Shown piece after piece: positions 1 to 64,000 of a DNA stretch of 64,000 nt; positions within the stretch are counted from its first letter, which is position 1, and each line of letters opens with the position of its first letter. Origin of the DNA: Eubacteriales bacterium (GTDB taxonomy: Bacteria; Bacillota; Clostridia; Christensenellales; CAG-314); the NCBI GenBank assembly GCA_035446985.1, contig DAOTGG010000001.1, positions 17,981 through 81,980 of the forward strand, given 5' to 3'. The notes under the pieces were generated by a model. That model made no database searches and was not told where the DNA came from. It worked only from the letters and a program-made list of their open reading frames with translations. The position numbers and the translations under genes are program-made.

Positions 1-920
1 CCGAAGGTCACGACCAAAGAGTTATCGATGCAGCAGAGATGATTTCGACTGACGGATTTGCAAAAATCATCATTTTGGGCGATGAACAAAAGGTTCGCGC
101 TATGAGCAAAAACGGTTTGCCTAACGTAAAAATCATCAATCCTAAAACAAGTGAAAAGCTTGAAGAATACGCTAATTTTTTGTACGAGCTTAGAAAAGCC
201 AAAGGTATGACTATCGAACAAGCAAGAACGACGGTTCAGGACGAAATGTATTACGGCGTTATGATGGTTAAACTTGGCGAAGCCGACGGTATGGTAGGGG
301 GAGCTTGCCACGCGACAGGCGATCTATTACGTCCCGCTCTCCAAATCATTAAAACGCGCCCAGGTATAAAAGCTGTTTCGGGCTTTTTCATTATGTACAA
401 TCCCGACAACAAAAAATACCCGATACTTTTGTTTGCTGACTGCGCTGTTACTCCCGTTCCCACAAGCGAAGAACTTGCGGACTTTGCTATTTGCTCCGAT
501 TTATCGGCTAAGCAGTTTTTGGGAGTTGACCCGAAAATCGCTATGCTTTCATTCTCCACAAAAGGCAGCGCAAAACACGACGATGTTACAGTCGTTGCGG
601 AAGCTACACGTATAGTAAAAGAACGCGCTCCCGAAATAACAGTAGACGGCGAAATTCAGTTTGACGCCGCTGTCGTTCCCGAAGTCGGCAAACTTAAATG
701 CCCCGGCAGCCCTGTTGCGGGACAAGCCAACGTATTTATTTTCCCCGACCTTAACGCAGGCAATATCGGTTACAAAATCGCTCAGCGTCTTGGTAACTAC
801 AAAGCTTACGGTCCTATTTGCCAAGGTATGGCAAAGCCCGTAAACGACTTATCCCGCGGTTGTGTAGCTGACGATATCGTAGGCGTAGTCGCTATGACGG
901 CAGTACAATCTATGGAATAA
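1..920 (+). CDS. pta: Phosphate acetyltransferase, 5'-truncated by window edge
   Basis: Frame 3 is open from nt 3 (EGHDQRVIDAAE precedes the first ATG at 39). Pta-like motifs ADGMVGGA, SFSTKGSAKH, NAGNIGYKI, DLSRG. Sits directly upstream of ackA. Confidence 0.9.
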   Translation, partial: EGHDQRVIDAAEMISTDGFAKIIILGDEQKVRAMSKNGLPNVKIINPKTSEKLEEYANFLYELRKAKGMTIEQARTTVQDEMYYGVMMVKLGEADGMVGGACHATGDLLRPALQIIKTRPGIKAVSGFFIMYNPDNKKYPILLFADCAVTPVPTSEELADFAICSDLSAKQFLGVDPKIAMLSFSTKGSAKHDDVTVVAEATRIVKERAPEITVDGEIQFDAAVVPEVGKLKCPGSPVAGQANVFIFPDLNAGNIGYKIAQRLGNYKAYGPICQGMAKPVNDLSRGCVADDIVGVVAMTAVQSME

Positions 921-938
921 ATTTTTTAGGAGATATAA

Positions 939-2138
939 ATGAAAATACTAGTTATCAATGCAGGAAGTTCTTCACTTAAATATCAACTTATCGATATGTC
1001 AAATGAAGAAGTTATCGCAAAAGGTCTATGCGAACGTATAGCTATTAACGGCTCCTTTTTAACTCACAAAGCTCACGGAAAAGAATACGTTTTTAAGCAG
1101 GATATGCCCAATCACAAAGTCGCTATAAAAATGGTTTTGGACGCTTTGGTGTCTAGTGAATGCGGCGTAATTAAATCAATGGACGAAATTGCAGCGGTAG
1201 GACACCGAGTGGTTCACGGCGCGGAAGATTTTAATACTTCCGTTATTATCGACGAAAAAGTACTGGATTGCCTGCGTGTAAACAGCGAGCTTGCTCCGCT
1301 TCATAACCCCGCTAATATTATGGGAATAGAAGCTTGTCAGGCGATAATGCCCCGTACTCCTATGGTTGCTGTTTTTGATACCGCTTTTCACGCTACAATG
1401 CCCGAAAAAGCTTATCTATACGGTCTTGCTTACTCAGATTACAAAAACTATCGTATTCGTAAATACGGTTTTCACGGCACAAGTCATATGTTCGTGGCTA
1501 ATCAAGCGGCAAAATATCTTAATAAGCCTATTGAGCAGCTTAAAATCATCACTTGCCACCTTGGCAACGGCAGTTCTATCACCGCTGTAAATAACGGCAA
1601 AAGCGTTGAAACTTCTATGGGATTCACGCCTCTTGACGGTTTGCCTATGGGTACCCGTTCGGGCAGTCTTGACCCCGCTATTGTGGAATTTTTGATGCAA
1701 AAGACGGGCAAGGACGTTCACGAAGTACTTAAACATCTCAATAAAGAATGCGGTATGCTCGGTCTTTCGGGCAACAGCAGCGACTTCAGAGACCTGACAT
1801 GCGACGGAGCTTTGAATAACCCTAATAATAAACGCGCGGTTGATATTTTCGCTTACAGAGTTAAAAAGTTTATCGGCGAATATTCCGCTGTTATGAACGG
1901 CTGCGACGTTATCGTATTTACCGCGGGCGTTGGCGAAAACACACCGTATGTAAGAGGCGAGGCGTGCAAGGATATGCAATATCTCGGCGTCGAACTGGAC
2001 GAAAACAAAAACGAAAACTGCCCGAGAGGCAAAATCGTGGATTTGTCAAAAGACACAAGCAAAGTAAGAGTTTTGGTTATACCCACAAACGAAGAGCTTG
2101 TAATAGCTACCGAAACGAAAAGAGTGGCTAAAATCTAA
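939..2138 (+). CDS. ackA: Acetate kinase
   Basis: 399 aa. [18 protein letters not shown]-terminus, then [42 protein letters not shown] upstream. Confidence 0.95.
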
Positions 2139-2158
2139 ATTGTTTTAAGTTAAAATGT

Positions 2159-2187
2159 TTGACAAAACGTTATCTACTCGGTATAAT
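2159..2187 (+). promoter_or_regulatory. Consensus sigma-A promoter for rpmF (TTGACA-17-TATAAT)
   Basis: TTGACA at 2159-2164, exactly 17-nt spacer, TATAAT at 2182-2187. Lies 44 nt upstream of the rpmF ATG. Confidence 0.6.
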
Positions 2188-2230
2188 AATCAACGTGTAA
2201 ATTAATCAAGCCAAATGGGGGTGCATATAG

Positions 2231-2422
2231 ATGGCAGTACCAAAACGAAAAGTTTCAAAACAGAGAAAACATAAGAGAGCGGCAAACTGGAAAGCGGCTG
2301 TTCCCGGATTGGCGGAATGCCCGCAATGTCACGAGCTTAAACTTTCTCACAGAGTATGCGGAAATTGCGGATACTATGACCACAAAGAAATAGTAAAGCA
2401 AACAGCTGACGACAAAAAATAA
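2231..2422 (+). CDS. rpmF: 50S ribosomal protein L32
   Basis: 63 aa. [17 protein letters not shown]-terminus and a CPQC...CGNC zinc ribbon. GGGGGTG RBS. Confidence 0.9.
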
Positions 2423-2443
2423 TTTCGCTACAAAATTTTTGAG

Positions 2444-2472
2444 CGGACCGCTTAACTTGCGGTCCGTTTTTT
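2444..2472 (+). terminator. Intrinsic terminator after rpmF
   Basis: Perfect 8-bp GC-rich stem CGGACCGC (2444-2451) / GCGGTCCG (2459-2466), 7-nt loop, then TTTTTT. Confidence 0.85.
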
Positions 2473-2527
2473 ATGTGTGAAACATTATCATTTTTTGTGA
2501 AACGGACTGCTTTTTAACGGAAAAGTA

Positions 2528-2556
2528 TTGCCCCTAGGAATAAAAAGGGTTATAAT
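2528..2556 (+). promoter_or_regulatory. Candidate sigma-A promoter for plsX-rnc (TTGCCC-17-TATAAT)
   Basis: TTGCCC at 2528-2533, 17-nt spacer, TATAAT at 2551-2556. Lies 34 nt upstream of plsX. Confidence 0.45.
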
Positions 2557-2589
2557 GAGAAAAATTATTTTTTTAAAAGGGTATTATTT

Positions 2590-3603
2590 ATGAAAGTTGT
2601 TATTGACGTTTTTGGCGGGGATAACGCCCCAGATGAAATTCTTTTAGGTTGTAAAAAAGCTTTAGAGCAGAATATAAATTTATCCGTCGTTTTATGCGGC
2701 GACGAATTTATTATCAAACAAAAAATACACGATTATGATTTCGACCCTTCACGAGTCGAAATTTTGCACGCGCCCGAAATCATCACTAACGAGGACGTTC
2801 CTACCGAGGCTATTCGCAATAAGAAAAATTCGTCTTTGGTAGCGGGATTAACTAGACTAAAAGAAGATCCAGAATGCGCGGGTATCGTTTCGGCTGGTAG
2901 CACGGGAGCAGTGCTTACGGGAGCGTTTTTAAAAGTCGGCAGAATAAAAGGCATTATGCGTCCCGCTCTTTCTCCGCTTTTGCCAACTCTTACTGATGGT
3001 GAGGTTTTACTTATAGATTGCGGCGCAAACGTCGATTGTAAGCCGCAAATGCTCGTACAGTTCGCTCAGATGGGAGCGGCGTATATGAAATGCGTAAAAG
3101 GTGTAAAATCGCCTAAAATCGGTCTTTTGTCAAACGGCACGGAAGACAAAAAAGGCAACGAATTGACGAAAGAAACGTTCGGGCTGTTAAAAGCAGAAAC
3201 CGACCTTAATTTTATCGGAAATATGGAAGCGAGAGATATTTTGTCGGGCGAATACGACGTCGTGGTAACCGACGGTTTTTACGGCAATATCGCGTTAAAA
3301 TCCATAGAAGGCACAGCGATAATGATATTGAAAACTCTCAAAAAGAGCATAAAATCCGATCCGCTTAGCGTTTTTGGTTCGTTATTTATGAAAAAGACCT
3401 TTAAAAATCTCAAAAATACGATGGATTACAATAAAAAAGGCGGCGCTCCGCTTATCGGCACGGAAAAAATAGTTATAAAGGCTCACGGAAGCAGCAAAGC
3501 CGAATCTATCTGCGGCGCTATAAATCAAGTTATCGAAATGCATCAAGCAAAGCTTATTGAAAATATCAAAAAAAACTTGAAGGTGGTTAATGTTACCGAT
3601 TAG
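2590..3603 (+). CDS. plsX: Phosphate:acyl-ACP acyltransferase PlsX
   Basis: 337 aa. VIDVFGGDNAP, SAGSTGA and DGFYGNIALK motifs typical of PlsX. Confidence 0.9.
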   Translation: MKVVIDVFGGDNAPDEILLGCKKALEQNINLSVVLCGDEFIIKQKIHDYDFDPSRVEILHAPEIITNEDVPTEAIRNKKNSSLVAGLTRLKEDPECAGIVSAGSTGAVLTGAFLKVGRIKGIMRPALSPLLPTLTDGEVLLIDCGANVDCKPQMLVQFAQMGAAYMKCVKGVKSPKIGLLSNGTEDKKGNELTKETFGLLKAETDLNFIGNMEARDILSGEYDVVVTDGFYGNIALKSIEGTAIMILKTLKKSIKSDPLSVFGSLFMKKTFKNLKNTMDYNKKGGAPLIGTEKIVIKAHGSSKAESICGAINQVIEMHQAKLIENIKKNLKVVNVTD

Positions 3604-4282
3604 CACGATTGAAAAAAAGCTAAAATACGTTTTTAAAGATAAAAATCTGCTTGTGGAAGCTTTTACGCATTCTTCTTACGCCAATGAAAAGCGCATAAGA
3701 AGCAATGAGCAAATGGAGTTTTTGGGCGACGCCGTTTTGGGACTCATCGTCTCAAAATATTTATTCGATCATTATCGAAGCAAAAACGAGGGGGAATACT
3801 CTCAGGCGAAAGCTATGACCGTATCGACCAATTCGCTTTCTCAAGCCGCAAACGAACTGGGTTTGCCAAAATATTTGCAGCTTGGACAGTCTCAAAAAAA
3901 CACCAATATATTGGCGTTCAATCGTATCGACGCGAACCTTTTTGAAGCGGTTTTGTGCGCGATTTACCTTGACAGCGGAATGGCAGAAGCGACGCGGTTC
4001 GTCTTAGACAATCTTGAAGACGATTTAATGGAAGCTTTGACGGAAGGGAACGTATTAAACGCGAAATCCGCCCTACAGGAATACGCGCATAAATGCAAGA
4101 AAAAACTTGAATACGCGTTTATTTCACAGACGGGACCCGACCATAACCCAGTTTTTACTTATCAAGCGGTTTTGGACGGCAAAAAACTTGCCAAGGGCAG
4201 CGGCGGCAGCAAAATAGTTTCGCAAATGGAAGCCGCTGAAAAATCTTTGAAAATGCTCCAATCCGACGATAATTTAATTTAA
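3590..4282 (+). CDS. rnc: Ribonuclease III
   Basis: 230 aa. RNase III signature NEQMEFLGDAVLG and a C-terminal dsRBD-like region (KSALQEY...GPDHNPVFT...GSGGSK). Overlaps the plsX 3' end. Confidence 0.9.
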   Translation: MLPISTIEKKLKYVFKDKNLLVEAFTHSSYANEKRIRSNEQMEFLGDAVLGLIVSKYLFDHYRSKNEGEYSQAKAMTVSTNSLSQAANELGLPKYLQLGQSQKNTNILAFNRIDANLFEAVLCAIYLDSGMAEATRFVLDNLEDDLMEALTEGNVLNAKSALQEYAHKCKKKLEYAFISQTGPDHNPVFTYQAVLDGKKLAKGSGGSKIVSQMEAAEKSLKMLQSDDNLI

Positions 4283-4453
4283 GTTAAATTAATTTTAAAA
4301 TCAAGTAGCAAAGTGTAAAGTTAAATTTTGACAAAAAGCGGTAAAAATTGGCTTTAAACCCGTTAAGATACGGATAAAATTTCAGTAAAATTTCTTTTGA
4401 TTTAATTACTAAGCGTTAGTTTAGATATATTACAACAAGGAGTGACCAATTAG

Positions 4454-7387
4454 GTGAACTTAAAAAAAATAGAAATATACGGTTTTAAATCTTTTTCCGA
4501 CAAACTCGCCATGAGTTTCGATTACCCCGTTACGGGCGTAGTCGGACCGAACGGCTGCGGCAAGAGCAACGTTGTCGACGCCACGCGGTGGGTTTTGGGA
4601 GAACAAAGCGCGAAAGCCTTGCGTGGCAAAACCATGCAGGACCTTATTTTTTCAGGCACGGAAGAGCGAAAATCTATGAGTTACTGCGAAGTCGCTCTTT
4701 TTATGGATAACAAAAACCGTATTTTTCCTATCGAGATGGACGAAGTCGTTATTTCCCGCAAACTTTACCGCAACAACGAAAGCGAATATTTTTTAAATAA
4801 AAATCTAGTCAGATTAAAAGACATCAGCGATATACTGCGCGACGCGGGTCTTGGCAGAGAAGGATATTCTATAGTCGGACAAGGCAGAATGGACGCGATA
4901 CTCAACGCCCGCCCCGAAGACAGACGCGCTATTTTTGAAGAAGCGTTAGGCATTTCAAAATTCCGCGTGCGCAAAGTGGAAACCGAACGAAAACTCGAAA
5001 AAACGCGCGACAATATGTCTCAGCTTTACATAATTCTTAACGAGCTGGAACGTCAGCTTGCGCCGTTAAAAAAACAAGCGGCGGACGCGGAAAAGTTTTT
5101 CGCGTTATCTGAAAAACTGAAATATCACGAAATAAACGCGTATATTTACGGTTATGATACCGCAAGCGAGAAAAAAGCTGAGTTAAAAAAAGTAATAGCC
5201 GATTTAGACGAAAAAGTCGCCGCTGTCAGCGAAAAGTATGCCGAATCGCACAAAAAATACGAAAATCTATATTTGGAAATAAACAACATTGACGCCTTGC
5301 TTAACGATTACCGCAAAACCCAGTTGGAGCTTTCGGTAAAAATCGAGCGTCAAACGGGCGAGAGCAAGGTTTTGAATGAGCGCGTAAAATATTTGCAAAA
5401 CGCGAGCGAGGATTTTTCCAGACAAATAGAGGACGCCCAAGCGACTATCGCCCGCGTCAAAAAAACGATGGAGGACACCGCTAAAGCGCAGCAGGAAAAG
5501 CGTTCGGAACACGAGGCGATATCAAAAACTCTTGCTCAGCTAAACGAACACGCTATCGGATTCAGCGATAAATTAGTCGCTTTTCAAGACAAGGTCGAAC
5601 AGGCGCAAAAACAAGTAGTTACTATTTTGAACGAGTTAAGCGTGCAGAAAAGCCGTTCGTCCGCTCTGAATTCCGAGAAAAACACGCTTGGCGGTCGTTT
5701 GGAACGGGTAAACAGAGATATCGACGAAGTAAATAGAAAAATACAGCAGCTTTCCGACGAGCAGAGCGCGGATATAGATTGTCTTATTGAGGGCAATTAT
5801 GCCATAGTCACAGCCGACAAACTTGCCGCCGACGTGGACGGCTACGTCAGCGTGATAAACTCGCTTTTGGACAAAGTCGTGCTTAGCGGCGAAATTAAAA
5901 CGAAAGTAACAAAATTGCTTGAAAAAGTAAGCAACGCCGCTATTACCGAGTTACGATTGGCTTCCAACTTGGAACGTCAAAACTGGCAGCAAAATCTTAT
6001 TTTGATGTCGGCTTTAAAAGAGCGTTTTTCAAAATACGCGGCTTTGCACGAAACGCAAAGACAAGCGATGAATAAGCTCACGGCGGAAAAAGACCAGCTT
6101 ACCGCAAGACTTGCTGAAATAGAAAAAAGCTTATCGGCAAGCGAAGCGTCAATAGAAATACTGAACCAAAGAAAGGACACCGCGACGGGTTATTCCGAAC
6201 AGTATCAAAAAGAATATAATTCAGTAAAAACGCAAAAAGATAAAGCGCAGGAAGAAATCACCGCCACAAAACTAAAAATCGCCAACCTTACGTCAAATAT
6301 CTTGGCGGGCGAAAACTCCATTAACGGCAACAAGCAGTTAATAAACAGATTGACGGCTGAAATCGCTCAAAAAACAAGACAAATAGAAAATAACAAAGTT
6401 AATATTGAAGAGCTTTACAAGCAAATAGCTAACTGCGGCGGCAATGCAGAAGACTCCGCGCTGTTAGCCCAAGTAAACGAAAAATTGTCCGAAACGGGCA
6501 AACTAAAAAGCGACTTGCAAACGCAGTTTTCCGACGTCGATAGAGAAAGACAGTATTATTCGGCGGAAACTCAAAAATTTACCGAGTTGCGCACAAAAGA
6601 AGAATACAATCTTTTGCGTATCGACGACGATATAAACGCCTTGCAGGAAAAAATATTGAACGAATATGAGCTTACGTATTCTTCCGCGATGCGTTTTAAA
6701 GATCCCGGTTACGACCTAAGTAAATCATCGGACGAAATAAACAAACTGCGCTCGCAGTTGTCAAAACTCGCTTACGTCAACCCCAACGCCGTAAAAGATT
6801 ACAACGACACCTTGCTTAGATACGACGACATTAACGCTCAGCTTGACGATATGAAAAAAGCCGAAGCCGATTTAAAAAACATTTTGAAAGAACTGACGAG
6901 AGAAATCGTCGTGCGTTTTAACGACGGGTTCGAAATCATTAGTCACAATTTCGGCGTAATATTCCAGGAACTTTTCGCAGGCGGTCACGCTCGTATGAGT
7001 ATCGAGGAAGAGGAAGGCAAAGACGAGCTTGATTTCGGAGTTGAAATCGAGGCTCAGCCTCCGGGAAAACGACTTCAAAATATTTCATTGCTTTCGGGCG
7101 GTGAAAGAACGCTTACCGCCGCGGCGATATTGTTCGCGATATTGAAACTCCGTCCTATGCCGTTTTGCGTATTGGACGAAATAGAGGCGGCTTTGGACGA
7201 AGCAAACGCTGAGCGTATAGCAAAATATATCAAAAAATTCAGCTCTGAAACTCAGTTTATCGTAATAACACACAAAAAGCCGACTATGGAATCGTGCGAC
7301 GTGCTATACGGCGTGACAATGGAAGAAAAGGGCGTGTCAAAGATAGTCAGCGTTCAGCTTACCGAAGCGGTAAAAACTGCAGTTTAA
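4454..7387 (+). CDS. smc: SMC chromosome condensation ATPase, short form with no recognisable hinge
   Basis: GTG start with [24 protein letters not shown]-terminus, Walker [19 protein letters not shown], signature [12 protein letters not shown], Walker [13 protein letters not shown]. 977 aa, versus roughly 1180-1190 aa that I recall for typical bacterial SMC. Confidence 0.85.
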
Positions 7388-7460
7388 TTACGCGACGAGA
7401 ATTTTTAAATAGCAAGCCGAAACCAAATCAAAATCGTAAAAAAATTGATAAAAGGTAAAA

Positions 7461-8348
7461 ATGGGATTTATTTCAAAAATCATAGAAGGTCTTAAAAAGA
7501 CCAGGCAATCGATAGGATTTAAGCTAAAACAGCTTTTCAAACAAGGCATTTTCGGCGAGGATTTTTATGACGACGTGGAAGCGATTTTGCTTTCCGCAGA
7601 TATCGGAGCGGAAACGACTTTTGAGATAATAGACAATTTACGCGACCGTATGACGCAGGATCGAGTAGCCGATCCCGACACCGCCGAAAAATATCTCAAA
7701 GAAATTATGGTCGAGATTTTGGGCGAAGAAAAATTGTCTTTTAATAGTCCTTGCGTTATTATGGTAGTCGGCGTAAACGGCGTGGGCAAAACCACCACGA
7801 TAGGCAAACTCGCTAATATTTATACTAAACAAGGCAAAAGCGTTATTATAGCTGCTGCGGATACCTTTAGAGCGGCGGCTGCGGATCAGCTTGAAGTTTG
7901 GGCGAAAAGGGCTAACGTAAGGCTTGTACGGCATGGCGAAGGCTCCGACCCTGCTGCGGTCGTTTTTGACGCTCTCGCTTCCGCAAAAAGCAAAAAAACC
8001 GACGTCGTATTGGTCGATACCGCGGGAAGGCTTCACAACAAAGTCAATTTGATGGAAGAACTGAAAAAAATTAACCGTGTGATAGACCGCGAATACCCCG
8101 AAGCCGACAGAAAAAATCTTATAGTACTCGACGCCACGACGGGGCAAAACGCTCTCACGCAAGTAAAAGTTTTTGACGAAGCGGTAAACCTTGACGGAAT
8201 AATATTGACAAAACTCGACGGCACGGCAAAAGGCGGCGTTGCGCTGGCTTTATCCGAACAAGTGCCCGTGTTTTACGTAGGCGTGGGCGAAAGTATTGAC
8301 GATTTGATAGAATTTGACGCAAGTTCTTTTGTTGAAGGAATTTTATAA
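7461..8348 (+). CDS. ftsY: Signal recognition particle receptor FtsY (NG domains only)
   Basis: 295 aa. GVNGVGKTTTIGKLA, DTAGRLHNK and TKLDGTAKGG motifs. Confidence 0.9.
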   Translation: MGFISKIIEGLKKTRQSIGFKLKQLFKQGIFGEDFYDDVEAILLSADIGAETTFEIIDNLRDRMTQDRVADPDTAEKYLKEIMVEILGEEKLSFNSPCVIMVVGVNGVGKTTTIGKLANIYTKQGKSVIIAAADTFRAAAADQLEVWAKRANVRLVRHGEGSDPAAVVFDALASAKSKKTDVVLVDTAGRLHNKVNLMEELKKINRVIDREYPEADRKNLIVLDATTGQNALTQVKVFDEAVNLDGIILTKLDGTAKGGVALALSEQVPVFYVGVGESIDDLIEFDASSFVEGIL

Positions 8349-8382
8349 AATAAGTCCATATTGGTTTTTTTCTTTCAACCGC

Positions 8383-8411
8383 TTGACAATGTAAATATAT
8401 TTATGTAATAT
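8383..8411 (+). promoter_or_regulatory. Sigma-A promoter for ylxM-ffh (TTGACA-17-TAATAT, TG immediately upstream)
   Basis: TTGACA at 8383-8388, 17-nt spacer, TAATAT at 8406-8411, with TG at 8404-8405. Confidence 0.55.
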
Positions 8412-8415
8412 TCTT

Positions 8416-8449
8416 AGTGTAAAGTAATTTTACTTTACACTTATTTTTT
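8416..8449 (+). terminator. Perfect 26-nt palindrome plus T-run: ftsY terminator and/or operator or 5' stem-loop of ylxM-ffh
   Basis: AGTGTAAAGTAA-TT-TTACTTTACACT (8416-8441) followed by TATTTTTT. The stem is AT-rich. It overlaps the predicted TSS of the adjacent promoter. Confidence 0.45.
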
Positions 8450-8463
8450 AGGAAGCTTAATAA

Positions 8464-8781
8464 ATGGCGTTGTCAAATGAAGAAATCATCATTTTATGCG
8501 ACCTTTACGGTTCGCTTTTGACGGAAAAACAGCTTGGTATGCTAAGACTGTTTTACGACTTTGACAACTCGCTTTCGGAGATAGCGGAGCAGTACGGTGT
8601 CACACGTCAGGCGGTCAGAGACAGCATAGTAAAAGCCACCGAAACGCTGGAAACACTCGAGTCAAAACTCCGTATTCACACAAAATTTGACAAAATCAAA
8701 ATTTTGTCCGAGCATATTAAAGATAATTCAGTTGATTCCGCAGACGACGCGCGCAATATTCTTGAGGTTTTAGCGGAATAA
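8464..8781 (+). CDS. ylxM: YlxM/UPF0122 putative HTH protein (sigma-70 region-4-like) of the ffh operon
   Basis: 105 aa. LTEKQLGMLRLFYDFDNSLSEIAEQYGVTRQAVRDSI HTH segment. Conserved position immediately upstream of ffh. Confidence 0.8.
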   Translation: MALSNEEIIILCDLYGSLLTEKQLGMLRLFYDFDNSLSEIAEQYGVTRQAVRDSIVKATETLETLESKLRIHTKFDKIKILSEHIKDNSVDSADDARNILEVLAE

Positions 8782-8838
8782 TTAAAAGGAAAAACTTAAA
8801 ATAAAAAATTATCGAAAATCCTATATTAGGAGAAAAAA

Positions 8839-10152
8839 ATGGCGACTTTCGGAACGTTATCGGAAAGAATAACACACGTTTTTTCAAAGTTGAAAAATAA
8901 AGGACGGCTTACCGACCTTGAAATAAAACAAGCTATGCGTGAAATCCGCGTGGCATTACTTGAAGCGGACGTTAATATTACCGTTGTAAAAGATTTTATA
9001 AACTCGGTTTCGGAAAAAGCCACGGGCGAAGATATACTAAAAAGCCTTACCCCGGGACAGCAGGTTATCAAGATAGTCAACGAAGAACTCATATCTTTGC
9101 TTGGCGGAACGCAGGCAAAACTCGCCGTATCAAGCAAGCTGCCCACCGTTATTATGATGTGCGGACTGCAAGGCTCGGGCAAAACGACTATGTGCGGCAA
9201 ACTCGGTCTTTATCTCAAAAAACAAGGCAAACGCCCTTTGGCGGTAGCGTGCGACATATACCGTCCCGCGGCTATAAATCAGCTTGAAGTGGTTGCGAAA
9301 AAAGCCGATATAGGTTTTTTTGAAATGGGGCAGGCGGACGCTGTCAAAATCGCCAAAAACGGCGTGCAATACGCGTTAAAAAACAATTACGACACAGTTA
9401 TATTAGACACGGCTGGCAGACTTCACGTTAACGAAGAACTTATGAAAGAACTCGTTATGATAACCAAAGCTGTCGACGTCACGGAAAAACTTTTGGTAGT
9501 GGACTCTATGACGGGACAAGACGCCGTGAACGTGGCGAAAGTCTTTGACGAAACCTTAGATATAAGCGGCGTTATTATGACGAAACTCGACGGAGACACT
9601 CGCGGCGGCGCGACGCTCTCTATAAGAGCTGTGACGGGAAAACCCGTAAAGTTTTGCGGTATCGGCGAAAAACTAAGCGACCTTGAGCCTTTTTACCCAG
9701 ACAGAATGGCAAGCCGTATTTTGGGTATGGGCGACGTATTAACGTTAATCGAAAAAGCGCAGCAGTCCGTCGATATGGACAAAGCGGCGGAACTTGCAAA
9801 AAAACTCAAAGAAGCGACATTCGACCTTAACGATTTTTTGACGCAGCTCGAATCTATGAAAAATATGGGTAATCTCAGCGACATGGTCAATATGATACCT
9901 GGCGCAAGTAAAATGAATTTGGGTAGCGGACAAATAGACGAAAAAGAAATATACAAAAACAAAGCTATTATTCAGTCAATGACGCCTGCAGAAAGGACTA
10001 ACCCCAAGCTGCTTAATTACGCTCGGCGTAAACGCGTGGCTTCGGGCAGCGGCACAAACGTGCAGGACGTCAATAAACTTATGAAACAGTTTGAACAAAC
10101 AAAGGAAATGATGAAGCGTTTTGGCAAACGAGGAGCAAAATTTCCTTTCTAG
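8839..10152 (+). CDS. ffh: Signal recognition particle protein Ffh
   Basis: 437 aa. GLQGSGKTTMCGKL, DTAGRLH, TKLDGDTRGGA and a Met-rich M domain (MKNMGNLSDMVNMIPG). Confidence 0.95.
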   Translation: MATFGTLSERITHVFSKLKNKGRLTDLEIKQAMREIRVALLEADVNITVVKDFINSVSEKATGEDILKSLTPGQQVIKIVNEELISLLGGTQAKLAVSSKLPTVIMMCGLQGSGKTTMCGKLGLYLKKQGKRPLAVACDIYRPAAINQLEVVAKKADIGFFEMGQADAVKIAKNGVQYALKNNYDTVILDTAGRLHVNEELMKELVMITKAVDVTEKLLVVDSMTGQDAVNVAKVFDETLDISGVIMTKLDGDTRGGATLSIRAVTGKPVKFCGIGEKLSDLEPFYPDRMASRILGMGDVLTLIEKAQQSVDMDKAAELAKKLKEATFDLNDFLTQLESMKNMGNLSDMVNMIPGASKMNLGSGQIDEKEIYKNKAIIQSMTPAERTNPKLLNYARRKRVASGSGTNVQDVNKLMKQFEQTKEMMKRFGKRGAKFPF

Positions 10153-10203
10153 TTAAATATAATACAAATTTTTTAAAAGCATTTTTGGAGGAAAAAATCA
10201 GTT

Positions 10204-10500
10204 ATGTCAGTAAAAATGAGACTAACCAGACTTGGTGACAAAAAATCACCTTTTTACCGTGTAGTAGTAGTAGATTCTCGCGTTGCAAGAGACGGCGCTT
10301 TCGTTGAACAAATCGGAACTTACGATCCCCTTAAAAACCCCGCTGAAGTAAAAATCGACAAAGAAAAAGCGGCAAAATGGATTGCCAGCGGCGTTCAACC
10401 CACAGACACAGTTAGAGCTATCTTGGTAAAAGAAGGCGTTATCAAACCTACAGTTAGAAAACAAACTGCTAAAAAACAACCCGCTAAGGACAAAGAATAA
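10204..10500 (+). CDS. rpsP: 30S ribosomal protein S16
   Basis: 98 aa. [27 protein letters not shown]-terminus. Confidence 0.95.
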
Positions 10501-10730
10501 TGGTCGAACTTATCGAATATATCGTAAAAGAGCTCGTCGAAGACAAAGATAACGTCCAAGTCGCTTCAGTAACAGACGGCGGCGTTACCACGGTCACGAT
10601 AAAAGTTTCTCAAAACGATACGGGTAAAATAATCGGCAAAAAAGGTAAAATAGTAACTGCTATCCGCACGATAGCGAAAGCGGTTGCGGTAAAACGCGGC
10701 GAAAAATACATCGTTGAAGTTGTAGACTAA
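10500..10730 (+). CDS. khpA: KH-domain RNA-binding protein (YlqC/KhpA family)
   Basis: 76 aa. GKIIGKKGKIVTAIRTI GXXG KH motif. Conserved slot between rpsP and rimM. 1-nt overlap with the rpsP stop. Confidence 0.85.
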   Translation: MVELIEYIVKELVEDKDNVQVASVTDGGVTTVTIKVSQNDTGKIIGKKGKIVTAIRTIAKAVAVKRGEKYIVEVVD

Positions 10731-10750
10731 CGTATATCCAAGGCAAAACT

Positions 10751-11248
10751 ATGAAAATACTGATTGGCAAAGTCGTCAAACCTCAGGGAATAAAAGGCGA
10801 AATCAAAATTTCGTCCGCTATTGACGACAACGAACAATTAAAAACCGTCACGCATTTTTATTTCGGCGAAAAACGAATGGACGTAATATCTATTCGTGTT
10901 TCGTCGGGTTTTGTTTTTGCGCAAATTGACGGCATTAACGACCGTGACAAAGCCGAAACGTTGCGCAACTGGGAAGTTTACGCCGACAGGGAAGAAATTT
11001 ATGTGCCGAGCGGCAGTTTTCTTATCGCCGACCTTATCGGCAGCCAAGTGTACCTTGATGACGCAACGGCGATAGGCGAACTAACGGAAATATTACAGTA
11101 CGGAGCGGCGGACGTTTACATTGTTCACGGCAAAAAAACCGTGCAGTTTCCTTTTTTGAAAGATTTAGTCGTAAATATTGACATTGAAGCAAAAACGATA
11201 ACTTTAAAAAAATCCCGATTTATGGAGGTCGCTTTGTATGAAGATTGA
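10751..11248 (+). CDS. rimM: 16S rRNA processing protein RimM
   Basis: 165 aa. IGKVVKPQGIKGEIKI N-terminus and a PRC-barrel C-terminus. rpsP-rimM-trmD synteny. Confidence 0.9.
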   Translation: MKILIGKVVKPQGIKGEIKISSAIDDNEQLKTVTHFYFGEKRMDVISIRVSSGFVFAQIDGINDRDKAETLRNWEVYADREEIYVPSGSFLIADLIGSQVYLDDATAIGELTEILQYGAADVYIVHGKKTVQFPFLKDLVVNIDIEAKTITLKKSRFMEVALYED

Positions 11249-11909
11249 CATACTTACGATTTTCCCCGAAATGTTCGATAGCTTGAAAGTATCGCTTTTG
11301 GGTAAAGCAACCGAAAAAAATCTGCTTCAAATATCGACACATGACATACGCGAATACTCGGCGGACAAGCACCACAAGACCGACGACTATACGTTCGGCG
11401 GCGGCGCGGGTATGATTATGACTCCGCAGCCCATACACGACTGCATAGACGCGGTTGACCCCGCACACAAGGCTTTGCGTATTTATATGTCGCCAAAGGG
11501 CAAAAAACTTGACCAAAATTTGGTAAAACAGCTTGCCGAAAAAGATTATATACTTTTATTATGCGGTCATTATGAAGGCGTGGATCAGCGCGTTATCGAT
11601 TTTGATATCGATATGGAGCTTTCCATTGGCGATTACGTTTTGACTGGAGGCGAAATTCCCGCTATGGCGGTGGTGGACGCGGTCGCCAGGTACGTCCCCA
11701 GCGTACTTGGCAGCGAAAACGCAACCGATGAAGAAAGTTTTTCCGACGGAATGCTCGAATATCCGCAGTACACCCGTCCGCAAGTATATTTAGGAATGGA
11801 AGTGCCGTCCGTGTTGGTGTCGGGCGACCACAAAAAAATAGCCGAATGGCGAAAGGAACAATCGGAGTTATTGACGAAGAAAAACCGTCCCGATTTAGTT
11901 AAAAAATAA
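11238..11909 (+). CDS. trmD: tRNA (guanine37-N1)-methyltransferase
   Basis: 223 aa. ILTIFPEMF, LLCGHYEGVDQRV and LSIGDYVLTGGE motifs. Confidence 0.95.
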   Translation: MKIDILTIFPEMFDSLKVSLLGKATEKNLLQISTHDIREYSADKHHKTDDYTFGGGAGMIMTPQPIHDCIDAVDPAHKALRIYMSPKGKKLDQNLVKQLAEKDYILLLCGHYEGVDQRVIDFDIDMELSIGDYVLTGGEIPAMAVVDAVARYVPSVLGSENATDEESFSDGMLEYPQYTRPQVYLGMEVPSVLVSGDHKKIAEWRKEQSELLTKKNRPDLVKK

Positions 11910-12751
11910 TGAAAATTCAATGGTTTCCAGGTCATATGACAAAAGCTTTGCGACTTATGCGTGAAAGCGTCAAGGCTGTAGACATAATAGGCTACGTCCT
12001 GGACGCGCGCGCCCCTTACGCGTGCTTAAATCCCGAGTTTGAGACTTTGACCGACAGAAAACCGTGTCTTATTATATTGAATAAAGCCGACTTGGCGGAC
12101 AGCGCGAAAGTCGAAAAATGGAAAAATTATTTTGAAAGCAAAGGGGAAACGACGGTCGTCGTTTCTTCCGTAAATATAAACGAAAGCAAAACGCTTTCGT
12201 CCGCCTTTTTAACAATCGCAAAACCCGTAACGGAAAAATACGCGAAGAAAGGCGTGTTTAAACCCGTAAGAGCGATGATAATCGGCGTGCCGAACTCGGG
12301 CAAGTCAACGCTCATAAACTGCGTTTCCACCCGCAAACTCGCCGTAACGGGCGATAAACCTGGCGTCACAAAAGGCAAACAATGGGTAAGGCTATCAAAC
12401 GGAATCGAGCTTATGGATACCCCGGGGACATTGTGGCCAAAATTTATCGACGACAAGACTGCGCAGCACCTTGTTTATATCGGCAGCATAAAAGACGATA
12501 TTATCGATATCGTCGAAGCGGCGGCTTTGTTTTTGGAAGAGCTTTCGGTTATGTACCCCGATTCATTAAAAGAGCGGTACGGCTTGACCGATTTAGATAA
12601 AAAACCTTATGAAATAATGCTTGATATTTGCGTTAAACGCGGATATGTTTTACGCGGCGGCGAGTACGACACGGAGCGTTGTGCAAAAGCGATTTTGGAT
12701 GATTTTCGCAAAGGACGGCTTGGAAAAATTACTTTGGAGAGTCCGCAATGA
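11909..12751 (+). CDS. rbgA: Ribosome biogenesis GTPase A (YlqF)
   Basis: 280 aa. IQWFPGHMTKA and circularly permuted GTPase motifs (NKADL, GVPNSGKSTLIN, DTPG). Confidence 0.9.
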   Translation: MKIQWFPGHMTKALRLMRESVKAVDIIGYVLDARAPYACLNPEFETLTDRKPCLIILNKADLADSAKVEKWKNYFESKGETTVVVSSVNINESKTLSSAFLTIAKPVTEKYAKKGVFKPVRAMIIGVPNSGKSTLINCVSTRKLAVTGDKPGVTKGKQWVRLSNGIELMDTPGTLWPKFIDDKTAQHLVYIGSIKDDIIDIVEAAALFLEELSVMYPDSLKERYGLTDLDKKPYEIMLDICVKRGYVLRGGEYDTERCAKAILDDFRKGRLGKITLESPQ

Positions 12752-13338
12752 TAGAGTTTGAATACGAAATGTTTAAATACAAACGTCTTGCGGGGGTGGA
12801 TGAAGTAGGGCGAGGTCCGCTTGCTGGTCCTGTCGTTTGCGCTTGCGTGAGTCTGCCGCTTGACGACCTTATCGAAGGAGTGCGCGACAGCAAAAAACTC
12901 ACGGCTTTACAAAGAGAGAGACTTTACGAAAAGATAATGGCAAAAGCGATAGACTGCAAAATAGCTATGCGCGACCATAATATAATCGACGAAATAAATA
13001 TATTAAACGCCACAAAAGAAGCTATGACGGAGTGTATCAACGCCGTAACTGCCGAGCTTGATTACGTGCTTATCGACGCCGTGCCGATAAAAAACGCGAA
13101 ATTCCCGACAAGGTCTTTTATAAAAGGCGACGACCTTAGTTATCTAATAGGCGCAGCAAGCATAGTAGCGAAAGTAACGAGAGACCGCATTATGTGCGAA
13201 TACGACCACACTTACAGCGGATACGGTTTCGGGCAAAATAAAGGATACGGAACAAAACAGCATATAGAAGCGATAAAATCGCTGGGGCTTACGCCCATAC
13301 ATAGACGAACTTTCGTCAAAAAAATTATAGAGTTATGA
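12748..13338 (+). CDS. rnhB: Ribonuclease HII
   Basis: 196 aa. AGVDEVGRGPLAGPVV, DSKKLT and YGFGQNKGYGTKQH motifs. Confidence 0.9.
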   Translation: MIEFEYEMFKYKRLAGVDEVGRGPLAGPVVCACVSLPLDDLIEGVRDSKKLTALQRERLYEKIMAKAIDCKIAMRDHNIIDEINILNATKEAMTECINAVTAELDYVLIDAVPIKNAKFPTRSFIKGDDLSYLIGAASIVAKVTRDRIMCEYDHTYSGYGFGQNKGYGTKQHIEAIKSLGLTPIHRRTFVKKIIEL

Positions 13339-13685
13339 ACACTCGATTACTTGGCGGCTTGGGTGAAAAACAAGCCGTAATGTATCTGAAAAAACATCAT
13401 TATAAAATAATAGAAACCAACTATTTTTGCCGTTTCGGCGAGATAGATATAATAGCAAAAAAAGACAACATATTAATATTTGTAGAAGTAAAAAGTCGCG
13501 CCGACAATAGTTTCGGCTCGCCAGCGGAAGCTGTAACGCCGAGAAAACAGCAAAAAATTATCACGGTGGCAAAAAATTACATAGCCGAACACGGCGTTAA
13601 TAATACGCAGATTAGGTTCGACGTTGTGGAAATAATCGATAAAAAAACCAACCATATTTTAGACGCGTTCAGAGTGGAAAATTAA
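13335..13685 (+). CDS. yraN: YraN family (UPF0102) endonuclease-like protein
   Basis: 116 aa. GEKQAVMYLKKHHYKIIETNY...GEIDIIA...FVEVK pattern. Follows rnhB as in many Firmicutes. Confidence 0.85.
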   Translation: MNTRLLGGLGEKQAVMYLKKHHYKIIETNYFCRFGEIDIIAKKDNILIFVEVKSRADNSFGSPAEAVTPRKQQKIITVAKNYIAEHGVNNTQIRFDVVEIIDKKTNHILDAFRVEN

Positions 13686-13821
13686 ACAAAAAATTAAATA
13701 AATTCGCTTGCCTAATACGCTGTTAATATGATATTATAATCAAGTGACTTCGGGCGGTCCAATGGCAGAAAAAATGCGTATGAACGCTTAGTTAACTTAA
13801 CCAAAGGAGGAAAAGTCAATA

Positions 13822-14166
13822 ATGGACATCATCACAACAATTGAAAACGAGGGTTTGAAACAAGATATACCCGCATTTAACGTCGGCGACACCGTCAGAG
13901 TTATGTTTAAGGTTATTGAAGGTAACAAAGAAAGAATACAGGCGTATGAAGGTATCGTTATCGCCCGCAAACACGGCGGATTGCGCGAAACTTTCACCGT
14001 CAGACACATTTCTTCGGGTATCGGCGTTGAACGTACTTTCCCGATTCACTCTCCGAAAATTGAAAAAGTTGAAATTATCCGTAAAGGTAAAGTAAGACGC
14101 GCGAAACTTTATTATCTGCGCGAACGTACAGGCAAAGCGGCTAAAATCAAAGAAAGCATTAAATAA
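13822..14166 (+). CDS. rplS: 50S ribosomal protein L19
   Basis: 114 aa. [11 protein letters not shown]...[18 protein letters not shown]...FTVR. AAAGGAGG RBS. Confidence 0.95.
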
Positions 14167-14179
14167 TTTAGTACAAAAG

Positions 14180-14217
14180 AAAGCAATTCAGAATTACGAA
14201 TTGCTTTTTTTATTTTT
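14180..14217 (+). terminator. Intrinsic terminator after rplS
   Basis: AAAGCAATTC (14180-14189) pairs with GAATTGCTTT (14198-14207), followed by TTTTTTATTTTT. Confidence 0.8.
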
Positions 14218-14354
14218 CTAGTCTTTCGTATTTTATTAAAATCAAAATTATAAAAAATCCAGTTTAATGAAAAAAATTAGTCAAAAAGCAATCTTAATAA
14301 AAGGTTGTTTTTTCTTTTTATTTTTGCTGTTTTGGTAAATAATGTAAAAAAACC

Positions 14355-14383
14355 TTGTCATTTTTATTTTTCGAATATATAAT
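14355..14383 (+). promoter_or_regulatory. Candidate sigma-A promoter for comM (TTGTCA-17-TATAAT)
   Basis: TTGTCA at 14355-14360, 17-nt spacer, TATAAT at 14378-14383. Confidence 0.5.
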
Positions 14384-14407
14384 ACAAAAAAACCTTTAGG
14401 AGAAACT

Positions 14408-15934
14408 ATGCTTTCAAAGATATACAGTTTTGGGCTTAACGGTCTTAACGGCTACCCTGTAACGCTGGAAGCGGATATCCAAAACGGACTGCCGTCTTGC
14501 AATATCGTGGGGCTTGCCGATACCGCCGTAAAGGAAGCGAAAGAAAGGGTTAGAGCTGCGTTAAAAAACAGCGGATACAAGTATCCGCTGGCGTCTATTG
14601 TCATCAATCTCGCTCCCGCCGATACGAAAAAAGAAGGCACAGTGTATGACCTTGCTATGGCTTTGGCGGTTTTAATTTCGTCCGCGCAAATCACCGCCGC
14701 TTCTTCAAAAGAATATATCGTCTTGGGCGAACTGTCGCTTAACGGCGACGTCAGATACGTTTCGGGACTGCTTCCAATGCTTATTTCCGCAAAACAGCAA
14801 GGTTATAAAAAAGCCGTAATACCTTTGGCAAACCGCGACGAAGCGAAATATATTGACGAAGTGGAAATTTACGCCGTTTCGTCATTAGCGGAGACCGTGG
14901 ATTTTTTGAGCGGAGCAAAGACGCTGGAAAAAATCGAAACGGAAAAATGGAGCGGAAATTCGTCATACAATACCGACAACGGCGATATAAAATATATCAA
15001 AGGACAGTACGCTGCAAAAAGAGCGATGGAAATAGCCGTCGCAGGGGGACATAATATTTTACTTATCGGTCCGCCGGGGGCTGGTAAAACTATGCTTGCC
15101 CGCGCTGTACCGTCGATAATGCCCGACCTTACTTTTGAAGAAGCGTTGGAAGTGGCAAAAATCCACAGCGTAGCGGGAACGCTTGACGGCGGCTTCGTTT
15201 TCAGCCGACCTTTCCGTTCTCCGCACCATACCGCCACAATGGTAGCGTTAACAGGCGGCGGAACGAAAACTCATCCGGGCGAAATCAGTCTTGCTCATAA
15301 CGGAGTATTGTTCCTTGACGAGCTGCCCGAATACACACGTCAAACATTGGAAGCGTTGCGGCAGCCGCTTGAAGACGGCGTTATAACGGTTTCCCGTGCG
15401 CAAGGCAGCGTAACGTACCCGGCCAATTTTATGCTTATCGCCAGTATGAACCCTTGCCCGTGCGGCAACTACGGCAGCGAAACAAGACCCTGCACTTGTT
15501 CGGCAAGTCAGATACATAAATATCTGTCAAAACTTTCGGGACCGTTACTCGACCGAATAGATATTCATATCGAAGTGGGAAGCGTGACGTACGGCGAACT
15601 AAGCGGAAACGGAGAAAGCGAATCTTCCGTGACTGTTAGAGAAAGAGTAAATAAAGCCCGCGAAATACAAGAAAGCCGCTATATCGGCTCAAAAACTCAT
15701 TGCAACTCGCATATGACGAGCGGAGAACTGAAAAAATATTGCAAACTGGACTCAAAAAGTTCCGACCTTATAGAAATGTCTTTTGAAAGGCTAAATTTAT
15801 CGGCAAGAGCTTACAGCAGAATAATCAAAGTCGCCCGCACGATAGCCGACCTTGACGGAAGCGAGGTTATTCGTCCGCAAGACATTGCCGAAGCTATACA
15901 ATACCGCTCGCTCGATAGAAAATACAGAGTATAA
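14408..15934 (+). CDS. comM: Mg-chelatase-like AAA+ protein YifB/ComM
   Basis: 508 aa. Lon-protease-like N-domain, Walker A GPPGAGKTMLA, Walker B GVLFLDELPE, CPCGNYGS...CTCS zinc motif. Confidence 0.9.
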   Translation: MLSKIYSFGLNGLNGYPVTLEADIQNGLPSCNIVGLADTAVKEAKERVRAALKNSGYKYPLASIVINLAPADTKKEGTVYDLAMALAVLISSAQITAASSKEYIVLGELSLNGDVRYVSGLLPMLISAKQQGYKKAVIPLANRDEAKYIDEVEIYAVSSLAETVDFLSGAKTLEKIETEKWSGNSSYNTDNGDIKYIKGQYAAKRAMEIAVAGGHNILLIGPPGAGKTMLARAVPSIMPDLTFEEALEVAKIHSVAGTLDGGFVFSRPFRSPHHTATMVALTGGGTKTHPGEISLAHNGVLFLDELPEYTRQTLEALRQPLEDGVITVSRAQGSVTYPANFMLIASMNPCPCGNYGSETRPCTCSASQIHKYLSKLSGPLLDRIDIHIEVGSVTYGELSGNGESESSVTVRERVNKAREIQESRYIGSKTHCNSHMTSGELKKYCKLDSKSSDLIEMSFERLNLSARAYSRIIKVARTIADLDGSEVIRPQDIAEAIQYRSLDRKYRV

Positions 15935-16151
15935 AAAACTTTTATAAGAGATAAAAAACATATTAAGACAGCATCCGACAAGGAAATATTTTAAAAAGTT
16001 ATATGCCCAAAAGAAAATTATTTATCAACCACTGACCACTTTGGTCAGTAGATGTTTAGAAATAATATTGCAAGGTTGGCATTGAAAATTTAAAATATTA
16101 ACTAAAAAAATATTTACAAGATAAATAAATTAACTAATAAAATAGGAAAGA

Positions 16152-17234
16152 ATGAAGTTAGAAGAAAAACTGTGTTTGATAATGTCGTCGCTCGAAATAA
16201 GCAATAATAAGCAGAGAGAGTTGTTTTCCTGCGTGGATTTGGAGCTACTGTGGACAAACTTTTACGACGACAATCAAAAAATAAAAAAGATACTCGGCGA
16301 AAAGGATTTGTCAAGATTAAAAAGCAGTCTTAATCAGACTTATCTTGACGCGATTATTACGCAGATTGAAAAAAACGGCGTTACTGCCGTTACTTATTTT
16401 TCGCCCGAATATCCGCAAAAACTCAAAGATATTCCCGATCCGCCTTATACCTTGTACTGCAAAGGCGACGTTAGCTTGCTTAATTCCGACGGTATCGCAG
16501 TCGTCGGCACAAGAAAAATTTCCGCTTACGGTCGACGGGTTACGGCGCATTTTACCGACGAATTAGCAAAGCATTTCACCATTATTTCGGGCTTGGCTTA
16601 CGGAGTGGACACCGTAGCACACGAAGTTACGCTAAAAGCGGGCGGCAAAACTATCGCCGTCTTAGGCAGCGGCGTATGTTACATTTACCCCGCCGCAAAC
16701 GAAAATCTGGCAAGAAAAATACTCGAAAACGGCGGACTTATCGTATCGGAATTTGGTGTTTTCGGCGAACCGAATAACTATCATTTTCCTATGCGCAATC
16801 GTATAGTTTCGGGACTTTCGCAAGCGTTATTGATTACTGAAGCTCCGTTAAAAAGCGGAACTATGACAACGCTAGAACACGCTTTGGAGCAAGGAAAAGA
16901 CGTATTCGCCGTTCCAGGCGAAATATATTCGCAAAACTCAATGGGCTGTAACGAACTATTAAAAAGGCTTCAAGGAGCGCTCGTTACCGACCCGAAAGAC
17001 ATTTTGCGCGATATGAACGTCAGGTACGAAAAAAAAGAAAAGAAGTCTATTCAACTTGACTTAACACAGCAAAGTGTAGTAAATTTGTTAATTACTGGAA
17101 AGAAAAATTTTGACGAGCTAGTGGAAACTACAAAATTAAACCCGTCCGAGCTTGCGTTTATTTTGTCAAACCTAGAGCTAATGGGCTGTATAATGAAACT
17201 TCCAGGCAATGTTTATCAATATATGGAGGACTAA
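16152..17234 (+). CDS. dprA: DNA processing protein DprA (Smf)
   Basis: 360 aa. VVGTRKISAYG, GLAYGVDTVAH and FPMRNRIVSGLS motifs. Followed by topA as in Bacillus. Confidence 0.9.
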   Translation: MKLEEKLCLIMSSLEISNNKQRELFSCVDLELLWTNFYDDNQKIKKILGEKDLSRLKSSLNQTYLDAIITQIEKNGVTAVTYFSPEYPQKLKDIPDPPYTLYCKGDVSLLNSDGIAVVGTRKISAYGRRVTAHFTDELAKHFTIISGLAYGVDTVAHEVTLKAGGKTIAVLGSGVCYIYPAANENLARKILENGGLIVSEFGVFGEPNNYHFPMRNRIVSGLSQALLITEAPLKSGTMTTLEHALEQGKDVFAVPGEIYSQNSMGCNELLKRLQGALVTDPKDILRDMNVRYEKKEKKSIQLDLTQQSVVNLLITGKKNFDELVETTKLNPSELAFILSNLELMGCIMKLPGNVYQYMED

Positions 17235-17237
17235 CAA

Positions 17238-19442
17238 GTGAAGCTTGTTATAGTGGAATCACCCGCAAAAGCCAAAACGATAGCTAAATATCTTGGAGAA
17301 GGTTATTACGTCGACGCTTCGGGGGGACATGTAAGAGATTTACCCGTAAAAAAACTCGGCGTAGACTTAAAAAATAATTACGAGCCTATTTATGAAATCA
17401 CGGAAGGAAAAAACGAAACGATAGACAGGCTTATGAAAAAGGCAAGCAAAGCCGAACAAGTATATTTGGCTACCGACCCTGACCGCGAAGGCGAAGCTAT
17501 TTCGTGGCACTTATCAAACGCGTTAAAACTTGACGGAAACCTTAAAAACCGCATAATGTTTAACGAAATAAGCAAAAACGCGGTGCAAAAAGCCTTGGAA
17601 AAACCCGACTATATCAATATGAATCTCGTCAACGCTCAGCAAGCGCGCAGAGTGTTGGATAGACTCGTCGGCTATAAGGTTTCTCCCGTATTATGCAAAA
17701 AAATTCAACCGAAACTTTCCGCGGGCAGAGTGCAGTCCGCGGCTTTAAAAATAATCGTAGACCGTGAGCGCGAGATAAAAGCGTTTGTTTCCGAAGAATA
17801 TTGGACGATTACGGCGCTGCTTGAAAAAGCGGGCGAACAGCCGTCCTTCAAAGCGTTACTCGCTACCGCCGATGGCAAAAAAATCAAAATTTCTGATAAA
17901 ACGCAATGCGACGAGATTTTGAAAAATATAGGTAATAATCCTTTTGCGGTCTCGTCAGTCAAAAAAACAGTCACCAATTCTTCGCCTTATCCGCCTTTTA
18001 CCACAAGCACAATGCAGCAGGACGCGGGCAACAAACTGAAATTCACCTCAAAAACGACTATGTCGCTTGCGCAGCAGCTGTATGAAGGCGTGGAAATCGA
18101 CGGCGAACATATCGCTCTCGTAACATACATCCGTACGGACTCGGTAAGAATTTCCGCCGACGCTCAAAACTCGGCAAGAGAATATATAAAAGAAAAATTC
18201 GGCAGTAAATACGTTCCCGAAAAGCCGAATTTTTACGCTACAAAAAAAGCGGCGCAGGACGCCCACGAAGCAATAAGACCGATTAACTTAGCGGTAACCC
18301 CAGAAAGTTTAAAAGGCAAAATTCAGCCTAATATGCAAAAGCTTTATACGCTTATCTACACCAGATTTTTGGCAAGTCAAGCGGCGAAAGCGGTATACGA
18401 CAGCGTGAGCGTCGTTATTGACTGCGATAAATACGGTTTCAAGGCAAACGGACGCACGGTTGTTTTCGACGGTTACACACGCATTTACGGCGAGCATAAA
18501 AACACCGACGACGAAGAAGAAAACGCGAAGTTGCCGTCTTTGGCTGTAGGTGACAATCTTTTAAATAAAGGTATTACGCCCGAGCAAAAGTTTACGAAAG
18601 CTCCCGCCCGTTACACCGAAGCTTCTTTGATAAAAACTATGGAAGAAAACGGCATAGGAAGACCAAGCACTTTTTCCACAATTTTGTCAACGCTTTACTC
18701 GAGAACTTACGTCGAAAAAGACGGAAAATCGCTAATGCCCACGGAACTGGGATTTACGGTAACGGAATACCTGGAAAAATATTTTGCCGACATAGTGGAC
18801 GTGGAATTTACGGCGGGCATGGAGACAAAACTTGACGACATCGAAGAAAAATCGGCGGACTGGCGCAATATCGTCGACGAGTTTTACAAGCCGCTTGAGG
18901 AAAAAATAAACTCGGCAAAAACGAGCGAAATCGTGATGCTGCCCGATGAAAAAATCGATCAAAAATGCGAGAAATGCGGCTCTCCCATGGTTTTAAAGAT
19001 GGGCAGATTCGGCAAATATTTAGCTTGCTCAAATACCGAATGCGATTTTAAAAAAAGCCTGAAAAAAGCCGCACCTGTCGTTATGACGGATGTTCTTTGC
19101 GATAAATGCGGCGCGCCTATGGTGGAAAGATTGTCTAAATACGGCAAGTTTTTGGCATGCAGCAATTACCCGACTTGCAAAAACACCAAAACCGTTAATG
19201 AAAAAGCTGGCGTTTGCCCCGACTGCGGCGCAGACCTTATTAAAAGAATGTCAAAATACGGCAAGCCTTTTTACGGCTGTTCAAATTATCCTAAATGCAA
19301 ATTTATTTCATGGGACAAACCCGTAGACAAAAAATGCCCCGATTGCGGCGGCGGTATGGTATTGAAAGAATATAAAAACGGCGCGAAATATAAATGTATA
19401 AATAAAGACTGCGGACATATCGAGGACGCGAATGAAAGTTAA
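17238..19442 (+). CDS. topA: DNA topoisomerase I with four C-terminal zinc ribbons
   Basis: GTG start. LVIVESPAKAKTI, Toprim DPDREGEAISWH, active-site VTYIRTDS. Four CxxC...C-x-N-x(2,3)-C ribbons at the C-terminus. Confidence 0.95.
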   Translation: MKLVIVESPAKAKTIAKYLGEGYYVDASGGHVRDLPVKKLGVDLKNNYEPIYEITEGKNETIDRLMKKASKAEQVYLATDPDREGEAISWHLSNALKLDGNLKNRIMFNEISKNAVQKALEKPDYINMNLVNAQQARRVLDRLVGYKVSPVLCKKIQPKLSAGRVQSAALKIIVDREREIKAFVSEEYWTITALLEKAGEQPSFKALLATADGKKIKISDKTQCDEILKNIGNNPFAVSSVKKTVTNSSPYPPFTTSTMQQDAGNKLKFTSKTTMSLAQQLYEGVEIDGEHIALVTYIRTDSVRISADAQNSAREYIKEKFGSKYVPEKPNFYATKKAAQDAHEAIRPINLAVTPESLKGKIQPNMQKLYTLIYTRFLASQAAKAVYDSVSVVIDCDKYGFKANGRTVVFDGYTRIYGEHKNTDDEEENAKLPSLAVGDNLLNKGITPEQKFTKAPARYTEASLIKTMEENGIGRPSTFSTILSTLYSRTYVEKDGKSLMPTELGFTVTEYLEKYFADIVDVEFTAGMETKLDDIEEKSADWRNIVDEFYKPLEEKINSAKTSEIVMLPDEKIDQKCEKCGSPMVLKMGRFGKYLACSNTECDFKKSLKKAAPVVMTDVLCDKCGAPMVERLSKYGKFLACSNYPTCKNTKTVNEKAGVCPDCGADLIKRMSKYGKPFYGCSNYPKCKFISWDKPVDKKCPDCGGGMVLKEYKNGAKYKCINKDCGHIEDANES

Positions 19443-20730
19443 AATTTTCGGCGCGGGGCTCGCTGGAGCGGAAGCGGCTTGGCAGGCGGCAAAAAGGGGA
19501 GCGCAGGTAACTTTATACGAAATGAAGCCAAGAGAGTTTTCCCCCGCTCATCATAATTCTAATTTTGCGGAATTGCTTTGCTCAAATTCGCTGAAATCCA
19601 ACGACCCGAACACAGCTTCGGGTTTACTTAAAAATGAGTTGAGAGCGTTAGACAGTATGCTTATTTCAGTCGCCGACAGCTGCGCCGTACCAGCGGGAAG
19701 CGCGTTGGCGGTTGACAGAGATATTTTTGCCCAGAAAGTTACCGAAAAACTTAAAACCCAAAAAAATATAAAAATAATAAATGAAACCGTATCGAAAATA
19801 AGCGTTGACGATGATGAAATTTTAATAATAGCCACAGGACCGCTAACGCACGAAAGTCTTTTGCCGTCGCTTCAAAATCTTTTGGGAGAGCAATTTTTGC
19901 ACTTTTTTGACGCCGTTGCGCCTATCGTCACCGCGGACAGTATAGATTTTGACAGCGCGTTTATCGGCGGCAGATACGGCAAAGGCGACGATTACGTTAA
20001 CTGTCCAATGAATAAAGCGGAATTTGAGCTTTTTTGGGAAGAATTAGTTAACGCTGAGACAGCCCAAATAAAAGATTTTGAAAACAATGTTTTTGAAAGC
20101 TGTATGCCAATAGAAGTAATGGCAAAACGCGGTCGCGACACCATTCGTTTCGGTCCGCTCAAACCCGTAGGGCTTTTTGACGAACGTAAAAGCGAGCGTC
20201 CTTACGCAGTATTGCAGCTAAGAAAGGAAAACGAAGCGGGAACGATATATAATCTTGTCGGCTTTCAAACTCACCTTACTTTCGGCGAGCAAAAAAGAGT
20301 TTTTTCTCTTATTCCAGCGTTAAAAAACGCCGAATTTGTCCGTTACGGAGTTATGCACAAAAATACGTTTATTAACGCGCCGAAAACTCTCGACAAATTT
20401 TTCAGACTGAAAAACAACCCGAAAATATTTTTTGCAGGGCAGATTTCGGGTGTGGAAGGCTACGTCGAGTCGATAGCGAGCGGACTGATGTGCGGAATAA
20501 ACGCCGTAAACACGCTCTCAGCTAAACCGTTGACAGAATTCGAAAATCAAACTATGATTGGAGCGTTAGCGGAATATATTTCCAGCCCTAACAGCGATTT
20601 TCAACCGATGAACGCTAATTACGGCATTTTACCCCCGATAGCGGGAAAATACAAAGACAAACAGTTAAAGAGAGCGGCTTTATCGCAGCGAGCTATGGAG
20701 TCGCTGAAAAATTCGATAAAAGGAGTGTAG
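19432..20730 (+). CDS. trmFO: Methylenetetrahydrofolate-tRNA-(uracil54-C5)-methyltransferase TrmFO (Gid)
   Basis: 432 aa. FAD motif IFGAGLAGAEAAWQ, LLCSNSLK, GFQTHLTFGEQKRV. topA-trmFO-hslVU synteny. Confidence 0.95.
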   Translation: MKVKIFGAGLAGAEAAWQAAKRGAQVTLYEMKPREFSPAHHNSNFAELLCSNSLKSNDPNTASGLLKNELRALDSMLISVADSCAVPAGSALAVDRDIFAQKVTEKLKTQKNIKIINETVSKISVDDDEILIIATGPLTHESLLPSLQNLLGEQFLHFFDAVAPIVTADSIDFDSAFIGGRYGKGDDYVNCPMNKAEFELFWEELVNAETAQIKDFENNVFESCMPIEVMAKRGRDTIRFGPLKPVGLFDERKSERPYAVLQLRKENEAGTIYNLVGFQTHLTFGEQKRVFSLIPALKNAEFVRYGVMHKNTFINAPKTLDKFFRLKNNPKIFFAGQISGVEGYVESIASGLMCGINAVNTLSAKPLTEFENQTMIGALAEYISSPNSDFQPMNANYGILPPIAGKYKDKQLKRAALSQRAMESLKNSIKGV

Positions 20731-20736
20731 AAAAAT

Positions 20737-21288
20737 ATGTCGGAAGTTTTTGCCGATAGTTTTAAAGGCACGACCATATGCGCCGTTATGCGCGACGGCA
20801 AAATTGCCATTGCAGGCGACGGTCAGGTCACACAAGGTCAAAACGTAGTAATGAAATCTAACGCGGTGAAAGTCCGCAGAATATACAACGATAAAGTAGC
20901 GGTAGGATTTGCGGGTACTGTTGCGGACGCATTTACGCTGACGGAAAAATTTGAGGAAATGCTGCAAAAATACAGCGGAAATCTTATGCGCGCGTCGGTG
21001 GAGCTTGCAAAGCTTTGGCGCAACGACAAAATGATGCGCAAGCTTGAAGCTATGATGATAGTAGCCGACAAAACTCACATTATGATGCTTTCTGGTAGCG
21101 GCGACGTAATAGAACCCGAAAACGGTGTTTGCGCAATCGGCAGCGGCGGCAATTACGCATTAGCTGCGGCAAGAGCGTTGACCGAAAACACAAAACTTTC
21201 CGCAAGCGAAATAGCGAGAAAATCATTGGAAATCGCAAGCACGATTTGCGTTTTCACAAACGGTAATATAACGGTGGAGGAACTATAA
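20737..21288 (+). CDS. hslV: ATP-dependent protease subunit HslV
   Basis: 183 aa. GTTICAV...IAGDGQVT and [14 protein letters not shown] motifs. Confidence 0.95.
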
Positions 21289-22580
21289 TGACTCCTAAAC
21301 AAATAGTAAACGAACTTGATAAATATATAATCGGTCAGTCGGAAGCAAAACGGGCTGTTGCGATAGCTTTACGTAACCGCTACCGCAGAAGTCAGCTTTC
21401 CGCTGAAGACAGAGAAGAAATAACGCCGAAAAACATAATAATGAAAGGACCTACGGGCGTGGGAAAGACCGAAATCGCCCGCAGACTTGCAAAGCTTGTA
21501 AAAGCGCCTTTTTTGAAAGTCGAAGCGACTAAATACACCGAAGTAGGTTACGTAGGTCGAGACGTCGAGTCAATGATAAGGGACCTTGTGGAAGTTTCGA
21601 TTAGACTTATAAAAGAAGAGCGTTATCGCGACGTTCAGGAAAAAGCGCTGGCTAATACAATTAACGTTATCGCCGAAGCTTTGCTTGCCGCAAAAGACGC
21701 TTTGCCCGAAAATATCACGAGAGCGACGCTCAAAGACGAGTTAAGCACAACCAGTCTTGACCATATAAAAGTGGAAATTACCGTTCCCGACGAACCGAAG
21801 CCGCTTGATTTATCGGCTGCTGGCGGCGGAACGATAAATATCGGAAATATTTTTGACGGCATTATGCCCAAAAAGACGAAAAAACGCAAAGTAACCGTCG
21901 GCGAAGCGAAAAGAATTTTGCTTTCGGCTGAATGTGAGACTCTTATCGACCACGACAGCGTTAACGCGGAAGCAATTATGCGCGCGGAAAACGACGGACT
22001 TATATTTATTGACGAGCTAGACAAAATCGCGGGCGGCGGCTCGCAAAACGGTCCCGACGTATCGCGCGAAGGCGTGCAGAGAGATATTTTGCCTATTGTT
22101 GAAGGCTGCTCGGTTACGACAAAATACGGCAACATAAAAACGGATTATATTCTCTTTATAGCAAGCGGCGCGTTCCATGTGAGCAAAGTCAGCGACCTTA
22201 TACCCGAACTGCAAGGACGTTTCCCCGTGCTTGTAGAGCTGACAAGCCTTGGCAAAGACGAGTTTATCAGGATTTTGACCGAACCGCAAAACGCTATTAC
22301 CACGCAGTATCAAAAACTTCTCGCCGTGGATAATATCGACTTGGTTTTTCATAAAAGCGGCATAGAAGAAATCGCCGAAATCGCGGTCGATATGAACGCC
22401 ACTATGGAAGATATCGGCGCGAGACGTCTGCAAAGCATACTGGAAAACTTGGTTGAAAACATTTCTTTCGACGTGGACGAAACAAGCGAACGAGTAAAAA
22501 TTATCGTTGACGACAAATTTGTAAAGCAAAATTTATCGCAGACGGCAAAAACGTTAAATTTGAATAAATATATTTTATAA
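21288..22580 (+). CDS. hslU: ATP-dependent protease ATPase subunit HslU
   Basis: 430 aa. TPKQIVNELDKYIIGQ, Walker A GPTGVGKTEIARRLA, Walker B LIFIDELDKIA, ELQGRFP. Confidence 0.95.
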   Translation: MTPKQIVNELDKYIIGQSEAKRAVAIALRNRYRRSQLSAEDREEITPKNIIMKGPTGVGKTEIARRLAKLVKAPFLKVEATKYTEVGYVGRDVESMIRDLVEVSIRLIKEERYRDVQEKALANTINVIAEALLAAKDALPENITRATLKDELSTTSLDHIKVEITVPDEPKPLDLSAAGGGTINIGNIFDGIMPKKTKKRKVTVGEAKRILLSAECETLIDHDSVNAEAIMRAENDGLIFIDELDKIAGGGSQNGPDVSREGVQRDILPIVEGCSVTTKYGNIKTDYILFIASGAFHVSKVSDLIPELQGRFPVLVELTSLGKDEFIRILTEPQNAITTQYQKLLAVDNIDLVFHKSGIEEIAEIAVDMNATMEDIGARRLQSILENLVENISFDVDETSERVKIIVDDKFVKQNLSQTAKTLNLNKYIL

Positions 22581-22596
22581 AACGGGAAAAATTGAT

Positions 22597-23016
22597 ATGA
22601 CAGATACGGGTCATGTGATAGAATTAAAAGGCAAAGACGCCGTGATACGGATATTCCGCAGCTCGGCATGCGGCAACTGCTCGATGTGCGGTCTTACTTC
22701 CGACAAAAAATACGTCGACATTGAGGTTGAAAACACCCTTGACGCAACCGTCGGCGACCAAGTCGAGATTGCGTTTAACGACACGTCCGCCTCAAAAGTT
22801 TCCGCTATAGTTTATCTTATTCCGCTTTTCGCGGCGTTGCTTTTGATGTTAGTCGGTTACTTAATGAGAGTTGCTGACTGGATTTTGTGCATCGTTTTTG
22901 TAGTCGGACTAGGATTTGGTTTTATGATTGTAAGGCATATTGACCTTAATTACGCTAAAAATATGAAACTTGTGCCTAAGATGGTGAAAATAATAAAGGA
23001 GACAAACGATCTATGA
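22597..23016 (+). CDS. RseC/MucC (SoxR-reducing system) family membrane protein
   Basis: 139 aa. N-terminal beta segment with SACGNCSMCG Cys motif, followed by two predicted TM helices. Overlaps the trxA start. Confidence 0.6.
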   Translation: MTDTGHVIELKGKDAVIRIFRSSACGNCSMCGLTSDKKYVDIEVENTLDATVGDQVEIAFNDTSASKVSAIVYLIPLFAALLLMLVGYLMRVADWILCIVFVVGLGFGFMIVRHIDLNYAKNMKLVPKMVKIIKETNDL

Positions 23017-23324
23017 GTAAAGTTGAAGTGGTAACAAGTAAAAATTTTGACAAATTTATAAGCGGTGTTGCCGTTGTCGATTACTGGGCTACTTGGTGCG
23101 GTCCCTGTAAAATGCTTGCTCCCGTTCTGGAACAGGTAGCGGATCAGCTTCCTACTGTTAAATTCGGAAAAGTTAACGTTGACGAAGAAAGCGACCTGGC
23201 GAACGCGGCGGAAGTTCAGGCGATACCCAACGTATGTATTTATAAAAACGGTGAATTAGTAGATAGAATAATCGGCGTGCAGCCTTTGGCAAAGATAGTG
23301 GAAACGATAAAAAAACACTTATGA
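23013..23324 (+). CDS. trxA: Thioredoxin
   Basis: 103 aa. WCGPCK active site. Confidence 0.9.
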   Translation: MSKVEVVTSKNFDKFISGVAVVDYWATWCGPCKMLAPVLEQVADQLPTVKFGKVNVDEESDLANAAEVQAIPNVCIYKNGELVDRIIGVQPLAKIVETIKKHL

Positions 23325-23332
23325 GGTGAAAT

Positions 23333-24586
23333 ATGATAGACTTAAAAACACTAAAACAATGCGATCCCGAGCTTTATAATGCGTATGAGCTCGAGCTTAC
23401 CCGTCAGCGTCAAAATATTGAGTTAATCGCGAGCGAAAACTTTGCTTCTCCCGCAGTATTAGCCGCTATGGGCAGTCATTTGACTAATAAATACGCCGAA
23501 GGTTATCCCGCTGCCAGATATTACGGCGGCTGCGAATTTGTCGATATAGCGGAAAACCTTGCGCGCGACAGAGCGAAACAGCTTTTTGGAGCGGAACACG
23601 CAAACGTCCAGCCCCATTGCGGAGCAAACGCTAACACAGCCGTTTACGTTGCCTTTTTAAAACCAGGCGACACCATTATGGCTATGAATTTGTCCCACGG
23701 CGGACACCTTTCACACGGCAGTCCCGTAAATATTTCAGGCAAATATTTTAATATCGTTCCTTACGGCGTTAATCCCGAAACAGAAATGATAGACTACGAC
23801 GAACTTGAAAAAATCGCGGTAGAAAATAACCCGAAAATTATCGTTGCGGGCGCAAGCGCGTATTCGAGATTTATAGATTTTAAACGTTTTAGAGAAATCG
23901 CCGACAGAGTAGGGGCTATATTAATGGTAGATATGGCTCATATCGCAGGATTAGTTGCGGCCGGATTGCACCCCAGTCCCGTTCCGTACGCTGACGTAGT
24001 CACAAGCACAACGCACAAAACTCTTCGCGGACCTAGAGGCGGCTTGATTCTTTGCAAACAGCAATGGGCGAAAAAAATCGACAGCGCAGTATTTCCGGGA
24101 ACGCAAGGCGGACCGTTAATGCACGTTATCGGAGCAAAAGCTGTATGTTTTGGCGAAGCGTTAAAACCCGAATTTAAAGAATATCAAAAACAAGTTTTAG
24201 TAAACGCTCAAGTTCTCGCAAAATCAATGAAAGACAACGGACTTCGTCTTGTATCGGGCGGCACGGACAATCACCTTATACTTGTAGACGTTCGCGGCAG
24301 CGGTTACACCGGACGCTCGTTAACGGATACTTTGGACAAAATCCATATCACGGTTAACGCGAACACTATTCCGTTTGACCCCGCTCCGCCGAAAATCGCA
24401 AGTGGTATCCGCGTAGGCACACCGAGCGCAACAACGAGAGGTATGAAAGAACCCGAAATGATGGAAATCGGCGAAATAGTAGCGGACGTTATCAAAAACG
24501 GCGAAAGCTCGCTTGACAGAAATCTCAAACGCGTTCTGGCTCTTACAGACCGTTTCCCGCTTTACAAAAACGACATTATAGAATAA
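23333..24586 (+). CDS. glyA: Serine hydroxymethyltransferase
   Basis: 417 aa. SHGGHLSHG and PLP-lysine motif [12 protein letters not shown]. Confidence 0.95.
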
Positions 24587-24614
24587 TCAATTTAAATAAG
24601 TTAATTACTTAAAA

Positions 24615-24637
24615 ACGGGTGTCACGCCCGTTTTTTT
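24615..24637 (+). terminator. Intrinsic terminator after glyA
   Basis: ACGGGTG-TCA-CGCCCGT hairpin followed by TTTTTTT. Confidence 0.75.
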
Positions 24638-24772
24638 GTGTAAAAATACGGCAAACCGAAAAACTAAAACCGAATTGAAAAATATCTAAGTTCATAAATC
24701 CTGCCATATAAATTCTTCAAATTTCTAATTAAAATTTTTTTAAAAAATTTATTGAAAACGACTGTATTATGA

Positions 24773-24801
24773 TTGACTGTAAGACATAATAATGTTATAT
24801 T
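24773..24801 (+). promoter_or_regulatory. Candidate sigma-A promoter for iscRSU (TTGACT-17-TATATT with TGn)
   Basis: TTGACT at 24773-24778, 17-nt spacer containing TGt at 24793-24795, TATATT at 24796-24801. Confidence 0.5.
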
Positions 24802-24832
24802 ATTCCTAGTAAAAGAGTAGGATTTAAAATTT

Positions 24833-25231
24833 ATGAAAATGTCAACGAAAGCGAGGTACGGCTTGTATGCCGCAACCGAGCTTGCCAAAGCGTACGACGG
24901 CGAAAAAACGTTGTCGGTAGCCGATATCTCGGCTTCTATCGGAGTCACCGAAAAATATTTGGAGCAGATATTGTCGCTATTGAAATGCGAAGGCATAGTC
25001 AGCGCGCAAAGGGGAGCATACGGCGGATATATATTGACGGACAAGCCCGAAAATATATCTGTCGGCAGAGTGTTAAGGTGCCTGGAAAACGATTTGAAAA
25101 TCGTTGACTGTATCGGCGCGACTTGCGGCAGAAAAAAATGCGCTCCGCACGCGTTATGGAACAAACTTTATAAAAACATTAACGAATTTTTGGATTCGAT
25201 TACGCTAAAAGAACTTTTGGAGGAAATTTGA
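24833..25231 (+). CDS. iscR: Rrf2-family transcriptional regulator (IscR/CymR-like)
   Basis: 132 aa. MSTKARYGL N-terminus, winged HTH, and Cys residues in CIGATCGRKKC that could ligate a cluster. Heads the iscS-iscU operon. Confidence 0.85.
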   Translation: MKMSTKARYGLYAATELAKAYDGEKTLSVADISASIGVTEKYLEQILSLLKCEGIVSAQRGAYGGYILTDKPENISVGRVLRCLENDLKIVDCIGATCGRKKCAPHALWNKLYKNINEFLDSITLKELLEEI

Positions 25232-26412
25232 TGCGAGTATATCTTGACCACGCGGCAACGACTCCGCTGGACGAAGAAGTTTTGCAAAAAATGATGCCGT
25301 ATTTTACGGAAAAATTCGGAAACACGCACAGCCAGCACAGCTACGGCAAAGAAACGGCGATAGCAGTCGACAAGGCTCGTAAACAAGTGGCGGACGCGCT
25401 TAATTGCAGCCCCAATGAAATATATTTTACGGGTTCGGGAACGGAAAGCGACAACTGGGCGATAAAAGGAGCGGCGTTTGCCCGTCGTGACAAAGGCAAA
25501 CACATTATCGTTTCCGCTATCGAGCATCACGCTATTATTAACAGCGCAAAATGGCTGAGCAATAACGGTTTTGACGTCACTTATTTACCCGTAGATAAAT
25601 ACGGGGTAATAAAACTTGACGAATTGAAAAAAGCGATTAGACCCGATACCGTTTTAGTTTCCGTTATGCTTGCCAATAACGAAGTCGGAACTATCGAGCC
25701 GATAAAAGAAGTAGTTGAAATATGCCACGCGAAAGGCATTTTGGTACACTCCGACTGCGTTCAAGCCGTAGGCGCGGTTGAAATAGATTTAAAAGACCTC
25801 GGGGTTGATTTGGCGTCTGTTTCAGCTCACAAGTTTTACGGACCGAAAGGTGTCGGCGCGCTATATATCAAAAACGGCATAAAAATAGACAAACTTATCG
25901 TCGGCGGCGGACAGGAAAGAATGCAGCGAGGCGGCACGACCAACACTCCCGCGATAGTGGGTATGGGTGAAGCAATTGAAAAAGCCGTCCGTGAAATGCA
26001 AAAAAATAACGCTTATATTAAAGAACTCAGAGATTACTTTGTAAAAAGAGTAACTGAAGAAATCCATTACGTTACCTATAACGGACATCCGACCGATAGG
26101 CTGCCCTCAAATGCCAATTTTTCTTTTGAGTTTATCGAAGGTGAAGGCATATTGATGCTGCTTGACCTTGGAGGAGTAGCCGTTTCGTCAGGCTCGGCCT
26201 GCTCGTCGGGAACGCTCGATCCGTCGCACGTACTATTGGCTATGGGCGTCGATATCGTGCTTGCGCACGGCTCGTTAAGATTCAGTTTTGGAAAACATAA
26301 CACGAAAGAAGAAATAGATTACACGGTGGATTTACTCAAAAAAACTGTCGAGAGACTGCGCAAAATGTCGCCGTTATTTACGTTAAAAGAAGGAGAAATT
26401 AAGAATGTATAA
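25228..26412 (+). CDS. iscS: Cysteine desulfurase (NifS/IscS class)
   Basis: 394 aa. YLDHAATTP, PLP-lysine SAHKFYGPKGVGALY, active-site SSGSACSS. Confidence 0.9.
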   Translation: MMRVYLDHAATTPLDEEVLQKMMPYFTEKFGNTHSQHSYGKETAIAVDKARKQVADALNCSPNEIYFTGSGTESDNWAIKGAAFARRDKGKHIIVSAIEHHAIINSAKWLSNNGFDVTYLPVDKYGVIKLDELKKAIRPDTVLVSVMLANNEVGTIEPIKEVVEICHAKGILVHSDCVQAVGAVEIDLKDLGVDLASVSAHKFYGPKGVGALYIKNGIKIDKLIVGGGQERMQRGGTTNTPAIVGMGEAIEKAVREMQKNNAYIKELRDYFVKRVTEEIHYVTYNGHPTDRLPSNANFSFEFIEGEGILMLLDLGGVAVSSGSACSSGTLDPSHVLLAMGVDIVLAHGSLRFSFGKHNTKEEIDYTVDLLKKTVERLRKMSPLFTLKEGEIKNV

Positions 26413-26779
26413 CCAAAAAGTATTGGACGCTTTTGCAAACCCCAAAAATGTGGGCGTAATCGAAAACGCGGACGGCGAAGGCATGGTGGGCAATCCCACT
26501 TGCGGCGACATTATGAAAATCACGCTGAAAATAGATAACGACATCATTACCGACGCAAAATTCCAAACATACGGCTGTACGGCTGCGATAGCGACGAGCA
26601 GCACCGCGACGGAAATGATAAAAGGTAAATCCGTGGACGAAGCTATGAAACTTACTAACTCCGAAGTAGTGGAATATCTCGAAGGTTTGCCCCCGCAAAA
26701 AATACATTGCTCGGTACTGGCAGAAGAAGCGATAAAAAAAGCGATAGAAAACTACCGCGAAAAAAAGAAAGCTAAATAA
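26405..26779 (+). CDS. iscU: Fe-S cluster scaffold protein IscU/NifU-like
   Basis: 124 aa. The three cluster cysteines lie in GNPTCGDIM, TYGCTAAIA and HCSVLA. Confidence 0.9.
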   Translation: MYNQKVLDAFANPKNVGVIENADGEGMVGNPTCGDIMKITLKIDNDIITDAKFQTYGCTAAIATSSTATEMIKGKSVDEAMKLTNSEVVEYLEGLPPQKIHCSVLAEEAIKKAIENYREKKKAK

Positions 26780-26903
26780 ATATATATTTAATAATTTTTT
26801 TGCGAAAGCGTAATATACCCAATAATTTCCACACTTATAACCGTTGATATTTCCGCCCGATAAGCACACTAACTAAGTAAATACTTAAGCGGAGGTAATT
26901 CAG

Positions 26904-27044
26904 GTGAAAATGAAAAATTTTTTGATAGGAATGGCTTTGGGAATTGCTGCGGGTATGTGCTTGGCTGAAATTCCCGCCGTAAGAAACTTTATCGCGACGG
27001 GCAAGAAGAAAATCAAAAAAATGGTCAAAGCCAAAGAAGACTAA
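26904..27044 (+). CDS. Small (about 46 aa) single-pass membrane protein, below the ORF-track length cutoff
   Basis: GGAGG RBS at 26891-26895, 8 nt before GTG 26904 (alternative ATG at 26910). Translation KMKNFLIGMALGIAAGMCLAEIPAVRNFIATGKKKIKKMVKAKED: one hydrophobic helix plus a Lys-rich tail. A hairpin follows the stop codon. Confidence 0.45.
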   Translation: MKMKNFLIGMALGIAAGMCLAEIPAVRNFIATGKKKIKKMVKAKED

Positions 27045-27052
27045 TAAATTTT

Positions 27053-27080
27053 AGGGGCAAAAAACTTGCCCTTAAATTTT
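27053..27080 (+). terminator. Weak intrinsic terminator after the small TM ORF
   Basis: AGGGGCAA (27053-27060) pairs with TTGCCCTT (27066-27073, one G-U pair), followed by AAATTTTT. The T-run is interrupted. Confidence 0.4.
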
Positions 27081-27127
27081 TCACTAAAACGCTACCATAT
27101 TTTGGCTGTATATGATACAATGCTGCT

Positions 27128-27550
27128 ATGGGTAGAATTTTGGCTCTCGACGTCGGCGACGCGCGGATAGGTCTTGCAGCGTCGGACCTTATGCAAATTA
27201 TCGCTAATCCGCTGGAAACGTATCATCGCCGTAAAAACGACAGCGATTTTAGTTACATCGCGGACTTAGCGAAGCAAAAAGAAGCCGAGCTTATCGTATG
27301 CGGACTGCCTTTGGGTATGAACAGCCGCGAAAACGACCAAACTCAAAAAACAAGGGCTTTTGTTGAAAAACTATCGCAATACACGGATTTACCCGTAAAG
27401 TTTATAGACGAAAGGCTGACGACCGTTTCGGCGGAAAAAGTATTGATAGAGGGCGGCGTAAGGCGCGAAAATCGTAAAAACGTCGTGGACAAGGTAGCCG
27501 CTACCATAATTTTGCAAAACTATTTAGACTATTACAAACAAAAAGGTTAA
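27128..27550 (+). CDS. ruvX: Putative pre-16S rRNA nuclease / Holliday-junction-resolvase-like YqgF
   Basis: 140 aa. Canonical N-terminus MGRILALDVGDARIGLAASD. No Shine-Dalgarno sequence upstream (see findings). Confidence 0.9.
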   Translation: MGRILALDVGDARIGLAASDLMQIIANPLETYHRRKNDSDFSYIADLAKQKEAELIVCGLPLGMNSRENDQTQKTRAFVEKLSQYTDLPVKFIDERLTTVSAEKVLIEGGVRRENRKNVVDKVAATIILQNYLDYYKQKG

Positions 27551-27574
27551 CACAATATATTTCGGAGGTTAGAT

Positions 27575-27982
27575 ATGGATAAAGAACCTATCAACAAAAA
27601 AGAAGAAGAAAACGAAGATTTAGTAACTCTACTTGACGACGAAGGTAACGAAGTAGATTTTTACCACGCTGCTACCGTCGATTACAAAGGAAACTGGTAT
27701 GTATTTTTACAACCGGCTGAGGAAATGGAAGATATAGAAGAAGACGAAGTAGTTATTTTCAAGCTTGAAAAAGATGAAAAAGGCGAAGATTTATTCACTC
27801 CCATTGACGATGAAAAACTTTTGGACGAAGTTTATCACGAATATGAAAAAATGGTTGAGAACGCTTGCGAATGCGGATGCGGCTGCGACGACGACGAGTG
27901 TGATTGCGATGACGAAGAATGCGATTGCGAAGACGAAAAATGTCATTGTCACGACGAAAAATGCGACTGCAACAAAAAATAA
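27575..27982 (+). CDS. DUF1292-family protein with Cys/His/Asp/Glu-rich C-terminal tail
   Basis: 135 aa. DUF1292-like core (DDEGNEVDFYHAATVDYKGNWYVFLQP...VVIFKLE...FTPIDDE) downstream of ruvX, as with B. subtilis yrrK-yrzB. The tail CECGCGCDDDECDCDDEECDCEDEKCHCHDEKCDC is unusual. Confidence 0.8.
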   Translation: MDKEPINKKEEENEDLVTLLDDEGNEVDFYHAATVDYKGNWYVFLQPAEEMEDIEEDEVVIFKLEKDEKGEDLFTPIDDEKLLDEVYHEYEKMVENACECGCGCDDDECDCDDEECDCEDEKCHCHDEKCDCNKK

Positions 27983-28110
27983 TATTGATTTAATATTATA
28001 ATTTTTTTAGACTGAACCGCTCTCAACAAAAAACTTTTTGAGATCGATTTTGTTTTTAAGAAAAATTTGCTGCAATACTAAATTTATTTAACTAAACGGT
28101 CACAAAATAT

Positions 28111-28139
28111 TTGCTAAAAACAAGCGTATGTGATAAAAT
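28111..28139 (+). promoter_or_regulatory. Candidate sigma-A promoter for rpsB-tsf (TTGCTA-17-TAAAAT with TGn)
   Basis: TTGCTA at 28111-28116, 17-nt spacer ending in TGa (28131-28133), TAAAAT at 28134-28139. Implies a 5' UTR of about 115 nt. Confidence 0.5.
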
Positions 28140-28260
28140 TATCAAGGTTTAATACGCACTCGCAGCTTATTCGATGGTTGTGCCTAGTTTTTTTAGGAAA
28201 AAATCGGAGTTATTAAAAGCGCGGGGAGGATTAAAAAACAATAAAGGAGATTTTACAAAA

Positions 28261-29064
28261 ATGGCAGTTGTTTCAATGAAACAACTTCTGGAAGCAGGCG
28301 TTCACTTTGGACACCAAACCAGAAGATGGAACCCCAAAATGAAAAAGTACATCTATTCCGCGAGAAACGATATTCATATTATCGACTTGCAACAAACCGT
28401 GCAACTGGCGGAAGAAGCGTACAACTTTGTTCGCGAAATAGCGAAACAAGGAAAACCTATACTTTTCGTAGGAACGAAAAAACAAGCTCAAGCGGCTATC
28501 CAAGCGGAAGCGGAAAGATGCGGCGAATTTTATATCAACAATCGTTGGCTTGGCGGCACTTTGACAAACTTTAAAACCATCAAAACCCGTATTGAAAGAC
28601 TTAACCACATCAATCAAATGGAAACGATGGGCGAATTTGAGCTTTTGCCCAAAAAAGAAGTAGCAAAATTACGTAAAGAAAGAGATAAACTTCAAGCAAA
28701 CTTAGGCGGCATTAAAGATATGAAACAAATGCCAGGTTGTATGTTTATCGTTGACACAAAGAAAGAAGCTATCGCCGTACAAGAAGCGCACACCCTTAAT
28801 ATTCCTATCGTTGCTATTATGGACACAAACTGCGATCCCGACGAAGTTGACTGCGTAATCCCCGGCAACGACGACGCAATAGGCGCTGTAAAAATTATGG
28901 CTACTATTATCGCTAACGCAGTTATCGAAGCAAAAGAAGGCGTAGTGCTTTCTATCATTCCCGAAGACGAACCTGCTGAAGAAGCGGTTATGGATGAAAC
29001 AGTTGAAAAAATCAACGTTCCCGTAAAAGAAGAAAAAGTTGAAAAAACAGAAGTAAAAGAATAA
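28261..29064 (+). CDS. rpsB: 30S ribosomal protein S2
   Basis: Start trimmed from the ORF-track 28174 to ATG 28261 (AAGGAG RBS). [27 protein letters not shown] is the canonical N-terminus. Has an acidic/Lys-rich C-terminal extension. Confidence 0.95.
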
Positions 29065-29093
29065 TTAAGTTAGTTATCAAGGAGAATAAATAA

Positions 29094-29756
29094 ATGGCAG
29101 ATTTCACTAATCAAGACGTAATGAAACTTCGCGAAATAACAGGCGTTGGAATGATGGACTGCAAAAAAGCGTTAATCGAAACCAAAGGCGATATGGACGA
29201 AGCCGTAAAATATTTGAGAGAAAAAGGTATGGCGACAGCCGCTAAAAAGTCAGGCAGAATCGCAGCTGAAGGCGTTGTCGGCAGTTACATTCATATGGGC
29301 GGCAAAATCGGCGTTTTACTTGAAGTAAACTGCGAAACAGATTTCGTTGCAATGTCCGAACAATTCAATACTCTCGTTCACAACCTTTGCATGCAAATAG
29401 CAGCCGCAAAACCGTTGGTAGTATCTATCGAAGACCTTTCTAGCGAAAATATCGAAATTGAAAAAGAAATTCTTTACGCTCAAGCTAGAAACGAAGGAAA
29501 ACCCGATGCCGTTATTCAAAAAATGGTTGAAGGCAGAATTAAAAAATATTACACCGAAGCATGCTTACTTGAACAACCTTACGTTAAAAACCCCGATATT
29601 ACCGTTACTCAGTTTATAAACGAAACCGTTGCGGCAATCGGCGAAAAAATTTCCGTAAGACGTTTTGTTCGTTACGAAATGGGCGAAGGCTTGGAAAAGA
29701 AACAAGATAATTTTGTTGAAGAAATCCAACAGCAACTTAACGAAATTAAGAAATAA
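29094..29756 (+). CDS. tsf: Elongation factor Ts (short form)
   Basis: 220 aa. VMKLREITGVGMMDCKKAL UBA-like N-terminus. Confidence 0.95.
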   Translation: MADFTNQDVMKLREITGVGMMDCKKALIETKGDMDEAVKYLREKGMATAAKKSGRIAAEGVVGSYIHMGGKIGVLLEVNCETDFVAMSEQFNTLVHNLCMQIAAAKPLVVSIEDLSSENIEIEKEILYAQARNEGKPDAVIQKMVEGRIKKYYTEACLLEQPYVKNPDITVTQFINETVAAIGEKISVRRFVRYEMGEGLEKKQDNFVEEIQQQLNEIKK

Positions 29757-29774
29757 AGAAATATTTACCAAAAA

Positions 29775-29800
29775 GGGGACACAAACTGTCCCCGTTTTGT
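29775..29800 (+). terminator. Intrinsic terminator after tsf
   Basis: GGGGACA (29775-29781) pairs with TGTCCCC (29787-29793), followed by GTTTTGTT. Confidence 0.75.
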
Positions 29801-29911
29801 TATAATGAAAAGAGATTAAATTTCTCAATTTTAAAATATTATATAAGGTAAAATGTTACAAAAATCTTGTTAGTTAAAAAACGTCAGTTCAAAGGTTTTC
29901 TGGAGGGATTT

Positions 29912-30613
29912 ATGAATAAATACAAACGTATAATAATAAAAATTTCGGGGGAAGCTCTTTCGGGTAAAGGGGGCTATGGCGTCAATGAAGTTGAGACCGA
30001 AAAAATCGCTCTTCAAGTCAAGACTTTGCTCGAAAACGGTTACCAAGTAGGTCTAGTTATAGGCGGAGGAAACATCTGGCGCGCAAGGACTAACGGCAGC
30101 GTGGACCGTTCGACAGCGGATTATATGGGAATGCTTGCCACGGTAATCAATTCGCTGGCAATGCAGAATTCGCTTGACAAACTAAAAGTTCCCGTCGTCG
30201 TTATGTCGGCAATTCGGGTTGAAAAAGTAGCGGAACCGTTTGTACTTAGAAAAGCCCTGGATAGTCTGGAAAAAGGCAGAGTAGTCATTTTCGCAGGCGG
30301 AACGGGCAGTCCGTACTTTACTACCGATACCGCTGGGGCTTTAAGAGCGTCGGAAATTCAAGCCGATATTTATCTGTGCGCAAAAAACGTCGACGGAGTT
30401 TACGACAAAGACCCGAAACTGTTTGCGGACGCATGTAAATATGAAAGTATCAGCTTTATGGACGTTATTCAAAAGCAATTAAAAGCTATGGATATAACGG
30501 CTATGACTATGTGTATGGAAAACAAAATTCCCGTTTTGATTTTTGACTGCGCTGGGCCTGACAGTATTGTTAAAGCTGCGGAAGGCAAAAAAATCGGAAC
30601 AATTATTCAATAA
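29912..30613 (+). CDS. pyrH: UMP kinase
   Basis: Start trimmed to ATG 29912 (GGAGGG RBS at 29902-29907). YKRIIIKISGEAL, VIGGGNIWRA and FAGGTGSPYFTTDT motifs. Confidence 0.95.
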   Translation: MNKYKRIIIKISGEALSGKGGYGVNEVETEKIALQVKTLLENGYQVGLVIGGGNIWRARTNGSVDRSTADYMGMLATVINSLAMQNSLDKLKVPVVVMSAIRVEKVAEPFVLRKALDSLEKGRVVIFAGGTGSPYFTTDTAGALRASEIQADIYLCAKNVDGVYDKDPKLFADACKYESISFMDVIQKQLKAMDITAMTMCMENKIPVLIFDCAGPDSIVKAAEGKKIGTIIQ

Positions 30614-30616
30614 CTC

Positions 30617-30645
30617 TTGAAATCTGGCTATATTTTTAGTAAAAT
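30617..30645 (+). promoter_or_regulatory. Candidate internal sigma-A promoter before frr (TTGAAA-17-TAAAAT)
   Basis: TTGAAA at 30617-30622, 17-nt spacer, TAAAAT at 30640-30645. An overlapping TATAAT lies at 30645-30650. Confidence 0.4.
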
Positions 30646-30681
30646 ATAATTTAGTTAAAAAACCGTAGGAGATAATTATTT

Positions 30682-31257
30682 ATGAATTACGCAAACGAAA
30701 ATATCGAAATTATATTTATGGATTTAGACGAACGTATAAATAAATCTATCGATTTTATGAAAAACGAGTTCAGCACAATGCGCGCGGGCAGAGCAAACCC
30801 GAAACTCATTGAAAAAATTATGGTGGATTATTACGGCGCGCCCACTCCTATTAACCAAATGGCGAATATCTCAAACCCCGAAGCAAGATTATTGAATATT
30901 TCCGTTTGGGATAAATCAATGTTGGGAAAAGTAGAAAAGGCGATTCTTGCCGCGAATATCGGCGTAACTCCGCAAAACGACGGCGTATTAATCCGCCTTG
31001 TTTTCCCCGAGCTTACTCAGGAACGCCGTATGGATCTCGTTAAGCAGGTTAAAAAACTCGCCGAAGACACAAAAGTTTCCATTCGTAACGTAAGACGCGA
31101 ATGTATGGAAGCGTTAAAAAAAGAAAAAGCTGCAAAAACCGTATCGGAAGACTTAATAGCTGATTACGAAACGGAAGTCGACAAAATCGTTTCAAAAAAT
31201 ATCGAAGCTGTCGATACTTTAGCAAAGGACAAAGAAGCCGACGTTATGTCAGTTTAA
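30682..31257 (+). CDS. frr: Ribosome recycling factor
   Basis: 191 aa. MRAGRANPKLIEKIMVDYYG, LTQERRMDLVK. AGGAG RBS. Confidence 0.95.
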   Translation: MNYANENIEIIFMDLDERINKSIDFMKNEFSTMRAGRANPKLIEKIMVDYYGAPTPINQMANISNPEARLLNISVWDKSMLGKVEKAILAANIGVTPQNDGVLIRLVFPELTQERRMDLVKQVKKLAEDTKVSIRNVRRECMEALKKEKAAKTVSEDLIADYETEVDKIVSKNIEAVDTLAKDKEADVMSV

Positions 31258-31260
31258 TAA

Positions 31261-31455
31261 ATGCAAAACTTAGACTTAATTGGGCTTGAATTGTCTCATG
31301 CCGAAGCCAAACTATCCGGCGAGAAATTCAAGCTTGTTTATTATACAAGCGATAAACAAAAAATTTTCGATAAGGAGCTTGTAATAAGGGTGAAGAGAAA
31401 TTCCGAAGGATTGGTGCTGACAATCGGACGGTTTTTGTTTAAACCCGAAGAATGA
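31261..31455 (+). CDS. Hypothetical 64-aa protein filling the frr-uppS gap
   Basis: The ORF fills the gap exactly (ATG 3 nt after the double TAA of frr; stop 4 nt before the uppS ATG). No SD, so it would need translational coupling. Weak PASTA-like residue pattern. Coding status uncertain. Confidence 0.4.
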   Translation: MQNLDLIGLELSHAEAKLSGEKFKLVYYTSDKQKIFDKELVIRVKRNSEGLVLTIGRFLFKPEE

Positions 31456-31459
31456 AAAT

Positions 31460-32140
31460 ATGAACAATCTGCCAAAACACATAGCGTTTATTATGGACGG
31501 TAACGGTAGGTGGGCGAGCATGCGTGGTATGCCGCGCGCTTACGGTCACAAAAAGGGCGTGGAAACCGTTGAGCTTGTCATTGACCATTGTCTGAAAAGG
31601 GGTATAAGTTACGTAAGTTTGTACGTTTTTTCCACAGAAAACTGGAAACGCCCCACGGAAGAAGTAAACGGATTATTTGACTTGGCAAAAAGATATTTTG
31701 TAAAACTAACCGATTTTCGCAAAAAAAATATAAAAATAGTAGTTTCAGGCGAAGCGAAAGGTCTGCCCAGCGAACTTAACGCCGAAATAAAAAAAGCTGA
31801 AAAAGAAACTGAAAACAACACCGCAATGACCGTTAATCTTTGCATCAATTACGGCGGAAGAACTGAAATAGTAAATGCTGTAAACGAAGCGATAAAAAAC
31901 AGGGAAAAGATTATTAACGAAGACGTGTTGCGAAAATATATGTACCGAGATTTGCCCGACCCCGACATAATCGTGCGAACAGGCGGACATATGCGACTTT
32001 CAAATTTTCTTTTATTTCAATCGGCTTATTCGGAGCTGTTTTTCACAGATATTCTTTGGCCTGACTACTCTGCAAAAGACATAGACGACGTGTTGGATAT
32101 TTACTCCAAACGTCAACGTAATTACGGGGGATTAAAGTAA
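31460..32140 (+). CDS. uppS: Undecaprenyl diphosphate synthase
   Basis: 226 aa. HIAFIMDGNGRWA and RTGGHMRLSNFLLFQSAYSELFF motifs. Confidence 0.95.
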   Translation: MNNLPKHIAFIMDGNGRWASMRGMPRAYGHKKGVETVELVIDHCLKRGISYVSLYVFSTENWKRPTEEVNGLFDLAKRYFVKLTDFRKKNIKIVVSGEAKGLPSELNAEIKKAEKETENNTAMTVNLCINYGGRTEIVNAVNEAIKNREKIINEDVLRKYMYRDLPDPDIIVRTGGHMRLSNFLLFQSAYSELFFTDILWPDYSAKDIDDVLDIYSKRQRNYGGLK

Positions 32141-32142
32141 AA

Positions 32143-33057
32143 ATGCTGAAAAGAACGCTGACGGGCATAGCTATAGCTACAGTCTTTATCGGCGTATTGC
32201 TATTGGGCGAATTTGTCGACAGAGCGATAATGTCCGCTTTTTTGTATATCGTTGTGGCGATTTGTATAATAGAAGTAAGACACGCTTTGGGCGAAAGGAT
32301 TCCGCGCGAATACAACGCGCTTATTTGGGCGTACGCCGCTTTATACGGGCTTCCATATTTTTTCTTCGGTTTTCGCGGTATAGTATTTCTTACAATATTA
32401 GCGTTTTTAATTGCTTGCCTTATCGCCGTTTTTAACAACCACAAAGACGGAGTGCTGCAAAACGTAGCGTTTATTCTTATTTATCCCGGTATATTGCTTT
32501 CAACTTTGCTTTATATTAACCGTAGCGCAAGCACTCGGCTTATCGTTGAAGGCGACCCTGTCTTCGACCTTGTCGTAACATCTTTGTGGCGCGGCGAACA
32601 GCTTTTGCCCTACAATACCGTGGGGTTGGCGCTTGTATTTTGCGTTTCCTGGTTTACCGACAGCGGAGCGTATATTTTCGGTATGAACTTCGGCAAACAT
32701 AAACTCTGCCCGAAAGTCAGCCCGAATAAAACCGTGGAAGGCGCGCTCGGCGGATTACTCGGCGGTATGCTCGGTTCTGCGTTCGTGTTTATACTTTTTG
32801 AGCTTAACATTTTCGGCGTATTCGCTTCGGGGTTACCTGTAAAAATGAGTTTGAAAATACTGGATTATGTGTTGATAGGATTTTTCGGCTCAATTTTAGA
32901 CCAGTTGGGGGACTTGGTGGCGAGTTTAGTAAAAAGACATTGCGGAATAAAAGATTATTCAAATCTTTTGGGTTCGCACGGCGGTTTTATGGACAGATTT
33001 GACGGCATAATGTTCACGTCGTGTTTTGTCGCCGCCATATACGTGTTTATTTTATAA
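32143..33057 (+). CDS. cdsA: Phosphatidate cytidylyltransferase
   Basis: 304 aa polytopic membrane protein. CDS signature KRHCGIKDYSNLLGSHGGFMDRFDG. Confidence 0.85.
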   Translation: MLKRTLTGIAIATVFIGVLLLGEFVDRAIMSAFLYIVVAICIIEVRHALGERIPREYNALIWAYAALYGLPYFFFGFRGIVFLTILAFLIACLIAVFNNHKDGVLQNVAFILIYPGILLSTLLYINRSASTRLIVEGDPVFDLVVTSLWRGEQLLPYNTVGLALVFCVSWFTDSGAYIFGMNFGKHKLCPKVSPNKTVEGALGGLLGGMLGSAFVFILFELNIFGVFASGLPVKMSLKILDYVLIGFFGSILDQLGDLVASLVKRHCGIKDYSNLLGSHGGFMDRFDGIMFTSCFVAAIYVFIL

Positions 33058-33059
33058 AA

Positions 33060-34157
33060 ATGAGAAAAATAGCCATACTCGGCAGTACGGGCTCCATTGG
33101 AACTCAGACTCTCGAGGTAATAAAAAAATATTCCGACAGACTTAGCGCGGTTTCGCTTGTAGCTTACAAAAACAGTAAGATGCTCGAGAGACAATACGCT
33201 GAGTTTTTGCCGTCTTATACGGGTTTGATATCCCGTGACGACAACGCTTTGATAAAGGCTGTGAGTAACGGCGCAGATACGGCTGTTATCGCCACAAAGG
33301 GAATTACAGCTTTAAAAGCGGTATTATTTTGTCTGGAAAACAATATTGATGTGGCATTGGCAAATAAAGAAACGCTGGTAGCGGGCGGAAAACTCGTTAC
33401 CGACGCGATGAAAAAGTCAAAATCGAGAGTAATACCCGTCGACAGCGAACACAGCGCGATACTTCAATGTATTCAAAAGGCAAGACAAACGCCTAAACGC
33501 TTGATATTGACTGCAAGCGGTGGTGCGTTCAGAGATAAAACGGCGGAAGAATTAAAAACCGTGGATTACCGCTCAGCTTTAAAACACCCGAACTGGAAAA
33601 TGGGAGAAAAAATAACTATCGACAGCTCAACGATGTTCAATAAAACGCTGGAAGTAATAGAGGCGGAATGGTTCTTCGATATTCCGCGCGAAAATATAGA
33701 TATATTGATAAACCCGCAAAGCGTGGTGCATTCTTTAATCGAGCTTAATAGCGGCGAATATTTGGGACAGGTATCCCAGCCCGATATGCGCTCAGCGATA
33801 GAGTTCGCTCTTTTTTACCCGTCCACTCCGCAGAATATACGCGAAATAGATATGAATAACGGCGAGTTCGAGTTTTATAAACCCGATTCAAAAAGATTTC
33901 CGTGCGTGACTTTGGCTTACGACGAATTACTGCAAATTCCGCTAATGCCTACGATTATGAACGCCGCGAACGACGTGTGCGTTGAAATGTTTAAGAGAAA
34001 AATATTATCTTTTTGCGACTTTTGGAATATCATACATACTGTCTGCGAGCGTTTTGCGGCGGAACTGCCGAGACGCGAACTTACGCTCGACGCTATCGAG
34101 TATTACGACGAACTGGCAAAACTTTACACAGAAAACATTATAAGGAAAAGTAAATGA
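33060..34157 (+). CDS. dxr: 1-deoxy-D-xylulose 5-phosphate reductoisomerase
   Basis: Start trimmed to ATG 33060. MRKIAILGSTGSIGTQTL, PVDSEHSAI, NWKMGEKITIDSSTMFNK. Confidence 0.95.
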   Translation: MRKIAILGSTGSIGTQTLEVIKKYSDRLSAVSLVAYKNSKMLERQYAEFLPSYTGLISRDDNALIKAVSNGADTAVIATKGITALKAVLFCLENNIDVALANKETLVAGGKLVTDAMKKSKSRVIPVDSEHSAILQCIQKARQTPKRLILTASGGAFRDKTAEELKTVDYRSALKHPNWKMGEKITIDSSTMFNKTLEVIEAEWFFDIPRENIDILINPQSVVHSLIELNSGEYLGQVSQPDMRSAIEFALFYPSTPQNIREIDMNNGEFEFYKPDSKRFPCVTLAYDELLQIPLMPTIMNAANDVCVEMFKRKILSFCDFWNIIHTVCERFAAELPRRELTLDAIEYYDELAKLYTENIIRKSK

Positions 34158-35332
34158 TAAATATGCTTCTTTTCGCGACGTTCTCGCAAATAATGAGTAA
34201 AATACTTTATATTCTTGTTGCGCTGGTGATTTTGATGTTTATGATCACCATTCATGAACTCGGTCATTATACGGCGGGAACTTTGTTAGGCTTTAAAATA
34301 AACGAATTCGCGATAGGCTTTGGTCCGAAAATTTTTTCTCGCAAAAATAAGAAAAACGGACAAATTTTCTCCATCCGAGCGTTGCCTTTGGGCGGAGCTT
34401 GCTCTTTTGAAGGAGAAGACGAGGAAAATCCGTCTTCCGCGGCGTTTAATAATCAAAAACCTTGGAAAAGGCTCATCGTTCTTTTTGCGGGCGCGTTTTT
34501 CAACTTTTTGTCCGCTGTGCTTATCGCCGTTATCGCTTTTTCCGCTATCGGCGAACCGGTACTGACAATAAACAATATTTATCAGTCTTCACCCAATTAC
34601 CAAAACGGCACGATTGAGGAAGGCGATATTTTGTATGCTGTGGACGGCACAAAAGTTTACCTTACCAACGAATACGCCGATATGATAGCAAACTCGGGCG
34701 AAACTTTGGAAATTACCGTTTTTAGACCAGACGAAGGCGTAATAGTAAAGTATTTTAACGATGATTATGGCGAGTTTTTGACCTTTACGGTGCAAAAAGG
34801 CGATATCACCGCGCAAATATTCAACGAAGATACCCAAACGTACGAAGACTACGTTTTTCACGGTATCGGAATTCAAACAGCTTATTACGGCTATATAGAC
34901 CCCGCAAATCCCGACGTATACGCCCAAATTTATAAGGTCAAGTATACTTTCGGACAGTCGCTGGGTAGAGCTTTGCCGTATTGTCTAAGAGTCGGAACGG
35001 TTATTTTAAAGACGCTTGGCAAACTGTTCACAGGCGGCATAGGACTTGATTCCGTCGGAGGACCGATAACCACAATCGACGTTATGAGCCAGGTCGCCGC
35101 AAACGATTTTGCAAATATTTTCTATCTTATTATGATGATTTCGGTCAACCTTGCGGTATTCAATTTACTGCCGCTGCCCGCCCTCGACGGCGCGCGAATG
35201 GTTTTCGTTATTGTCGAATGGATAAGGGGCAAACCTATAAACCGCAAAATAGAAGCGGTAATCCACTTTATTGGACTGGCGTTATTGCTCGTTTTCGTCA
35301 TATTGATAGATATTTTGCATTGGTTCGCATAA
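34154..35332 (+). CDS. rseP: RIP metalloprotease RseP/RasP (site-2 protease, M50)
   Basis: 392 aa. HELGH zinc motif within TM1, a PDZ-like middle region, NLLPLPALDG. ATGA overlap with the dxr stop. Confidence 0.85.
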   Translation: MINMLLFATFSQIMSKILYILVALVILMFMITIHELGHYTAGTLLGFKINEFAIGFGPKIFSRKNKKNGQIFSIRALPLGGACSFEGEDEENPSSAAFNNQKPWKRLIVLFAGAFFNFLSAVLIAVIAFSAIGEPVLTINNIYQSSPNYQNGTIEEGDILYAVDGTKVYLTNEYADMIANSGETLEITVFRPDEGVIVKYFNDDYGEFLTFTVQKGDITAQIFNEDTQTYEDYVFHGIGIQTAYYGYIDPANPDVYAQIYKVKYTFGQSLGRALPYCLRVGTVILKTLGKLFTGGIGLDSVGGPITTIDVMSQVAANDFANIFYLIMMISVNLAVFNLLPLPALDGARMVFVIVEWIRGKPINRKIEAVIHFIGLALLLVFVILIDILHWFA

Positions 35333-35360
35333 AAGTTATGACAAATATAGGTCAAAAAAA

Positions 35361-36398
35361 ATGAAAACGAAAGAAATAAAAATAGGAAATATTAGTATTG
35401 GCGGCGGCAATAAAATAGCCATACAGTCTATGACAAACACGCCGACAACGGACGTTGACGCTACTTGCGAGCAGATTTCGCGGCTAATTAACGCTGGCTG
35501 CGATATAGTAAGAGTCGCCGCGCCGAACGCGCAAGCCGCTCGCGCTATTAAACAGATAAAGAATTTTTGCACGATACCGCTTGTCGCGGACATTCATTTC
35601 GATTACAAACTCGCGGTTACGGCTATAGAAAACGGCGCGGACAAAATACGCATTAACCCTGGCAATGTGCCTATTAAAGGTCTGGACGAGATTATTGACT
35701 GCGCAAAAAGTCATAAAATAGCTATTAGACTTGGCGTAAACAGCGGTTCCGCAGATAAAAATTTGCTGGAAAAATATAAAGACAAAAATCTTGCCTTAGT
35801 TGAAAGTTTGCTCTCGTACGTCGATTATTTTGAGAAAAAAGGCTTTTACGACATTGTGCTTTCGATAAAATCTTCCAACGTGCGTGAAACGGTGGAACTT
35901 AACAAGCTTATCTCGTCAAAGCGCGATTATCCGCTTCATATAGGGCTTACCGAAGCGGGCGTACCCGAAGTCGGTATCGTAAAAAACAGCGTTGCGATTG
36001 CGGAACTACTGTCGCAGGGCATAGGCGATACGATAAGGGTATCCCTAACCGCCGATCCTGTAAAAGAAGTTTTTGTCGCGAAAGAAATTTTGCGAAGTCT
36101 AGGACAAAAAGTTAACGGCGTGGAATTCGTGTCATGCCCAAAATGCGGAAGATGCGTAATCAACTTGGAAGAAATAGCGTCGGTCGTTTACGACCACGTT
36201 AAAAATATTAATAAGAATATAAAAGTCGCCGTTATGGGCTGCGAAGTCAACGGTCCCGGCGAATGCGCCGATGCGGACATTGGTCTTGCGGGCGGCAAGA
36301 AAATTTCATTTTTCAAACACGGCAAAATTTATAAAACGGTGGAGCAGGAAAACGCCGTGGAAGAATTTTTGAAAGAAATAGACGGTATTACGAAATGA
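35361..36398 (+). CDS. ispG: 4-hydroxy-3-methylbut-2-en-1-yl diphosphate synthase
   Basis: 345 aa. IQSMTNT, RINPGN, VSCPKCGRC, MGCEVNGPGE. Confidence 0.95.
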   Translation: MKTKEIKIGNISIGGGNKIAIQSMTNTPTTDVDATCEQISRLINAGCDIVRVAAPNAQAARAIKQIKNFCTIPLVADIHFDYKLAVTAIENGADKIRINPGNVPIKGLDEIIDCAKSHKIAIRLGVNSGSADKNLLEKYKDKNLALVESLLSYVDYFEKKGFYDIVLSIKSSNVRETVELNKLISSKRDYPLHIGLTEAGVPEVGIVKNSVAIAELLSQGIGDTIRVSLTADPVKEVFVAKEILRSLGQKVNGVEFVSCPKCGRCVINLEEIASVVYDHVKNINKNIKVAVMGCEVNGPGECADADIGLAGGKKISFFKHGKIYKTVEQENAVEEFLKEIDGITK

Positions 36399-37948
36399 TT
36401 TTAGAAACCTTAATAAAACTCGATACAAAATACAAGGATTTGCGGTTGCGAAAAACGGTATTTAACCAGCGCAAACGTACCGTTGAGTACGTTTTTTCTT
36501 TTCCCGCGCCGATGTCGGCTGTGGAAAAGGAGGACGTCAACAAGACCGCCCGCGCGTTATCTCCACACGGACTTAACGTGGAAACGAGTTTTGAAGTTGA
36601 TAATTTTGACGCAAACTCGATTAAAGACGAAATTTTGAGTTACGTTTCAAAAACTTTTCCTTCATTGTCTTACCGCAGCGAATTTGTCGTCAATTGTATA
36701 GACGACGGAGAAAAAACTGTAAAAGCCAATTTTTGCGCCGACGAGCTTACTTGCAAGGTAATAGAACAAAACGAACTCGTTGTTCTTTTGCAAAAATATT
36801 TTGAGTCTGTAACAACGACAAAAGTTTTTTTTGATATAACGACCGTGACAAAAGAAATCGACACCGAAACTTTGCTGCAAAAAGTCGAGGCGTATCAATC
36901 CCGTGAAATAGAAATTCAACTATCAAAACCAAAACGATTTTTCACCGTCACAGATACGATTCAGCTAATCGGCAAAAGCATCGACTCGACTGCGCGTTAC
37001 ATATCCGACGTTACCGCCCCAGTCAAAAACTGCGTAATTTGCGGTGCGGTCTGCAATAAAAAATGTTATCCGACCAAAAATCCAGACCTCGCAGTATGCA
37101 AAATAGATTTAGCCGACAAAACCGGTAAATTCCCGATTGTATTCTTTGCGGGTAAAGACGCTCGAAAAAAATACGAGCTAATTTCCGACGGCGACGAACT
37201 CATTGTTTCGGGTCCCGTCAGTATAAATAATTACAGCGGTCAGCTGGAATTAAAGGCTTACAATATTTCAAAGTGCAATATCATCGAAGAGCCTGAACAA
37301 GCGCTCGTAAGACCAGAGCCGCCCGAATACATAACAGTTTTCCCGCAAAAAATCTATTACGCCGAGCAGTTAAACCTTTTGTTTGCAAAGAGCCGAGAAA
37401 AGGGTTTTTTGGACGGAAAAGACGTGGTGGTGTTCGATTTGGAAACGACAGGTCTCAAATTTTTGCAGGACAAAATAATCGAAATCGGCGCGATAAAAAT
37501 CCGCGACGGACAAATAATAGAATCTTTTTCCACGTTTATCGACCCCGAAACGGAAATACCGAGCGAAAGCACCGCAATCAATAATATAACTGATGAAATG
37601 GTGTTAGGTCAGCCGATTTTTTCCGCCGTCGTGGGAGATTTTTACAAATTTACCCGAAACAGCGTGATAGTGGCGCACAACTTGGAATTTGATTATGGTT
37701 TTTTGAAATACAACGCCGCGTTCAGCGGTTACGATTTTGATAACGAGCGTTACGATACGATAGAGCTTATGCGTAAACTTATCACAGGCGGCAAATACAT
37801 AGGCAAAAAACCCGTAAATTACAAACTTGCCACAGTAGCGAAATCGCTAGGACTTGATATTGGAAACCTGCACCGCGCGCTTGACGACGCTCTTTTGACT
37901 GCCCGCGCGCTCCTAAAAATGTTTGACCATGATCCCAATTTGATATAA
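36395..37948 (+). CDS. PolC-like protein: N-terminal region + OB fold + DEDDh 3'-5' exonuclease, without PHP or polymerase core
   Basis: 517 aa. OB-like segment (VICGAVCNKK...CKIDLADKTGKFPIVFF...ELIVSGPVSINNYSGQLEL) and exonuclease motifs VVVFDLETTGL, IIEIGAIKI, VAHNLEFDYGFL, HRALDDALLTARALLKM resemble those of PolC. It sits between ispG and rimP, where Firmicutes carry polC. Confidence 0.8.
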   Translation: MILETLIKLDTKYKDLRLRKTVFNQRKRTVEYVFSFPAPMSAVEKEDVNKTARALSPHGLNVETSFEVDNFDANSIKDEILSYVSKTFPSLSYRSEFVVNCIDDGEKTVKANFCADELTCKVIEQNELVVLLQKYFESVTTTKVFFDITTVTKEIDTETLLQKVEAYQSREIEIQLSKPKRFFTVTDTIQLIGKSIDSTARYISDVTAPVKNCVICGAVCNKKCYPTKNPDLAVCKIDLADKTGKFPIVFFAGKDARKKYELISDGDELIVSGPVSINNYSGQLELKAYNISKCNIIEEPEQALVRPEPPEYITVFPQKIYYAEQLNLLFAKSREKGFLDGKDVVVFDLETTGLKFLQDKIIEIGAIKIRDGQIIESFSTFIDPETEIPSESTAINNITDEMVLGQPIFSAVVGDFYKFTRNSVIVAHNLEFDYGFLKYNAAFSGYDFDNERYDTIELMRKLITGGKYIGKKPVNYKLATVAKSLGLDIGNLHRALDDALLTARALLKMFDHDPNLI

Positions 37949-37952
37949 ACGC

Positions 37953-37980
37953 TTGCATTTTTTTGGCAATTGTGATAATA
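37953..37980 (+). promoter_or_regulatory. Candidate sigma-A promoter for rimP-nusA-infB operon
   Basis: TTGCAT at 37953-37958. TGtGATAAT at 37971-37979 gives a 15-nt spacer; overlapping ATAATA and TAATAT give 16-18 nt. Register is ambiguous. Confidence 0.35.
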
Positions 37981-38058
37981 TCAAGATACTTAAAGTACTT
38001 TTCTTACCGAGAGTGGGTTTTGCCCGCTCTCAACTTATTGTAAGGAGGTAAATGTAAT

Positions 38059-38517
38059 TTGAGTAAAGTCACAGAGATGGTATACAATTTAGCGAAACCT
38101 ATTGCGGACGAGTTTGGTCTTGAGCTTGTGGAAGTTAATTACGAAAAAAAACACGACGGTATGAATTTGACTTTGGTTATAGACAAAGAAGGCGGAGTGG
38201 ATATTAACGACTGCGAAAAGCTTCACAGGGCTATCGACGAACCGCTAGACCAGCTTAATCCTACCGACGATCATCCGTATATACTTAACGTTTCGTCGCC
38301 GGGACTGGATAGACCGCTAACTAAAACTAGAGATTTTGAAAAAAATATAAATAAAACTATCATCGTAAAACTGTACGCGCCTATTAACGGCAAGAAAACG
38401 TACACGGGTACGCTTGTTTCATTTGACGAAACCGTCTTTACGATTGACGTTTCGGGCGAAAAAGTCACGTTCGACAGGGCGAAGACCGCCAGCGTAGTTC
38501 CTTTTATAAAATTTTAG
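38059..38517 (+). CDS. rimP: Ribosome maturation factor RimP
   Basis: 152 aa. TTG start 10 nt after the AAGGAGG RBS (alternative in-frame ATG at 38076). LVEVNYEK...LTLVIDK...SSPGLDRPL motifs. Confidence 0.85.
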   Translation: MSKVTEMVYNLAKPIADEFGLELVEVNYEKKHDGMNLTLVIDKEGGVDINDCEKLHRAIDEPLDQLNPTDDHPYILNVSSPGLDRPLTKTRDFEKNINKTIIVKLYAPINGKKTYTGTLVSFDETVFTIDVSGEKVTFDRAKTASVVPFIKF

Positions 38518-38539
38518 CAACTGATTTGGAGGAAAATAA

Positions 38540-39739
38540 ATGATTAACAAAGATTTTTTTGCCGCTTTGGAAGATCTTGAAAATGAAAAAGGCATCGACC
38601 AAGCCGTCTTTTTGAACGCGCTTGAAGCAGCTTTGGCTATCGCATGCAAAAAAAATTACGGTGAAGCAGCCGACGTTACGGTAAAACTTAATCCCGAAAA
38701 AGCCACGATAAGAGTTTTTATGTACAAAACGGTAGTCGATGAAATCGTCGATCCCGACAAAGAAATGACGTTAACCGACGCGCAGGAGATTAAAAAAAGT
38801 TACAAAGTCGGCGACAGAGTTATGACCGAGATTAACCCGAGAGATTTTGGACGTATCGCTGCTCAGACGGCAAAACAAGTAGTAATGAACTATCTGCACC
38901 AAGCGGAAAAAGATATCACATATAATCAATTTATTGAAAAAGAAAACGAGCTTTTAGTAGGCGTGGTTTCACGCGTAAAAGAAGACGGAACTTTGTTTGT
39001 CGAGATAGGCAAAAACCAAATGGAAGGCGTGCTTTTGCCCGCTGACCAAATACGCGGCGAGCGTTTTTTGCCCGGCGACAAAATCAAAGTTTTAGTAAAA
39101 AAAGTAAAAGAAAATACAAAAGGTCCGCAGGTTATGCTTTCTCGTTCCAGCGTTGGATTTATCAAACGCTTGTTTGAAAACGAAGTGCCTGAAATCCGCG
39201 CGGGAATAGTTGAAATCAAATCTATCGTACGCGAGGCTGGCTTCCGCACAAAAATGGCGGTATATAGTCAGGATCAGGATATCGATCCAGTTGGAGCGTG
39301 CGTAGGCAATAAGGGTGTCAGAGTTAACGCAATCGTTAACGAAATCGGCGGAGAAAAAATAGATATTATTCCTTGGAGCAACGATATTTTGGATTATATC
39401 GCAAGAGCTTTGTCTCCCGCAAAAGTTTTGATGGTGCAGGCTGACGAAAACTCAAAAGAAGCGAAAGTTATCGTTCCCGACGACAAACTTTCTTTGGCAA
39501 TAGGCAAAGAAGGTCAAAACGCTCGTTTGGCGGCAAGACTTACAAACTGGAAAATAGACGTAAAATCATACAGCGTAGCTATGCAGATGGGATTATTCGA
39601 CGCGGCTGATTCCGAACCGGAACCCGTTGACGCGGAACCTGACGACAATATAGACGTTTTCGACGATATTACCGAGACAGACGATATCGACGAAAACACT
39701 CAAGCGGAAGAAGAAAATAAAACAGACGACGCGGAGTAA
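38540..39739 (+). CDS. nusA: Transcription termination/antitermination factor NusA with acidic C-terminal tail
   Basis: 399 aa. S1 and KH domains (GACVGNKGVRVNAIVNEIGGEKIDII; IGKEGQNARLAARLTNWKIDV). Roughly 50-aa Asp/Glu-rich C-terminus. Confidence 0.95.
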   Translation: MINKDFFAALEDLENEKGIDQAVFLNALEAALAIACKKNYGEAADVTVKLNPEKATIRVFMYKTVVDEIVDPDKEMTLTDAQEIKKSYKVGDRVMTEINPRDFGRIAAQTAKQVVMNYLHQAEKDITYNQFIEKENELLVGVVSRVKEDGTLFVEIGKNQMEGVLLPADQIRGERFLPGDKIKVLVKKVKENTKGPQVMLSRSSVGFIKRLFENEVPEIRAGIVEIKSIVREAGFRTKMAVYSQDQDIDPVGACVGNKGVRVNAIVNEIGGEKIDIIPWSNDILDYIARALSPAKVLMVQADENSKEAKVIVPDDKLSLAIGKEGQNARLAARLTNWKIDVKSYSVAMQMGLFDAADSEPEPVDAEPDDNIDVFDDITETDDIDENTQAEEENKTDDAE

Positions 39740-39743
39740 TATA

Positions 39744-40007
39744 ATGAAAAATATTCCGATGCGAATGTGTCTGGCTTGCAGACAAATGCAGCCCAAAAAA
39801 GACCTTATCAGAGTTGTCAAAACTCCCGACGGCGACATTGTGGTCGATACCACAGGTAAAGCTAACGGCAGGGGAGCGTATTTATGCAAAAACGACGAAT
39901 GTTTAGCAAAATGCGAAAAAACAAAAGCTATGGCAAGACAATTTGAAACGGCTATTTCGAAAAATATTTATGACCAACTAAAAGAAATTATACACAGCGA
40001 AAAATAA
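39744..40007 (+). CDS. ylxR: YlxR/DUF448 RNA-binding protein
   Basis: 87 aa. PMRMCLACRQ...GRGAYLC motif. nusA-ylxR-infB synteny. Confidence 0.85.
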   Translation: MKNIPMRMCLACRQMQPKKDLIRVVKTPDGDIVVDTTGKANGRGAYLCKNDECLAKCEKTKAMARQFETAISKNIYDQLKEIIHSEK

Positions 40008-40037
40008 ACGGTTTATGTAGCGGTGGAGGTAAATGAT

Positions 40038-42719
40038 TTGACAGATAACAGCAATAACGCTCAATCCTTTGAAAATCTGAAAAAACTTAAAAGTAATACG
40101 GCTGTTAACGCCCGCAGATTTCAGCAGGATGTGGCAGGCTTAAAACAAAGACTAGACGAAGCGCGAAAATCAGCCGATATGAAAAAAACTCGGTTTGAGG
40201 AAGATATCGCTTTGTCCCAGACGGTTAACGATACGGTTACTTCAACCGAAGTTTCTCAACCACCAAAAACTGTAGTTGAAAAAACGGAAGTTGTCCAAGT
40301 GCCGAAATCGGAAATAAAGGAAGAAAAATCCGAAACGAAACCGATTGTTAAAAGCGACGACCACAAGCACATTGCCGAGCAAAAGCCCGAACCAAAATCC
40401 GAGCAAAAGCCCGAGCAAAAAGCTCAAAAGAGCGCGCCTACAGCTTCTAATGAACGCACTTATAAGGATGAAAAGGGCAATATAAAAGTCCGCAGATTTT
40501 TGGAACCGCCTCAATTACCGCCAAAAACCAGTATCGCGCAGCAAAAACAGCCTTACGGCAAGCGTCCTCCTCAGCAACAGACGGGGCAAAGAGACAATCG
40601 CGATAATACTAACAACAATCAAAATAGAGGTCCGAAACGTTTCGACAACAGGCCCCAGTCTCAGCAGCGTCCGCCTATGGGCAGACCTAATATGCCTATG
40701 GATAAGGACAAAGACGCTCCGCAAAGAACAGCGTCAAAACCTCCCATCAAAAAAACATTCGGCGATATTCCCGCTACTACAAATCAACCTCAAAAAACCT
40801 TTGGAAATAAAAATAAAACTCACGAAAAAAGCAAAGAAGACCGTACTTTCAACAAAAAAGCCCTTTTGACAAAAACATATACGGGCGTTGAAGATGATGA
40901 AAGAATGATTGCGCGCCGTCCAAGACAAACCAAAAAATCAGGACGAGTAGAGCAAGTCATAAAGAAAATAGAAAAAGCCGTTATTACCACCGAAGATGTT
41001 TCACTAAAAGTTTTGTCGGAAAAAACGGGTATTCCCGTAGCTTCGATTATTAAACAGCTGTTTAAAGAAGGTATTGTAAAAACCATTAACGACACCGTCG
41101 AATTTTCGATTGCAGAGTACGTCGCTAGCAGTTTTGGAGTGGAATTGGAACAAAAAATTGATAAAACCGCCGAAGAAATTATCGTTAGCGGCGGCGAAGA
41201 CAACACATTGCCCGACAACACAAAACGCCCGCCGATAGTCACCGTTATGGGACACGTCGACCACGGTAAAACTTCATTGCTTGACGCGATAAGAAAAACT
41301 AACGTTACTTCGGGCGAAGCAGGCGGAATTACGCAGCATATAGGCGCGTATACGGTAAAAATCAACGGCGAACAAATAACATTTATTGATACGCCTGGTC
41401 ACGCGGCATTTACCGCTATGAGAGCGCGCGGAGCAAAAGTTACCGACGTCGCTATTATCGTAGTGGCTGCCGATGACGGCGTAATGCCCCAAACGATAGA
41501 AGCTATTAACCACGCGAAAGCGGCGGAAGTTTCCATTCTTGTCGCTATCAATAAAATGGATAAACCCACAGCCAATATAGATAAGGTCAAAAAAGAATTA
41601 GCCGACCAGGGACTTATTTCCGAAGAATGGGGCGGCGACATAATTATGGTTCCCGTATCCGCCGTAACTCGTCAAGGCATAGATTCTTTGCTTGAATCAA
41701 TATTGCTCGTAACGGAAATCAAAGATCTTAAAGCGAATCCCGAAAAACGCGCAACAGGTACCGTAATAGAATCAAAACTTGACAAAGGCAGAGGTCCTGT
41801 CGCTACCATTTTAGTACAAAACGGCACTTTACACGTCGGCGACAGCATTATCGCAGGCACGGCAACGGGCAAAATCAGAGCTATGTTCGACGATAAGGGC
41901 GCGAGAGTAAAATCAGCTTTGCCGTCTTGTCCCGTCGAAGTAATCGGCTTTTCCGAAGTTCCCGACGCGGGCGATTTCGCTTATGTTGCCGATGAAAAAC
42001 TTGTCAGAAAAATGGCTGACGAACGTAAAACAAAAGTAAAAATTGAAAATACAAAAGCTATGGCGGCTATCTCTCTTGACGAGCTTTACGGCAAAATTAA
42101 CGAAGGTCAGCTCAAAAATCTTAACCTTGTCGTAAAAACCGACGTTATGGGCAGTTTGGAAGCGTTAAAAGTTTCGTTAACAAAAATCGTAAGCGACGAA
42201 GTCAAAATCGCTATCAAACACGGCGGTGTAGGCGCGATTAACGAGAGCGACGTAATGCTCGCAAAGGCGTCCCAAGCTATCATTATCGGCTTTAACGTGC
42301 GTCCCGACAATCAGGCAAAAACTGCCGCTGAAAGGGAAGGCGTAGACATCAGACTTTACAACGTTATTTACGACGCAGTTGACGATATCACAAAAGCTAT
42401 GAAAGGTATGCTTGCTCCAAAATTCAAAGAAACAATTCTCGGTCAAGTGGAAGTAAGAGAAACTTACCGTATAACAGGCGTAGGTACTGTCGCGGGTTCT
42501 TATGTAACTAACGGAAAAATCACTCGAAACAGCCGCATAAGAGTTTATCGTGACAACGTCGTAGTTCACGACGGTTTCGTATTGGCGCTCAAACGTTTCA
42601 AAGACGACGCGAAAGAAGTGGCGCAAGGGTTTGAATGCGGCGTAAGCTTAAAAGATTACAACGACATAAAACCCGGAGACGTATTTGAAGCGTATACGAT
42701 GGAAGAAATAGAACAATAA
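40038..42719 (+). CDS. infB: Translation initiation factor IF-2 with long low-complexity N-terminal region
   Basis: The ORF is open from GTG 40023, but the GGAGG at 40026-40030 favours in-frame TTG 40038. [29 protein letters not shown]. The first 330 or so residues are K/P/Q/E/N-rich. Confidence 0.95.
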
Positions 42720-42726
42720 TCAAAAA

Positions 42727-43089
42727 ATGAGTAATATCAGAGTTGAAAAACTAAATTCGGAATTTCAAAGAAATATTTACGAAATTTTGTCAACAAAAGT
42801 CAAAGACCCGAGACTTACCGAAATTTTTTCGGTAACAAAAGTGTCTTGCGACAAAGAGTTGACATACGCAAAAGTATACGTAAGTATTTTTTCAGTCGAC
42901 GCGGACAAGGCAAAATCGACATTTGAAGCGATAAAATCATCTGTCGGCTACGTTCGTCATTCGCTGTTAAAAGCTATGCGTATACGCTCCGTGCCTGAGT
43001 TAGATTTTGTATTGGACGAAACGCTTGATGAAGGCGACAAAATCGAAAGGATATTGAATGAAATCAAAAACGGTCAAAACGGTATCTGA
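42727..43089 (+). CDS. rbfA: Ribosome-binding factor A
   Basis: 120 aa. RVEKLNSEFQRNIYEIL...DPRL...VTKV...DL..AKVYVS pattern. Confidence 0.9.
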   Translation: MSNIRVEKLNSEFQRNIYEILSTKVKDPRLTEIFSVTKVSCDKELTYAKVYVSIFSVDADKAKSTFEAIKSSVGYVRHSLLKAMRIRSVPELDFVLDETLDEGDKIERILNEIKNGQNGI

Positions 43090-44038
43090 GCTTGCCCCGA
43101 TATTTAATAATAACAAGTCTTTCGCGCTGTTTTGTCACACACAACCAGACGGAGATACGGTTGGCTCAGCGCTGGCGTTGGCTTTTGCCCTTAGAAAAAT
43201 AGGCAAAACAGCCGACGTCTTTTGCGATGAAGACATTGGCGAAAAATTGAAAACTTTTGTTCCGAAAGGCGAGATCAAATCCGTTTTGACGAACGAAAAA
43301 TATGACGTGTACGTTTCTGTCGACTGCGCAGACCCAAGCCGTCTTGGCAATTTTGAATCGGATTTTATCCGCGCTAAAGAAACTGTCGCCATTGACCATC
43401 ATATGGGCAGACCTTTTGCCAAGTACAGCTATATTGGCGATTTTTCCAGCACAGCCGAAATTATTTATTCGTTAATTTTATCTTTAAAAATAGATTTAGA
43501 TTGTCAAATTTCCACATTTCTGTATATAGGGGTAATAACCGATACAGGCAATTTTATGCACTCAAATACAAATTCCAATACTTTTGCCGTAGCAAGCGAA
43601 TTGACTAAACACGGCGTAAAAATCCCTCAGCTTTGCCGTGTTTTTTTCCGTGACACAACTATTGGGAAAGCAAAACTTATGGGTAAAATTTTGTCGAGAA
43701 TGCGTTGTTATTACGACGACAGATTTTGCCTTATTTACGTACTCGAAAAAGATTTGCAGGAATTCAATCTTACGCAGGACGCCGCAAAAAATATAGTCGA
43801 CAATGCCATTAACGTAAAAACCGCTTTGGTAGGGGTTTCGCTGGTAGAATCGGGCGAAAACACTTTCAGAGTGAGCATACGTGGAAAAGATTTTGAAATA
43901 CGCTCGATTGCCGAACGTTTCGGCGGCGGCGGACACAAATACGCCTCTGGCTGCGTTATTTGCGGATTTTTTGAGGACGTGGTGGACAAGCTCGTGCGAT
44001 ACGTCGGGGAAAGATTTGAAGAAGAGAAAATTATATGA
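43058..44038 (+). CDS. nrnA: DHH/DHHA1 phosphoesterase (NrnA-like nanoRNase / pAp phosphatase)
   Basis: 326 aa. HTQPDGDTVGSALAL, VDCAD, IDHHMG, GVITDTGNF, GGGGHKYASG. Overlaps rbfA by 32 nt. Confidence 0.8.
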   Translation: MKSKTVKTVSELAPIFNNNKSFALFCHTQPDGDTVGSALALAFALRKIGKTADVFCDEDIGEKLKTFVPKGEIKSVLTNEKYDVYVSVDCADPSRLGNFESDFIRAKETVAIDHHMGRPFAKYSYIGDFSSTAEIIYSLILSLKIDLDCQISTFLYIGVITDTGNFMHSNTNSNTFAVASELTKHGVKIPQLCRVFFRDTTIGKAKLMGKILSRMRCYYDDRFCLIYVLEKDLQEFNLTQDAAKNIVDNAINVKTALVGVSLVESGENTFRVSIRGKDFEIRSIAERFGGGGHKYASGCVICGFFEDVVDKLVRYVGERFEEEKII

Positions 44039-44883
44039 ACGGATTTATAAACGTTTGCAAGCCCGTTGATATGACCGCATCCGACGTTGTCGTAAAAATC
44101 CGCCGACTTACAAACTCAAAAACGGGACATTTTGGCACGTTGGACCCCGGAGCCGCGGGAGTTTTACCAATAGGCGTTGGAAAAGGCGTAAAATTATTTA
44201 ATTTTTTAATCGACAAATCAAAAACATATAGAGCAAATTTCACTTTTGGCGTAATTACCGACACGCTGGATTCTTACGGCAAAATCATTGAAACAAGCGA
44301 CAATATACCTACTGTAAAAGATATAAATCTTGCTCTAAGTTCTTTTTTGGGCGAAATTCCCCAAATGCCGCCACAATATTCCGCGAAAAGCGTGAACGGA
44401 GTGAGAGCTTATAAATTGGCACGAAAGGGCGAAACCGCCGAACTCACGCCGAAAAAAGTCACGGTAACAAAATTCGAGTTAATAGGGCAGACGGACGAAA
44501 AAACTTTTTCTTTTGACATAGAATGCGGCGCGGGAACGTATATTCGCGCGCTTGCCCGCGATTTAGCGCAAAAACTTGATACCGTCGCTTATATGAGTTC
44601 GCTTATACGACTTTCATCGGGAGCATTTAATATAGAAGATTCTTATACGCTTGACGAATTAAACAGCGACATCGAAGCAAAATTACTGCCGCTCGATTAT
44701 CCTCTCTTTAGCGTAGAAAAAATAGATTTTGACATTAGTTATTACAAACTGTTGGCAAACGGAGTAAAATTTTCACACCCGTCTTTTAACGGCTACAAAA
44801 GAATATATTGCGACAACGTTTTTTTTGGTTTAGCCAGCTGCAAGGACGAACGTTTAGTTTTGGAGTACAATCTCGCTTTATGA
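44035..44883 (+). CDS. truB: tRNA pseudouridine55 synthase
   Basis: 282 aa. GFINVCKPVDMTASDVV, catalytic GHFGTLDPGAAGVL, GAGTYIRALARD. Confidence 0.9.
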   Translation: MNGFINVCKPVDMTASDVVVKIRRLTNSKTGHFGTLDPGAAGVLPIGVGKGVKLFNFLIDKSKTYRANFTFGVITDTLDSYGKIIETSDNIPTVKDINLALSSFLGEIPQMPPQYSAKSVNGVRAYKLARKGETAELTPKKVTVTKFELIGQTDEKTFSFDIECGAGTYIRALARDLAQKLDTVAYMSSLIRLSSGAFNIEDSYTLDELNSDIEAKLLPLDYPLFSVEKIDFDISYYKLLANGVKFSHPSFNGYKRIYCDNVFFGLASCKDERLVLEYNLAL

Positions 44884-45767
44884 AAAATATCAGTCTATTC
44901 TCTGGTTATGACAAACAAATATCGCTCGCTTTGGGATTTTTCGACTGTATGCATCTCGGTCACCGAAAGATTTTGGACGACGTCAAACAATCCGCCTCAG
45001 AAATTGGTTGTGAGACGGCTTTATTAACTTTTGAAAATAATTATTTTGAGACTTTAGGCAAAAATGAAAAACTTATCTACACCTTCGACGAAAGAAAAGA
45101 TTTACTCGAAACACTTTCGCTGGACACTCTCATCAGCTGCGTGTTTGATAAAGATTTTATGAGTCTTACTTCCGACAAGTTTCTTTTGCTGTTGGACAAA
45201 TTCGATATTAGGGCCATCGTCTGCGGTTTTGATTATCGTTTCGGCAGCGACAAAGCAGACATATATAAACTTGAAAATTATTGCTTGCAAAAAAGAATAC
45301 AATACCGCGTTCAGCCGCCAGTCACTCACGACGGAGTAAAAATAAGCGCGACTGAGATACGAAAAGCATTGAACGCAAACAGAATAGATTTAGCCAACTT
45401 TTACCTAGGCGACAAGTTTTTTATTCAAGGCGAAGTTGTTCGCGGAAGAAGCGTCGGTCACACGTACGGTTTTCCCACGGCTAATATTAAGGTCTCGGAC
45501 GACAAATTACTCCCGCAAGGCGTCTATGCGGCGGAAACGCACCTTGACGGCGTCAAATACACGGTCTTGGTTAATATCGGCAGCAAACCCACATTCGGTA
45601 TTGACAAACCGACAGTTGAAGCTTATATTATTAGTTACAACGGCGACTTGTACGGAAAAAAAATTAAAATAAGTTTAGTAAAATATATTAGACCCATTCA
45701 AAAATTCAGCGACAAAACGGAACTTGCGAAACAAATCCAAAAGGATCTTAGCGAGGCTACATTATGA
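44880..45767 (+). CDS. ribF: Bifunctional riboflavin kinase / FMN adenylyltransferase
   Basis: Start trimmed to ATG 44880 (ATGA overlap with the truB stop). GFFDCMHLGHRKIL, and kinase domain GRSVGHTYGFPTANI...VNIGSKPTF. Confidence 0.9.
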   Translation: MKNISLFSGYDKQISLALGFFDCMHLGHRKILDDVKQSASEIGCETALLTFENNYFETLGKNEKLIYTFDERKDLLETLSLDTLISCVFDKDFMSLTSDKFLLLLDKFDIRAIVCGFDYRFGSDKADIYKLENYCLQKRIQYRVQPPVTHDGVKISATEIRKALNANRIDLANFYLGDKFFIQGEVVRGRSVGHTYGFPTANIKVSDDKLLPQGVYAAETHLDGVKYTVLVNIGSKPTFGIDKPTVEAYIISYNGDLYGKKIKISLVKYIRPIQKFSDKTELAKQIQKDLSEATL

Positions 45768-46612
45768 CAAAATTCGGACCCAGCGGCAATTCCAACAGTT
45801 TTTATGCGGAAGGATACGCTTCTACCGAACAAACTCCGAAATGGCTAAACGAAAGAGGACTGGACGCGTTTGAATATTCTTTCGGGCGCGGAGTTAATAT
45901 CTCTGACACAAAAGCGTTATTGATACGCGAGCAAGCCGATAAATACGGTATAGAAATTTCCGTTCACGCGCCGTATTATATAAATTTTGCCAACACAGAC
46001 GATAGTATGATTGAAAAATCATTTATGTACGTCACTATGAGCGCGGACAAATTAAAACAGTTCGGCGGCAAAAGAGTGGTTTTTCACACAGCGTCTTTGG
46101 GCAAACTTTCAAGAGAAAAAGCGGTAGAGTTGACCAAAAACCGTTTAAAAATTCTGGCGGACAAAATTTACAAAGCAGGTTATGCGGATTGTTATTTTTG
46201 CCCCGAAACTATGGGCAAAATAAACCAAATCGGAACGCTTGAAGAAATAGTGGAATTTTGCAAGATTGACAAAATTTTTATTCCAGCCATTGATTTTGGA
46301 CATTTAAACGCTCGAAGTCTGGGCGGAATAAAAGGTATTGAAGATTACGACAAAATTTTGAGTTATATTATAGCGGAACTCGGCACGGAAAAAGCCGATA
46401 AAATGCACGTTCATTTTTCCAAAATCGAGTACGGCAAAGGCGGCGAAATAAGACATCTTACGCTTGCCGACACAAAATACGGACCCGAGTTTGAACCGCT
46501 GGCAAAACTTATCAAAAAATACGGTCTTAACCCCGTGATTTTGTCTGAGTCCGATGGCACTCAGGCGGAAGACGCGATTACAATGAAAAAAATTTATAAC
46601 GAGGTAAATTAA
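45764..46612 (+). CDS. TIM-barrel protein of the xylose-isomerase-like / AP endonuclease family 2 (Nfo-like) fold
   Basis: 282 aa. FGPSGNS...FEYSFGRGV...SVHAPYYINFAN...VFHTAS...CPETMGK...DFGHLNAR pattern of metal-binding His/Glu/Asp residues. Function not assignable from sequence. Confidence 0.6.
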   Translation: MTKFGPSGNSNSFYAEGYASTEQTPKWLNERGLDAFEYSFGRGVNISDTKALLIREQADKYGIEISVHAPYYINFANTDDSMIEKSFMYVTMSADKLKQFGGKRVVFHTASLGKLSREKAVELTKNRLKILADKIYKAGYADCYFCPETMGKINQIGTLEEIVEFCKIDKIFIPAIDFGHLNARSLGGIKGIEDYDKILSYIIAELGTEKADKMHVHFSKIEYGKGGEIRHLTLADTKYGPEFEPLAKLIKKYGLNPVILSESDGTQAEDAITMKKIYNEVN

Positions 46613-46617
46613 AAATA

Positions 46618-47688
46618 ATGGAAAAAATCACTAATCTTTTTAAAAGGCTGACTAACGTTGACGCGGTATTGGTAACTTCTCAAAACAACCGTCAATATTT
46701 TACGGGCTTTCAAGGCTCTTTCGGTTTTTTAGTTTTGACTAAAGATTTTGCTACTTATATCACAGACTCGCGTTATTTTGAAATGGCTACCGAAGCTATG
46801 GCTTCACTCGGAATCGCTGTTGAGCAATGCGACGGCGGACTAAACGCTTATCAGCACGCCGAAGATATTTTGAAAGCTATCAAAGCGAAAACGGTAGGTT
46901 TTGAAAACACGGAAATCACAGTTGCGGAATACGAAGCGTTAAAAACTAGATTGCCCGATTACGAATATATCCCCGTAGGCGAGGAAATCTTGAAAATTCG
47001 TCAAATCAAAACCGAGCAGGAATTAGAGTATATTGCAAAAGCGCAGTCGATTACCGATAAGGCTTTTACTGAAATACTTAAAATAATCAAAAAAGATATG
47101 ACCGAACTTGACGTAGCCGCGGAACTTGAATATCAGTTGAAAAAGAACGGCGCGACAGGTCTTGCGTTCGATACCATAATAGCGTCGGGTACTAACTCTT
47201 CAAAACCTCACGCTCATCCGACAGACAAAAAAATCGCGGTCGGAGATGCCATTACTATGGACTTTGGCGCGAGATACAATGGTTATTGCTCGGATATGAC
47301 GCGTACCGTATTTTTGGGAGAACCGAGCGAGCAAATGCGTAATATATATAATATCGTCGCGAAGGCTCAATTGGCAGTATTGAATAACGTCAAAAAAGGT
47401 ATGACTGGCAGAGAAGTTGACAGTCTTGCCCGTGAAGTTATTACCGCTAACGGTTTTAGAGATAATTTCCAACACGGTCTTGGTCACAGCGTAGGTCTTG
47501 ATATTCACGAAAGACCCACGATGAACCCCGCTTCGGACGAGATTTTGGTTGAAAATCAACTTATCACCGTAGAACCTGGCATTTACGTACCGGGACTTGG
47601 CGGCGTACGCATTGAAGACCTTATTATTATCAAAAACGACGGCATAATAAATTTGACAAAGTCTAACAAAACCCTTATAATACTGTAG
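46618..47688 (+). CDS. Xaa-Pro aminopeptidase/dipeptidase (M24B, YqhT-like)
   Basis: 356 aa. Creatinase-like N-domain; metal ligands in DFGARYNGYCSDMTRT, HGLGHSVGLDIHE, TVEPGIY, IEDLI. Precedes efp as in Bacillus. Confidence 0.85.
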   Translation: MEKITNLFKRLTNVDAVLVTSQNNRQYFTGFQGSFGFLVLTKDFATYITDSRYFEMATEAMASLGIAVEQCDGGLNAYQHAEDILKAIKAKTVGFENTEITVAEYEALKTRLPDYEYIPVGEEILKIRQIKTEQELEYIAKAQSITDKAFTEILKIIKKDMTELDVAAELEYQLKKNGATGLAFDTIIASGTNSSKPHAHPTDKKIAVGDAITMDFGARYNGYCSDMTRTVFLGEPSEQMRNIYNIVAKAQLAVLNNVKKGMTGREVDSLAREVITANGFRDNFQHGLGHSVGLDIHERPTMNPASDEILVENQLITVEPGIYVPGLGGVRIEDLIIIKNDGIINLTKSNKTLIIL

Positions 47689-47711
47689 TCAAGTTTTAGG
47701 AGGAAATTTTT

Positions 47712-48275
47712 ATGATACTGGCCGGTGATTTTAGAAAAGGCATGACATTCGTTATGGACGGCAATATTTACGTTATAGTGGACTTTCAACACGTCAAACC
47801 CGGCAAAGGCGCGGCTTTTGTCAGAACAAAAATAAGAAATATCGTCACTGGTGCGGTTTTGGAAAAAACTTTCAACCCGTCGGAAAAGTTTGAAAAAGCT
47901 GTTATCGAAAGCAAGGATATGACTTATTCTTACGCAGACGGCGATATTTATTACTTTATGGATCAGGAAACATTTGACCTTGTGCCTTTGAATAAATCTC
48001 AGGTCGAAGACGCTTTGATGTTCATAACTGAAAATATGCCCGCTACGATAAAATTTTATAAGGGTGCGGCGTTCTCTGTTGAAGCTCCGAACTTTGTAGA
48101 ACTTTTGGTTACGGTATGCGAACCGGGCGCGGTCGGCAATACGGCTACGAACGTCACAAAACCCGCAACCGTTGAAACGGGATACGAGCTTATGGTTCCT
48201 ATGTTCGTCAACGAAGGCGACTATATTCGTATAGACACCCGTAACGGCGAATACATGGAAAGAGTGAAAAAATAA
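47712..48275 (+). CDS. efp: Elongation factor P
   Basis: 187 aa. [19 protein letters not shown] loop. AGGAGG RBS. Confidence 0.95.
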
Positions 48276-48300
48276 TATTTATAAAATACTTAATTAAAAT

Positions 48301-48333
48301 AACGGATTTGTTTAAAACAAGTCCGTTTTTTTT
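48301..48333 (+). terminator. Intrinsic terminator after efp
   Basis: AACGGATTTGTT (48301-48312) pairs with AACAAGTCCGTT (48316-48327, one G-U pair), followed by an 8-T run. Confidence 0.8.
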
Positions 48334-48550
48334 ATTACAAAATTTTATTCTGAAAGTTGTATTAAGCTGCACGATTGAATGGGGGTTCATTAGGTCGCAA
48401 ATTCAATTCCAGTCATGCAAACAAATGGGGTGTTTTTTAGCATTAAATTTTTTAAACTTTTTCTTTTTCAAAAGTACTTTTAATTTTAACTATTTTTTTT
48501 ATAACTCGTTTGCTTATCATAAACAATTTTTTTTTACCATAAATTACAGT

Positions 48551-49423
48551 ATGAATTTAAGATTTTTGCCGCAGGAATGGCTGACCGCTTTGGGCAAAAT
48601 CGAGGCGGACAAGCTTAATGAAATACGGCTGAGAGCAAATCAGCCTACCGTCGTGTGCGTCGGGGGAAAAAAGTTTTATCTGAACGAAAGCGGAATTAGC
48701 CTAAGCTCGGATAATGCTCTAACAGCCACGAATCAAATTTTGGAACGCATACTTTTGGCGGCTTGTCAAAAGTCCATTTACGCTTACAATTTTCAAATAG
48801 TGCAAGGATATCTGTCCGTTGAGGGAGGAATAAGGATAGGCGTATGCGGAAACGTGACGTCGGAAAACGGAAAAATCTTAGCTATAAAAGAAATTTCCGC
48901 TTTGAATATCCGAATACCGCACGTAGTTAAAGACTGTTCAAAAGCGGTACTAAAACACCTAAAACCGCTTTGTAATCTACTGGTTGTTTCCCCGCCGGGC
49001 TGCGGCAAGACCACGTTTTTGAGAGACCTGATATTTCAGCATATGGAAAAACGCGTTAATATTCTGCTTTGCGATGAGCGTAACGAAATATCGGCAAGTG
49101 TAGGCGGAGCGTCTACATTTGGACTGAGCGATTGCGATATTTACGTTTACGGCGAAAAATCCTATGTATTTGAAGCGGGCATAAGAAGTATGAGCCCCGA
49201 GCTTATCGTGTGCGACGAAATTTTGCCTTCCGATATGAGTTATATCACCGCCGCCGCCCAAAGCGGCGTCAACGTGTTTGCTTCAATGCACGGCAGAGAC
49301 GTCATCGAAGTCACGCAAAAGATAGGCTCTAATACGGTTTTTGACAGATACGTCGTGCTTTCAAACAGAAGCGGTGTCGGCACGCTTGAAGGTGTTTTTG
49401 ATAAAGACTTAAAGAAAATCTAA
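48551..49423 (+). CDS. spoIIIAA: Stage III sporulation protein AA (AAA+ ATPase)
   Basis: Start trimmed from TTG 48308 to ATG 48551; the upstream part of the ORF is AT-rich low-complexity. LNEIRLRANQP, Walker A SPPGCGKTTFLRDL, Walker B ELIVCDEI. First gene of an eight-gene spoIIIA array. Confidence 0.85.
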   Translation: MNLRFLPQEWLTALGKIEADKLNEIRLRANQPTVVCVGGKKFYLNESGISLSSDNALTATNQILERILLAACQKSIYAYNFQIVQGYLSVEGGIRIGVCGNVTSENGKILAIKEISALNIRIPHVVKDCSKAVLKHLKPLCNLLVVSPPGCGKTTFLRDLIFQHMEKRVNILLCDERNEISASVGGASTFGLSDCDIYVYGEKSYVFEAGIRSMSPELIVCDEILPSDMSYITAAAQSGVNVFASMHGRDVIEVTQKIGSNTVFDRYVVLSNRSGVGTLEGVFDKDLKKI

Positions 49424-49474
49424 CCGTAATTAATATTTTTAAGGCAAATGCCCTTAAACGAATAGGAAGAAAAA

Positions 49475-49990
49475 ATGAAAATTTTGCTTGGCATAATGGG
49501 AATTTTGGTCAGCGCGATTATCGGCGCGAAACTGTCGGAAAAATATAAGCGCAAAGAGCGGTTTTATTTCGATATTTTGTCTTTTTGCACTAGCTTTAGG
49601 GCGAACTTAGGCTTTCGCAGGTCGACGGTCGCGGAAGTCCTGGCGGAGAGCGGATACGACGACGATTTTAAAACATATGCGGAAAACGCGCTTATTTTAA
49701 GGAAAATCCCTAACGTTCAACCAATCGTAACAGCGGAAAAACCGCAAAAAAACGGCTTGAAAACAAACAAAAACCGTATGTTTTCAGAACAGGAAACGGT
49801 ATATATTGAAAAATTTTTCGATATATTAGGCGCGGGTGACGCAGACAGCCAGGACAGAGAAATAGGCTTTTACGAAAAATATTTTGAAAGAAAACTAACA
49901 GAAGCGCAGGAAACCGCAAAACAGCGCGCCCCGATGACAATGAAAATAAGCATTTTATGCGGATTCCTTTTTTGCGTTTTTTTGATTTAG
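49475..49990 (+). CDS. spoIIIAB: Stage III sporulation protein AB
   Basis: 171 aa. N- and C-terminal TM helices flank a soluble domain. Second position of the spoIIIA operon. Confidence 0.7.
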   Translation: MKILLGIMGILVSAIIGAKLSEKYKRKERFYFDILSFCTSFRANLGFRRSTVAEVLAESGYDDDFKTYAENALILRKIPNVQPIVTAEKPQKNGLKTNKNRMFSEQETVYIEKFFDILGAGDADSQDREIGFYEKYFERKLTEAQETAKQRAPMTMKISILCGFLFCVFLI

Positions 49991-50109
49991 ACAATATAAG
50001 AAAAAAATCAAATTTGTTATTTGATTGTCAATTTTTCAACATATCTAATCGAAAACAAGCAATTTTACAGCTGAAAAGCAAATAAATTCAAGGAGAACGG
50101 TGGCAGTAT

Positions 50110-50304
50110 ATGGGTATCGAAATTATTTTTAAGCTAGCGGGAATAGGGCTTGTGACTGCGATTGTGTGTATGCTTCTTAAACGCAGCGGCAAGGAAGAAA
50201 TGGCTACTCTTACGGGCGTAGCAGGTCTTGTGCTGGGACTTATTATATTGATTGATATGGTAGTGCAGTTGTTTTCCGCGCTTCAATCGCTGTTCGGTTA
50301 CTAA
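50110..50304 (+). CDS. spoIIIAC: Stage III sporulation protein AC
   Basis: 64 aa two-TM protein (IFKLAGIGLVTAIVCMLLKRSGKEEMA...). Correct size and operon position. Confidence 0.85.
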   Translation: MGIEIIFKLAGIGLVTAIVCMLLKRSGKEEMATLTGVAGLVLGLIILIDMVVQLFSALQSLFGY

Positions 50305-50307
50305 AAA

Positions 50308-50694
50308 ATGGATTTTATTCAGATAGTCATTATCGCCATTATCGCGGTCTCTGCAACGCTCGTCATACGCCAAATAAACCCCGAAATGTCGCTTTTGATA
50401 GGGGTCGGAAGCGGCGTTTTGGTCTTAATTTTAGTGTTGGACGAGCTGTACGAAGTCGTTTACGCTTTTTACAATATAGCGAAGATTTCAGGCGTAAACA
50501 ATTCGCTTTTTTCCACGATTTTAAAAATCATAGGTATCGGCTATCTGGCGGAATTCGGCAACAGTATTTGCGTGGACGCGAACGCGAAAAGCCTGGGGGA
50601 CAAGCTCCTGCTGGCTGGCAAAGTGGTGATTTTGGTAATGGCTTTGCCTATTATTATGCAGCTTATTCAAACGATTATGGAACTTGCTCCATAA
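50308..50694 (+). CDS. spoIIIAD: Stage III sporulation protein AD
   Basis: 128 aa polytopic membrane protein (...IGIGYLAEFGNSICVDANAKSLGDKLLLAGKV...). Operon position. Confidence 0.85.
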   Translation: MDFIQIVIIAIIAVSATLVIRQINPEMSLLIGVGSGVLVLILVLDELYEVVYAFYNIAKISGVNNSLFSTILKIIGIGYLAEFGNSICVDANAKSLGDKLLLAGKVVILVMALPIIMQLIQTIMELAP

Positions 50695-50710
50695 CCTTTT
50701 TAAAACAAAA

Positions 50711-51892
50711 ATGATTGCGCCGTTTATAAAAACAAATCGAATAAAAATATTTTTAGTCTTTTGTCTTGTTATTATAGTAGCTATGATTTTTTTGCCGAAC
50801 ACAGCTTTTGCAGACGAGGACGAGCTTACCACGCTCACCGAAGAGCAAGGCAACGCTATTGACTGGGACGAGCTGGAAGACTTTTTGGATTCGCTGGAAA
50901 GCGGCGTCAACGATAAATCCGCTTTTGAACTATTCAGCGCGCTTATTCACGGCGAATACACGGTGGGTAGCGGCGACTTTGCAAAATACGTTTTTGAAAT
51001 ATTTTTTTCAAGACTCGCTTCCGCTTTGCCGTCGATACTGACTATCGTTGCCGTTGCGGCTTTATGCGGACTTTTGGCGAAAAACAAGTCGACTGTTTTT
51101 GGAAAGTCAACGGGCGAGCTAGTGTTTTTCGTATGCTTTTCAGTAATAATCATAACGACACTCGCCTATGTGTGGACCTATGTGGAAAGCACGAAAGAAG
51201 CGTTAATCCGAGTAAAAACCTTGATAAATATAGTTATGCCCACGCTATTGGCTTTTATGGCGGCTATCGGCTCAAAAGTGGCTTTGTCGGTATATCAGCC
51301 CGCGGTAGCGTTACTGGCAAACGGCATAATAGAGATAGCTTGCAACGTGATTATGCCCTTGATTATTATCGCTTTTGTGTTTTCGGTAGTATCTAATCTT
51401 TCTAACGACGTCAGGCTCGATAAAATCACAACTTTCTTTAAAAACTTCGCCATGGCTTTGTTTGGAATAGCATTCACGGTATTTTCAGCTTTTTTGACTG
51501 TGCAGGGAATAAACGCAAACGTTTTTGACAGCGTTTCGTTAAGAGCCGCAAAATACGCCACAAAAAACTATATTCCTATAGTCGGCGGTTATCTGGCGGA
51601 AGGGCTTGACCTAGTTATGGCCAGCTCGGTACTCGTTAAAAACGCTTTCGGAGTGGTGGCTTTGCTTATGTTGGGGGCTATAATCGTTATTCCAGTAGTT
51701 GAGCTAGTCGTGTTCAATCTGCTTATGCAGCTTGCAGCGGGCATAATTGAGCCGATAACCGACGAGCGGATAGTCAAGTTTTTAACAGCTATTTCAAAAA
51801 ATATGATGCTGCTTGTCGTGCTTATTTTGGGAGTGGCTTTGATGCTTTTCGTCGTGATTTTACTGATTATTTCTACGGCTAACGTTTTTTGA
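50711..51892 (+). CDS. spoIIIAE: Stage III sporulation protein AE
   Basis: The ORF is open from TTG 50684; ATG 50711 gives a signal-peptide-like N-terminus (MIAPFIKTNRIKIFLVFCLVIIVAMIFLPNTAFA/DEDE). Large polytopic membrane protein. The start site is uncertain. Confidence 0.85.
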   Translation: MIAPFIKTNRIKIFLVFCLVIIVAMIFLPNTAFADEDELTTLTEEQGNAIDWDELEDFLDSLESGVNDKSAFELFSALIHGEYTVGSGDFAKYVFEIFFSRLASALPSILTIVAVAALCGLLAKNKSTVFGKSTGELVFFVCFSVIIITTLAYVWTYVESTKEALIRVKTLINIVMPTLLAFMAAIGSKVALSVYQPAVALLANGIIEIACNVIMPLIIIAFVFSVVSNLSNDVRLDKITTFFKNFAMALFGIAFTVFSAFLTVQGINANVFDSVSLRAAKYATKNYIPIVGGYLAEGLDLVMASSVLVKNAFGVVALLMLGAIIVIPVVELVVFNLLMQLAAGIIEPITDERIVKFLTAISKNMMLLVVLILGVALMLFVVILLIISTANVF

Positions 51893-51905
51893 GGAGCAAA
51901 AAATT

Positions 51906-52373
51906 ATGGGTATATGGATAATTTCCGTAACGGGTATCGTGGCTTTGACTTTACTTGTGGACATTATTTTGCCCGAAGGGGAGTCAAATAAATATGTAAA
52001 AGCGGTGATGTCGATATTGACGACTTTCGTTTTAATACAGCCGCTGCCGGGGGTTTTGTCGGAAAATTTTGACGTCGGAGAGTATTTTGAAATAGATACG
52101 GTTTCGGCTGACGCAGGTTTATCAAGTAAACTCGACGACATTAAAACAGATTACTGGGAAAACACCATAACCGCCGTTTTGAATAGCAACGGAGTGAAAA
52201 ACGCCGATATAAAAGTGGTTTTGGACGAAGAAAAGGACTTTGTCGTAAAGGTTTATTTGCAAAATATAGTAATAGCGGACAACCAAAATCATATATTTAT
52301 TACTAAGTTGATAACGCAGATTTTTGAAGATAAGCTTGGAATATCCGCTGAAAGGATTAGTTTTTATGATTAG
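51906..52373 (+). CDS. spoIIIAF: Stage III sporulation protein AF
   Basis: 155 aa. Two N-terminal TM helices with the LLVDIILPEGESNKYVKAVMSIL motif. GAGGAG RBS. Confidence 0.75.
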   Translation: MGIWIISVTGIVALTLLVDIILPEGESNKYVKAVMSILTTFVLIQPLPGVLSENFDVGEYFEIDTVSADAGLSSKLDDIKTDYWENTITAVLNSNGVKNADIKVVLDEEKDFVVKVYLQNIVIADNQNHIFITKLITQIFEDKLGISAERISFYD

Positions 52374-52848
52374 AGAATTTTGGGAAAAAATCAAAAAAAT
52401 TAAACACATAGAAATCTACGCCGCAATAATTTTATGCGTCGCCGCTCTTGTCGTATTTTTTGCGGATTTCGGCGGAAACACGACTACAGTCGTCACGGAA
52501 GAAAACTGGGAAGAACAGATATTATCTAACGTTACCGAAATAGTTTCTAATATCGAGGGAGTAGGCAAAGTCAGTATCGCTATTACTTATGACAGCGGTC
52601 TTGTGAACGAATATCTATATGAAACTAAGACCGAAACAAACTCAGGCAGCACCACCAGCACGAGCGAGATAGTCAGCTATAAGGGCGAACCGATAGTATT
52701 AAGAGAATTATACCCCGCCATTAAAGGCGTCGTCGTTGTTGCGGAAGGCGGCGACAAAACGGAAGTAAAATACAAAATCATAAAAGCATTGGTTACACTA
52801 CTTGGTATTGACGGAAGTCAAATCGAAGTATTTGGATATAAAAAATAA
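52366..52848 (+). CDS. spoIIIAG: Stage III sporulation protein AG
   Basis: Start trimmed to ATG 52366 (overlaps the spoIIIAF stop). One TM helix, then a ring-building-motif-like domain ending in IKGVVVVAEGG...LLGIDGSQIEVF. Confidence 0.75.
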   Translation: MIREFWEKIKKIKHIEIYAAIILCVAALVVFFADFGGNTTTVVTEENWEEQILSNVTEIVSNIEGVGKVSIAITYDSGLVNEYLYETKTETNSGSTTSTSEIVSYKGEPIVLRELYPAIKGVVVVAEGGDKTEVKYKIIKALVTLLGIDGSQIEVFGYKK

Positions 52849-52864
52849 TTGGAGGATATTTTAA

Positions 52865-53350
52865 ATGTCAAAAAAGAAAAAAATCGTTCTGCTCGTGGCA
52901 ATGGTTGCCGTACTAGCGATTGCCGCTTTCGTAAATATTTGGCTGATCAATAACAGCAACACAGATGTTACCGGCGACGGCGACGCTGTGGTTACGGGTA
53001 ACTTTTTCAGCACTTACCGAACAGACAGACAGAACACCAGAAATTACGAAATAGAGCTGCTTGACGAAATCCTGGCTACAACAACGGAAGAGTACGCTCA
53101 AGCCAGAGAAGAGGCTATGGCTCAAAAACTCAAACTTATCGAAACAACGGAGCTGGAACTTTTGCTTGAAACAATGCTCAAAGCGCAAGGATTTACCGAC
53201 GCTGTCGTTTCTATCGGCACGAGCAGCCAAAACATCAACGTAATCGTTTCCGCTGACGAACTGACAAAAGAAGATACGGCGAAAATATACAATGTTATAA
53301 TAAGCGAAATCGAAACTACACCTGACTACATAAAAATATTGGCGATATAA
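52865..53350 (+). CDS. spoIIIAH: Stage III sporulation protein AH
   Basis: 161 aa. N-terminal TM anchor (KKKKIVLLVAMVAVLAIAAFVNIWL) and a C-terminal YscJ/FliF-like segment. Last gene of the array. GGAGG RBS. Confidence 0.7.
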   Translation: MSKKKKIVLLVAMVAVLAIAAFVNIWLINNSNTDVTGDGDAVVTGNFFSTYRTDRQNTRNYEIELLDEILATTTEEYAQAREEAMAQKLKLIETTELELLLETMLKAQGFTDAVVSIGTSSQNINVIVSADELTKEDTAKIYNVIISEIETTPDYIKILAI

Positions 53351-53365
53351 CAGTAAACTAAATTA

Positions 53366-53394
53366 TTGTTTTTTTGCGGTAGTTATGGTATACT
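53366..53394 (+). promoter_or_regulatory. Candidate sigma-A promoter for asp23-nusB (TTGTTT-17-TATACT with TGn)
   Basis: TTGTTT at 53366-53371, 17-nt spacer ending in TGg (53386-53388), TATACT at 53389-53394. Confidence 0.45.
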
Positions 53395-53424
53395 AACTTC
53401 ATATAAAACATTTGGAGATGTCTT

Positions 53425-53766
53425 ATGAAGATAGTATCGAAATACGACGGAACGGGTAAAGTTGTTTATAGCACCGAAATAGTTAGAGGCGTGGTTGATT
53501 GCGCGATTGCCGAAATTGACGGCGTGGTAAAATACGACAAACGCACGAAAGCGGGCAAAAAGCAAACTAATAACTATATCAAAATCGACCATATCGGTGA
53601 TTCGCTCTATATAGACGTTTATATCAAACTTCTTTACAACGTAAACGTTTCCGATATCGCGAGCAAGGTACAGGGAGCTATTAAAAACACATTGGAAACG
53701 ATGACCGAATTTGTGGTCAAAGACGTAAACGTTCACGTTATCGACGTGGAGTTTGACGAACAATAA
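53425..53766 (+). CDS. Asp23/Gls24 family alkaline-shock/envelope-stress protein
   Basis: 113 aa. EIVRGVVDCAIAEIDGVV ... VSDIASKVQGAIKNTLETMT ... V.VHVIDV pattern. The B. subtilis yqhY homolog also precedes nusB. Confidence 0.85.
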   Translation: MKIVSKYDGTGKVVYSTEIVRGVVDCAIAEIDGVVKYDKRTKAGKKQTNNYIKIDHIGDSLYIDVYIKLLYNVNVSDIASKVQGAIKNTLETMTEFVVKDVNVHVIDVEFDEQ

Positions 53767-53776
53767 CTAACGCAAA

Positions 53777-53803
53777 AACCCTTTGGCTTTTTGTCAAAGG
53801 GTT
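53777..53803 (+). other. Hairpin between asp23 and nusB (no downstream T-run)
   Basis: AACCCTTTG (53777-53785) pairs with CAAAGGGTT (53795-53803), 9-nt loop. Followed by AATATAAA, so it is not a canonical terminator. Confidence 0.3.
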
Positions 53804-53824
53804 AATATAAATTTAAAGGAAATT

Positions 53825-54229
53825 ATGAGAAAGTACGCGAGGGAAATTGCATTTTGTCTGGTTTATGAATATTTTTTTAAAGGCGAGCGGAACGACTTGT
53901 CGTTAGATTTATTTGAAGCGAGTATATTAACCGATGACGACAAAACTTTTATTTCAAAGTTATATAACGGCGCGATAGACAACCTGGACGAATACAAAGA
54001 AAAAGTTACAAAATACTCAAAAGGTTACAAAATCGACAGAATTTTCAAGGTTGACCTTGCGATAATAGTATCGGCGATGCACGAAATGCTTTACATGGAT
54101 ACGCCGCCGGCGGTATGCGTAAACGAAGCGGTGGAGATTGCTAAAAAGTTTTCCACAAAAAAGAGCTTGTCTTACGTCAACGGGCTTTTGGCGCAATTTA
54201 TAAAACAGGAAATCGAGACCAAGACCTAA
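53825..54229 (+). CDS. nusB: Transcription antitermination factor NusB
   Basis: Start trimmed to ATG 53825 (AAGGA RBS). MRKYAREIAFCLVYEYFF, ...VCVNEAVEIAKKFS...SYVNGLL. Confidence 0.9.
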   Translation: MRKYAREIAFCLVYEYFFKGERNDLSLDLFEASILTDDDKTFISKLYNGAIDNLDEYKEKVTKYSKGYKIDRIFKVDLAIIVSAMHEMLYMDTPPAVCVNEAVEIAKKFSTKKSLSYVNGLLAQFIKQEIETKT

Positions 54230-54231
54230 AA

Positions 54232-55350
54232 ATGATTATCAGCGTAACGCAATTTAATAATTTTCTCAAAGCGGTTATCGACAGCGAGCCAATGCTGGGT
54301 AACATCAGCGTAAAGGGAGAAATTTCTAATTACAAGGAAAGTTACGATTCCTTGTACTTTTGTCTTAAAGACGAATTTTCCCAAATGGATTGTTTCGCTT
54401 TTACGTCGCTGACGGGAAAGGGGTTTAATAACGGTATGTCTGTCGTTATTGAGGGTACGGTTTCGTATCTAACAAAATACGGCAAACTATCTTTTAATGT
54501 CAAAAAAATTACACCCGAAAACAATCTCGGTCTGCAATACAAAAAATTACTCGAACTCAAATCGAAACTGGAAAAAGAAGGTTGTTTTTCAACGGAAATT
54601 AAAAAAACTGTTCCTGCCGATTGCAGGACAATAGGCGTCGTTACGTCGGAAAACGGAGCGGTGATACATGACATTGAAGCCGTAACGCTGCGTAGAAATC
54701 CCGCCGTCGATATTATGCTTTATCCCGTAAAAGTCCAAGGGACGGGGGCGGAAAACGAAATAGCGAACGGAATAGATTATTTTTCTAATTTAAATAACAT
54801 TGACGCGGTTATTATCGGGCGCGGCGGCGGCAGTAACGAAGACTTGTCCGCGTTTAATACCGAGACGGTGGTCAGAGCCATTAACCGCTGCGGTGTTCCC
54901 ACGGTGTCCGCCGTAGGACACGACACGGACTTTACTTTCGCGGATTTTGCGGCTGATAAAAGAGCGGCGACGCCTACCGAAGCCGCGGAAATACTTACTT
55001 CTAACGTTATAGACGCAAAAAAAATCGCGCTTACTACATTAAATCGAATCGCTTATTTAGCGAAAGACAAATTAGATAAAAAATATCAAAATGCCGCTTA
55101 TTCGGTTTCATCTATGTACGCCGCGGCAAATAATACTCTCTACGGCGTTGAAAAACAGATTATTACGCTGTCAAAATCGCTTGACGCCGCAAATCCGTCA
55201 AAAATGCTGGCGAAAGGCTTTACCCAGATAACGAAAAACGGCGAAACGGTAAAAAGAGTCGCCGAGCTAAGTAAGGGAGAGGAAATAGAATTTATTTTGC
55301 AGGACGGAACGGCGGAAGCGAAAATCACGGATATTAAGGTGAAAAAATGA
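54232..55350 (+). CDS. xseA: Exodeoxyribonuclease VII large subunit
   Basis: 372 aa. OB-fold N-terminus (VSVTQFNNFLK...ISVKGEISNYK), IGVVTSENGAVIHDI, IIGRGGGSNEDLSAFN, VGHDTDFT. Confidence 0.9.
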   Translation: MIISVTQFNNFLKAVIDSEPMLGNISVKGEISNYKESYDSLYFCLKDEFSQMDCFAFTSLTGKGFNNGMSVVIEGTVSYLTKYGKLSFNVKKITPENNLGLQYKKLLELKSKLEKEGCFSTEIKKTVPADCRTIGVVTSENGAVIHDIEAVTLRRNPAVDIMLYPVKVQGTGAENEIANGIDYFSNLNNIDAVIIGRGGGSNEDLSAFNTETVVRAINRCGVPTVSAVGHDTDFTFADFAADKRAATPTEAAEILTSNVIDAKKIALTTLNRIAYLAKDKLDKKYQNAAYSVSSMYAAANNTLYGVEKQIITLSKSLDAANPSKMLAKGFTQITKNGETVKRVAELSKGEEIEFILQDGTAEAKITDIKVKK

Positions 55351-55541
55351 ATATCGAACAACTTTTAAAAAAATTGAATGAAATAGTAGCGCAAATGGAA
55401 AATCAGGACGTTACTATCGAAAAAAGTCTTGAGCTTTTTGACGAAGGCGTGACTTTGGCAAAACAATGCTTTGATTCTCTGGAAGAATACAAAGGCAAAC
55501 TTACTGTAATAAAGGAAAAACTCGACCAGATAGGTAAATAA
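55347..55541 (+). CDS. xseB: Exodeoxyribonuclease VII small subunit
   Basis: 64 aa. LNEIVAQMENQDVTIEKSLELFDEGVTLAKQC pattern. Overlaps the xseA stop. Confidence 0.85.
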   Translation: MNIEQLLKKLNEIVAQMENQDVTIEKSLELFDEGVTLAKQCFDSLEEYKGKLTVIKEKLDQIGK

Positions 55542-55543
55542 AA

Positions 55544-56323
55544 ATGTACGACGTAGAAAAAATAATCGATCAATATTTTCCAAAATTCGACGAAACTAAT
55601 ACAGCCTTAGTCGCGGCAAAATATGCTGTTGGCAGCGGCGGAAAACGCTTGCGCCCGACGTTTGCCCTAAACTGCGCCGATATGATAAAAGCTGTCGACG
55701 ATAAAGTAAAAAGGATTGCTGTTGCGATAGAATTTTTGCACACTTATTCGCTTATACACGACGACCTTCCAGCGATGGACGACGACGATATCAGGCGCGG
55801 AAAACCCAGCTGCCACATAGCTTTCGGCGAAGCTGCAGCCATTCTAGCGGGGGATGCATTACAAAATCTCGCTTTTGAAGTATTAGCGGATGTAGAAAAT
55901 TCGAGCGAAAATTATTTAAAAGCGATTAACTACATAGCAAAAATGAGCGGCGCGAGCGGTATGATATATGGTCAATGCCTTGATATCAGCGGAAACAATT
56001 TAAACGAAAAGCAGTATTTTAATATGATAAAGCATAAAACCGCAAATATGTTTATGGCGAGCGTGGTAGCTCCCGCTATTTATTTTGATATAGATAACGC
56101 CCAAATCGGCTTGCTGGAAAATTTTGCGGAAAATTACGGCATATTGTTTCAGATAGCGGACGACCTAACGGATAACGACGGCTGGGTAAATGAAAACAAA
56201 GATAGGGCGATTATTTTAACCAATAACGCTTATGATAACGCCTTAACAAGCCTGTCAATGCTCAAATACGACACAAAATATTTTGAGTCGGCATTGGAAA
56301 ACATTCACAGTAAATTGGCTTAA
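55544..56323 (+). CDS. ispA: Short-chain (E)-polyprenyl diphosphate synthase (FPP/GGPP synthase family), compact form
   Basis: 259 aa. GGKRLRP, first DDxxD LIHDDLPAMDDDDIRRGKP, second FQIADDLTD. The usual GK..G.D...K.T segment after the second motif is not recognisable. Confidence 0.85.
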   Translation: MYDVEKIIDQYFPKFDETNTALVAAKYAVGSGGKRLRPTFALNCADMIKAVDDKVKRIAVAIEFLHTYSLIHDDLPAMDDDDIRRGKPSCHIAFGEAAAILAGDALQNLAFEVLADVENSSENYLKAINYIAKMSGASGMIYGQCLDISGNNLNEKQYFNMIKHKTANMFMASVVAPAIYFDIDNAQIGLLENFAENYGILFQIADDLTDNDGWVNENKDRAIILTNNAYDNALTSLSMLKYDTKYFESALENIHSKLA

Positions 56324-56330
56324 TAGACAT

Positions 56331-56359
56331 TTGCATTTTTTTAAACAATATGCTATAAT
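56331..56359 (+). promoter_or_regulatory. Near-consensus sigma-A promoter driving the large ncRNA (TTGCAT-17-TATAAT with TGn)
   Basis: TTGCAT at 56331-56336, 17-nt spacer ending in TGc (56351-56353), TATAAT at 56354-56359. Starts 8 nt after the ispA stop. Confidence 0.7.
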
Positions 56360-56365
56360 CGGCAT

Positions 56366-56965
56366 AGAATATAGGTGGTGCAGTATTCTAGTCAGAACTC
56401 ATTGTGTTGAAGACGGGGTTAAACTATCGTCAAAGGGCACATCTATGAAGCTTCTGGTGTTGGCTTTCGTTGCCCAAACGGGGGTTGATGCTGGGAGATA
56501 AGGATAACGGGCCGGCCGTAACGGCATACGGCGCATGTGACCCGTTACCCGTGGAGACTCGAAGCGGTAGGCAAAAATTGTATTTATGCTTACTGCCCGA
56601 GATTAAACCTGCTATGCGGTGAACAAAAAGCTGTGTACAGAGTAGCCTGCTTTGAGCGAGAGCTTTGGGATTAGTGAACAACTGTGCGAATTGGCCAATT
56701 CAAACATGCGATTGCTCTATGAAATTTGTCTTGCAAAAGAAGCTAAATACAATGACTATGTGAAGGAAATCTTCTAGACTGCAACCCAGGTATTTCGGAG
56801 ATTATAGTACGGACTTAGTGGCGATTCAGTTGCGCCTTTGGTAACGAGGCGATACGGAATTTAAAAGGAAACTGCCCGATCGGCGACGACGGGTATTTCG
56901 TAGGGAAATCCTACTGAACCTATGCCGTAAGGTTTATCCGATTTATCACCACCTTTATTTTTTTA
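56366..56965 (+). ncRNA. ole: Large (about 600 nt) structured non-coding RNA, most likely OLE-class
   Basis: 668-nt gap with no RBS-preceded ORF, and G+C-richer than other spacers. 5' GGTGGTG (56374-80) pairs with 3' CACCACC (56947-53). Internal helices include 56505-11/56541-47, 56565-73/56587-95, 56875-78/56890-93, 56900-04/56910-14 and 56917-21/56930-34. The ispA-RNA-4TM protein-dxs-nadK-argR-recN context matches that described for OLE/oapA. End coordinates are approximate and no covariance model was run. Confidence 0.6.
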
Positions 56966-56991
56966 TATTTATAATTTTATTAGAGGAGTTT

Positions 56992-57636
56992 ATGTCTAAA
57001 AAAGACGCAGACCTGCCGGGGACTATCCCCGAAAAAACCATCGGTAAAAACGAAAAAAATGATAAAAACAAAAAGACCGACAAATCACGTCAGGACGGCA
57101 GTTGGATAATTATAGTACTGCTTTTGACGCTTGGTTTGTCGTTTCTAATTAGTTTTATTACCGAGCTTATTTATATGGCGATAGACGTTTCGCTGTGGCG
57201 TATATTTACCGCTACTATTTTGGTGCTTATAATTATCTTCATTAGCATTATTTCCGATATGATGGGGGTAGCGGCGACCGCCGCGGACGAAGAGCCATTT
57301 TTGGCTATGGCTTCACGCAAAATCAAAGGAGCTAAAAAAGCGGTAATGTTATGTAGAAACGCCGATAAAGTTTCGTCTATACTTAACGATATAATAGGCG
57401 ACGTTTGCGGTATTATATCGGGCGCGTCGGGCGCGGCTATTGCTGCCGTAGTAGTCTCAAAATACAGCAATATAAGTGCATTGGGCACGATATTTATCAG
57501 CGTTGCGGTTTCCGCTCTTATCGCTACGATAACGATAACGGGTAAAGCCGTAGCAAAACGTAACGCGACGAAAAACGCTAACGAAATAACGTTAAGTTTG
57601 GCTAAATTTTTGTCCATACTCGATAAGGACAAATAA
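56992..57636 (+). CDS. oapA: Four-TM membrane protein immediately downstream of the ncRNA, OapA-like (OLE-associated protein A)
   Basis: 214 aa. GAGGAG RBS. Lys-rich N-terminal region of about 35 aa, then four predicted TM helices (WIIIVLLLTLGLSFLISFI; IFTATILVLIIIFISIISDMMGV; IIGDVCGIISGASGAAIAAVVV; LGTIFISVAVSALIATITI). The assignment rests on position and topology. Confidence 0.6.
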   Translation: MSKKDADLPGTIPEKTIGKNEKNDKNKKTDKSRQDGSWIIIVLLLTLGLSFLISFITELIYMAIDVSLWRIFTATILVLIIIFISIISDMMGVAATAADEEPFLAMASRKIKGAKKAVMLCRNADKVSSILNDIIGDVCGIISGASGAAIAAVVVSKYSNISALGTIFISVAVSALIATITITGKAVAKRNATKNANEITLSLAKFLSILDKDK

Positions 57637-57684
57637 TTTTTGCTTGCTTACGCTAGCGTTATCAAAAAATCAAAGGGACAATTA

Positions 57685-59490
57685 ATGCTTGAAAAAATAA
57701 ATAGTATATCGGATTTGAAAAAACTATCCGTAGAACAACTGCCCGAGCTGTGCCGGGAAATACGCGCGCTGCTCGTGGATGTTGTAACGGAAAACGGCGG
57801 TCATCTTGCCAGCAATTTAGGAGTGGTGGAGTTGACCGTTGCTTTGCATTATGTTTTTGACGAAACCGACAAAATCATCTGGGACGTGGGACACCAGTCT
57901 TACGTACATAAAATTCTGACCGGCAGACGGGACGCTTTCGCCACCTTGCGCAAAAGCGGAGGACTCAAAGGTTTTCCCGACGTCAATGAAAGCCCGTCCG
58001 ATATATTTAATACGGGACACAGCGGAACGGCGATTTCAGCCGCGCTGGGTATAGCCAAAGCCAGAGATATAAATAAAGAAAATTTCAATGTGATAGCGGT
58101 CTGCGGCGACGGCGCGCTTACAGGCGGAATGACTTTTGAGGCGATGAACAACATCGGCGGCACAAAAATGCTCATCGTATATAACGATAATCAAATGTCA
58201 ATCGGCAAAAACGTAGGCTCAACCGCGGCAATGTCACGCATGCGCGTCGGCAGATACGACCTGAGAAAAGAAAAAACGAAAAAGTTTTTGATGTCTATTC
58301 CTCTTATCGGCAAGCCTATTTTGAATATGCTCAGATGGTTTAAGCGCGTTTTGAAATTAGGCGTTTTTGACACAAATTTATACTTTAACAGTTTTGATAT
58401 AAAATACGTTGGAATAGTTGACGGTCACAGCATCAAAAAACTTGTGACGTATCTTAGCGGAATAAAAAACAATGTAATCCGTCCGACGATTTTGCATATT
58501 CGTACCGTAAAGGGTAAAGGATATGAACCCGCCGAAAAAGAACCGCAAAAATATCACGGCGTATCGCCAAAATCCGAAAAAGTTTTAATTAGTATGTCTG
58601 AAATAGTAGGAAAAACTTTAGCGGATTTAGCTGATGAAAACTCTAATATTGTCGCAGTTACTTGCGCAATGACTGACGGAACGGGATTAAGCGTTTTTGA
58701 TCAACGCCATAAAGACAGATTTTTTGATACGGGCATTACGGAAGAACACGCCGTAACTTTTTGCGCTGGTCTTGCTGTGGAAAAAATGAAACCTTATTTT
58801 GCGGTTTACTCTACTTTTTTACAACGTGGTTTTGACCAGGTTTTGCACGACGTGTGTATGCAAAATCTACCTGTTACTTTTTGCATTGATAGGGCTGGGC
58901 TTGTCGGCGCGGACGGCAAAACTCATCAAGGCGTATACGACTTGTCTTATTTGTTGTCGATGCCCAATATGACGGTTTTGTCGCCATCGGACGACACGCA
59001 GCTTATAGATATGCTCAATTATTCTGTAAGTTTTAACTCTCCGCTCGCAATACGCTATCCGAAATCAATCGAGAATAGCTTTGCCTTGCGTTTTAACGGC
59101 GGATGGAATGAGATACGAAAGGGAAATAACGGAACGATAATAGCGACAGGCAATCGTATGCTTATCAATGCCATTGCTATTGCGAAAAAACTTGATTTAT
59201 CGGTAATTTACGCCGCTACGGTTAAGCCTCTTGATTTTAATGCTCTTAACAAGCTAAAAACCGAACCGATTGTTTTCACGCTTGAAGAAAACGTGTTAAG
59301 CGGCGGTTTTGGAGAAGCAGTACTCGGATATCTATCTCAATATGGAACAAAAACCGTTTGCTACGGCGTGCCCGACGAGTTTATAGAACAGGGCGAAATA
59401 CCCGAACAGCTATGCTTTTGCGGTTTGGACGAAAAATCTTTGTTCATTAAAATAAACTTTGAACTTAACGAATTGAAAAACCAAAAATAA
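57685..59490 (+). CDS. dxs: 1-deoxy-D-xylulose-5-phosphate synthase
   Basis: Start trimmed from TTG 57640 to ATG 57685. MLEKINSISDLKKL, GGHLASNLGVVELTVALH, WDVGHQSY, TPP motif GDGALTGGM...NDN. Confidence 0.95.
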   Translation: MLEKINSISDLKKLSVEQLPELCREIRALLVDVVTENGGHLASNLGVVELTVALHYVFDETDKIIWDVGHQSYVHKILTGRRDAFATLRKSGGLKGFPDVNESPSDIFNTGHSGTAISAALGIAKARDINKENFNVIAVCGDGALTGGMTFEAMNNIGGTKMLIVYNDNQMSIGKNVGSTAAMSRMRVGRYDLRKEKTKKFLMSIPLIGKPILNMLRWFKRVLKLGVFDTNLYFNSFDIKYVGIVDGHSIKKLVTYLSGIKNNVIRPTILHIRTVKGKGYEPAEKEPQKYHGVSPKSEKVLISMSEIVGKTLADLADENSNIVAVTCAMTDGTGLSVFDQRHKDRFFDTGITEEHAVTFCAGLAVEKMKPYFAVYSTFLQRGFDQVLHDVCMQNLPVTFCIDRAGLVGADGKTHQGVYDLSYLLSMPNMTVLSPSDDTQLIDMLNYSVSFNSPLAIRYPKSIENSFALRFNGGWNEIRKGNNGTIIATGNRMLINAIAIAKKLDLSVIYAATVKPLDFNALNKLKTEPIVFTLEENVLSGGFGEAVLGYLSQYGTKTVCYGVPDEFIEQGEIPEQLCFCGLDEKSLFIKINFELNELKNQK

Positions 59491-59580
59491 AATTTGATTT
59501 ATTATAAAATATTATTTAGCTATTTATAGATAAAAAAATATAATTACTAAACGAGATAACGATAAAATTTTGCGGAAATA

Positions 59581-59609
59581 TTGAATATTATTAACTTTTG
59601 TCGTATAAT
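59581..59609 (+). promoter_or_regulatory. Candidate sigma-A promoter for nadK-argR-recN (TTGAAT-17-TATAAT)
   Basis: TTGAAT at 59581-59586, 17-nt spacer, TATAAT at 59604-59609. Confidence 0.5.
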
Positions 59610-59639
59610 TATCGACAAAGGAATAAATGGAGCGAACGA

Positions 59640-60398
59640 ATGAAATTAGCTTTGGCTATCAACAAAAAATACAGTCGTAATAACCCAACAATCGAGCTTT
59701 TTGTAAAACAAGCCGAGTCGTTGGGGCTTAAATATGAGTTTTGTGAAGAATTTTCTATTCCAAACGCTGATTTTTTATTTATTTTTGGCGGAGACGGCAC
59801 CGTTTTACATTATGCAAAACAGTCTAATTTGCCTGTCGTAGCCGTTAATATGGGCAAATTAGGCTTTATGTCGCAAATATCCGCGAACGAAAAAGACATC
59901 GCTGAAAAACTGTTAAGGCTAAAAAACGGCGATTACAGCATTTTGAAACGCGCTACTTTGGACGTCGTCACGGGAGCATACCGATACGAAGCCATTAACG
60001 ATATCGTTTTGTCGGGCGTGGACAGAACCAAATCGGTAGTGGTGGAAATAGAGCTGAACGGACAAAAATTAAAACTTACTGGCGACGGTGTGATAGTAAG
60101 CACGCCGACAGGATCTACTGCCTATTGTCTTGCAAGCGGCGGTCCCGCAATACTAACCGAGTCGCAAGTTTTTGCCTTCACGCCGATAGGCTGTATAAAC
60201 CCGACTGTAGTCTACCCGCAAACTTTTTCCTTGATAGTAAAACCCGTGTCGGGGGATTTTGCCCTTAACATTGACGGCGTTATGCAAAAGCTCGACGGCG
60301 AAATAATTGTTAACAAATCCAAGTTAGATAAAGATTTTATCATTTTTGAAAATAATTATTTTAAAAAGCTAAATCACAAACTGGCAGATAGCTTTTAG
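59640..60398 (+). CDS. nadK: NAD kinase
   Basis: Start trimmed to ATG 59640 (GGAG RBS 7 nt upstream). FIFGGDGTVL, NMGKLGFM, GDGVIVSTPTGSTAY. Confidence 0.9.
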   Translation: MKLALAINKKYSRNNPTIELFVKQAESLGLKYEFCEEFSIPNADFLFIFGGDGTVLHYAKQSNLPVVAVNMGKLGFMSQISANEKDIAEKLLRLKNGDYSILKRATLDVVTGAYRYEAINDIVLSGVDRTKSVVVEIELNGQKLKLTGDGVIVSTPTGSTAYCLASGGPAILTESQVFAFTPIGCINPTVVYPQTFSLIVKPVSGDFALNIDGVMQKLDGEIIVNKSKLDKDFIIFENNYFKKLNHKLADSF

Positions 60399-60411
60399 GA
60401 GCGAAAAAATT

Positions 60412-60864
60412 ATGTCGCGGACACAAAGACATTCGCAAATTCTCGAATTGATCGCGTCAAAAGATATTGAAACCCAGGAAGAGCTGGTGGCAGAACTGAC
60501 TAAAAACGGTTTTTCCGCCACGCAAGCGACCGTATCCAGAGACATAAAAGAGCTTGGTCTTATTAAAATATTGTCCGATAAGGGTTTTTACAAATACGCG
60601 GCAATAAAAGGCGCGGACAGCAAAGTTTCGAGCAAACTCGTTAATATTTTTAAAGACGCCGTTAGCTCTGTCGTAAAAGCTGAAAATATTGTGGTGATTA
60701 AAACTTTGAAAGGCAGCGCGAACGCGGTCTTGTCCGTAATAAATCAACTTAATTACCCCGAAAGTTTGGGCAATGTGGCGTGCGATGATACTATTTTGAT
60801 GGTGTGCGCCGACAGCGTAAAATCCGAAACACTAAAACTTAAAATAAAAAATCTTTTTGAATAA
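60412..60864 (+). CDS. argR: Arginine repressor ArgR/AhrC
   Basis: 150 aa. RTQRHSQILELI...QEELV..L...G..ATQATVSRDIKEL winged helix, and a C-terminal oligomerisation domain (GNVACDDTILMV). Confidence 0.9.
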   Translation: MSRTQRHSQILELIASKDIETQEELVAELTKNGFSATQATVSRDIKELGLIKILSDKGFYKYAAIKGADSKVSSKLVNIFKDAVSSVVKAENIVVIKTLKGSANAVLSVINQLNYPESLGNVACDDTILMVCADSVKSETLKLKIKNLFE

Positions 60865-60867
60865 ACT

Positions 60868-62562
60868 ATGATAAGAAATTTACATATCGAAAATATTGCG
60901 TTAATAAGCCGTCTCGATATCGAGTTTGAAAACGGGCTTATCGTACTTAGCGGCGAAACGGGCGCTGGCAAATCCATAATCATCGATTCGCTTGCTTTTG
61001 TTTTGGGCGAAAGAGCCGACAAGACGCTGATAAAATACGGTCAGGAAAGCGCGTTTGTTGAAGTGGCGTTTAATATCGAGCAAAACTCAAAAACGTGGCA
61101 GATAATGGCGGAACTCGGACTGGAACCCGATACGACTGTTGTTATTAACCGCACGCTCACATTGAGCGGCAAAAATGAATCAAGAGTGAACGGCAGAATT
61201 TGCTCCGCGGCAGTACTGCGGAGTATTACGGCAACGCTCGTCGATATATTCGGTCAAAGTCAGCATTTAAACTTACTAAAAGTAGATAATCATATAAAAG
61301 TTTTGGACGATTACCGTCAGGACGACGAACTGATAAATCAATTAAAAAAACTTTATTCCGATTATCGCGAGCTGAAAAAACAGCTTTCCGCGTTTGGCGG
61401 AAGCGATGCCGAAAGAGAACGTCTATTAGATATTTTAAAATTTCAAATAGACGAAATCACCGCGGCAAAATTGTCGGAAACGGAAGAAAACGAGTTACTT
61501 GAAATCCGTTCAAAAGTAATGAACGTCGAAAAAATCGTGTCGTCGGTCACGGCCGCGTTGGATTCTCTTTCAACTTCGGGCGTTATGTCCCGTCTTGCCG
61601 AAGCAAAAAATTCGCTGCTTTCTGTTGCCGCTTACGACAAAGATATTTCGTCGCTAGCAGAAAGACTTTCCGCCGTGCAGATAGAAACCGACGATATTTT
61701 TTCTTCGTTGGACAAGATTCTGCGTGAAGCGGATTATAACCCCGCTCAAATCGACCGTATGGAAGAACGGTTGGAAAAAATAAAAAATATCAAGAAAAAA
61801 TACGGCGGCACCGTTACTGATGCTCTAAAATTTTTGGAAAAAGCTTCCGCTCAATACGATAACCTTGTAAACGCTACCGATATTATTTCAAAACTCAATG
61901 CAAAAATTGAAGCCGTTTTGGCTCAGATGTACGAGCTGGCGTTAAAACTTTCGTCCGAAAGAAAAATAACCGCAAAACGTTTTGAAAACGAAATAGAAAC
62001 GCAGTTAAAAGACCTTGGAATGAGCGGAACCACATTTGAAGTGCGATTTAACGATATTCCGACTTTTGAAGAGTACAAAAACTCGGTTTCCGCAGACGGT
62101 TTTGACAAAGTAGAATTTTTACTATCGGCAAATAAAGGCGAACCGTTAAAGCCGTTAGCAAAAATCATAAGCGGCGGCGAAATGTCGCGCTTTATGCTGG
62201 CAATAAAAAATATTACGGCGCATATCGAGCAAATACCGACTATGGTTTTTGACGAAATTGATATCGGTATTTCGGGCAATATGGCGCAAATGGTGGCGAT
62301 AAAGCTTGCCAATGTATCGAGAGATTATCAATGTATCGTCATAACGCATTTGCCGCAGATCGCCGCGATGGGCGACAGCAATATGCTTATCGTAAAGGGC
62401 GTTTACGGCGAACGCACCGAAACACGGCTTACAGTCCTTGATAAAAAAGGCAAAAACGATGAAATCACTCGTCTTATCGGCGGTAATAACATCGGCGAAT
62501 ATGGCGGACTTCACGCAAAAGAAATGATAGACTGGGCGGACAACATAAAGTCAACAATATAA
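60868..62562 (+). CDS. recN: DNA repair protein RecN
   Basis: 564 aa. Walker A GETGAGKSIIIDSL, signature ISGGEMSRFMLA, Walker B MVFDEIDIGISG, with a coiled-coil middle region. Confidence 0.95.
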   Translation: MIRNLHIENIALISRLDIEFENGLIVLSGETGAGKSIIIDSLAFVLGERADKTLIKYGQESAFVEVAFNIEQNSKTWQIMAELGLEPDTTVVINRTLTLSGKNESRVNGRICSAAVLRSITATLVDIFGQSQHLNLLKVDNHIKVLDDYRQDDELINQLKKLYSDYRELKKQLSAFGGSDAERERLLDILKFQIDEITAAKLSETEENELLEIRSKVMNVEKIVSSVTAALDSLSTSGVMSRLAEAKNSLLSVAAYDKDISSLAERLSAVQIETDDIFSSLDKILREADYNPAQIDRMEERLEKIKNIKKKYGGTVTDALKFLEKASAQYDNLVNATDIISKLNAKIEAVLAQMYELALKLSSERKITAKRFENEIETQLKDLGMSGTTFEVRFNDIPTFEEYKNSVSADGFDKVEFLLSANKGEPLKPLAKIISGGEMSRFMLAIKNITAHIEQIPTMVFDEIDIGISGNMAQMVAIKLANVSRDYQCIVITHLPQIAAMGDSNMLIVKGVYGERTETRLTVLDKKGKNDEITRLIGGNNIGEYGGLHAKEMIDWADNIKSTI

Positions 62563-62572
62563 AATACATAAA

Positions 62573-62601
62573 AACGGAGAAATAACTCCGTTTTATTTTT
62601 T
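62573..62601 (+). terminator. Intrinsic terminator after recN
   Basis: AACGGAG (62573-62579) pairs with CTCCGTT (62586-62592), followed by TTATTTTTTGTT. Confidence 0.8.
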
Positions 62602-62728
62602 GTTAATTTTTAATTATAAAAATTTCATATTTTAATTTTTTTATCGAATTTGATTGATTATCGATAAATATTTGTAACCGTTTCCGCCACACTACTAATA
62701 TTATTAAGTAGTTTTTTAGGAGCGCGTT

Positions 62729-63775
62729 ATGAAGAGATTTTGGAGTACAGTATTAGCCGTAATAATAGCGGCGACAATAAGTTTTTCCGGAGTAGTTGCC
62801 GCAGAAAACGCGCCCAGCGGATTTGATTACTTATTTGGTACAGGTTCGGAAATCACCGAAGAAGTCTACCTTTGCGGCATACCTATCGGTATCACGATAG
62901 ACGGAGACGGAGTAGGGGTTATAGGACTAAACGAATTTGTTTCGCCCGACGGCGTTTGTTCTCCGGCACGCAGCGCAGGTATATGCATCGGCGACGTTAT
63001 CACGGAAATAAACGGAATAAAAATCACCAATGTTAACACCTTGTCAAAAATCACTAACGAGTCACAGGGAAAGTCGCTTAATATAAAATACATCCGCGAC
63101 GGAGTAGCCGCGGAACTGGAAATAACGCCGAAACTCGATGTTATGAGTAAAACCTACAAGCTCGGACTATGGGCGAAAGACAGCTCCAGCGGTATCGGCA
63201 CGATGACTTATATAAGAAAAAATCTTCAATTCGGCTCATTAGGCCATCCGATACTTTCGCAGGACAAACAGATAGTGAAAGTCATTAACGGCGCAATTTA
63301 TGATTGCGGAATAGAAGGCGTAGTCAAAGGCGAAAAAGGTCAGGCGGGCGAATTAAAAGGCGTATTCGACATAACCGCGCCCTTGGGCAATATTTACGTC
63401 AACAACCAGTACGGCGTATACGGCAATATTTATAAACTACCATCTAATATTGACAAAAAACTTTACAGCGTAGCTTCTGCTAGGGAAGTTATTCCAGGCA
63501 AAGCGTACATTTTGACCACCATTAACGGCGACACTCCCGAGTTATTTGAGATAGAAATAGTAAGAGTTTTTGCGCAGACGACGATAAGTGATAAAGGAAT
63601 TGTTATAAGAATTACAGATGAAAAATTATTGGAAATTACGGGCGGAATCGTTCAAGGTATGAGCGGCAGCCCGATAATTCAAAACGGCAAATTCGTGGGG
63701 GCAGTAACTCACGTTTTCATTAACGATCCAACGAAAGGTTACGGCATTTTGGCTCAATGGATGTTAGAAAATTAA
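62729..63775 (+). CDS. spoIVB: SpoIVB peptidase (S55), sporulation signalling serine protease with PDZ domain
   Basis: 348 aa. Signal/anchor N-terminus, PDZ (GICIGDVITEINGIKI), catalytic region GTMTYI...GHPI and GGIVQGMSGSPII. Follows recN as in Bacillus. Confidence 0.9.
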   Translation: MKRFWSTVLAVIIAATISFSGVVAAENAPSGFDYLFGTGSEITEEVYLCGIPIGITIDGDGVGVIGLNEFVSPDGVCSPARSAGICIGDVITEINGIKITNVNTLSKITNESQGKSLNIKYIRDGVAAELEITPKLDVMSKTYKLGLWAKDSSSGIGTMTYIRKNLQFGSLGHPILSQDKQIVKVINGAIYDCGIEGVVKGEKGQAGELKGVFDITAPLGNIYVNNQYGVYGNIYKLPSNIDKKLYSVASAREVIPGKAYILTTINGDTPELFEIEIVRVFAQTTISDKGIVIRITDEKLLEITGGIVQGMSGSPIIQNGKFVGAVTHVFINDPTKGYGILAQWMLEN

Positions 63776-63921
63776 TTTTATTTAGCGTTTAATTTATAGA
63801 ACGGTTTAAGTTTAATTAAGGCAAAAAACCTATTTACGAATAACATCGATAATTTTTTTATAAGGTATCTATCAATATAAAATTTTTTCGTATATCAAAA
63901 ACTAACATATCGACAAAAATC

Positions 63922-63953
63922 GACTCATATTTAATAAATATGGGTCGTTTTTG
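63922..63953 (+). terminator. Intrinsic terminator about 150 nt downstream of spoIVB
   Basis: CGACTCATATTT (63922-63933) pairs with AAATATGGGTCG (63937-63948, one G-U pair), short loop, then TTTTT. Confidence 0.5.
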
Positions 63954-64000
63954 CGAAAAAATCTTTTACGCCGCTAGATATTATATTTTTAATAAAAAAT

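Follow-up and report, generated by a model that had tools for sequence, protein, structure and literature searches.

A PolC relic without polymerase, kept in the polC slot across a large clade of Clostridia

In one order of Clostridia, which we take to be the GTDB Christensenellales, a single ancestral event deleted the PHP domain, the polymerase core and the C-terminus of PolC, and purifying selection has since maintained the remainder in at least 17 families at GTDB level. The protein studied here is such a relic. It is a positional orthologue of polC, reduced by domain loss, which has kept the N-terminal domain, the OB fold and the DEDDh exonuclease and from which the PHP domain, the polymerase core and the C-terminus have been removed. 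Genomes with this short form lack a PolC polymerase, and their only replicative polymerase is one DnaE1 whose PHP site is intact. In the Bacillota PolC is seen as the replicase that is both essential and defining, a view which this clade contradicts. A full-text literature search found no published description of a polymerase-less PolC relic.

Genomic slot and domain composition

The window, i.e. the whole stretch of 64,000 nucleotides that was analysed, comes from an uncultured gut-type Clostridium. The relic is encoded there by an intact ORF of 517 aa with an ATG start (36395..37948, + strand, stop codon included), which comprises the N-terminal domain, the OB fold, a linker and the DEDDh exonuclease. 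It lies between ispG (GcpE; 35361..36398, +) upstream and rimP (38059..38517, +, TTG start at 38059) downstream, the two neighbours which mark the polC slot. Based on Pfam the gene order is cdsA-dxr-rseP-ispG-[ORF]-rimP-nusA-ylxR-infB-rbfA. Sister lineages carry a polC of 1,400-1,470 aa in this same slot, and the rseP-ispG-X-rimP-nusA synteny is identical whether X is the short form or the full-length polC. This bears out the slot assignment of an initial annotation, which had been made from the sequence alone.

The stop codon of ispG and the start codon of the relic share an ATGA overlap (36395..36398, +, reading acgaaATGAttt), which suggests translational coupling. The relic ends with TAA (37946-37948) and is separated from rimP by a spacer of 110 nt (37949..38058, +), in which weak promoter-like hexamers and a hairpin rich in GC (38009-38031) occur. 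The ORF, the overlap and the length of this gap had been described correctly. The promoter-like sequence claimed for the gap stands only in part: TTGCAT (37953-37958) and TGtGATAAT (37971-37979) exist, 15 nt apart, but match the consensus only weakly, and a promoter scan picks a different pair (TTGGCA-16-GATACT, 37963-37990).

The PolC-type N-terminal domain (residues 1-185; 36395..36949, +) consists of two alpha/beta subdomains, as delimited by NCBIfam, hhalign and AF2 secondary structure. It matches positions 22-331 of the NCBIfam PolC model (E 2.4e-9), hhalign against the N-terminal domains of sister PolCs gives a probability of 97% (E 1e-10), and PF11490 (PolC N-terminus II) is matched by two out of 69 family members, so that the postulated PolC-specific similarity of this region holds. 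The OB fold (residues ~186-298; 36950..37288, +) aligns to the PolC OB fold. Pfam places its core at residues 215-291 (PF01336, E 8e-7), and the same profile is matched by 64 of 69 family members. It is followed by a linker (residues 299-342; 37289..37420, +), which stands in place of the N-terminal half of the PHP domain of PolC and carries the conserved motif Y312-x2-V-x-P317. The DEDDh 3'-5' exonuclease domain (residues 343-512; 37421..37930, +) is recognised by Pfam as RNase_T (residues 345-505, E 1.8e-34). Its best NCBIfam match is PolC, positions 418-586, and it matches the PolC exonuclease structure 2p1j with an E-value of 3e-28. All four motifs quoted previously are present in the translation (VVVFDLETTGL, IIEIGAIKI, VAHNLEFDYGFL and HRALDDA). 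With Foldseek the best match is the E. faecium PolC 9qpc (389 columns, E 2.4e-19).

No PHP or polymerase domain was detected in the relic with Pfam, NCBIfam likewise giving no PHP match, and PF07733, the Pol III alpha core with palm, thumb and fingers, is not in the ORF. When aligned to sister PolCs, the segments with H-x-H and DHG give way to the linker (about 45 aa), and there is nothing beyond the exonuclease domain. The score of the whole protein is accordingly far below the PolC cut-offs (170.2 vs 873 bits for NF001688; 138.6 vs 1043 for TIGR01405). Genomic slot, chain order and three domains are shared with PolC: the N-terminal domain, the OB fold and an exonuclease in which every catalytic residue is present. 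What sets the relic apart is the lack of PHP, palm, thumb and fingers, of the HhH motif and of a clamp motif at the C-terminus, and no DNA polymerisation is possible. The domain search thus yielded only PolC N-terminal, OB and exonuclease matches, and together with the alignment and the slot it agrees with the proposal of a free-standing module derived from polC.

The tree of the exonuclease domain (167 columns) groups the relic with the PolC exonucleases and separates it from three of the four small exonucleases of the stand-alone kind (support 98/90), while the fourth, from a Spirochaetia MAG, falls inside the PolC-type group. The comparison with PolC and DnaQ clades which had been suggested goes no further than this grouping: the tree is otherwise a polytomy and gives no order of short and full-length forms. 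An ordinary DnaQ-family exonuclease of other descent, as might be read from this polytomy and from the dnaq subfamily model TIGR00573, which the relic passes (113.7 bits, cut-off 71.5), deserves practically no credence: it is refuted by the N-terminal domain and the OB fold, both matching PolC, and by the synteny of a positional polC orthologue, and the top NCBIfam and Foldseek matches and the grouping in the tree are with PolC. With the equivalog dnaQ_proteo model the relic scores 81.6 bits, below the cut-off of 222.7.

Loss of the PolC polymerase and distribution of the short form

The initial annotation expected a full-length polC elsewhere in the genome. In its own assembly none was found: tblastn with two full PolCs matches only the relic and DnaE, and DnaE, which is split over two contigs, is the sole PF07733 match. 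The same holds for the clade, where DnaE alone is present. Among 25 genomes of its own family and several sister families there was no PolC-model match above cut-off, and six-frame searches revealed exactly one DNA_pol3_alpha match in each of 20 short-form genomes, compared with DnaE plus PolC in all four controls. The whole-genome search that had been recommended for both polymerases thus returned dnaE and no polC. The PHP nonad HHDHEHCDH of DnaE1 is complete in 15 out of 15 genomes examined. Therefore a putative intrinsic proofreader is already present in the clade, and the exonuclease of the relic may be redundant.

Of the 39 families of the order, at least 17 have this short gene in the slot, and in a class-wide sample of 400 genomes short-form matches are confined to this order. 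Because the exonuclease tree could not order the two forms, a tree of the flanking genes was used. Here one branch with 100/100 support divides short-form from full-length genomes, and only one change is needed. The one named anchor of the order, Maliibacterium massiliense, belongs with the full-length genomes. The gene is under strong constraint, with a dN/dS of about 0.03 against a close relative, a value of 0.03 for the stretch of N-terminal domain and OB fold (residues 1-272), and a pN of 0.11, on a par with ispG and rimP. Residues 1-340 as the sole query retrieve 158 clusters at 50% identity, almost all of 480-570 aa. The ORF ends 5-15 residues past the last exonuclease helix throughout the family (about 8 in the window protein).

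The genome is a fragmented MAG (102 contigs, 89% completeness, DnaE broken over two contigs), and one might suspect that the short gene is a pseudogene of recent date, stems from a deletion in the assembly, or is the front half of a split polC with the polymerase half encoded elsewhere. However, ORFs of 500-580 aa with the same architecture and synteny recur in this slot in dozens of genomes which were assembled independently and represent at least 17 families; several of these genomes reach a completeness of 99-100% with 8 to 30 contigs. The shared slot, the single Pol III alpha homologue per genome and the purifying selection, together with the uniform end of the ORF, effectively refute such an artefact, whose probability we consider negligible.

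Some Clostridia are known to possess only DnaE1, and in this class the PolC exonuclease is a separable module, with exonuclease-less variants (Timinskas et al. 2014, PMC3919608). That survey dropped fragments without a polymerase active site, and a relic retaining N-terminal domain, OB fold and exonuclease is not described there (PMC3919608); a 2026 survey (PMC12926913) does not mention such a relic either.

Catalytic residues and a candidate clamp-binding motif

The catalytic residues D348, E350, D433, H493 and D498 are all present in the window protein and unchanged in 117 out of 117 close family members. Because all five are kept, we infer that the relic is probably an active 3'-5' exonuclease. 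In the wider family the DEDDh residues are conserved in about 90% of the sequences; roughly 9% lack them, the ORF still being full-length and in the slot. These forms with a dead exonuclease include those of another family of the order (f25) and of genera in the family to which the window itself belongs (f1). In such lineages catalysis can therefore be dispensed with.

The linker contains a candidate beta-clamp-binding motif, QLNLLF (residues 325-330; 37367..37384, +), with the family consensus Q-x-[NDGS]-[LMF]-[FLM]. The initial annotation does not mention it. Beta-clamp-binding pentapeptides have the consensus QL[S/D]LF. Q325 is found in 117 out of 117 members and is invariant in alignment A2 too; position +3 is L, M, F, I or V and position +4 is F, L or M, again in all 117. 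In a wider set the motif is present in 238 out of 258 catalytically intact members, and about 20 of the 258 are without the canonical form at the aligned columns. These counts are column-based, as scoring by regular expression gave false negatives because the anchor motif recurs in the OB fold. The pentapeptide of the linker may thus represent a canonical-type clamp motif, previously undescribed in the relic, going by its match at the sequence level. The sister PolCs differ in that they terminate in Q-x-[STDC]-[LF]-[FL] at the extreme C-terminus, whereas the clamp-type motif of the relic is located in the OB-Exo linker. The DnaEs of the short-form genomes have an internal Q[FLM]S[LMF]F. In the lineages with a dead exonuclease the last position of the clamp motif degenerates as well, while Y-x2-V-x-P persists.

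Possible roles beside DnaE1

For the function of the relic we lean slightly towards an accessory 3'-5' exonuclease that is tethered to the clamp and works in trans for a replisome with DnaE1 only. QLNLLF, having arisen in the OB-Exo linker, would recruit the protein to the fork via the clamp, and the N-terminal domain may add to this recruitment, as that of PolC is tau-domain-V-like and a contact with the clamp loader was proposed for it (PMC3919608). At the fork the relic would trim mispaired or stalled 3' ends of DnaE1, as a second proofreader alongside DnaE1's own PHP exonuclease. Such an action in trans would be analogous to that of E. coli epsilon and to the proofreading of DnaE by the PolC exonuclease of B. 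subtilis, which also takes place in trans (Paschalis et al. 2017, PMC5627055). As proposed for the relic, a PolC exonuclease domain there serves a DnaE to which it is not fused; in B. subtilis, however, this domain is still within a working PolC, and DnaE3 itself lacks a proofreader (PMC5627055).

With E. coli DnaQ/epsilon (TIGR01406; 1J53, 5FKV) the relic shares that it is a free-standing DEDDh exonuclease of the proofreading type accompanying DnaE1, and that a clamp-binding-type motif adjoins the exonuclease domain. In contrast to epsilon, it is independently derived, from PolC, is twice as large, having an N-terminal domain and an OB fold in addition, and carries the motif upstream instead of downstream of the exonuclease domain. 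Furthermore, the PHP site of DnaE1 is intact here but inactive in E. coli alpha. Epsilon binds the PHP domain of alpha through its C-terminal tail; the relic lacks a comparable tail, and across the family its C-terminus shows no conserved motif. A C-terminal peptide, DPNLI, was rejected as a candidate, being conserved in the closest relatives only.

A further-reaching reading, which we put forward tentatively and consider rather less than an even chance, is that the relic is a true replisome subunit, i.e. a PolC-derived, epsilon-like proofreader which, once the polymerase had been deleted, re-acquired its clamp motif elsewhere in the chain and docks on the clamp and, via its tau-domain-V-like N-terminal domain, on either the clamp loader or DnaE1. 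If true, this would be a snapshot of an integrated proofreading domain turning into a separate subunit and of a replisome with PolC and DnaE1 converting to one with a single polymerase, and the descendants with a dead exonuclease would point to a structural role for the docking module itself.

Because some lineages lost the catalytic residues and still keep the protein, a structural role is a live rival to proofreading in trans. The relic could be mainly a non-catalytic scaffold of the replisome in which N-terminal domain, OB fold and linker are essential, for example for bridging clamp loader, ssDNA and clamp or DnaE, and in which the exonuclease is optional. The full-length ORFs with a dead exonuclease, the selection on N-terminal domain and OB fold, and the linker motif kept in dead forms all argue in this direction. 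However, the strictness of the five residues in the window protein and in most of the family speaks against it, the exonuclease is the best-conserved portion among catalytically intact members, and an isolated PolC N-terminal domain plus OB fold has no known function; we regard the scaffold as unlikely.

It seems similarly improbable that the relic is a general exonuclease for DNA repair or 3'-end processing, with the OB fold for ssDNA, without a specific link to the replicative polymerase and merely inherited in its location. Stand-alone DEDDh exonucleases with DNA-binding extras are common (the DinG N-terminal domain and ExoX are among the PDB matches), and the neighbours ispG, rimP and nusA are uninformative on function because the synteny was inherited from polC. 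A repair role is at odds with the invariant clamp-binding-type motif in the linker, with the retention of a PolC-specific N-terminal domain for which no repair role is known, and with an origin that coincides with the loss of the PolC polymerase.

Whichever role applies, a clade of Clostridia that is large, diverse and mostly associated with the gut lost the PolC polymerase once and has relied on DnaE1 alone since, which supports the proposal that clostridial DnaE1 can replicate the genome unaided (Timinskas et al., PMC3919608). The relic reveals what is worth retaining of PolC once the polymerase has gone, namely the N-terminal domain, the OB fold and the exonuclease, and the relocated candidate clamp motif is a testable handle on the role of the PolC N-terminal domain and on proofreading in trans. 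Surveys which score PolC by exonuclease or N-terminal matches would miscall these genomes, and these commensals do not possess the enzyme at which ibezapolstat (PMC12592400) and other PolC-directed antibiotics are aimed. On the reading as an accessory exonuclease, the clade may offer a worked example of how an integrated proofreader becomes a separate subunit.

The slot between ispG and rimP

The frame at 36395-37948 (+) in the window is intact over 517 codons, its ATG shares the ATGA with the stop codon of ispG, and 110 nt separate its TAA from the TTG start of rimP, in line with the initial annotation. The promoter-like sequence also claimed for this gap is present as a consensus match, although only a weak one. 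Between the promoter-like hexamers and the rimP ribosome-binding site lies a 10-bp hairpin (38009-38031), which is GC-rich and has no T-tract. According to Pfam annotation of the neighbourhood the gene order is cdsA-dxr-rseP-ispG-[ORF]-rimP-nusA-ylxR-infB-rbfA. In the protein itself Pfam finds an OB fold (residues 215-291, E 8e-7) and an RNase_T domain (residues 345-505, E 1.8e-34), and the translation contains all four exonuclease motifs quoted before. Neither a PHP nor a polymerase domain was found in this search, in agreement with their reported absence.

The proposed derivation from PolC holds as well: the best NCBIfam model for this protein, hereafter the relic, is PolC (NF001688), with the exonuclease at model positions 418-586, and a six-frame search of the genome matches positions 22-331 of the PolC model to the 300 N-terminal residues (E 2.4e-9). 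Among solved chains, 2p1j (PolC exonuclease of Thermotoga) and 9qpc (PolC of E. faecium) come closest, and the latter is also the top PDB match in Foldseek (389 columns, E 2.4e-19) of a confident AlphaFold2 model (69 homologues, mean pLDDT 91.5). Residue by residue, the N-terminal domain, OB fold and exonuclease all match three full-length PolCs from the same order; where these have the N-terminal half of PHP (R-V-E-L-H-x-H-T ... T-D-H-G), the relic has a linker of about 45 residues, and the protein ends about 8 residues past the last exonuclease helix. Profile-profile comparison of family residues 1-185 with the N-terminal regions of sister PolCs, those of full-length relatives, gives 97% probability (E 1e-10, 136 columns); PF11490 (PolC N-terminus II) is matched by two of 69 family members. 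A tree from the exonuclease domain alone gave no resolution. Full-length relatives of the same order, with a PolC of 1,400-1,470 aa, have rseP-ispG-polC-rimP-nusA, and short-form relatives have rseP-ispG-short-rimP-nusA. The relic is the positional orthologue of polC, and both its identity and its evolutionary history as a polymerase-less PolC derivative are well supported.

At loci L041 and L046 of f32, in the smallest genomes of the clade (0.8-1.2 Mb), the block lacks both ispG and dxr, and rseP and rimP directly flank the relic, a pattern suggestive of a lost MEP pathway.

Origin, spread and the missing polymerase

In a maximum likelihood tree of the flanking proteins RseP, IspG, RimP and NusA (concatenated, 1,192 columns), a single branch with 100/100 support separates 25 of 25 short-form genomes from 18 of 18 full-length genomes. 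One change therefore suffices, and the truncation of polC happened once. The relic is under selection: dN/dS against a 98%-identical relative is 0.03 over residues 1-272, and against an 82%-identical relative, where synonymous sites are saturated, its pN (0.11) is comparable to that of ispG (0.093) and rimP (0.087). When residues 1-340 alone were searched against 1.84 billion representative proteins, 158 clusters at 50% identity were obtained, nearly all of 480-570 aa. The relic is real and conserved, and it is old, because short forms of different families are only about 30% identical.

In 200 genomes of the order with a completeness of 90% or more, open frames of the short form (about 500-580 aa) were found in f1, the family of the window, and in f8, f11, f13, f16, f17, f19, f20, f22, f23, f28, f30, f32, f34, f35 and f38, with a diverged version in f25. 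All short-form matches in a class-wide sample of 400 genomes come from this order. Maliibacterium massiliense is one full-length member; the short-form side yielded no named isolate.

The initial annotation expected a full-length polC elsewhere, and this was not borne out. In the window's assembly (1.29 Mb in 102 contigs, completeness 89%) a DnaE is all there is, and the PolC polymerase occurs nowhere in the clade. This sole Pol III alpha gene is broken across two contig ends (C95 3-1667 (-) and C36 9733-10686 (-)); the assembly lacks DnaE residues from about 581 to 876, and a whiA-like gene lies upstream on C95. None of 25 sampled genomes of the same family, many 94-97% complete, has a PolC match above cut-off, nor do several sister families, and the remaining families of the order do. 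With PF07733 in six frames, exactly one Pol III alpha homologue, a DnaE of 1,160-1,290 aa, was found in each of 20 short-form genomes from 15 families, and DnaE plus PolC in all four full-length controls.

Catalytic residues and a clamp-type motif

The DEDDh residues D348, E350, D433, H493 and D498 are invariant among 117 family members. The linker between OB fold and exonuclease is variable apart from two elements, Y312-x2-V-x-P317 and, eight residues further, Q325-x-[N/D/G/S]-[L/M/F]-[F/L/M] (Q in 117/117; QLNLLF in the window), which we take to be a canonical beta-clamp-binding pentapeptide. Q-x-[S/T/D/C]-[L/F]-[F/L] is found within the last 12 residues of 20/20 sister PolCs, and most DnaEs examined have Q[F/L/M]S[L/M/F]F internally, around residue 920-960. 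Judged by these motifs, the deletion in polC took away PolC's own clamp motif, and a new candidate motif is fixed in the relic linker. Elsewhere, the window's assembly encodes an unrelated second DEDD-type exonuclease of 324 aa with a long C-terminal extension (contig C75, L004:1507-2481 (+)).

About 26 of 284 family sequences, with f25 and some f1 genera among them, have lost the catalytic residues, so that catalysis was lost more than once; in these the last clamp-motif position is degenerate too. The slot protein of f25 (about 500 aa; L086:2613-4127, L088:2590-4089, L089:2623-4107 and L090:2745-4289, all (-)), a family placed inside the short-form clade by the flank-marker tree, keeps the N-terminal domain, OB fold and exonuclease-like fold and lacks all DEDDh residues and the clamp-type motif. 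In G013, from the window's family, the relic (L030:2907-4562 (-)) reads HNFNS versus D-E-D-H-D and has a very long branch (3.16) in the exonuclease tree. Such forms speak for catalysis being dispensable in some lineages. According to the main rival reading, the N-terminal domain and OB fold may have a structural role, consistent with the dead forms remaining full-length ORFs in the same slot; the relic of the window keeps all catalytic residues and the motif.

In another f25 genome, G048, relic, ispG, rseP and dxr are all missing upstream of rimP (L087), and a PolC-type exonuclease match occurs in an open frame of 450 aa on a different contig (C10:171861-172388). A full-length protein of 1,416 aa from the sister family f4 (G027, L051:2576-6823 (+)) has degenerate exonuclease residues (SRSTE) and, by these residues, is a PolC whose proofreading domain is dead.

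A possible role beside DnaE1

According to a published prediction (PMC3919608), the PolC N-terminal domain resembles tau domain V and connects PolC with the clamp loader. We lean slightly towards the relic being a clamp-bound trans-proofreader, that is, a clamp-tethered accessory 3'-5' exonuclease that would serve a DnaE1-only replisome. The OB fold would bind ssDNA, the linker motif DnaN, and the exonuclease would act in trans to trim 3' ends. In E. coli, epsilon trims 3' ends in trans. The proposed action would resemble this and also that in B. subtilis, where the PolC exonuclease trims 3' ends in trans for DnaE (PMC5627055). All 15 genomes examined, drawn from both clades, have a DnaE1 with the full PHP nonad HHDHEHCDH. 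DnaE1 probably proofreads by itself, and the relic would then be a second proofreader.

Some Clostridia were reported to have DnaE1 only, and some clostridial PolCs to lack the exonuclease, in a study that discarded fragments without the polymerase active site (Timinskas et al. 2014, PMC3919608). No such relic is mentioned in a 2026 survey of bacterial polymerases (PMC12926913), a literature search on PolC loss or absence found nothing relevant, and public annotations name family members 'exonuclease domain-containing protein' or '3'-5' exonuclease'. Apparently undescribed in print, the polymerase-less PolC relic marks a large PolC-less clade of Clostridia.

Follow-up and report, generated by a model that had tools for sequence, protein, structure and literature searches.

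The window considered here (the whole stretch of DNA analysed, 64,000 nt) contains genes in the order asp23-nusB-xseA-xseB-ispA-OLE-oapA-dxs-nadK-argR-recN-spoIVB, with efp, spoIIIAA-AH and asp23 further upstream of nusB. The ispA-like ORF, which encodes a polyprenyl synthetase/FPP synthase, stops at 56323 and the next ORF begins at 56992, leaving 668 nt between them on the + strand. An earlier note had drawn attention to the length of this gap, and it is the largest of the 67 that separate long + strand ORFs, of which the median is 16 nt and 18 are longer than 100 nt. The same note described the gap as richer in G+C than the AT-rich spacers elsewhere, and we find 45.2% G+C in the OLE RNA region, compared with 29.5% in intergenic DNA elsewhere and 41.9% over the window. 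The 107-nt dxs/nadK spacer (59491-59597) is very AT-rich, at 26-31% G+C in 300-nt windows. The second-largest gap (2139-2589) lies between acetate kinase-like and plsX-like ORFs, as judged from their translations, and was rejected as the site of a hidden RNA; it holds rpmF, a 63-aa ribosomal protein L32-like ORF (2231-2422) too short to pass the 90-aa ORF filter. A 348-nt gap running from a NifU-like gene to ruvX (26780-27127), which lacks + strand ORFs of at least 90 aa, was also rejected, yielding sub-threshold Rfam noise with a best score of 25.5 bits for RAGATH-23 against a cut-off of 92.6 bits.

When the whole window was scanned against Rfam 15, the sole match at gathering thresholds was to RF01071 (OLE), at 56359-56968 on the + strand, and no riboswitch or leader families were matched. 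The score is 443.4 bits (E 6.5e-127) against a gathering threshold of 50 bits, and the match covers positions 1-616 of the 616-position model and is not truncated. The earlier note had assigned the RNA to the OLE class and had suggested this covariance model search; the assignment is upheld decisively by the full-length match, and also by the covariation, the synteny and the downstream oapA described below. We annotate an OLE RNA gene (ole) of the full-length type within the RF01071 limits, 56359..56968 (+), which gives 610 nt between model ends, or ~595 nt when counted from the predicted start through P1; the probable RNA spans ~56366 to ~56960-56968. We are close to certain that the 668-nt gap holds an ole gene specifying a full-length OLE RNA of ~600 nt, in a Clostridia-type genome from a spore former, and nothing argues against membership of the family. 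This copy is canonical and its family already known. OLE RNAs were first described in 2006 (Puerta-Fernandez et al. 2006). In Bacillota, 2,822 representatives have been mapped (Fernando & Breaker 2024, PMC11332333).

Comparison loci, numbering at least 120, were taken from a metagenome scan by exact match to a conserved 20-nt OLE 5' motif, and the motif itself therefore cannot vary in this set. The alignment used throughout (A1) contains the window sequence and 86 distinct complete metagenomic OLE copies among the matches listed (n = 87), and was made with MAFFT such that it is sequence-based rather than structure-guided. The closest copy among the matches listed is 76% identical to that of the window. 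An OapA reference-genome scan was also tried as a source of sequences and was set aside, the sole relative returned being on a contig that starts within OLE. This closest reference genome (L001) is a 'Clostridia bacterium' MAG, contig DAOPIV010000032, of which positions 1-55 are 100% identical to window positions 56911-56965 whereas the flanking genes are 76-79% identical at the DNA level; the identity of these last 55 nt shows strong constraint on the OLE RNA.

The consensus that was evaluated on A1 is the Rfam structure transferred from the window sequence, and comprises 154 pairs in 25 helices with 86.4% of cells paired. The earlier note had proposed that its helices be examined for covariation, and double-sided (compensatory) changes are present at 123 of the 154 pairs. 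The covariation score is 0.488, compared with at most 0.127 for partners displaced by 1-3 columns, although we note that transferring the structure from the window sequence favours it somewhat in this control. None of 500 shuffles reached the observed pairing or covariation values. About 130 columns of A1 are invariant and a further ~90 nearly invariant, with the 20-nt motif invariant by selection, and the window carries them. The predicted folding energy is also lower than that of dinucleotide shuffles (MFE -191.3 kcal/mol versus -166.6 +/- 6.7; z = -3.69), and none of 100 shuffles was as stable as the OLE region.

An alternative explanation for the gap is that it is coding sequence for a small protein or several, or that it is simply an unusually long spacer with chance structure. 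ORFs are present on both strands and, with TTG, GTG and ATG starts allowed, are only 41-83 aa long. No Shine-Dalgarno sequence was found upstream of any of them, in agreement with the earlier note, and only 0-9 of the 86 homologues keep them intact, so that a conserved ORF is lacking too and coding potential was rejected. Together with the E-value of the covariance model match and the 123 compensatory pairs, these observations already refute the explanation, to which we attach a negligible probability.

The published OLE model names stems P1 and P3 (PMC12265935), both of which are absent from the Rfam RF01071 annotation, and we examined them separately. The 5' strand of P1 (56368..56380, +) has a core GGUGGU at 56374-79 and a variable extension at 56368-73, and pairs with the 3' strand (C)ACCACCUUUAUU (56947..56959, +), which runs into a U-rich tail ending at ~56965; with the extension P1 would be 13 bp long. 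The core pairing of GGUGGU (56374-79) with ACCACC (56948-53) is nearly invariant in A1, the first pair outside it (column 16/806) is GC in 62 sequences but AU in another 11, and five further pairs, between 56368-73 and 56954-59, vary through AU, UA, GC and CG. The covariation score for P1 is 0.307, compared with no more than 0.195 for slid partners and with 0 of 500 shuffles reaching it, and the helix is present in both the MFE and centroid folds. The end pairing GGUGGUG/CACCACC of the earlier note thus stands for its six core pairs, which extend with covariation to 56368/56959, but its seventh pair, G56380-C56947, is doubtful, as C56947 covaries with 56789 in the helix closing the 3' domain. 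G56380 fits a different pairing, that of GCAGU (56380..56384, +) with ACUGC (56778-82), and both G56380 and C56947 more likely belong to other helices than P1. GCAGU and ACUGC are each present in 87 of 87 aligned sequences and are paired in the MFE fold; because the motifs are invariant their pairing is beyond the reach of covariation, and they are candidate strands of P2.

P3 is formed by 10 bp between UCAUUGUGUU (56399..56408, +) and AAUACAAUGA (56746..56755, +). The strand sequences diverge widely across 85 copies, and in a duplex energy test on these 85 sequences each strand was more stably paired with its own partner (mean -12.5 kcal/mol) than with swapped partners (-7.2 kcal/mol; p = 5e-28). 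P3 encloses P4-P9 and has been proposed to be a membrane-spanning helix (PMC12265935). We also note that an invariant UAGUCA at 56389-56394 is perfectly complementary to UGACUA at 56753-56758, overlapping the 3' strand of P3; this may reflect either an alternative pairing or chance.

Published stem numbers other than P1, P3 and P9 were assigned here by inference. A consensus hairpin of the Rfam model at 56412..56431 (+), with loop UUAAACUA (A-rich consensus CUAAAAAU), is 92-95% paired with compensatory changes in A1, and is probably P4 given the 'A-rich loop' described for that stem (PMC12265935). It is followed by four consensus stem-loops within 56451..56640 (+), at 56451-97, 56502-50 (with an inner hairpin at 56516-31), 56558-601 and 56609-40. 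Two helices recognized previously from the sequence, 56505-11/56541-47 and 56565-73/56587-95, lie within these and are both part of the Rfam consensus structure. The long composite arm P9 (56649..56743, +) carries at its tip the palindrome GAAUUGGCCAAUUC (56688-56701), in which the loop sequence UGGCCA is self-complementary; when OLE RNA dimerises, a symmetrical P9 loop is reported to form a kissing contact (PMC12265935). The distal part of the arm (56662-56728) has about 12 non-canonical positions relative to the model, with the palindromic tip intact, and is 41-57% paired in A1, where the MAFFT alignment is unreliable; the irregularity could reflect a register particular to this lineage, or several internal loops. 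The short 4-bp hairpin that the model has at positions 424-437 is absent here and is replaced by AACCCA at 56783-56788. It is missing likewise in several related loci (e.g. L029, L078, L079 and L094), and its loss looks like a sub-clade trait.

The 3' domain (56789..56947, +) is closed by an 11-bp helix (56789-99/56937-47) and contains the nested consensus helices 56808-12/56925-29 and 56825-30/56913-18 (+), together with consensus hairpins at 56832-52, 56853-902 and 56874-94 (+), the last with a GGCGAC loop. These helices (20-25) are 86-99.6% paired with many compensatory changes in A1. Two small hairpins listed in the earlier note, both lying in this domain, fared less well: both can form in the window's sequence, but neither is conserved and both clash with covarying consensus helices. 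For GUAGG/CCUAC at 56900-14, just the inner two G-C pairs are kept, with the outer three failing to pair in 48-68% of sequences; its bases are used by the strongly covarying consensus helices 22 and 24, and we reject it as a conserved element. AACCU/AGGUU at 56917-34 has zero compensatory changes, lacks its central C-G pairs in 45-63% of sequences and overlaps helices 21 and 22, and is likewise rejected.

Upstream of the RNA we identified a sigma-A-type promoter at 56330..56359 (+), with a -35 element TTTGCA (56330-35), an 18-nt spacer and a -10 element TATAAT (56354-59). A TG at 56351-52 completes a perfect extended -10 (TGcTATAAT, 56351-59), as the earlier description of a near-perfect promoter would have it, but the -35 is mediocre, with TTGCAT matching at 3/6 positions at a spacer of 17 or TTTGCA at 4/6 at a spacer of 18; a consensus scan gives 10/12 matches plus the TG. 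The TTTGCA-18-TGnTATAAT layout is common to the related loci L029 and L079, and among the matches listed 84 of 98 distinct OLE loci have a promoter-like site in the 70 nt preceding the RNA, compared with 8 of 77 coding controls, although this coding-region control is imperfect in that intergenic DNA is AT-rich. In B. halodurans, ole is reported to have its own promoter inside a larger operon (PMC9723947). From the position of the extended -10 we predict a start at ~56366, ~7 nt past the -10 and about two bases before the extended P1, such that the first transcribed bases would pair with the 3' end of the RNA as P1. A sequence scan found no intrinsic terminator between ispA and OLE or between OLE and oapA, so that read-through both into and out of ole is likely, with subsequent processing; OLE and oapA probably share a transcript, from which the stable RNA would be released by trimming.

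The lack of an intrinsic terminator at the OLE/oapA boundary, and the passage of the P1 3' strand into a U-rich tract just before the oapA ribosome-binding site, would also suit an RNA acting chiefly as a cis-acting leader, in the form of a long structured 5' UTR or attenuator that controls oapA-dxs expression, rather than as a stable trans-acting RNA. We consider this very improbable, as OLE RNAs are known as abundant species of ~600-630 nt that associate in trans with proteins (PMC9723947, PMC12265935), riboswitch and leader families are unmatched, and 600 nt with ~25 helices is far beyond the needs of known leaders. A further reading is that closing of P1 provides a long-range terminator-like or processing signal, which would define where OLE ends and let read-through into oapA-dxs depend on whether the whole 600-nt RNA is correctly folded. 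It is prompted by the promoter, which would start the transcript at approximately P1, and by the meeting of the P1 3' strand with the U-tract ~25 nt before the oapA start; we regard it as speculative and improbable.

The ORF directly 3' of OLE, oapA (56992..57636, +), is preceded by the Shine-Dalgarno sequence AGAGGAG (56982..56988, +) and encodes a 214-aa membrane protein that we identify as an OapA orthologue. A homologue with 32-49% identity lies directly 3' of OLE and on the same strand in 67 of the 71 loci with room for it, among the matches listed, and this recurrence supports the identification. No Pfam (E <=0.001) or NCBIfam (E <=0.01) family was matched, and with a relaxed cut-off the protein matches PF01595 (CNNM) with an E-value of 0.0013 and 18.9 bits, below the 28.4-bit gathering score. 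Kyte-Doolittle analysis gives four hydrophobic segments, within residues 34-99 (two overlapping), 134-156 and 159-188, and the sequence DIIGD is present at residue 133. The published OapA is a membrane protein with four helices and is described as a distant relative of the MpfA/CNNM transporters (PMC12265935); the four segments, the DIIGD and the sub-threshold CNNM match agree with the published description and further support the assignment of this ORF as oapA.

The wider neighbourhood is as had been described for OLE in the earlier note, with nusB, xseA, xseB and ispA on one side and OapA, dxs, NAD kinase, argR and recN on the other, and it recurs elsewhere. Among the matches listed, and counting loci with enough flanking DNA, ispA is upstream of OLE in 74 of 100 loci and xseA in 39 of 56, and downstream are dxs in 44 of 51, argR in 19 of 28 and recN in 18 of 21. 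Mention of ispA or dxs beside ole was not found in the full-text literature searched, and the synteny was tested directly instead. The oapB and oapC genes normally lie elsewhere in the genome than ole, and neither was found among the ten small ORFs scanned within the 64-kb window. The spoIIIA operon (48308-53350) lies just upstream of asp23-nusB, with AA, AB, AC, AD, AE, AF and AH matched by Pfam, and its presence together with spoIVB after recN indicates that the host is an endospore former. The host belongs to the Bacillota and probably has the anaerobic or extremophilic lifestyle typical of OLE hosts.

In other species, OLE RNAs dimerise, bind OapA, OapB, OapC and bS21, and associate with the membrane, and strains lacking ole cope badly with alcohols, cold, excess Mg2+ and poor carbon sources (PMC12265935, PMC12286853). 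By analogy, the RNA described here would dimerise through loop contacts including that of the palindromic P9 loop and would bind the membrane protein OapA, as well as OapB and OapC, and the resulting membrane-associated ribonucleoprotein may help cells to withstand these stresses, with short-chain alcohols among them. We commit, as a proposal, to a model in which OLE RNA would be a regulatory and scaffolding subunit of an OapA-based membrane device akin to the CNNM/MpfA divalent-cation transporters, the RNA substituting for the soluble sensor domains that OapA is without. The main rival is that this OLE member acts principally as a ribozyme for some reaction rather than by scaffolding or regulating OapA. 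The discoverers have long held that an RNA so large, conserved and complex will usually be a ribozyme (PMC11332333, PMC12265935), and about a quarter of the positions in A1 are invariant or nearly so; yet no reaction or substrate has been reported, nothing in the window indicates a substrate, and recent work emphasises dimer architecture, protein partners and membrane association (PMC12265935, PMC12286853). The window's sequence favours neither explanation, and both the transmembrane topology of OLE and a ribozyme role are hypotheses in the field. On balance we judge a ribozyme unlikely, if the most serious of the alternatives, and prefer the scaffold or regulator model.

The main value of these observations is in annotation, as ole and oapA are easily overlooked by automated pipelines. 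OLE RNAs are intriguing as a class, being large, highly conserved, membrane-associated and possibly membrane-spanning, although this copy adds nothing special in that respect; it brings to comparative alignments a moderately divergent sequence, with no more than 76% identity to the copies among the matches listed. As a canonical copy in a canonical neighbourhood, its significance beyond correct annotation is small.

GOLLD, ROOL and the raiA motif are similarly large, highly structured non-coding RNAs without an assigned biochemical function, and GOLLD and ROOL also self-assemble (PMC12286853), but these RNAs are unrelated to OLE in sequence and fold, are unmatched in the window, and are neither linked to oapA nor membrane-associated. 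The MpfA proteins have been proposed as all-protein counterparts of the OLE-OapA complex (PMC12265935), and the window's OapA gives a weak match to the CNNM transmembrane domain, below the Pfam threshold; it differs from the MpfA/CNNM transporters in being without CBS and CorC domains and is not a formal member of that family. Among OLE RNAs themselves, variant 1 has shortened P7-P9 and is often without the OapB site, and variant 2 is without P7 and P8 (PMC11332333). The window's copy has the conserved core nucleotides in common with both variants, but its stems at 56558-601, 56609-40 and 56649-743 are full length and the GGCGAC-loop hairpin (56874-94) is present; with all of the variant-defining stems present at full length, it is of the full-length type and not a variant. 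Compared with full-length OLE (RF01071; PMC11332333), it differs in lineage-level details only, namely the missing 424-437 hairpin and the imperfect distal P9, and it shares the 610-nt length, the conserved blocks and consensus helices, P1, P3 and the palindromic P9 loop, as well as an oapA adjoining its 3' end, the nusB-xseAB-ispA / dxs-nadK-argR-recN neighbourhood and a spore-forming host in the Bacillota.
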